Made by a program: the position numbers and the translations under genes. From an uncultured virus (IMG/VR IMGVR_UViG_3300029954_000006) (lineage: Duplodnaviria > Heunggongvirae > Uroviricota > Caudoviricetes), in IMG/VR virus record IMGVR_UViG_3300029954_000006: a stretch of DNA of 20,000 nucleotides, one strand, 5' to 3'. The notes under the pieces were generated by a model, which was given only the letters and a program-made list of their open reading frames with translations, ran no database searches and was not told where the DNA came from. Of this stretch, positions 1-20,000 are shown piece after piece (within the stretch, counting starts at the first letter, position 1; every line of letters begins with the position of its first letter).

Positions 1-1475
1 GCCGCGGTTTCCTGGTCGAGCGGCTGAATCACCGGCTCCACCATGAAGCCTTCCTTCGGCATGAGCACGATGTCGGCGTGCGTGCCGCTCTTGTCGCGCC
101 GAAATGTCACCTGGGAAATGATCCAGTTCTTGCCCGTGAGTTTGAGGTGCGGCGCGTCCAGGCTCGCGAAGGCGTTGACGTGCCACAGCGTGCCGGCGCC
201 GTCCCGCCAGGAATCCACCGTCAATGAGCAGACATTGGAGCGGCCGTAGCGGCGCGCGACTTCCCATTTGCCGCGCCGCTCCGCGAAATCCGGCGCCAGC
301 GTCGCCTGTTCCGCGATGACGACGAGCTTGCGCATGCGTGGCACGACGGGCGGGTAATTGTCCTGGACTTCCAGCAGCGGCGGCATCGCGGCGCCGCCTT
401 CGACGACGTTCGTGCTGGTGATGTAGACGTCCACCACCGAATACCGTTGGTCCATGCCTTCGAGCGCGGCGCCCTGCTCGATGTTGCGGCCCTCGGAAAA
501 CCCGCTGGCCATGCTGTCCACGCCGACGCTGGCCACGTTCAGCGTGCCGTCCACCTCGTCATAGACCAGCAGCGCGGACCAGCGCGCCACCTGCTCGATG
601 ATCGCGAAGACGGTGTCGCCCAGATTGACGTTGAACTGCTTGATGATCGTGGGCTCGACGTTGCCGAGAATCTGGGTCTGGATCTTGTACTGCGCGGCGA
701 GGTTCGTAATGATCGAGAAGGCGTCGGCCTGGGCGATCTGCATGCCGGCCAGCTGATCCGGGTCCACGTCGCAATCCACCAGATCCTGGCATTTGGAGCG
801 GCCGATGATGCGCACGACGTTGCCGCCCGGCCCGATGCTGGGCATACGCCGATCCACGTAGCCGGTCAGCACCAGGGTGCTCCCGATATAGACGGAGCAC
901 GGGTCGCCGGCGGTGATGTCGACGGTGTTCGGCTGCCCCGGATAGCGTTCGGTGAGCGAAATGTCGAACGTGCTGGGCATGACCTCGATGCCGCGCATGA
1001 TGGACACGGATGACCAGCCGGTGATGGTCAGCCCCTTGACGAGCAGCTGCACGTCATCCGATTGCGATGTCGGCAGCAGCCCCGAGCCGCCGGCCTGCGG
1101 GTCCACGGCGCGCGCGATCGGCACCGCCGGCTCCGTCGCGGCGGGAGAGGCGGCGATGGGGGTGGGGGTGGGCACCGTCGGCGCCGGCGGCCCGAACGGC
1201 ACGGGCAGCCCCGCCGATCCCGTCGCCAGGTTTATTTCCGGGTTACCCGTCGCGGCGCCCGTCGCGGGGCCGGTGGTGGGGATCGCCAGACCGGCCCCCG
1301 CGGCACCGCCCGCGCCGCCGGTGTTGACCGCCGCGCCGAGTTCCGCGCCCGTGGGGCCGTCCGGTTCACTCCCGGCCAACGTCGCGAGGCTGGGGCCAAC
1401 GGTGGGCGGACTGCCGGTAAACGCGGCGGGGATCGGCCCGGTGCCGGAGCCGCCCGGGACGGTCGGATCGCTCAA
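1..1475 (-). CDS. Mu gp44/gpP-like baseplate hub protein, 3'-truncated by the window, with a long Pro/Gly/Ala/Thr-rich N-terminal extension
   Basis: Not in the ORF track because there is no stop in the window. Manually read frame from TTG at 1475 (TTGA overlap with the upstream stop, GAGG upstream). Core reads DDVQLLVKGLTITGWSSVSIMRGIEVMPSTFDISLTERYP...LVLTGYVD...IIGRSKCQDLVDC and ends ...IVLMPKEGFMVEP, typical of Mu P. Follows the DNA-circularization gene as in Mu. Confidence 0.88.
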   Translation of the reverse strand, partial: MSDPTVPGGSGTGPIPAAFTGSPPTVGPSLATLAGSEPDGPTGAELGAAVNTGGAGGAAGAGLAIPTTGPATGAATGNPEINLATGSAGLPVPFGPPAPTVPTPTPIAASPAATEPAVPIARAVDPQAGGSGLLPTSQSDDVQLLVKGLTITGWSSVSIMRGIEVMPSTFDISLTERYPGQPNTVDITAGDPCSVYIGSTLVLTGYVDRRMPSIGPGGNVVRIIGRSKCQDLVDCDVDPDQLAGMQIAQADAFSIITNLAAQYKIQTQILGNVEPTIIKQFNVNLGDTVFAIIEQVARWSALLVYDEVDGTLNVASVGVDSMASGFSEGRNIEQGAALEGMDQRYSVVDVYITSTNVVEGGAAMPPLLEVQDNYPPVVPRMRKLVVIAEQATLAPDFAERRGKWEVARRYGRSNVCSLTVDSWRDGAGTLWHVNAFASLDAPHLKLTGKNWIISQVTFRRDKSGTHADIVLMPKEGFMVEPVIQPLDQETA

Positions 1476-2929
1476 GAGGCCAGCGCCTCGAATTGCACCG
1501 GAAACATATTCGGGTTGATGGGATCGACGCGATTGACCAGCTCGCTGTACCGGCTCGCGTCCTGATACAGCGAATAGGCGATGGCCAGCCCCGGCCGCGA
1601 GGATGGTTCCGTCACGAGAATCACGGCGGCCAAATTCTGCGCGGCGGTGTTGAGCGTGTAGATCACCGCCGTGCGCAGCAGCCGCAGCGCCTGCGCCGTG
1701 GAGCTGTCGACCAGCAGCATTTCCCCGTCGATCAGCGCGCACAGCGCGTAGCGCAGCGAAACGGCGTCCTGGTAGCTGGTCGGCTGATAGGTGGCGACGG
1801 CCGCCGCGATTGATGAAATCGCCGCGCGTCGGCAGAGTCCCACCACGCCCTGCGTCACCGTCTGCACCGCGACGCCGATCGAATCCGCGCCCGTCGCCGG
1901 CACGTACGAGAAGCCGGCGAGCGGGACCAGCAGCTGAATGGCGGTGTAGGGGTCCTGGCAGCCGACGCGCACCGCCTCCGTCATCGCCTGGATCGCCGCC
2001 CCGAGGGTCGCGGCGTTGGCGGCCTGGGCGGCGACGTTCGGTCCCCCGAGGCCGCCGGCGGCGGTGATCGCGGTGTCGCAGGCGATGGTGACGGTGGTGC
2101 GCGCCGTGGTGACCCCGGCAATGGCGTCCTCGATCGACACGCCGGCGGCCTGCAAGGTCGCGCGCGTGCCGCCGACATAGCGCCCCACCAGGCCTGCGAC
2201 GCCGGTGACGGAATTGATGATCAGGCTGACGGAGCGCATCGCGGAAAGCACCGGGACGACAAACACGGACACCGCCGCGATCGCGGCATGCACCGCGCTG
2301 ATGCCGGAATTGATGGCGCTGGCCACGGTGGAGAGGCCGGTGTTGAGGGGGTCGGTGACATAGGGACCGGACAGGCTGGTCGACGCGGAGAAAGAGGTGA
2401 CGGCGGCGGCGTTGAAGGCGGCGCTGGCGCTGGCGATGGCGGTGGCGGCCGTGGTCGTGCCGGTCGGGTAGACCGGCCCCGGCACGGTTTCAAGAAACTC
2501 GAATGAAATCTCGATGCAGCCGCCGAATTCGCTGCTTTCCGTCATCTCCGCGCCGCCGATCAGCGCGACGCTTTTCGAGGTCAGGGACGGGTGGATCAGA
2601 ATCCCGGTGCCGGATGTCTCGCAGGCCGCCATCATGCTGGCGCGCTGGGTGAAAATCGGCAGCCGCGAAATCTTCGGGTCGCCGTCCACAAGGAATCCAG
2701 TGATGCGGTAGGGCCTCGGGTTGCGGCCAAGGTCCTCGACCCACACCACATCGCGGTACGGATAGGTATGCACCGCCGTCTGCCGGCCCGGCCGGATGGC
2801 GGCCTTGCGCGTTGCGAACGGCACGCCACGCCAGGACGCCAGGACGAGATGCTGGGTCCAATCGCCGCCGGCGAGGCCGCCGCTCGTCGCGGTGCCGCCG
2901 GAGCCCGCGGAGGGCATCGAGCCGGACAT
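1472..2929 (-). CDS. Mu gp43/gpN-like DNA circularization (tail-associated) protein, 485 aa
   Basis: N-terminal ASWRGVPF...GRQTAVHTYPYRD...EDLGR...G.LIHP (DNA_circ_N signature). C-terminal IAYSLYQDASRYSELV...INPNMFP. Lies between tape measure and hub. Confidence 0.92.
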   Translation of the reverse strand: MSGSMPSAGSGGTATSGGLAGGDWTQHLVLASWRGVPFATRKAAIRPGRQTAVHTYPYRDVVWVEDLGRNPRPYRITGFLVDGDPKISRLPIFTQRASMMAACETSGTGILIHPSLTSKSVALIGGAEMTESSEFGGCIEISFEFLETVPGPVYPTGTTTAATAIASASAAFNAAAVTSFSASTSLSGPYVTDPLNTGLSTVASAINSGISAVHAAIAAVSVFVVPVLSAMRSVSLIINSVTGVAGLVGRYVGGTRATLQAAGVSIEDAIAGVTTARTTVTIACDTAITAAGGLGGPNVAAQAANAATLGAAIQAMTEAVRVGCQDPYTAIQLLVPLAGFSYVPATGADSIGVAVQTVTQGVVGLCRRAAISSIAAAVATYQPTSYQDAVSLRYALCALIDGEMLLVDSSTAQALRLLRTAVIYTLNTAAQNLAAVILVTEPSSRPGLAIAYSLYQDASRYSELVNRVDPINPNMFPVQFEALAS

Positions 2930-4815
2930 CAGGTCACCGCCGCCGGCGTGCGGATGACGGAGGCCACCTGAAGGCCCGGATGGTCGGCGGTGACCGTCAC
3001 GGTGGCGCCGGGCGGTGCGTTGGTGTGGTTTACCTCAACCCGCAATCTGTCCATCAGGCTGCCCAGAGCGCCGCCGGAGGCGCTTGGCGGCGGCGCCTGT
3101 GCCGGCGGTCCGGCGGGCGCCGCAACGGCCCCTGGCGCGCCGTTGGCGGCGAGTTGCGTGGCCGGGTCCGCAACGCCGAGCCGCATGTTGACGCCGCGCC
3201 GCACCGCCGCCTGGTCCGGCGCGCCGCCCTCCTGGCGCGCCACCGCCTGAATGTATTTTTCCGCGAACGCGGCGTCGCGGAAATTCACGGCGTCTGTCCG
3301 CTTGATGCCGAGGTCCTTGGCGACCTTGTCGATGTAGCCTTCCACGCCTGGGTTTTCGTCCGCCGGCGTGGCGCGGTGGATGATTTCCTCGATCGTGCGC
3401 AGATGGTGCCTGTCCTGGTCGATGAGCAGCTGGTTGAGGTCGGCGGCGACGCCGGTTTCCATGTTGCTGAATTTGGCCATGCCCGCCTGGTTCGTCGCCC
3501 CTTCCTGCCCCACGAAGGTCAGGTTGGTCGGGTTGTTGTTGCGCATGTTCCGGAGATTGCCGCCGCCTTGGCTGGCGTCCGCCCCGCTGTAGACGCCCGC
3601 TCCGCCCGCGGCGCCGCCGGCAGGCCCGGAATCGGACTCGTTGCGGTCATCCATCGCGCGGATGACGCGGCGCGGGCTGCCGCTCGCCCCTTCGCCGGGA
3701 TCATACGTCAAATCCGCGTTCGTCGCGGGCGCGCGCGCCGCCGGCATGCCCGGGCTCGTCGCGGGCGCGGCGCTCAAGAGGGGCGCCTCCGTCGTTTCGT
3801 CGTAGCCGAACAGTTTGCGCACGAGCCAGTTGCGGCTGGCGCTCGTGGTGACGCCCAGGAGATTGTCCACCTCCGTCACGACCCAGATCGCGCCCTTGCC
3901 GATTGTGTCGAAGAACGTCTTGATTTCCCCGGGATGGTTGGCAACGAACCGCGTGATGTCCTCGGTGACGTGTTCCAGCGCCGGGGCCAGCGCCTGCATC
4001 AAATCGAACCCCATGCCGCGAAACTGCTCGGTCAGCTTGTTCTGTTCGCGCTGCAAATCCGCCGCGACGATGGTTTCCGCCAGCGTCAACGGCGGACTTT
4101 TGGCGGCCTCCGCGTTGTAGGCGTCCAGCCCCTCCGTGCCGAATTTGAGCCAGGAAAACATTTCCCGGCCCATGCCGATCGTGTCGAGGAAATGCAGCGC
4201 CGCGTGCTCATGGCCGGACTTCGCGAAGCCTTCCACGACGTTGGCCACTTGCGGCAGCGTTTTGGTGACGTCCGCCACGCCGCGCGCGGTGCCGCCGAAA
4301 TCAATATGCACCTGCTTGAACATATTGGCGGCGGCGTCATTGCGGCCGAACGCCGCGTCCGCGAGCGTGTCCTGCAAGCCCGAAAGGCTTTGCGTCACCT
4401 GATCCGTGGAAAGCCCGGCCAGCTCGCCGGATTTCTGGAGGTTGTAGAATTGCTGCACGGGGATGCCGAGGGACGCGGCGGTGCGGCCGGTGGTCGCGGC
4501 GAACGAGGTGAAACTTTCCGCCACCCCGGCAATGCCGGCGATGATGCCGCCAGCGGCGACGGCGCCGATCGCGGGGATGAATTTTCCCACGGTGGAAATC
4601 GCCGAGGCGGCGGCGCCATGCACGTCATTGACGCCCTTGCGCACCACGCCGAGGTTCGCCCTGGTCAGGCCCATGCGGGTGAACAAGCCGCCCTTGTCCG
4701 GCGTGGCCTTGGTGAGCCCCTTCATTTGGCGCGCGATCTGGGAAAGCGCGTCGGTGGTGTTGTCGATCGCGGAGATGCGGATGCCGATCGCGGCGAGGGT
4801 GGCCGAGCTGGGCAT
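2929..4815 (-). CDS. Tape measure protein paralog 2 (628 aa) with RNNNP-type putative lysozyme/transglycosylase-like domain
   Basis: Start moved to ATG 4815 (MPSSATLAA, GGAGG upstream, homologous to the paralog 1 start). Ala/Gly-rich helical N-terminal half. Domain RNNNPTNL...FSNMETGVAA...TIEEII..ATPADEN...YIDKVA...QEGG at about 3225-3550. Stop overlaps the next ATG (TGATG). Confidence 0.82.
   Translation of the reverse strand: MPSSATLAAIGIRISAIDNTTDALSQIARQMKGLTKATPDKGGLFTRMGLTRANLGVVRKGVNDVHGAAASAISTVGKFIPAIGAVAAGGIIAGIAGVAESFTSFAATTGRTAASLGIPVQQFYNLQKSGELAGLSTDQVTQSLSGLQDTLADAAFGRNDAAANMFKQVHIDFGGTARGVADVTKTLPQVANVVEGFAKSGHEHAALHFLDTIGMGREMFSWLKFGTEGLDAYNAEAAKSPPLTLAETIVAADLQREQNKLTEQFRGMGFDLMQALAPALEHVTEDITRFVANHPGEIKTFFDTIGKGAIWVVTEVDNLLGVTTSASRNWLVRKLFGYDETTEAPLLSAAPATSPGMPAARAPATNADLTYDPGEGASGSPRRVIRAMDDRNESDSGPAGGAAGGAGVYSGADASQGGGNLRNMRNNNPTNLTFVGQEGATNQAGMAKFSNMETGVAADLNQLLIDQDRHHLRTIEEIIHRATPADENPGVEGYIDKVAKDLGIKRTDAVNFRDAAFAEKYIQAVARQEGGAPDQAAVRRGVNMRLGVADPATQLAANGAPGAVAAPAGPPAQAPPPSASGGALGSLMDRLRVEVNHTNAPPGATVTVTADHPGLQVASVIRTPAAVT
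4406..4461. repeat. 56-bp perfect direct repeat, copy in TMP paralog 2 (partner 6219-6274)
   Basis: GTGGAAAGCCCGGCCAGCTCGCCGGATTTCTGGAGGTTGTAGAATTGCTGCACGGG is identical at both sites. An adjacent 27-bp block is also identical (4474-4500 = 6287-6313). Offset 1813 bp. Confidence 0.95.
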
Positions 4816-4816
4816 G

Positions 4817-6646
4817 CTAGACTGCCTCCGGCATGGACACGCGCGTGCGCACCGGCGCGACCGGAACGGTGGGCGGCGGCGGCGCGGCCGGATCGTTGTA
4901 GCCGGCGGTCGGCACGGTGCCGTGATCGACATCGATGCGCAGCCTGGCCATCAGATTGTCCATGCCACCGCCGGAATCGCTTGGCGCCGGTGCTGGCGCG
5001 TCAGGGCCCGCGGGTCCGGCGGCCTTGGCGGCGATCGCGGCACGGCGGATGTCGATGGAGGAGGCATCCTCCCAGGAGTGCCCGACCTTGTCGCCGTAAT
5101 TGCCGCTGACGGCCTCGATCTGCTCCTGGCCATGCGTGCCGGCCCGGGTTTTTCCCGAGGCGATGAGGACATGGCCGCCCGTCTCGCCGGCGGCGGCGCC
5201 ATGCGCCTGGACGAGCACGTCGCCGGTTTTCACCGCCGTCTTGTCCGCGACCGTCTCGCCCCATTTCAGGAAGGAGGTGGCCACCGCGGAGCCGGTGCCC
5301 TGGATACCGACTTCCTTGAGCTGCTGGTTGACGAATTTGGCGCACCACGCTTCGACGCTGTTGTTCATGCCGGCGGCGATGGCGCCCTGATCCTTGTGGG
5401 CGTAGGCGCGCGCGTAGATGTCCGATTCCTGTCCGGTTTGCGTCTGACCGCCGGGTCCGGCCGCCGGGCCGCCGCCGCCGCCGTCCGGCGCTCGCGCTTC
5501 CGGCGCGACGTATCCCGGCGTATTTTCGTCGTCCGGCGGGGGTTTGTCATTGTTGCGGATGCCGAGCTTGTCGAGCACCCAATGATTGACATCGCCGGCG
5601 AAGCGGCCGGTGGCGTAGCCCATCGCATAGTCCGTCTTGACGACTTTGCTCACGGCGTCCGCGACCTTGGCGAGTCCCCTGAGACCGTCAATGACCAGCT
5701 TCAATCCCCGACCGACGCTGTCAAAGGACGCCTTGATTTGCTCTGGATGATTTTGCAGGAACACGTCGAGGCCCTGGGTGACGCTGATCAGGCTGGGCGC
5801 GAGCGCCTGCATCAACTCAAACCCCATGCCGCGGAATTGCTGGGTCAGCGCGGTCTGTGACTGTTGCAGATCGTACGCCTTTTTGACCATGTCCAAGGTG
5901 AGCGGTGGGCTTTTGGCCGCTTCCGCGTTCCATGCGGCCAACCCCTCCGTGCCGAAGCGCAGAAAGGTGAAGGAGTCACGGCCCATGCCGGACGCGTCCA
6001 GCAGGTGCAGCGCGGCGTGGTTCTGGCCGGTGTCCGCGAGGTACTTCACCGCCTCCGCCATCTGCGGCAGCGCGACGAGCACGTTGGCGGCGCCATGGGC
6101 GACGTCGCCAAACCCTATGTGGAACGCGGTGAACATCTGGGCGAGGGCGTTGTTCCGACCGAACGCCGCGTCATTGAGGCCGTCCTGCAGGCCGGAAATC
6201 GCCGTCGTCACCTGGTCGGTGGAAAGCCCGGCCAGCTCGCCGGATTTCTGGAGGTTGTAGAATTGCTGCACGGGAATACCGAGCATCGCGGCGGTGCGGC
6301 CGGTGGTCGCGGCCAGACTGCTAAACCCCGTCACCATCTTGCCGATGCCGGCGACGATGCCGATGCCGGCCGCCGCCACGGCCACGGCGCCGATCGCCGG
6401 GATGAACAGGCCGACGGTGCCGATGGCCGACATCGCCCCGGACCTTATCGCGGAAAAACCCTTGCCGACCGCGCGCATGTTTTTGGCGGTCAGCCCGAGC
6501 CGATCGAACAGCCCCTGCTTTGAATCCTGCGCGCCGATCTTGCCGATGGACTTCATGTCGCGGGAGATACGAAGCAACGTGTCGGAGGCGTCGTTGACGG
6601 CGTCGATCTTGATCTTGAAGGCGGCCAGCGTCGCGGCGTTTGGCAT
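4817..6646 (-). CDS. Tape measure protein paralog 1 (609 aa) with CHAP/NlpC-P60-superfamily (TIGR02594-like) peptidoglycan peptidase/amidase domain
   Basis: Directly follows the chaperone frameshift product, with a G-rich SD. N-terminus KIKIDAVNDAS is TMP-like. Domain AWCAKFVN..L...G..GTGSAVATSFLKWG...GDVLV...GGHVLI...EAVSGNYGDKV at about 5040-5420, with Cys codon at 5342-5344 and His codon at 5171-5173. Confidence 0.85.
   Translation of the reverse strand: MPNAATLAAFKIKIDAVNDASDTLLRISRDMKSIGKIGAQDSKQGLFDRLGLTAKNMRAVGKGFSAIRSGAMSAIGTVGLFIPAIGAVAVAAAGIGIVAGIGKMVTGFSSLAATTGRTAAMLGIPVQQFYNLQKSGELAGLSTDQVTTAISGLQDGLNDAAFGRNNALAQMFTAFHIGFGDVAHGAANVLVALPQMAEAVKYLADTGQNHAALHLLDASGMGRDSFTFLRFGTEGLAAWNAEAAKSPPLTLDMVKKAYDLQQSQTALTQQFRGMGFELMQALAPSLISVTQGLDVFLQNHPEQIKASFDSVGRGLKLVIDGLRGLAKVADAVSKVVKTDYAMGYATGRFAGDVNHWVLDKLGIRNNDKPPPDDENTPGYVAPEARAPDGGGGGPAAGPGGQTQTGQESDIYARAYAHKDQGAIAAGMNNSVEAWCAKFVNQQLKEVGIQGTGSAVATSFLKWGETVADKTAVKTGDVLVQAHGAAAGETGGHVLIASGKTRAGTHGQEQIEAVSGNYGDKVGHSWEDASSIDIRRAAIAAKAAGPAGPDAPAPAPSDSGGGMDNLMARLRIDVDHGTVPTAGYNDPAAPPPPTVPVAPVRTRVSMPEAV
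6219..6274. repeat. 56-bp perfect direct repeat, copy in TMP paralog 1 (partner 4406-4461)
   Basis: Identical to 4406-4461 by direct comparison. Confidence 0.95.
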
Positions 6647-6655
6647 GCGGCCCCC

Positions 6656-6814
6656 CTAGAGCGGCGTCTTGGCCTGCCGGTTCGCCTGCCCGAGCCACCA
6701 CATGAGGCGGGTGCCGGTGATCGCGAACCCCGAGCCGGCGCCGTCCGCCGGCCAGCCGTAGCGGCGCGTCAGGTCCGCGATCAGGTCGAGCCAGTTCGAC
6801 GGCCAGCCCCGGTA
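6656..6814 (-). CDS. -1 frameshift extension of the tail assembly chaperone (gpGT / P2 gpE+E'-like), 52 aa; full product about 236 aa
   Basis: The -1 frame after G GGT TTT reads YRGWPSNWLDLIADLTRRYGWPADGAGSGFAITGTRLMWWLGQANRQAKTPL*. The IADL..YGWP...L.WW..A pattern is typical of gpE'-like extensions. It fills the gap up to the TMP SD. Confidence 0.82.
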   Translation of the reverse strand, partial: YRGWPSNWLDLIADLTRRYGWPADGAGSGFAITGTRLMWWLGQANRQAKTPL

Positions 6815-7365
6815 AAACCCGCGAGGTATCGAAACCCCTCGTCCAATATCGTGATCGGCACGCGCTCGATGATGCCGCGGTGGCAGCCGCTGACCAGCGC
6901 CATCAGCAGTATCTGGAATTTGCGGATGCTTTCCGCGTCGCGGCCGTTGCCCAGCTCCGCGTAGGCTTTCTCAAGTTCGCCGGTCAGCGGCTCGCGCAGC
7001 TCAAGCATGTCGTGGCGGCGGCTGTGCAGCTCGATCGGCGGCACCAGGGGGATTTCCAACTCCGGCGGCCGCGTCACGGTGTAGTCAGCCTGGGGCGGCG
7101 CGTCGACGAATTCATCCAGGTAGGCGATGGCCGCGTTCAGATCGGTGACCCGCAGCCGCCGCGCCGCGTCGAGGGGAATGCCGGTCACTTCGGCGATCAA
7201 CTGAATGTCGCGGGCATGCCGCGTCGCCGGCGTCAGGAACGCCGACAACTTGACTTCCGCGCGCAGCACCTCGCCGGTCAGCGGCTCGCGCAGCTTGAGC
7301 TGCATGATCTTGCCCCCGCCGCTGTCAATCGGGGGATCGAGAACGATGATTTTTTCGGGGTCCAC
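6781..7365 (-). CDS. Tail assembly chaperone (FluMu gp41 / Mu gp41-like) with two tandem domains, 194 aa
   Basis: Lies between tube and TMP. Motif L.PPI......L.LREPLTGE occurs twice, 98 codons apart. A 25-bp identical DNA block occurs at 6977-7001 and 7271-7295. Confidence 0.85.
   Translation of the reverse strand: MDPEKIIVLDPPIDSGGGKIMQLKLREPLTGEVLRAEVKLSAFLTPATRHARDIQLIAEVTGIPLDAARRLRVTDLNAAIAYLDEFVDAPPQADYTVTRPPELEIPLVPPIELHSRRHDMLELREPLTGELEKAYAELGNGRDAESIRKFQILLMALVSGCHRGIIERVPITILDEGFRYLAGFTGAGRRTGST
6814..6820 (-). promoter_or_regulatory. Programmed -1 ribosomal frameshift slippery heptamer G GGT TTT
   Basis: X XXY YYZ heptamer in the correct phase, 10 codons before the chaperone stop. 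The -1 frame is open and encodes a recognisable gpE'-like peptide. Confidence 0.82.
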
Positions 7366-7368
7366 GCG

Positions 7369-7755
7369 TCAGGTCCCCGTCAGCCCCGGACCTTCGAAGC
7401 GGGCCTCGAATTCGCCGGTGTTGGCGTCCACCTCCCGCGCCAGCGTGCAGCCCATCGTGCTGCCGGTGACCACCTTCCCATTCGCGAGCGTGATCATGAC
7501 GGTAGACGAAACCATGCCGGCGAAATCACTGACCTTGATTCCGGAATTGTCGCGGACCTTGAAGGCGATGAAGGCGGCAGCGTATTTGCCGGACTGGCCG
7601 TGATAACCGTTGTAACCGACTTGGCTCTCCCGGATGATCACGGTGTCGGAATAGGTCACGTCGGAAATGTTGTAGAGCGTGCCGTCGATTGACGCGGTGC
7701 CAATGCCGGCGATCAGGTTCTGCGGGCCGTTGATGCCGTTGGTGGTGCCGGACAT
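7369..7755 (-). CDS. Mu-like tail tube protein, 128 aa
   Basis: Follows the sheath. IAGIGTASIDG...RESQVG..GYHG...TVMITLANGKV...GEFEARFEG matches the Mu gpM-type tube. AAAGGA SD. Confidence 0.88.
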   Translation of the reverse strand: MSGTTNGINGPQNLIAGIGTASIDGTLYNISDVTYSDTVIIRESQVGYNGYHGQSGKYAAAFIAFKVRDNSGIKVSDFAGMVSSTVMITLANGKVVTGSTMGCTLAREVDANTGEFEARFEGPGLTGT

Positions 7756-7768
7756 GGCTTCGTCCTTT

Positions 7769-7809
7769 CGCGCGCGCGCGCCCGGGGCGGGGCATGCGCT
7801 GCCCCGCCC
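7769..7809. other. Intergenic stem-loop (10-bp GC stem, 7785-7794/7800-7809) next to a (CG)6C tract
   Basis: GGGCGGGGCA-TGCGC-TGCCCCGCCC. No U-tract on the coding strand, so not called a terminator. Confidence 0.5.
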
Positions 7810-7851
7810 GGTTCGGCCGCATAATTTTCAGGGGTTTCTGGGGAGGCGCGC

Positions 7852-9351
7852 TTAGGTTTTGGAGAAGTCGACCAGAACCTCGATCTGCCGGAGCTGGTTG
7901 GCGACATCGCCCGGCCAGTAGATTTTGGCGACGCTGCCGGCCTTCTGGACGATCACGCCGGCGGCGAAATCCTCCGGGTCCTGCATCACGCCGAGGTTGC
8001 AGACATAATCATAACGGTTGATCACCGCCGCCTTTATCATGCTCGGGGTGACGACGGCGTTGTTGAGCGCGCCGGAAATCCGCGTGCTGTCATCGACAAA
8101 GATTTTCCGGCCATAAAGGCTGGCGAGATAGATTTTCAGGTCGCGGCAGGTGTAGGCGAGCTGATAGCGCGTCTCGACGTCGAGAAAGCTGTCGTCCGGC
8201 ACGCCCGCGGTATTGAGTTGATACGTCGTGATGAGGCGGTCGGTGATCACCTGGCCGGCCGCGTTCACCACGAACGTGCTGCCGCCATCGAACAGCAGCG
8301 TGTTGCGGTCGCCCGCCGCGAACCGCTTGGCGACGGGAGGCGCCATCAGGTTCAGGATGATTTCCTGCAACGGCAGCGCCACGTTGGCGCGCACGGACAC
8401 CGCGACCTGACCGGTGATTTCCGCCGCCCAGATCCACGCCGGCTGGGGGGCGTCCCAGAACGGCATGATGGAGATCGCGGGGTCGTTGCGCTCCAGCAGG
8501 AGCGTGGTGACCGCGCCGAGGGTGCCGCGCATCGCCGCGAAGGCGCCGCCGTAGAGCTGCTGGAGCCAGCTCCAGCGGCCCGTGTTGTTGTCCATGAACG
8601 TCTGCCAGGCATTGAGCGACAACGCGTCCGTGTAGGGCATGACAACGAAGTCGAACTGCATGTCCGACAGGTTCGCGAGCGCGGACGCGAGCGCCGTGGG
8701 GTTCTGCGCGCCGCCGGCGAGCTGCGTTCCGGTCCCGACGAGCAGGTTCGTGAAGGTCAGGCCGGGCGGCACGACCTCGCTCGCCGCGTTGCCGTAATAG
8801 TTCAGCCGCGCGTCGATTTCGTTGCCGACCAGGCCCTTGTTGCGCGCGGTGAGGGTGACCACGCCGCCGGCGGCCGTGGCCGTAACCGGGAGCACCTGGG
8901 CGGCGGTGATGGCGGCGGCGATGTTCGCCGCGACGTCAGCGCCGGTGTCGTTGATGTTTACTTGGACGGGCACGAGCACGCCGGTGATGTACAGCGACAG
9001 CACGCCGGTCGCGGTGCAGGTGCCGGCGACGGTGATTGCCAGGGTGGCCGCGACGCTGGCCGGATCATCCTCCAGCGGCAGGTAGTAGACGGTCCCGAAA
9101 TTGTCGGCGCCCCGGTACTGCGCCGTCATCAGCGCCAGCATGGACCCCACGCCGCCCTGCAACACCGCGTCGGTGAGGCCGGCGGAAATGCACGGTTCAT
9201 TCGGCACGGCGGTGCCGGTGGGCAGTATCTGGCCAATAATGAGGGTCTGATACGTAACATCGCCGGAATTCGCCAGCGGCTCGATTTCTACGAACGTGCC
9301 GTGAATACGCAGGTTGGATGGGATTTTCTGGAAAACGATTGACCCGGACAT
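7852..9351 (-). CDS. Mu gpL-like contractile tail sheath protein, 499 aa
   Basis: FQKIPSNLRI.G.FVE...LIIGQ, GVGSMLALM, VTLTARNKG..GNEID, GRWSWLQQLYG, DDSFLDVET motifs. Length is typical. Confidence 0.95.
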   Translation of the reverse strand: MSGSIVFQKIPSNLRIHGTFVEIEPLANSGDVTYQTLIIGQILPTGTAVPNEPCISAGLTDAVLQGGVGSMLALMTAQYRGADNFGTVYYLPLEDDPASVAATLAITVAGTCTATGVLSLYITGVLVPVQVNINDTGADVAANIAAAITAAQVLPVTATAAGGVVTLTARNKGLVGNEIDARLNYYGNAASEVVPPGLTFTNLLVGTGTQLAGGAQNPTALASALANLSDMQFDFVVMPYTDALSLNAWQTFMDNNTGRWSWLQQLYGGAFAAMRGTLGAVTTLLLERNDPAISIMPFWDAPQPAWIWAAEITGQVAVSVRANVALPLQEIILNLMAPPVAKRFAAGDRNTLLFDGGSTFVVNAAGQVITDRLITTYQLNTAGVPDDSFLDVETRYQLAYTCRDLKIYLASLYGRKIFVDDSTRISGALNNAVVTPSMIKAAVINRYDYVCNLGVMQDPEDFAAGVIVQKAGSVAKIYWPGDVANQLRQIEVLVDFSKT

Positions 9352-9354
9352 GGG

Positions 9355-9777
9355 CTAGGCCCCCTTTACGGTGGCGGTTTGAGGCGCGCCTGGCACGGAG
9401 GCAGCGCCCCCGATGCTGCCCGCGCCGGCCACGGAGGCGGACTCGGGGCGGGGGTGGGACCATTGCCCCTCCCTGGCCGGCTCCACGCCGCCCGCGGCGC
9501 CCACGCTGCCCGCGCCGTGCGCCGTCGCCTCGTCCTTGGGGTGCGTCCAATGCTCGCCCCCGTGCGTCTCGCCGCCCGCGACGGTGCCGGTGCCGGGCAC
9601 GGTGCCCCCGCCGCTCGCCCCGACGGCCGCCGCGCCGGCCACGATGACGTCGCCGGCGTTGATGGCGCGGTGCCAATGCGTCGAAAGCGGCGTCGGAATG
9701 TCCGCGCCTTCCTCTGGGAGTTTCGTGCGCGAGCGTTCGTAATAGACCGTTCGCCCGGGGGCGGGTTTCAACAGCAT
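9355..9777 (-). CDS. DUF2635 (Mu gp38-like) protein with Gly/Ala-rich repeated C-terminal extension, 140 aa
   Basis: Start moved to ATG 9777 (AGGAG SD). MLLKPAPGRTV.....KLPEEG.....HWHRAINAGDV matches DUF2635. Immediately upstream of the sheath. Confidence 0.8.
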   Translation of the reverse strand: MLLKPAPGRTVYYERSRTKLPEEGADIPTPLSTHWHRAINAGDVIVAGAAAVGASGGGTVPGTGTVAGGETHGGEHWTHPKDEATAHGAGSVGAAGGVEPAREGQWSHPRPESASVAGAGSIGGAASVPGAPQTATVKGA

Positions 9778-9802
9778 CGCGGTTTCTCCTGGGGGGCGGT
9801 GG

Positions 9803-10324
9803 TCAGGCGGCGGGATAGATGACCGTGATCTCAATCGTCTGGTCGCCAATCACCGTGTTGACATCAATCTCGGTCAGCGGCGTCGTCAGCGGCGGGTCAA
9901 ACACTTGGTAGAATTCGCACCGGAAAAGCATGGTGGCCTCGCCGACAAACGTTTTTCCCGTGCCGTCGATCATGATGTTCGTTTCGACGGAGGGAAATTG
10001 CTGCAATGGATTGACCAGCAACGGATTGCACAAAACCGCGAACTCGATTTGCTCGACGAACTGCTCGATCAGCGTCTCGGCGATCTGAAACGTCGCCCCC
10101 TCAAGCCGCGCGACGACGAACAGATCGAAGGTCGCGATGAATTTCGGTGCCCCCGGGCCTGTCGAGACTTTTGCGTCTCTCGGGGTTTGCAGCAAAATCG
10201 CCGGCAGCATGTCCGAGCCGGTCGGCAGCGCGCGCGACTGGAACACCCGCGAACCAGCCAGGGTGCCCGCGAAAATGAGCTGCTCGGCCACCAGGGCGCG
10301 GTACTGCGCCCGATACAGCGTCAC
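9803..10324 (-). CDS. Putative tail terminator/completion protein, 173 aa
   Basis: Synteny between head-tail joining protein and sheath. T.AGSRVFQSR.LP.....LPAILL motif. GTGA coupling with the upstream gene. Confidence 0.7.
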   Translation of the reverse strand: MTLYRAQYRALVAEQLIFAGTLAGSRVFQSRALPTGSDMLPAILLQTPRDAKVSTGPGAPKFIATFDLFVVARLEGATFQIAETLIEQFVEQIEFAVLCNPLLVNPLQQFPSVETNIMIDGTGKTFVGEATMLFRCEFYQVFDPPLTTPLTEIDVNTVIGDQTIEITVIYPAA

Positions 10325-10698
10325 GCCTCGTTCAGCGGCAGCTTCGCCCCGCCATGCCCGTCCGGTTGGACTTCCTGCACGACGTAGACCCGGCCGGTCT
10401 CGATGATGGTCAACCGGTCGCCCTGCGCCGGCGGCGTGAGGAATTGCGACAGCTGAATGCCGAGCACCGGGCGCGCGCTGGTGATCTGCGAAGGCAGGCC
10501 GATCATGTCCCCGATCGCGAGCGGCGCGAGTTCCAGATATTCCGCGTCGAACACGCCGGTGATCGCAAACGGAGCCGTGGCGGGAACGCGGCTGTCCCGC
10601 GGTCCGACGGGACCGGCCGACACCATCGGCTGATACAGCACCGGCTGGCCGAACACCGCGACCGTCGGGCCGATGACGATGGTGTCCCAGTCAATCAC
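10321..10698 (-). CDS. Lambda FII-like head-tail joining (head closure) protein, 125 aa
   Basis: FGQPVLYQP...ITGVFD...PAQGDRLTI...YVVQEVQPDGHG pattern; position after the capsid. Confidence 0.78.
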   Translation of the reverse strand: MIDWDTIVIGPTVAVFGQPVLYQPMVSAGPVGPRDSRVPATAPFAITGVFDAEYLELAPLAIGDMIGLPSQITSARPVLGIQLSQFLTPPAQGDRLTIIETGRVYVVQEVQPDGHGGAKLPLNEA

Positions 10699-10976
10699 CG
10701 CGGTCCCTGCTGGTTGGCTTCGATCACCACCGGGGGGCCGCTTCCGCCGACCGGCGCCTGCCCGCCATCCGCCACGAGGAACCCGAGGGCGCCGAACCGT
10801 TTGGCGTCCAGAGGGTCCAGGTCGAGGATCGCGCCCGGACCGTACTGCCGCGTGTGGGCATAATCGAACGGCACCGGGACGCCCGACTTCTTGCTGTTCG
10901 CCACCATTTCGGGCGGCGGTTCGTGCATGACGATGGTGCGGCCGGGTGCCACCACGGCCTTGATTTTCTGTGGCAT
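10695..10976 (-). CDS. Small conserved phage protein at the lambda FI position, 93 aa
   Basis: ATG 10976 overlaps the capsid stop (TGATG) and its own stop overlaps the next GTG. AVVAPGRTI...YGPGAILDL...AKRF..LGFL. Function inferred from position only. Confidence 0.65.
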   Translation of the reverse strand: MPQKIKAVVAPGRTIVMHEPPPEMVANSKKSGVPVPFDYAHTRQYGPGAILDLDPLDAKRFGALGFLVADGGQAPVGGSGPPVVIEANQQGPR

Positions 10977-12055
10977 CAGTTGAGTGCTCCCGCGCAGACG
11001 GTCGCGGCCAGGAAGGCGTTGACCCGTGATGGAATGACGATCGGCGCCGACTGCATCATGATGAGCCGCTGCGCCGGGTCCTTGCTCGTCCACGTTTTCG
11101 GCGCGAACGGCATGGACTGATAGTTGAAGTCGGGATCGACGATGATGCCGAACCCACGGGTGCCCATCAATTCAGGGCCGCCCATCATCACGGTCCCGTC
11201 CGGGATCATCGGCTGTTCGACGTTGTTCTCGTCGACATACCAATCGTTGTAGACCCAGCAATCATACTGGCCCCAGCGTCCCTTGTAGACGCCGCCGCGC
11301 GCGATCTGCGCGCCGGGGTTCAGATCGTTGCCGTCTCCCAACTTCGGGTAGTAGACCGCGCCCTGGACGCCCACGGAGGCCAGAAAGCGCGTCCACGGCG
11401 TCGGGGTGAAGATGATGTCGGTGACCATCGCGCCCGAGGATTTCAGGATGTCATGCTGCCAGGTGTCGATGCTGGCCGTGGGCACGGGATCGAGGCCGGC
11501 GGCGTTGAAGTTGCTCGCCTGCCCCCATTGCGCGGCGCCGGTCAGGAGCAGCGTCAGCGTGGGGCTGCGGCCAAAGTCGATGACGGTGGTGGGAAAGCCG
11601 TCGCCGGCGATCGTCACGGTGCCCGTCATCAGCGCCTGCGCCGCCATCCATTCCAGGCGACGGGTCAGCATGTCGATCTGATCCGTCATCTCGAATTCAA
11701 GGTTGGCCATCTCGCGCTCCGCGCCGGTCATGTCGCCGCCGATCCGCTCCCCGATCATGCGCCGCACCGGCCGCCGCAGATCCGGCGCGCGCTTATCCTT
11801 GATGTAGGCGGGCTTGAACACGTTTGTTTGGATGCGCCGGCTTTCGACCATCTTTCCTTCAACCAGCGGCGAGACGAACGGCGACATGCGCCGCTTGCCG
11901 ATGTCCACGTCGATGGCGACGAATTCGCTGTCGGACGTGATGATGTTCGGAAAAAACTTGTCGAGCAGGAATGACTGCGCGCGTTTGAGGTTTGGAACCA
12001 CCTGCACGAGCGTCGTCGTATCGTAGATGAGATTGCCGCCTGAGGAGCCGGACAT
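10976..12055 (-). CDS. Major capsid protein, lambda gpE family, 359 aa
   Basis: FLLDKFFP, MSPFVSPLVEG, FKPAYIKDK, RRLEWMAAQAL, MMQSAPIVIP motifs. Confidence 0.95.
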   Translation of the reverse strand: MSGSSGGNLIYDTTTLVQVVPNLKRAQSFLLDKFFPNIITSDSEFVAIDVDIGKRRMSPFVSPLVEGKMVESRRIQTNVFKPAYIKDKRAPDLRRPVRRMIGERIGGDMTGAEREMANLEFEMTDQIDMLTRRLEWMAAQALMTGTVTIAGDGFPTTVIDFGRSPTLTLLLTGAAQWGQASNFNAAGLDPVPTASIDTWQHDILKSSGAMVTDIIFTPTPWTRFLASVGVQGAVYYPKLGDGNDLNPGAQIARGGVYKGRWGQYDCWVYNDWYVDENNVEQPMIPDGTVMMGGPELMGTRGFGIIVDPDFNYQSMPFAPKTWTSKDPAQRLIMMQSAPIVIPSRVNAFLAATVCAGALN

Positions 12056-12112
12056 TTTCGTTTACCTTCGGAAATTTGTCAGCGCGTGGTCGCCAGCGCC
12101 GGGCGCCGTCCG

Positions 12113-12805
12113 TTAGGGGAGTTCAACGGGATCAACCGCGGTGACGGAGGATTTGATGTGGATGCCGAACGCCGCCATCGCCGTGGTGAGCTGGGCGACG
12201 CTCCACGACGCGTCCGCGATGATCCGGCCCGCGTTGAATTCCCCACTGACGTAGGCACCGCCCTTGACCGGCCCCGCGCTGGCGTTGGCGGCATCGGCCA
12301 GAATCACGCTCGGGACCTGGCTGCCGTCCGTCGCGGTCTTGACGCTCGCGATATACGTTCCGGTGCCGGACGTGATCGCGATCGCGAAGCTGTCCCCCAC
12401 GGCGAAGGGGGTGGCGCCGGCGCTGATGGTGAAGGCGATTTCCGGGGAGTTGAACGGCGTGCCGACGGTGGCGTTGCCGAGCGGCTGTTTCTCGGGATCG
12501 GAGACCGCGAAGGTGTTGGCGGCCGTGGCAACGAGCGTATAAGGCGCGCCGTACTCCTCGCCCGCGCCGGGGGTGATCGCGCCAACCGTGCCGTTGCCCA
12601 CGTTCGCGGGGCCGGGCGAGGCGGCGGCCGTGAACGCCGTCTGCTGGCCGAGCACGGTGCCGCGCGCCAGAATGCCGGCGCCGATGACGATTGGCTGCGT
12701 CACCAGGTTGTGGTCGCCGGCGATCAGCTGGTCCGGCGTGTAGCTGTAGGCGAATTCCCCGGGAACCCAGGGATTGTCGCCGTACGGCGTGATGTTGAGA
12801 ACCAT
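12113..12805 (-). CDS. Head decoration protein (lambda gpD-like) with an inserted beta-rich domain, 230 aa
   Basis: YTPDQLIAGD...LARGTVLG at the N-terminus and ATDGSQVP..ILA....YVSGEFN at the C-terminus flank an insert of about 90 aa. Directly upstream of the capsid gene. Confidence 0.85.
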   Translation of the reverse strand: MVLNITPYGDNPWVPGEFAYSYTPDQLIAGDHNLVTQPIVIGAGILARGTVLGQQTAFTAAASPGPANVGNGTVGAITPGAGEEYGAPYTLVATAANTFAVSDPEKQPLGNATVGTPFNSPEIAFTISAGATPFAVGDSFAIAITSGTGTYIASVKTATDGSQVPSVILADAANASAGPVKGGAYVSGEFNAGRIIADASWSVAQLTTAMAAFGIHIKSSVTAVDPVELP

Positions 12806-12829
12806 GGGAAAATTCCTTTCGGGACGGGG

Positions 12830-13513
<684 letters not shown>

Positions 13514-13573
13514 CGTTGTTCTCCTTGATTTTTCGGGGGGCGCCAGCGCGGGCCGGCGAGTGTTAAGGCCGGG

Positions 13574-14392
13574 TCAGTCGACTTCCCGCAGCGACGCCAT
13601 CAGTTCGGCGAAAGCCTCGGTCGGCGACATGACCGCGTCGACAAGCCCGGCGGTCACGCCGTTGACACCCAGATACGCACGCGCCTGGGTGGCGCGGACC
13701 GCATCGGCGGACAGCCCGCGATTGCGGGCGACGGCGGCGACAAAATCCTCGCCGATCAGGTCGATGTCCGCCTGAAAGCGCGCCAGCGCCGCGTCACTGA
13801 GTTTCGTGGTGGGGTAGCCGTCCGACTTTTCGTCGCCGTATTGAATGGTCGTAACCTTGATCCCGGCGTTCGAGAGCATTTTCGTGACGTCCACATGCAG
13901 TTGGATCGCCCCGATGCTGCCGCTCATGCCGGCGGCCGGAATGGTGACCAGGTCGCAGGCGCTGGCCAACCAATACGCCGCGGAGCACGCATAGGGGTCC
14001 AAGATGGCCACCATGGGTTTTTCGCCGCGCGCGGCATAGATGAGGTCGCCGACTTCCGCGCAGCCGGCGCACTCCCCGCCGGGGCTGTCCACGCGGAGCA
14101 CGATCGCCTTCACCGAATCATCGCCCATTGCTTCGATGAAGCTCGCGGTGATGTCGCCGTAGGAAGATCCGCAGAACCACCAGTCACGGCTGTTCGTCAG
14201 CACGCCACAGACCGGAATTACCGCGATTTGACCCAGCGTTTCCGGCGCCGGCGGCTGATCGATGTCGTCAATTTCAACGTATCCCGCGGCGCGGTCCCGC
14301 TCCATCGCCGAGAGCGCGGCCAGATGCTCCGGCAGCAGCAGCAGCGGGCGGTTGAGCAGGCGGGCGGGGTAGCCGAGGGTCGGCGCCTTCAT
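13574..14392 (-). CDS. S49 family prohead (capsid maturation) protease, lambda gpC-like, 272 aa
   Basis: Start moved to ATG 14392 (ATGA overlap with the portal stop, GGAGG SD). IVLRVDSPGG, ACSAAYWLAS (catalytic Ser), GSIG, GDEKSDG (Lys), FVAAVARNRG. Confidence 0.93.
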   Translation of the reverse strand: MKAPTLGYPARLLNRPLLLLPEHLAALSAMERDRAAGYVEIDDIDQPPAPETLGQIAVIPVCGVLTNSRDWWFCGSSYGDITASFIEAMGDDSVKAIVLRVDSPGGECAGCAEVGDLIYAARGEKPMVAILDPYACSAAYWLASACDLVTIPAAGMSGSIGAIQLHVDVTKMLSNAGIKVTTIQYGDEKSDGYPTTKLSDAALARFQADIDLIGEDFVAAVARNRGLSADAVRATQARAYLGVNGVTAGLVDAVMSPTEAFAELMASLREVD

Positions 14393-16044
14393 ACCGCCTC
14401 CGGCGCCTTCTCGGCCGCTTGTTCCGGGACGCCGATCGCCCATTGCGGTAGCGGGATGTTAAGAGTCTTCATCATCTCGATTTCATGCGCGCGCTGTTGC
14501 AACACCTCCTCGATATCCTGGCCTTGCAGCGCCAATTCCTCCTCCAGCGTCGAGAGGCACGCATCCATGCCCATGATCGCGCCCTTCTTCTCGTCAACCG
14601 GGTTGATCCAGCCGCGTCCGGGGCCGACCCAACGGCAGCGCGAATAGGCGTGCCGATATTCCATGTAGTCAGGCGCGCCGTTCGGCAGCGGCAGGTTGTC
14701 GACGATCATCGATTCCTCCAGCCAGGCGGAGCGGATCGGATCGGCGAAGCCGGACGCGAACGTATCGCGGCGGCGCTCCAGCGTTTTCCACGCCTCCAGC
14801 ATCGCGCCGCGCGCGCTGGAATAGTTTACGTCCGACCAGTCGTTGCTGATCTGCTGCGCGGAGAGGCCGGTGCCGGCGGCGACGTTGCGCAGCACCGCGT
14901 TCTCGAAATCCTTGAAGTTGCTGGTCGGGCGCTCCGCCGAAATCGTGTTGATGCTTTCCCCGGGGAACAGATGCGGCATGGTGGCGCCGTTGATCGCGAT
15001 CGAGTTCTGCCGCGCCCAGGCGACGCGATCCTCCTGGTAGCCGTTCAGCGACGTGGCGCCGTCGATGTCCGCTTCGTCGCCGCCCATCGCCTGCTTCACC
15101 AGCGACGGGTCCATCGGGCTTTCGACGTACGCCGAGAAAATCGCGTTGATGATCGCCGCCTCGAGTTCGCTGTTGTCGTAGCGCACCAGCATTTTCAGCC
15201 GTTGCATGATCGGCGTGAAAATGCCGACGCCGCCGCGATGCTGGCCGGCGCGCTCGGCCGGAAAGTGGTGGATGACCACCGGGCGGCCGTAGCGGGTCTC
15301 GCGCGGGCATTTTATCCAGGTCATGCTGTCCGCCGCCGCCCACCAATCGCCCTGGTGCGCCTTGCGAATCCAGTACGCCGTCGCGGCACCCCATTGGTCG
15401 ACTTCGACGCCGCCGCGCAGCGTGTCGCGATCGAACACCAGCTGCGGGTTGGACAATCGGTCCGGATCGACGATCTGCACGGCGGTGGCGTAGCGCGCGC
15501 GCCCCAGGCCGACGCGCTCCTTGATCACGGGCATCAGCGCAAGGCTGTCACCGTCGACCAGCTCGTGACGGAAGGCCACGCGCATCATGCCGCCGAACGT
15601 CAGGTTGCGGCCCGCGTCGCAATAATTGCCGGGGTCGTCGGCCCAGGAACGCCAGTGGCTGTCGACGGCGCGCCCGAAATCCTTGGCCCATTCGTGATCG
15701 AACGCACAGCCGGTTTCCCGCGCGAGAAACCGCCAGTCCGGTTTGGCGATGGGCCGAAAATTGGCGCCGACGGCGTTGTCCAAGATGCGGGTGACCGCGC
15801 CGGAGGCCCAACCATCGTTGCGAACAAGGTCGCGCGCCCGGGCGACGATCGTATCGCGATACGGATTCAGCTCGCTGTCGGCTGACCAAAGGTATGGTTG
15901 CCAGGCCGCGAAGGTCTGTGACGTGCGGTTGGCGGCGTCATAGGCCGGGGAGCCGAGGCCGCCGATGAGCGCCGCCTGACGCCGCGCGCGCGGCGATGGC
16001 GGCAGCGGCCGTCCGTCCGGACCGAGGACGCGGATTTCGGTCAA
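14389..16044 (-). CDS. Phage portal protein, lambda gpB family, 551 aa
   Basis: RARDLVRNDGWASGAV, DPDRLSNP, GGVEVD, NYSSARGAMLE, GPGRGWINPVDEKKG motifs. TTG start overlaps the gpW stop. Confidence 0.95.
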   Translation of the reverse strand: MTEIRVLGPDGRPLPPSPRARRQAALIGGLGSPAYDAANRTSQTFAAWQPYLWSADSELNPYRDTIVARARDLVRNDGWASGAVTRILDNAVGANFRPIAKPDWRFLARETGCAFDHEWAKDFGRAVDSHWRSWADDPGNYCDAGRNLTFGGMMRVAFRHELVDGDSLALMPVIKERVGLGRARYATAVQIVDPDRLSNPQLVFDRDTLRGGVEVDQWGAATAYWIRKAHQGDWWAAADSMTWIKCPRETRYGRPVVIHHFPAERAGQHRGGVGIFTPIMQRLKMLVRYDNSELEAAIINAIFSAYVESPMDPSLVKQAMGGDEADIDGATSLNGYQEDRVAWARQNSIAINGATMPHLFPGESINTISAERPTSNFKDFENAVLRNVAAGTGLSAQQISNDWSDVNYSSARGAMLEAWKTLERRRDTFASGFADPIRSAWLEESMIVDNLPLPNGAPDYMEYRHAYSRCRWVGPGRGWINPVDEKKGAIMGMDACLSTLEEELALQGQDIEEVLQQRAHEIEMMKTLNIPLPQWAIGVPEQAAEKAPEAV

Positions 16045-16355
16045 TAGTAGACCGGACGCATCGGGCGCCGGAGGTTCCGGACGCCGAGCGCCTGCTGCAA
16101 CAGCATGATCCAGCCGGTGAGCTGGCCGATGTTGATCATGTTGTACGTGACTGATTTCGTGCCGTCGCCCTGGCCATAGCTGGCGGTCACCACCTTGCCG
16201 CCGACCTGCCAGTTCGTGAGCGCCAGCTGCGCCGAGGCCAGCGCTGCCTGCAGCTGCGGCACGGACATGCCGGTGAGGATGGTGGGGCGCGTCGGCGCAT
16301 AGCCGACGACGCCCACCGTCACCGGCTGCCCGGTGGTGATGTTCACAAGCGTCAT
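16041..16355 (-). CDS. gpW-like head-to-tail joining protein, 104 aa
   Basis: QLQAALASAQ.A.....GGKVVTASY.QGDGTKSVTY...L...I..LQQALG pattern; between terL and portal; GGAG SD. Confidence 0.87.
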   Translation of the reverse strand: MTLVNITTGQPVTVGVVGYAPTRPTILTGMSVPQLQAALASAQLALTNWQVGGKVVTASYGQGDGTKSVTYNMINIGQLTGWIMLLQQALGVRNLRRPMRPVYY

Positions 16356-16366
16356 GGGGACACTCC

Positions 16367-16396
16367 GGTTGGCCGCTGGTTGGCCGCTGGTTGGCC
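16367..16396. repeat. 11-bp tandem repeat (GGTTGGCCGCT) x2.7 in the terL-gpW spacer
   Basis: Units at 16367-16377 and 16378-16388, with a partial unit at 16389-16396. Confidence 0.9.
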
Positions 16397-18418
16397 CTAG
16401 CGGATCGTCATGCGGGCGATGCGAGCCGCCCGGGAAGCCTCGGCGGATTTGGCGGCGGCGGCCACCTGCGCCGCAGGGGCAACCGCCGGCGCATCTGGGC
16501 GCCGGTCAGGTTCGGCGCTGGCCCGGGGTTGATCCGCCCAACCGCCAAGCGCCTCGGCCCGCCTGTTCAGCTTGAGGCCGGCGTTGAGCAGCCCGCAGAG
16601 CGCGGCGTAGGCGTAGACCCTCATGTCGAGCGCCTCATTTGCTCGGCCCGGGATCAGTTCCCACACCCGGAACGCGCGGCCGGCGACCAGCTTCGTGGCC
16701 GACCTTTCCGAAACAAGTTGCGCGAAATAGTTGATGTCGCGGTCGGTCGGGAAGTGCATGTAGCCGGCTATCGGCCCCATGGCGCCGTCGAGCGGCGGCT
16801 TTATCGCCAGGCGCGAGCGGATGACATCCTTGGCGGCGTTCACCCCGATGATGATTGGCCGGAACGCCGCCTTGTTGCGCGCCGACGGCCGCTTCGTGGG
16901 CCACACCGGCGAGCGTGTGCCGCCCCGCGCGGCCTCGCCCTTGATCGCCCAGACCCGCCGGCCGAGGCGCTCGCGGGAGAAATTGTAGACGCGCTGGGTG
17001 TGGTGGCCGCCGCTGTCGATGCAGGTCGCCATGATCTCGAAGCCGCGCCCGTCGCCGCGTTTCCAGATGCGTTTGAGGAACCCGTCGACCTGATCCCATA
17101 GCGGCGTCGTGTCGGGATCGCCCTCGATTACCTCATGCGCGATCGACCAGCTTTCCTCGTTGCGGCCCCAGCCGACGACCTCGATCTCGACGCGATCGTC
17201 CTGCACGTCCACGCCCGCGGTCACCACGGCCACGCCATCGGGCACCTCGGCGGCGAACACTTCCGTGCGGGCCGCGAGCGTCCGCTCGTTCAAAGCACCT
17301 TGGCCGCGATCCTCGTACGGGAGGCCGAGCACCAGGTTGTGGAACGTCTTGCGCTGGAGCGGGTCATCCTTCACCCGCAGCCACTCGGCGACCAGCATCG
17401 CCCAACGGGCGTTGACGAACAGCGAATAGGCGGCCCAAACGTGAAAGCCAGCGTGGCCGGAAAACGGCCGCGTGGCCCGCCACTCGCCCGCCGCGATCAT
17501 CGGCGCCTTGTCGCTCTCCTCAATGATGCAGCCGTTCGCGCGGCAGACGTAATGCACCGTGTCGGGCAGGCCGCGCCCCTTGTCGTCGCGATCCCATTTG
17601 ATGCCGTACGGCAGATCGGGGCCGCCCCATTCGAGGCGCTGCATTTCGCCGCAATGCGGGCACGGCACGAAATAGTACCGCTGGTCGCTTTCGAGGAACC
17701 GCTTCTCGATGCGGCTTGTCCCGGCCGTCGTCGGCGTCGATCCGGCGACGATGACGCGGTTCCAATAGGAATCCGACCGCTTGATCCCGAGCGCGATCTG
17801 ATCGCCCTCGGAGCCGACGCCGCCCACGGGATAGCCGTCAACCTCATCGAACAGCACGACGCGTGCGGAGATGCGCCGGAACCCGCCAGCGGAGTTCGCG
17901 CCAATGAATGCCACCGACGCGCCGTTGCGAAACGTGCGCTTGAGCATGCGCTGCGCCGGATCGCTCGCGCGCTGTTCGCCGGCGATCTCGGCCAGCACGG
18001 GCGTGTCGCGCAGCATCGGCTCGATCTCGGACGTGCTGTAATCCTCCGCGTCCTCCACGCGGGGCTGCACGACGAGGACCGGCGACGGATCCTGATGGAT
18101 GAAATAGCCGATCGTGTGGTCAAGGATGCGCGTGTAGCCCACGCGGGCCGATTTCATTACGGTGATCTCGGTCACCGATGGATCGGTCACCGCGTCCATC
18201 ATCCCGATCTGATAGCCGTAGGCGTGGAACTTGCCGGGTTGCGCGCTGGTTTCGCGCGAGAGCACGGCATAGCGGTCAGCCCATTGCGACAGCGTGAGAT
18301 TCGGCGGTGGCCCCAGCCGCAGCAGCACCGATCGCATCGTCGCCAACAGCGCCGGCGATCCCTTCGGCGACAGGCTGGGCATATATGGCGGTGTTCGCGA
18401 TTTCGGTGAGCGCGTCAT
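16397..18418 (-). CDS. terL: Terminase large subunit, lambda GpA family (up to 673 aa; alternative ATG starts at 18382 and 18337)
   Basis: Walker A KSARVGYT, Walker B VLFDEVD, GSTPT, CPHCGE, nuclease AGVDVQDDR, IDSGGH, RANEALD. Confidence 0.97.
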   Translation of the reverse strand: MTRSPKSRTPPYMPSLSPKGSPALLATMRSVLLRLGPPPNLTLSQWADRYAVLSRETSAQPGKFHAYGYQIGMMDAVTDPSVTEITVMKSARVGYTRILDHTIGYFIHQDPSPVLVVQPRVEDAEDYSTSEIEPMLRDTPVLAEIAGEQRASDPAQRMLKRTFRNGASVAFIGANSAGGFRRISARVVLFDEVDGYPVGGVGSEGDQIALGIKRSDSYWNRVIVAGSTPTTAGTSRIEKRFLESDQRYYFVPCPHCGEMQRLEWGGPDLPYGIKWDRDDKGRGLPDTVHYVCRANGCIIEESDKAPMIAAGEWRATRPFSGHAGFHVWAAYSLFVNARWAMLVAEWLRVKDDPLQRKTFHNLVLGLPYEDRGQGALNERTLAARTEVFAAEVPDGVAVVTAGVDVQDDRVEIEVVGWGRNEESWSIAHEVIEGDPDTTPLWDQVDGFLKRIWKRGDGRGFEIMATCIDSGGHHTQRVYNFSRERLGRRVWAIKGEAARGGTRSPVWPTKRPSARNKAAFRPIIIGVNAAKDVIRSRLAIKPPLDGAMGPIAGYMHFPTDRDINYFAQLVSERSATKLVAGRAFRVWELIPGRANEALDMRVYAYAALCGLLNAGLKLNRRAEALGGWADQPRASAEPDRRPDAPAVAPAAQVAAAAKSAEASRAARIARMTIR

Positions 18419-18854
18419 CGACCGCGCCTTTCAGGATCGACACCAGTTCCCGCAGCGTTTTGGCCCGATGCAGCGCGGGTCCAACGCTGCTCGGCAACGC
18501 GAGGAACCGCGCGCGAATGTTGATAATAATCATTGACCAGGCCGTCTCGACATCATCGCGCGCGAGCAGCGTTCCCGCGAGCAATTCAACCTCGGCCTCG
18601 GCCTTGCGCGCCCGCGCGGTCAGCAGCCGGGTGCGCGAACCAAGAAACTCGCCGCTCTTGGCGTCGCCTTCGACCGTGCGCTCGCGCAGGTATTTGATGT
18701 AGGCGCGCACCACCGGCGCGATCTCGTATCGGCCGCGTTCGGCCCTGGGCAGGACGCCACGCGCCGCGAGATTGTAGATCTGGCGCTCGGTCAGATCGAG
18801 CAGCCGCGCGATGGTGCCAATCGGATAAGTCGCCGGAGCCGGAGCATCGGACAT
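18276..18854 (-). CDS. terS: Terminase small subunit, lambda Nu1-like, 192 aa
   Basis: Start moved to ATG 18854. N-terminal winged HTH IARLLDLTERQIYNLAARGVLP...GRYEI..VVRAYIKYLR, then coiled coil RTRLLTARARKAE.E...GTLL. Overlaps the terL start. Confidence 0.9.
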   Translation of the reverse strand: MSDAPAPATYPIGTIARLLDLTERQIYNLAARGVLPRAERGRYEIAPVVRAYIKYLRERTVEGDAKSGEFLGSRTRLLTARARKAEAEVELLAGTLLARDDVETAWSMIIINIRARFLALPSSVGPALHRAKTLRELVSILKGAVDDALTEIANTAIYAQPVAEGIAGAVGDDAIGAAAAGATAESHAVAMG

Positions 18855-18975
18855 CGCGAAAACTCCAGTTTTAACTCGCCAGTTTCCCAAATGAGCAGTT
18901 GCGGCAGGCCGCGTTTTGCGGCTCCCTGCGTTGGCGGTTCCGCATCCCGCGAGCCGCGAACAGGGACTTTCTCGA
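18855..18975. promoter_or_regulatory. Divergent intergenic region; candidate late promoter and cos/packaging region
   Basis: Only spacer between the head-to-head terS and DUF932 genes. Relatively AT-rich near terS, with repeated AACTC(G)CCAGTTT-like words and short GCCGC/GCGGC dyads. Function is inferred. Confidence 0.45.
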
Positions 18976-19833
18976 ATGACGTTTATCAATCGACACTCGA
19001 TGCACATCGGCCAATCGGTCCTGACCGACGAGCAGATTTCCACCGCGGCGCCCTCGGTATTCGCCTCCGAGGCGCATGAGAGCCGCAGCGCGCGGTTCGC
19101 GGTCATCCCCACGGGCGTGGTCATCGGCGCCCTTCGCGCCGAGGGGTTCGATCCGGTTTTCGCCAAGCAGAGCGCCGCGCGGTACGGCAGGAACGAGCAC
19201 GGCAAGCATCTGGTCCGGTTCCGCCATCGCAGCCAGCCTAGCACGACGCATGGCCTGCGGGTCGGCGCCACGTTCCCCGAGGTCGTTCTGGTCAACGCGC
19301 AGGACGGATCATCGGCCTACAAGCTCTATGCCGGTGTTTTCAGGCTGGTTTGCCTCAACGGCATGATCGCGTCGGACCGGCTCGACGGCTCGGTATCGGT
19401 CAGTCATTCCGGCGACGTTCGGTCCAAGGTCATCCAGGGCAGTTACAAGGTGCTCAACGAGAGCCGGACGGCGCTGCAATGCGCCGACGCCTGGGCCGGG
19501 ATCGAGCTGTCCCCCGATGAGCAACACGCGTTCGCCGAGCAGGCGCATTTCCTGCGGTTCGCCGATGCCGCCGGCGAGATATCGACCGCGATCCGCCCCG
19601 AGCAGTTGCTCGATGTCCGCCGCCAGGAGGATCGGCCGAACGATCTCTGGACGACGTTCAACCGGATCCAGGAAAACGCTGTGCGCGGCGGCCTGCGCGG
19701 CCTGACGCGCGATCCCGTGACGCGGCGCACCCGCCGCAGCACATCGCGCGAAGTCCAGGGCATCGACGGCGATGTGCGCCTCAACCGGGCACTCTGGGCT
19801 CTCGGCGCGCGCATGGCCGAAATCAAGGCCTGA
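18976..19833 (+). CDS. DUF932 (DUF945; YafZ/YfjQ-like) family protein, 285 aa
   Basis: Start moved to ATG 18976 (AGGGA SD). APSVFASEAHESRSARF..IPT...LRAEGF.P, KHLVRFR, EVVLVN..DGSSAY.L.AGVFRLVCLNGMI, RRQED..NDLWTTFNRIQEN, GIDGDVRLNRALW. Confidence 0.93.
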   Translation: MTFINRHSMHIGQSVLTDEQISTAAPSVFASEAHESRSARFAVIPTGVVIGALRAEGFDPVFAKQSAARYGRNEHGKHLVRFRHRSQPSTTHGLRVGATFPEVVLVNAQDGSSAYKLYAGVFRLVCLNGMIASDRLDGSVSVSHSGDVRSKVIQGSYKVLNESRTALQCADAWAGIELSPDEQHAFAEQAHFLRFADAAGEISTAIRPEQLLDVRRQEDRPNDLWTTFNRIQENAVRGGLRGLTRDPVTRRTRRSTSREVQGIDGDVRLNRALWALGARMAEIKA

Positions 19834-19840
19834 TCCCGGG

Positions 19841-19870
19841 GGGGCCGATGGGCTGCAACCCGTCGGCCCC
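19841..19870 (+). other. Strong stem-loop after DUF932 (12-bp stem with one G-U pair, 6-nt loop); possible atypical terminator or mRNA-stability element
   Basis: GGGGCCGATGGG-CTGCAA-CCCGTCGGCCCC begins 8 nt after the stop codon and lacks a U-tract. Confidence 0.55.
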
Positions 19871-19922
19871 GTTGGGCAATGCCGCAACGTCGCTTCATTT
19901 CCGGCTAGGGAACACATCCACG

Positions 19923-20000
19923 ATGGACACTATCGATAATGACCCGCTTTCCGGCGCACAAGAGGCGGCACCGCCGCCGCTCACGGTGCCCGAGGCGAAG
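19923..20000 (+). CDS. Hypothetical protein, 5' fragment (MDTIDNDPLSGAQEAAPPPLTVPEAK...)
   Basis: ATG with AGGGAA upstream; frame open to the window end; too short to assign. Confidence 0.4.
   Translation, partial: MDTIDNDPLSGAQEAAPPPLTVPEAK

Follow-up and report, generated by a model that had tools for sequence, protein, structure and literature searches.

Tape-measure proteins (TMPs) form oligomers in contractile tails: three C-termini sit on the baseplate hub in Mu and Pa193 (PMC11915804, PMC11456595), and the six TMP chains of T4 occur in two conformations. Pa193 gp41 carries a putative transglycosylase domain, and a CHAP domain lies within the phiCbK TMP gp95; CHAP inside a TMP has been called not unusual (PMC3556154). 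Paralogous TMP-like pairs with different hydrolases have already been published, and doubled genes are not new as such. In Staphylococcus jumbo phages, UFVDC4_00259 and UFVDC4_00260 (MZ779063; PMC10638138) are, as a check here confirmed, adjacent homologous TMP-like genes of similar length (1962 and 1990 aa), with Phage_lysozyme2 plus NlpC/P60 in one and Peptidase M23 in the other, and MarsHill-like phages are credited with "two potential tape measure proteins" (bioRxiv 10.1101/2020.12.14.422802). Where two tape measures are mentioned in PMC3556154, PMC8407745, PMC7953286 and PMC3447690, the passages refer to chaperones or to database matches, and PMC2147016 and PMC13250141 yielded no precedent for a doubled TMP.

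The locus analysed here belongs to an uncultured phage from peat with a 64-kb genome, whose head is lambda-like and whose contractile tail resembles that of Mu. The contig that contains the window (the whole 20,000-nt stretch of DNA analysed) is a closed circle with a 129-nt terminal overlap and is not, as the sequence-only reading had implied, a prophage within host DNA. An integrase search of 37 of the ORFs outside the window found only a serine resolvase/transposase-like gene. Two intact ORFs on the minus strand occupy the TMP slot, as had been noticed from the letters alone. The slot lies in the position of a TMP, between the tail chaperone and the tube-initiator/hub genes, with sheath, tube and chaperone upstream and the DNA-circularisation protein and gpP hub downstream (Table 1). 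Only a single base lies between the gene 1 stop codon and the gene 2 ATG, and gene 2 ends in a stop codon that overlaps the start of the DNA-circularisation gene. The proposal that each gene has its own SD holds for gene 2 (GGAGG 9 nt before the ATG), whereas the signal of gene 1 is weaker and consists of no more than a G-run 4 nt upstream of the ATG. Both frames are open, and their GC3 values (0.85 and 0.87) resemble those of other structural genes. A slippery heptamer and three-frame translation suggest that frameshifting in the chaperone gene would give a long form of that protein.

Table 1. Features of the doubled tape-measure locus (positions in the window).
Feature	Position	Strand	Evidence
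Tape-measure paralog 1 (P0001, 609 aa), CHAP/NlpC-type cassette	4817..6646	-	phrog_2276 TMP, E 1.6e-19
Tape-measure paralog 2 (P0002, 628 aa), Enc34/PHA02564-type glycosidase cassette (predicted)	2929..4815	-	phrog_2276, E 1.2e-44
Shared TMP N-terminal region, copy 1 (aa 1-344), hydrophobic segment near aa 70-108	5615..6646	-	BLASTP; Kyte-Doolittle
Shared TMP N-terminal region, copy 2 (aa 1-338), hydrophobic segment near aa 76-101	3802..4815	-	BLASTP; Kyte-Doolittle
Gene 1 copy of the 56-nt tract shared exactly by the paralogs	6219..6274	.	
Gene 2 copy of the same 56-nt tract (1813 nt away)	4406..4461	.	
CHAP/NlpC-P60-fold cassette, aa ~425-537; Cys435, His492, Asn516	5036..5374	-	TIGR02594, model, fold comparison
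PHA02564/Enc34-type lysozyme-like cassette, aa ~418-548; Glu529 and Tyr494 kept, Ala482 at Trp position	3172..3564	-	profiles 7q47, 9vvp
Remodelled C-terminal module, copy 1; proline-rich stretch in place of central part	4820..4981	-	cross-validated score 3.7 bits
Family-typical C-terminal module, copy 2	2932..3081	-	33.6 bits
Tail assembly chaperone, present once, would serve both paralogs	6781..7365	-	PF10109, phrog_166
Slippery heptamer (6814-6820) and -1 frame extension, predicted long chaperone form	6656..6820	-	sequence and three-frame translation
DNA-circularisation/tube-initiator protein (Mu gp43-like), downstream slot boundary	1472..2929	-	PF07157, E 2.4e-21
Tail tube	7369-7755	-	PF10618, phrog_185
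Contractile sheath	7852-9351	-	PF04984, phrog_165

The N-terminal regions of both copies match TMPs (PHROG 2276, 8125 and 9570), as the sequence-only reading had assumed, and the family profile matches the solved Pa193 gp41 TMP (E 2.4e-7). The homology noticed over the first ~330 aa was reproduced by BLASTP (190/344 identical, 55%, E 2e-109); the 26-residue identical stretch is real, and the second match, near the C-terminus, comprises 15/29 residues. Identity between the copies is about 55-58%, and the genes are 71% identical over 722 nt. A membrane-type hydrophobic segment is present in both copies near aa 80, with maxima of 2.38 (copy 1) and 2.01 (copy 2) on the simple 19-residue Kyte-Doolittle scale. 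In the TMP family tree the copies are sisters (support 100/100), and the nearest relative of the pair, P0008, bears a third cassette type. Their near-equal lengths had been offered as evidence for compatibility. Because 18% of random family pairs fall within 19 aa (family quartiles 625, 663 and 695 aa), this similarity says little, and we reject it as evidence.

An assembly chimera of two related phages with one TMP each, the artefact named in the sequence-only reading, is highly improbable. The 56-nt exact repeat does break short-word unitigs, no listed piece spans the whole stretch, and all runs with the sequence are 2019 peat runs, maybe from one campaign. However, the junction between the genes is unique sequence and is bridged by single unitigs in six of eight runs (X1, X2, X3, X4, X7 and X9), three of which are not flagged as a possible source. 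The depth of the repeat unitig is close to the sum of its flanks (12 versus 7-8; 17.7 versus 7.2 and 11.1; also 15.2 and 14.9), and two separately named contigs, L001 and L002, are colinear through both genes at 99.8 and 99.96%. In addition, each of the eight other head and tail proteins tested occurs once in the genome. No RNA dataset was among those listed with the sequence, which bears on expression in neither direction.

The copy 1 cassette, previously described as a Cys-His CHAP/TIGR02594-like domain, is a Cys-His-Asn CHAP/NlpC-fold domain according to profile, model and fold match, and its span was refined (Table 1). It is similar to the CHAP/NlpC-P60 peptidases of the TIGR02594 subfamily in fold and in Cys-His-Asn, but its match to TIGR02594 (E 2.9e-11, 43.8 bits) is below the cut-off of 70.55. 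The model (pLDDT 83.7) has a papain-like fold and superimposes on 7cfl with a Z of 13.2 and an rmsd of 2.4 over 110 residues; TM values to Atlas CHAP clusters are 0.75-0.79. C435, H492 and N516, which we take to be the catalytic residues from familiar CHAP motifs, are invariant in 9/9 aligned rows. Pfam gave no family, including CHAP, in this cassette or in either full protein, and a PDB sequence search with the cassette gave no match. The copy 1 cassette is a predicted peptide-cutting enzyme.

The RNNNP lysozyme-like domain reported for copy 2 corresponds to a PHA02564-type glycosidase by sequence and profile, again with a refined span (Table 1). Its similarity to the Enc34 endolysin catalytic domain (PHA02564; 7q47; PMC8943055) has an E of 0.0013 in direct comparison and 1e-22 by family profile, and 9vvp is matched by profile at 1.6e-39. 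The RNNNP motif, the catalytic Glu and the conserved Tyr align; E529 and Y494 are the equivalents of Enc34 Glu131 and Tyr95, as counted along the alignment with a one-residue offset to the published numbering. Glu is found at the Glu529 position in 32/32 family cassettes. Trp79 of Enc34, which is common to GH73/GH23 enzymes, is replaced by Ala482; among the 32 family cassettes this position is W in 24, Y in three and A or R in five, with Ala also in the single-copy relative L095. The Enc34 domain differs in sitting in an endolysin, whereas the copy 2 cassette lies inside a TMP. The model is mostly helical (pLDDT 79.3) and has a TM of 0.87 to an Atlas cluster auto-named lytic transglycosylase, which is below the bar for a name, and Pfam gave no family in the cassette. 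We regard it as a predicted sugar-cutting (glycan) enzyme.

AU tests reject grouping each copy with relatives of the same cassette (p 9.9e-47 and 1.5e-217), indicating that the cassettes moved by recombination. The family cassettes comprise at least seven enzyme types, and their exchange is family-wide. The CHAP-like cassette occurs alone in the single-copy relatives P0021, P0045, P0048 and P0129, and the PHA02564 cassette alone in P0025, P0072 and L095; a few relatives have two enzymes on one chain, such as P0116 with Phage_lysozyme2 plus CHAP-like. Given such swapping and the published pairs, the surprise first attached to the observation was overrated. The duplication, rather than cassette swapping, is the rare feature. 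A single TMP is normal, as had been held: 95 of 98 bounded loci have one, and the three doubles are the same phage as here. These 98 loci come from outside the group of nearest N-terminal relatives (P0008-P0018); two overlapping sets of 401 genomes, with two candidates scored per genome, yielded no clear locus of that group.

The first reading treated the copies as interchangeable, but only copy 2 has an intact C-terminal module, that of copy 1 being remodelled. In cross-validation, copy 2 scores at least as high as 102 of 221 held-out relatives and copy 1 as only 14 of 221; copy 1 retains just the first strand and a terminal motif, and nine near relatives score 18-50 bits. This asymmetry is new here and favours unequal roles. 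By analogy with Mu gp42 and Pa193 gp41, the copy 2 module is likely the hub anchor. With about even confidence, we propose an old tandem duplication with unrelated hydrolase-type cassettes, in which the tail probably takes up both proteins, copy 2 anchored on the hub and copy 1 co-loaded. One late transcript and one chaperone pair would serve both copies, and both chains would be threaded unfolded into the tail tube. Copy 2 would anchor its predicted glycan-cutting cassette on the baseplate hub, and copy 1, with the predicted peptide-cutting one, would ride along. Sheath contraction would then eject both into the periplasm, where they would refold and, cutting glycan strands and peptide stems together, could open the peptidoglycan.

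Because its C-terminal module is among the lowest 14 of 221, copy 1 may not be loaded at all. Copy 2 would then be the sole working tape measure, and copy 1 an unpackaged left-over or repurposed duplicate, partly a recombination partner and cassette reservoir; we consider this doubtful but a serious possibility. The remodelled module and the weaker SD of gene 1 point in this direction, as does the sufficiency of a single copy in nearly all bounded loci. Copy 1 is also richer in protein variants, with five full-length variants (1-8 changes) against one for copy 2 (2 changes); the amino-acid differences of all five leave the cassette untouched. The 56-nt tract bears signs of gene conversion and, together with four substitutions common to the minor alleles of both copies, shows sequence exchange between them, which likewise speaks for this reading. 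On the other hand, copy 1 is still intact at ~58% identity and retains Cys-His-Asn, a codon bias within the normal range and the hydrophobic segment. In the shared tract, 14/15 minor-allele changes are synonymous, including 7/7 in copy 1, and no depth deficit between the repeats appears in the five runs with both sides comparable. The dN/dS between the paralogs (0.424/0.711; 0.313/0.653 in aa 105-312), at 0.5-0.6, is only moderate and, like the Ala at the Trp position of copy 2, counts against co-loading. No joint skipping the 1813 nt was listed among the unitigs, but these break at the repeat, and a collapsed single-gene form may nonetheless exist. A joint going back 1757 and other letters at 5834-5921 are not variants but come from copy-2 unitigs that were aligned to copy 1.

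It is rather unlikely that each tail takes one protein only, giving two particle types, one with peptidase and one with glycosidase tails, by which the phage would hedge between hosts or states of the wall. In favour of this, both copies are complete TMPs, each having an N-terminal region, a hydrophobic segment and one cassette, and single-copy relatives use either cassette alone. However, promoter- and terminator-like sites are at chance level, with no separate one above it for either gene, and the sequence shows neither a switch nor a distinct promoter by which two regulated virion types could arise. The genes abut and share one chaperone, scaffolds 55-58% identical and made together would be expected to mix, and the altered C-terminus makes it doubtful that copy 1 alone starts a tail. 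Returning to co-loading, a stricter form, which we think unlikely, is a fixed 3+3 hetero-hexameric tape measure of three hub-bound copy 2 and three unanchored copy 1 chains. It would split the two chain classes of T4 into two genes, with conversion in the 56-nt tract keeping the shared interface identical.

Loading of both proteins would mean that a mixed tape measure can exist within one tail, which bears on the number of TMP chains per tail, the need for hub binding and the setting of length with differing chains. A small genome with two distinguishable 600-aa genes makes such questions testable. Beside domain fusion, the predicted enzymes would represent a second route for delivering two wall enzymes at the injection point. 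What the locus can offer is limited by the uncultured state of the phage, by the familiarity of TMPs with hydrolases and by the doubled TMP-like genes already on record.

Mu gp42 and Pa193 gp41 (PMC11915804, PMC11456595) occupy the same slot in a simple contractile tail and place a trimeric C-terminus on the hub; each is a homo-oligomer from one gene. PhiKM1_530 of the Komagataeibacter phage phiKM1 (BCZ75985.1, LC644974) shares its TMP family with the present pair (25.8% across 92% of the N-terminal query). The gene order of phiKM1 is identical (sheath-tube-chaperone-TMP-circularisation-hub), and its TMP has one embedded hydrolase, Phage_lysozyme2, but it differs in being a single copy of 805 aa with a third cassette type. 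The Staphylococcus jumbo phages infect a Gram-positive host and have proteins three times longer with only patchy similarity between copies, and the passages on them do not place both copies in one tail. In contrast, the present pair belongs to a 64-kb phage with a Mu-type tail, aligns continuously over 344 aa and stands against a single-copy family background.

The virus record is 64,067 nt long, with the window as its final 20 kb, and a 129-nt overlap between the record ends indicates a circular and closed phage genome. Its minus strand combines lambda-like head genes with a Mu-like contractile tail in the order terminase, portal, S49 protease, capsid, sheath, tube, chaperone, gene pair, DNA-circularisation protein, and gpP hub. 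The proteins of the gene pair, P0001 (copy 1) and P0002 (copy 2), share 190 of 344 aligned residues (E 2e-109) and an additional short match close to the C-terminus. PHROG tape-measure profiles match both N-terminal regions, and profiles built from relatives of the two proteins match the solved Pa193 tape measure. The proposal of two homologous genes in the tape-measure protein (TMP) slot, made in a sequence-only reading, is thus borne out. All eight head and tail proteins tested are single-copy in the genome.

Coordinates of the features discussed in the window
Feature	Coordinates	Strand	Product
P0001 (gene 1)	6646..4817	minus	609 aa
P0002 (gene 2)	4815..2929	minus	628 aa
56-nt exact repeat, two copies	6219-6274 / 4406-4461		
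Inter-repeat unitig	4432-6248		
Tail chaperone gene	6781-7365	minus	
Slippery heptamer in chaperone gene	6814-6820		
gpP hub ORF	1-1475	minus	
DUF932 gene	18916-19833	plus	

The chaperone gene contains a slippery heptamer, and its -1 extension stops 10 nt short of gene 1. The gene contains an internal duplication, with two PF10109 stretches and a repeat of 25-30 nt whose copies lie 294 nt from each other, and 16 substitutions of L001, an assembly variant of this phage, are concentrated in it. The gpP hub ORF has approximately 130 in-frame Pro/Gly/Ala/Thr-rich residues ahead of its first Pfam domain (aa 141). The DUF932 gene overlaps, on the opposite strand, the small terminase ORF when this is taken at its maximum length; the matched part of that ORF begins only at aa 161. 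A serine resolvase/transposase-like gene (G000:C1:25412-25996, or L170:7412-7993; phrog_6620, E 7.6e-48) lies in a lower-GC stretch, and a separate endolysin gene is located at C1:32099-32671.

The possibility that the tandem is an assembly chimera, against which the sequence-only reading had cautioned, was examined in unitigs from 8 of the 24 runs that contain the whole or part of the stretch among the runs listed. All 24 are peat metagenomes of 2019, possibly one campaign. Single unitigs span the gene 1/gene 2 junction with >31 nt on either side in six of the eight runs (X1, X2, X3, X4, X7, and X9), three of which are flagged as possible sources; the X5 junction unitig is too short on one side, and no bridging piece was found among the pieces listed for X6. 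The separately named IMG/VR contigs L001 and L002 are colinear across both genes (99.8% and 99.96%). The 56-nt repeat breaks unitigs, and its depth is approximately the sum of the flank depths. We found no depth deficit between the repeats in X1-X5: the depths, with flanks in parentheses, are 11.1 (7.2 and 7.1) in X1, 9.7 (7.2 and about 7) in X2, 6.5-10.3 (7.0 and 6.8) in X3, 7.6 and 6.9 (7.4 and 8.2) in X4, and 7.5 (9.0 and 6.9) in X5. A chimera is therefore an unlikely source of the tandem, and we give it hardly any weight. The raised depth of the inter-repeat unitig in X1 and X2 could be noise or a segment amplified in some genomes by unequal crossing-over.

The two copies carry different cassettes. 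Residues 425-537 of P0001 match TIGR02594 (E 2.9e-11) with a score under the family cut-off. The model of this cassette (pLDDT 83.7) resembles structures of the NlpC/P60 and CHAP types (top Z score 13.2, with an rmsd of 2.4 for 110 residues), in concordance with an Atlas comparison, and Cys435, His492, and Asn516 are invariant across all nine aligned rows. The CHAP-like Cys-His domain expected from sequence is hence supported in fold and residues, whereas the TIGR02594 assignment falls short of its threshold. Residues 418-548 of P0002 match both the Enc34 endolysin (7q47) and the N-terminal end of a Gp29 chain (9vvp), in agreement with the lysozyme-like domain proposed for copy 2. Enc34 is described as a PHA02564-family enzyme, likely a glucosaminidase, with key residues Glu131, Tyr95, and Trp79 (PMC8943055). 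P0002 retains Glu529 and Tyr494 and has Ala at the Trp site, which is W or Y in 27 of 32 family cassettes. Because the same Ala is present in L095, a relative whose TMP is single-copy and whose cassette is the most similar (56%), this residue is taken as a sub-lineage trait and not as a sign of a decaying spare copy. We infer that both cassettes are active hydrolases.

Cassette swapping is routine in this family, as indicated by at least 64 cassette changes across a tree built from 188 labelled N-termini (minimum 7; shuffled labels 80-93). Comparison of the N-terminal region with 50% clusters gave 1,222 relatives (E up to 0.001), the best 150 of which were used. Among 134 proteins of at least 500 aa typed with local profiles, the cassettes are Phage_lysozyme2 (58), PHA02564-type (19), SLT (15), a type that we take to be lambda-lysozyme-like (12), CHAP-like (6), glucosaminidase (6), T4-type lysozyme (2), M15 (1), and lysozyme plus CHAP (1); 14 have no assigned type. 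By its motif, the cassette of the single TMP at L005:8828-11092 resembles an M15 zinc peptidase; a Pfam comparison of this cassette gave no M15 match. P0001 and P0002 are sisters with support of 100/100 in a 20-row tree of hand-picked rows, with P0008, a Phage_lysozyme2 protein, as the nearest relative, and a 69-row tree gives the same result. Constrained-tree tests, in groups chosen after inspection of the tree, rejected placing either copy with proteins of the same cassette. The closest counterparts of the two cassettes, at 52-56% identity, sit on proteins with only 24-28% N-terminal identity. The tandem may have originated by gene duplication followed by a cassette swap, or by recombination of two sister phages. 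In the TMP-like P0005 (901 aa), a lysozyme-like stretch with an NNP motif comes before a TIGR02594/CHAP domain closely similar to the one in P0001; P0005 is possibly a fused version of the pair.

The paralog dN/dS values are 0.424/0.711, and 0.313/0.653 over aa 105-312; at 85-87% GC3, this dS is probably too low an estimate. Simulated stretches contained a 56-nt identical run in 0 of 20,000 cases when set to 74% identity, and in 7 of 20,000 when set to 80%. Minor-allele unitigs over the 56-nt tract are anchored in gene 1 in X2 (depth 2.9) and X5 (4.5) and in gene 2 in X9 (2.8). They carry 15 changes, of which 14 are synonymous; four coincide in change and offset between the genes, and two per gene match the other paralog. 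As read from these three low-depth unitigs, the pattern suggests gene conversion and, within the tract, constraint on P0001 and P0002 alike. Weighing against this reading, full-length variants are more numerous for copy 1 (five, with 1-8 changes each, none inside its cassette) than for copy 2 (one, with two changes).

Proteins of the TMP family share a conserved C-terminal module some 60 residues long. Its cross-validated score is 33.6 bits in P0002 (102 of the 221 held-out relatives score no higher) and 3.7 in P0001 (14 of 221), in which a proline-rich stretch forms the middle; nine near relatives score 18-50. This asymmetry had escaped the sequence-only reading. The hub and spike of Mu and Pa193 are reported to bind three TMP C-termini (PMC11915804, PMC11456595), and the position of the family module suggests a hub anchor. 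That copy 1, with its low-scoring module, is not packaged seems rather unlikely to us. As the most likely course, we give an even chance to both proteins being made from one late transcript, bound by chaperone, and loaded together. A single late transcript would carry both genes, because the two adjoin each other and sites resembling promoters or terminators occur no more often than chance predicts. A single chaperone pair would bind both proteins, and the tube would be loaded with P0002 on the hub and P0001 beside it. Sheath contraction would then deliver both into the periplasm, where glycan and peptide bonds would be cut together. The protein P0116 has the same two-enzyme payload on one chain. 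Two particle types with one protein each are improbable in our estimation. T4 is described with six TMP chains, three of them bound distally and the others in a different conformation (10.64898/2026.03.06.709160). For this phage, a mixed tape measure of fixed 3+3 composition is the boldest reading and an unlikely one.

A synteny comparison of single and double TMPs, suggested along with the original proposal, covered 157 loci found through the patterns of more remote relatives or within the family of a Roseomonas genome, with the nearest clade outside the set. Ninety-eight of them are bounded, showing a circularisation gene together with a gene for sheath, tube, or chaperone; 95 of these encode a single TMP, and the three that encode two (L001, L002, and L076, the last being the same contig as L002) are all this phage. 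Another 54 loci, unbounded, have one TMP, and five have none. At 90% identity, the 77 foreign bounded loci that include a complete N-terminus reduce to 65, and the named relatives belong to Acetobacteraceae and Rhodospirillales. In L009, L018, L091, and L100, 0.8-2.4 kb of other sequence separates the TMP from the circularisation gene, or the gene order is altered.

The doubled TMP is thus unusual for the family, but real and not new in kind. Our literature search found no report of two TMP paralogs together in one tail. TMPs that contain a hydrolase are established (PMC3556154), and Sle1 is reported to have a TMP-related scaffold with exchangeable C-terminal domains (PMC13277306). Two potential tape measure proteins are described in MarsHill-like phages (10.1101/2020.12.14.422802), and a neighbouring 1962/1990-aa pair in phage DC4 (PMC10638138). 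The DC4 proteins are homologous (best E 3e-41), with lysozyme plus NlpC/P60 on one and M23 on the other; like P0001 and P0002, they are adjoining homologues that carry differing hydrolases.
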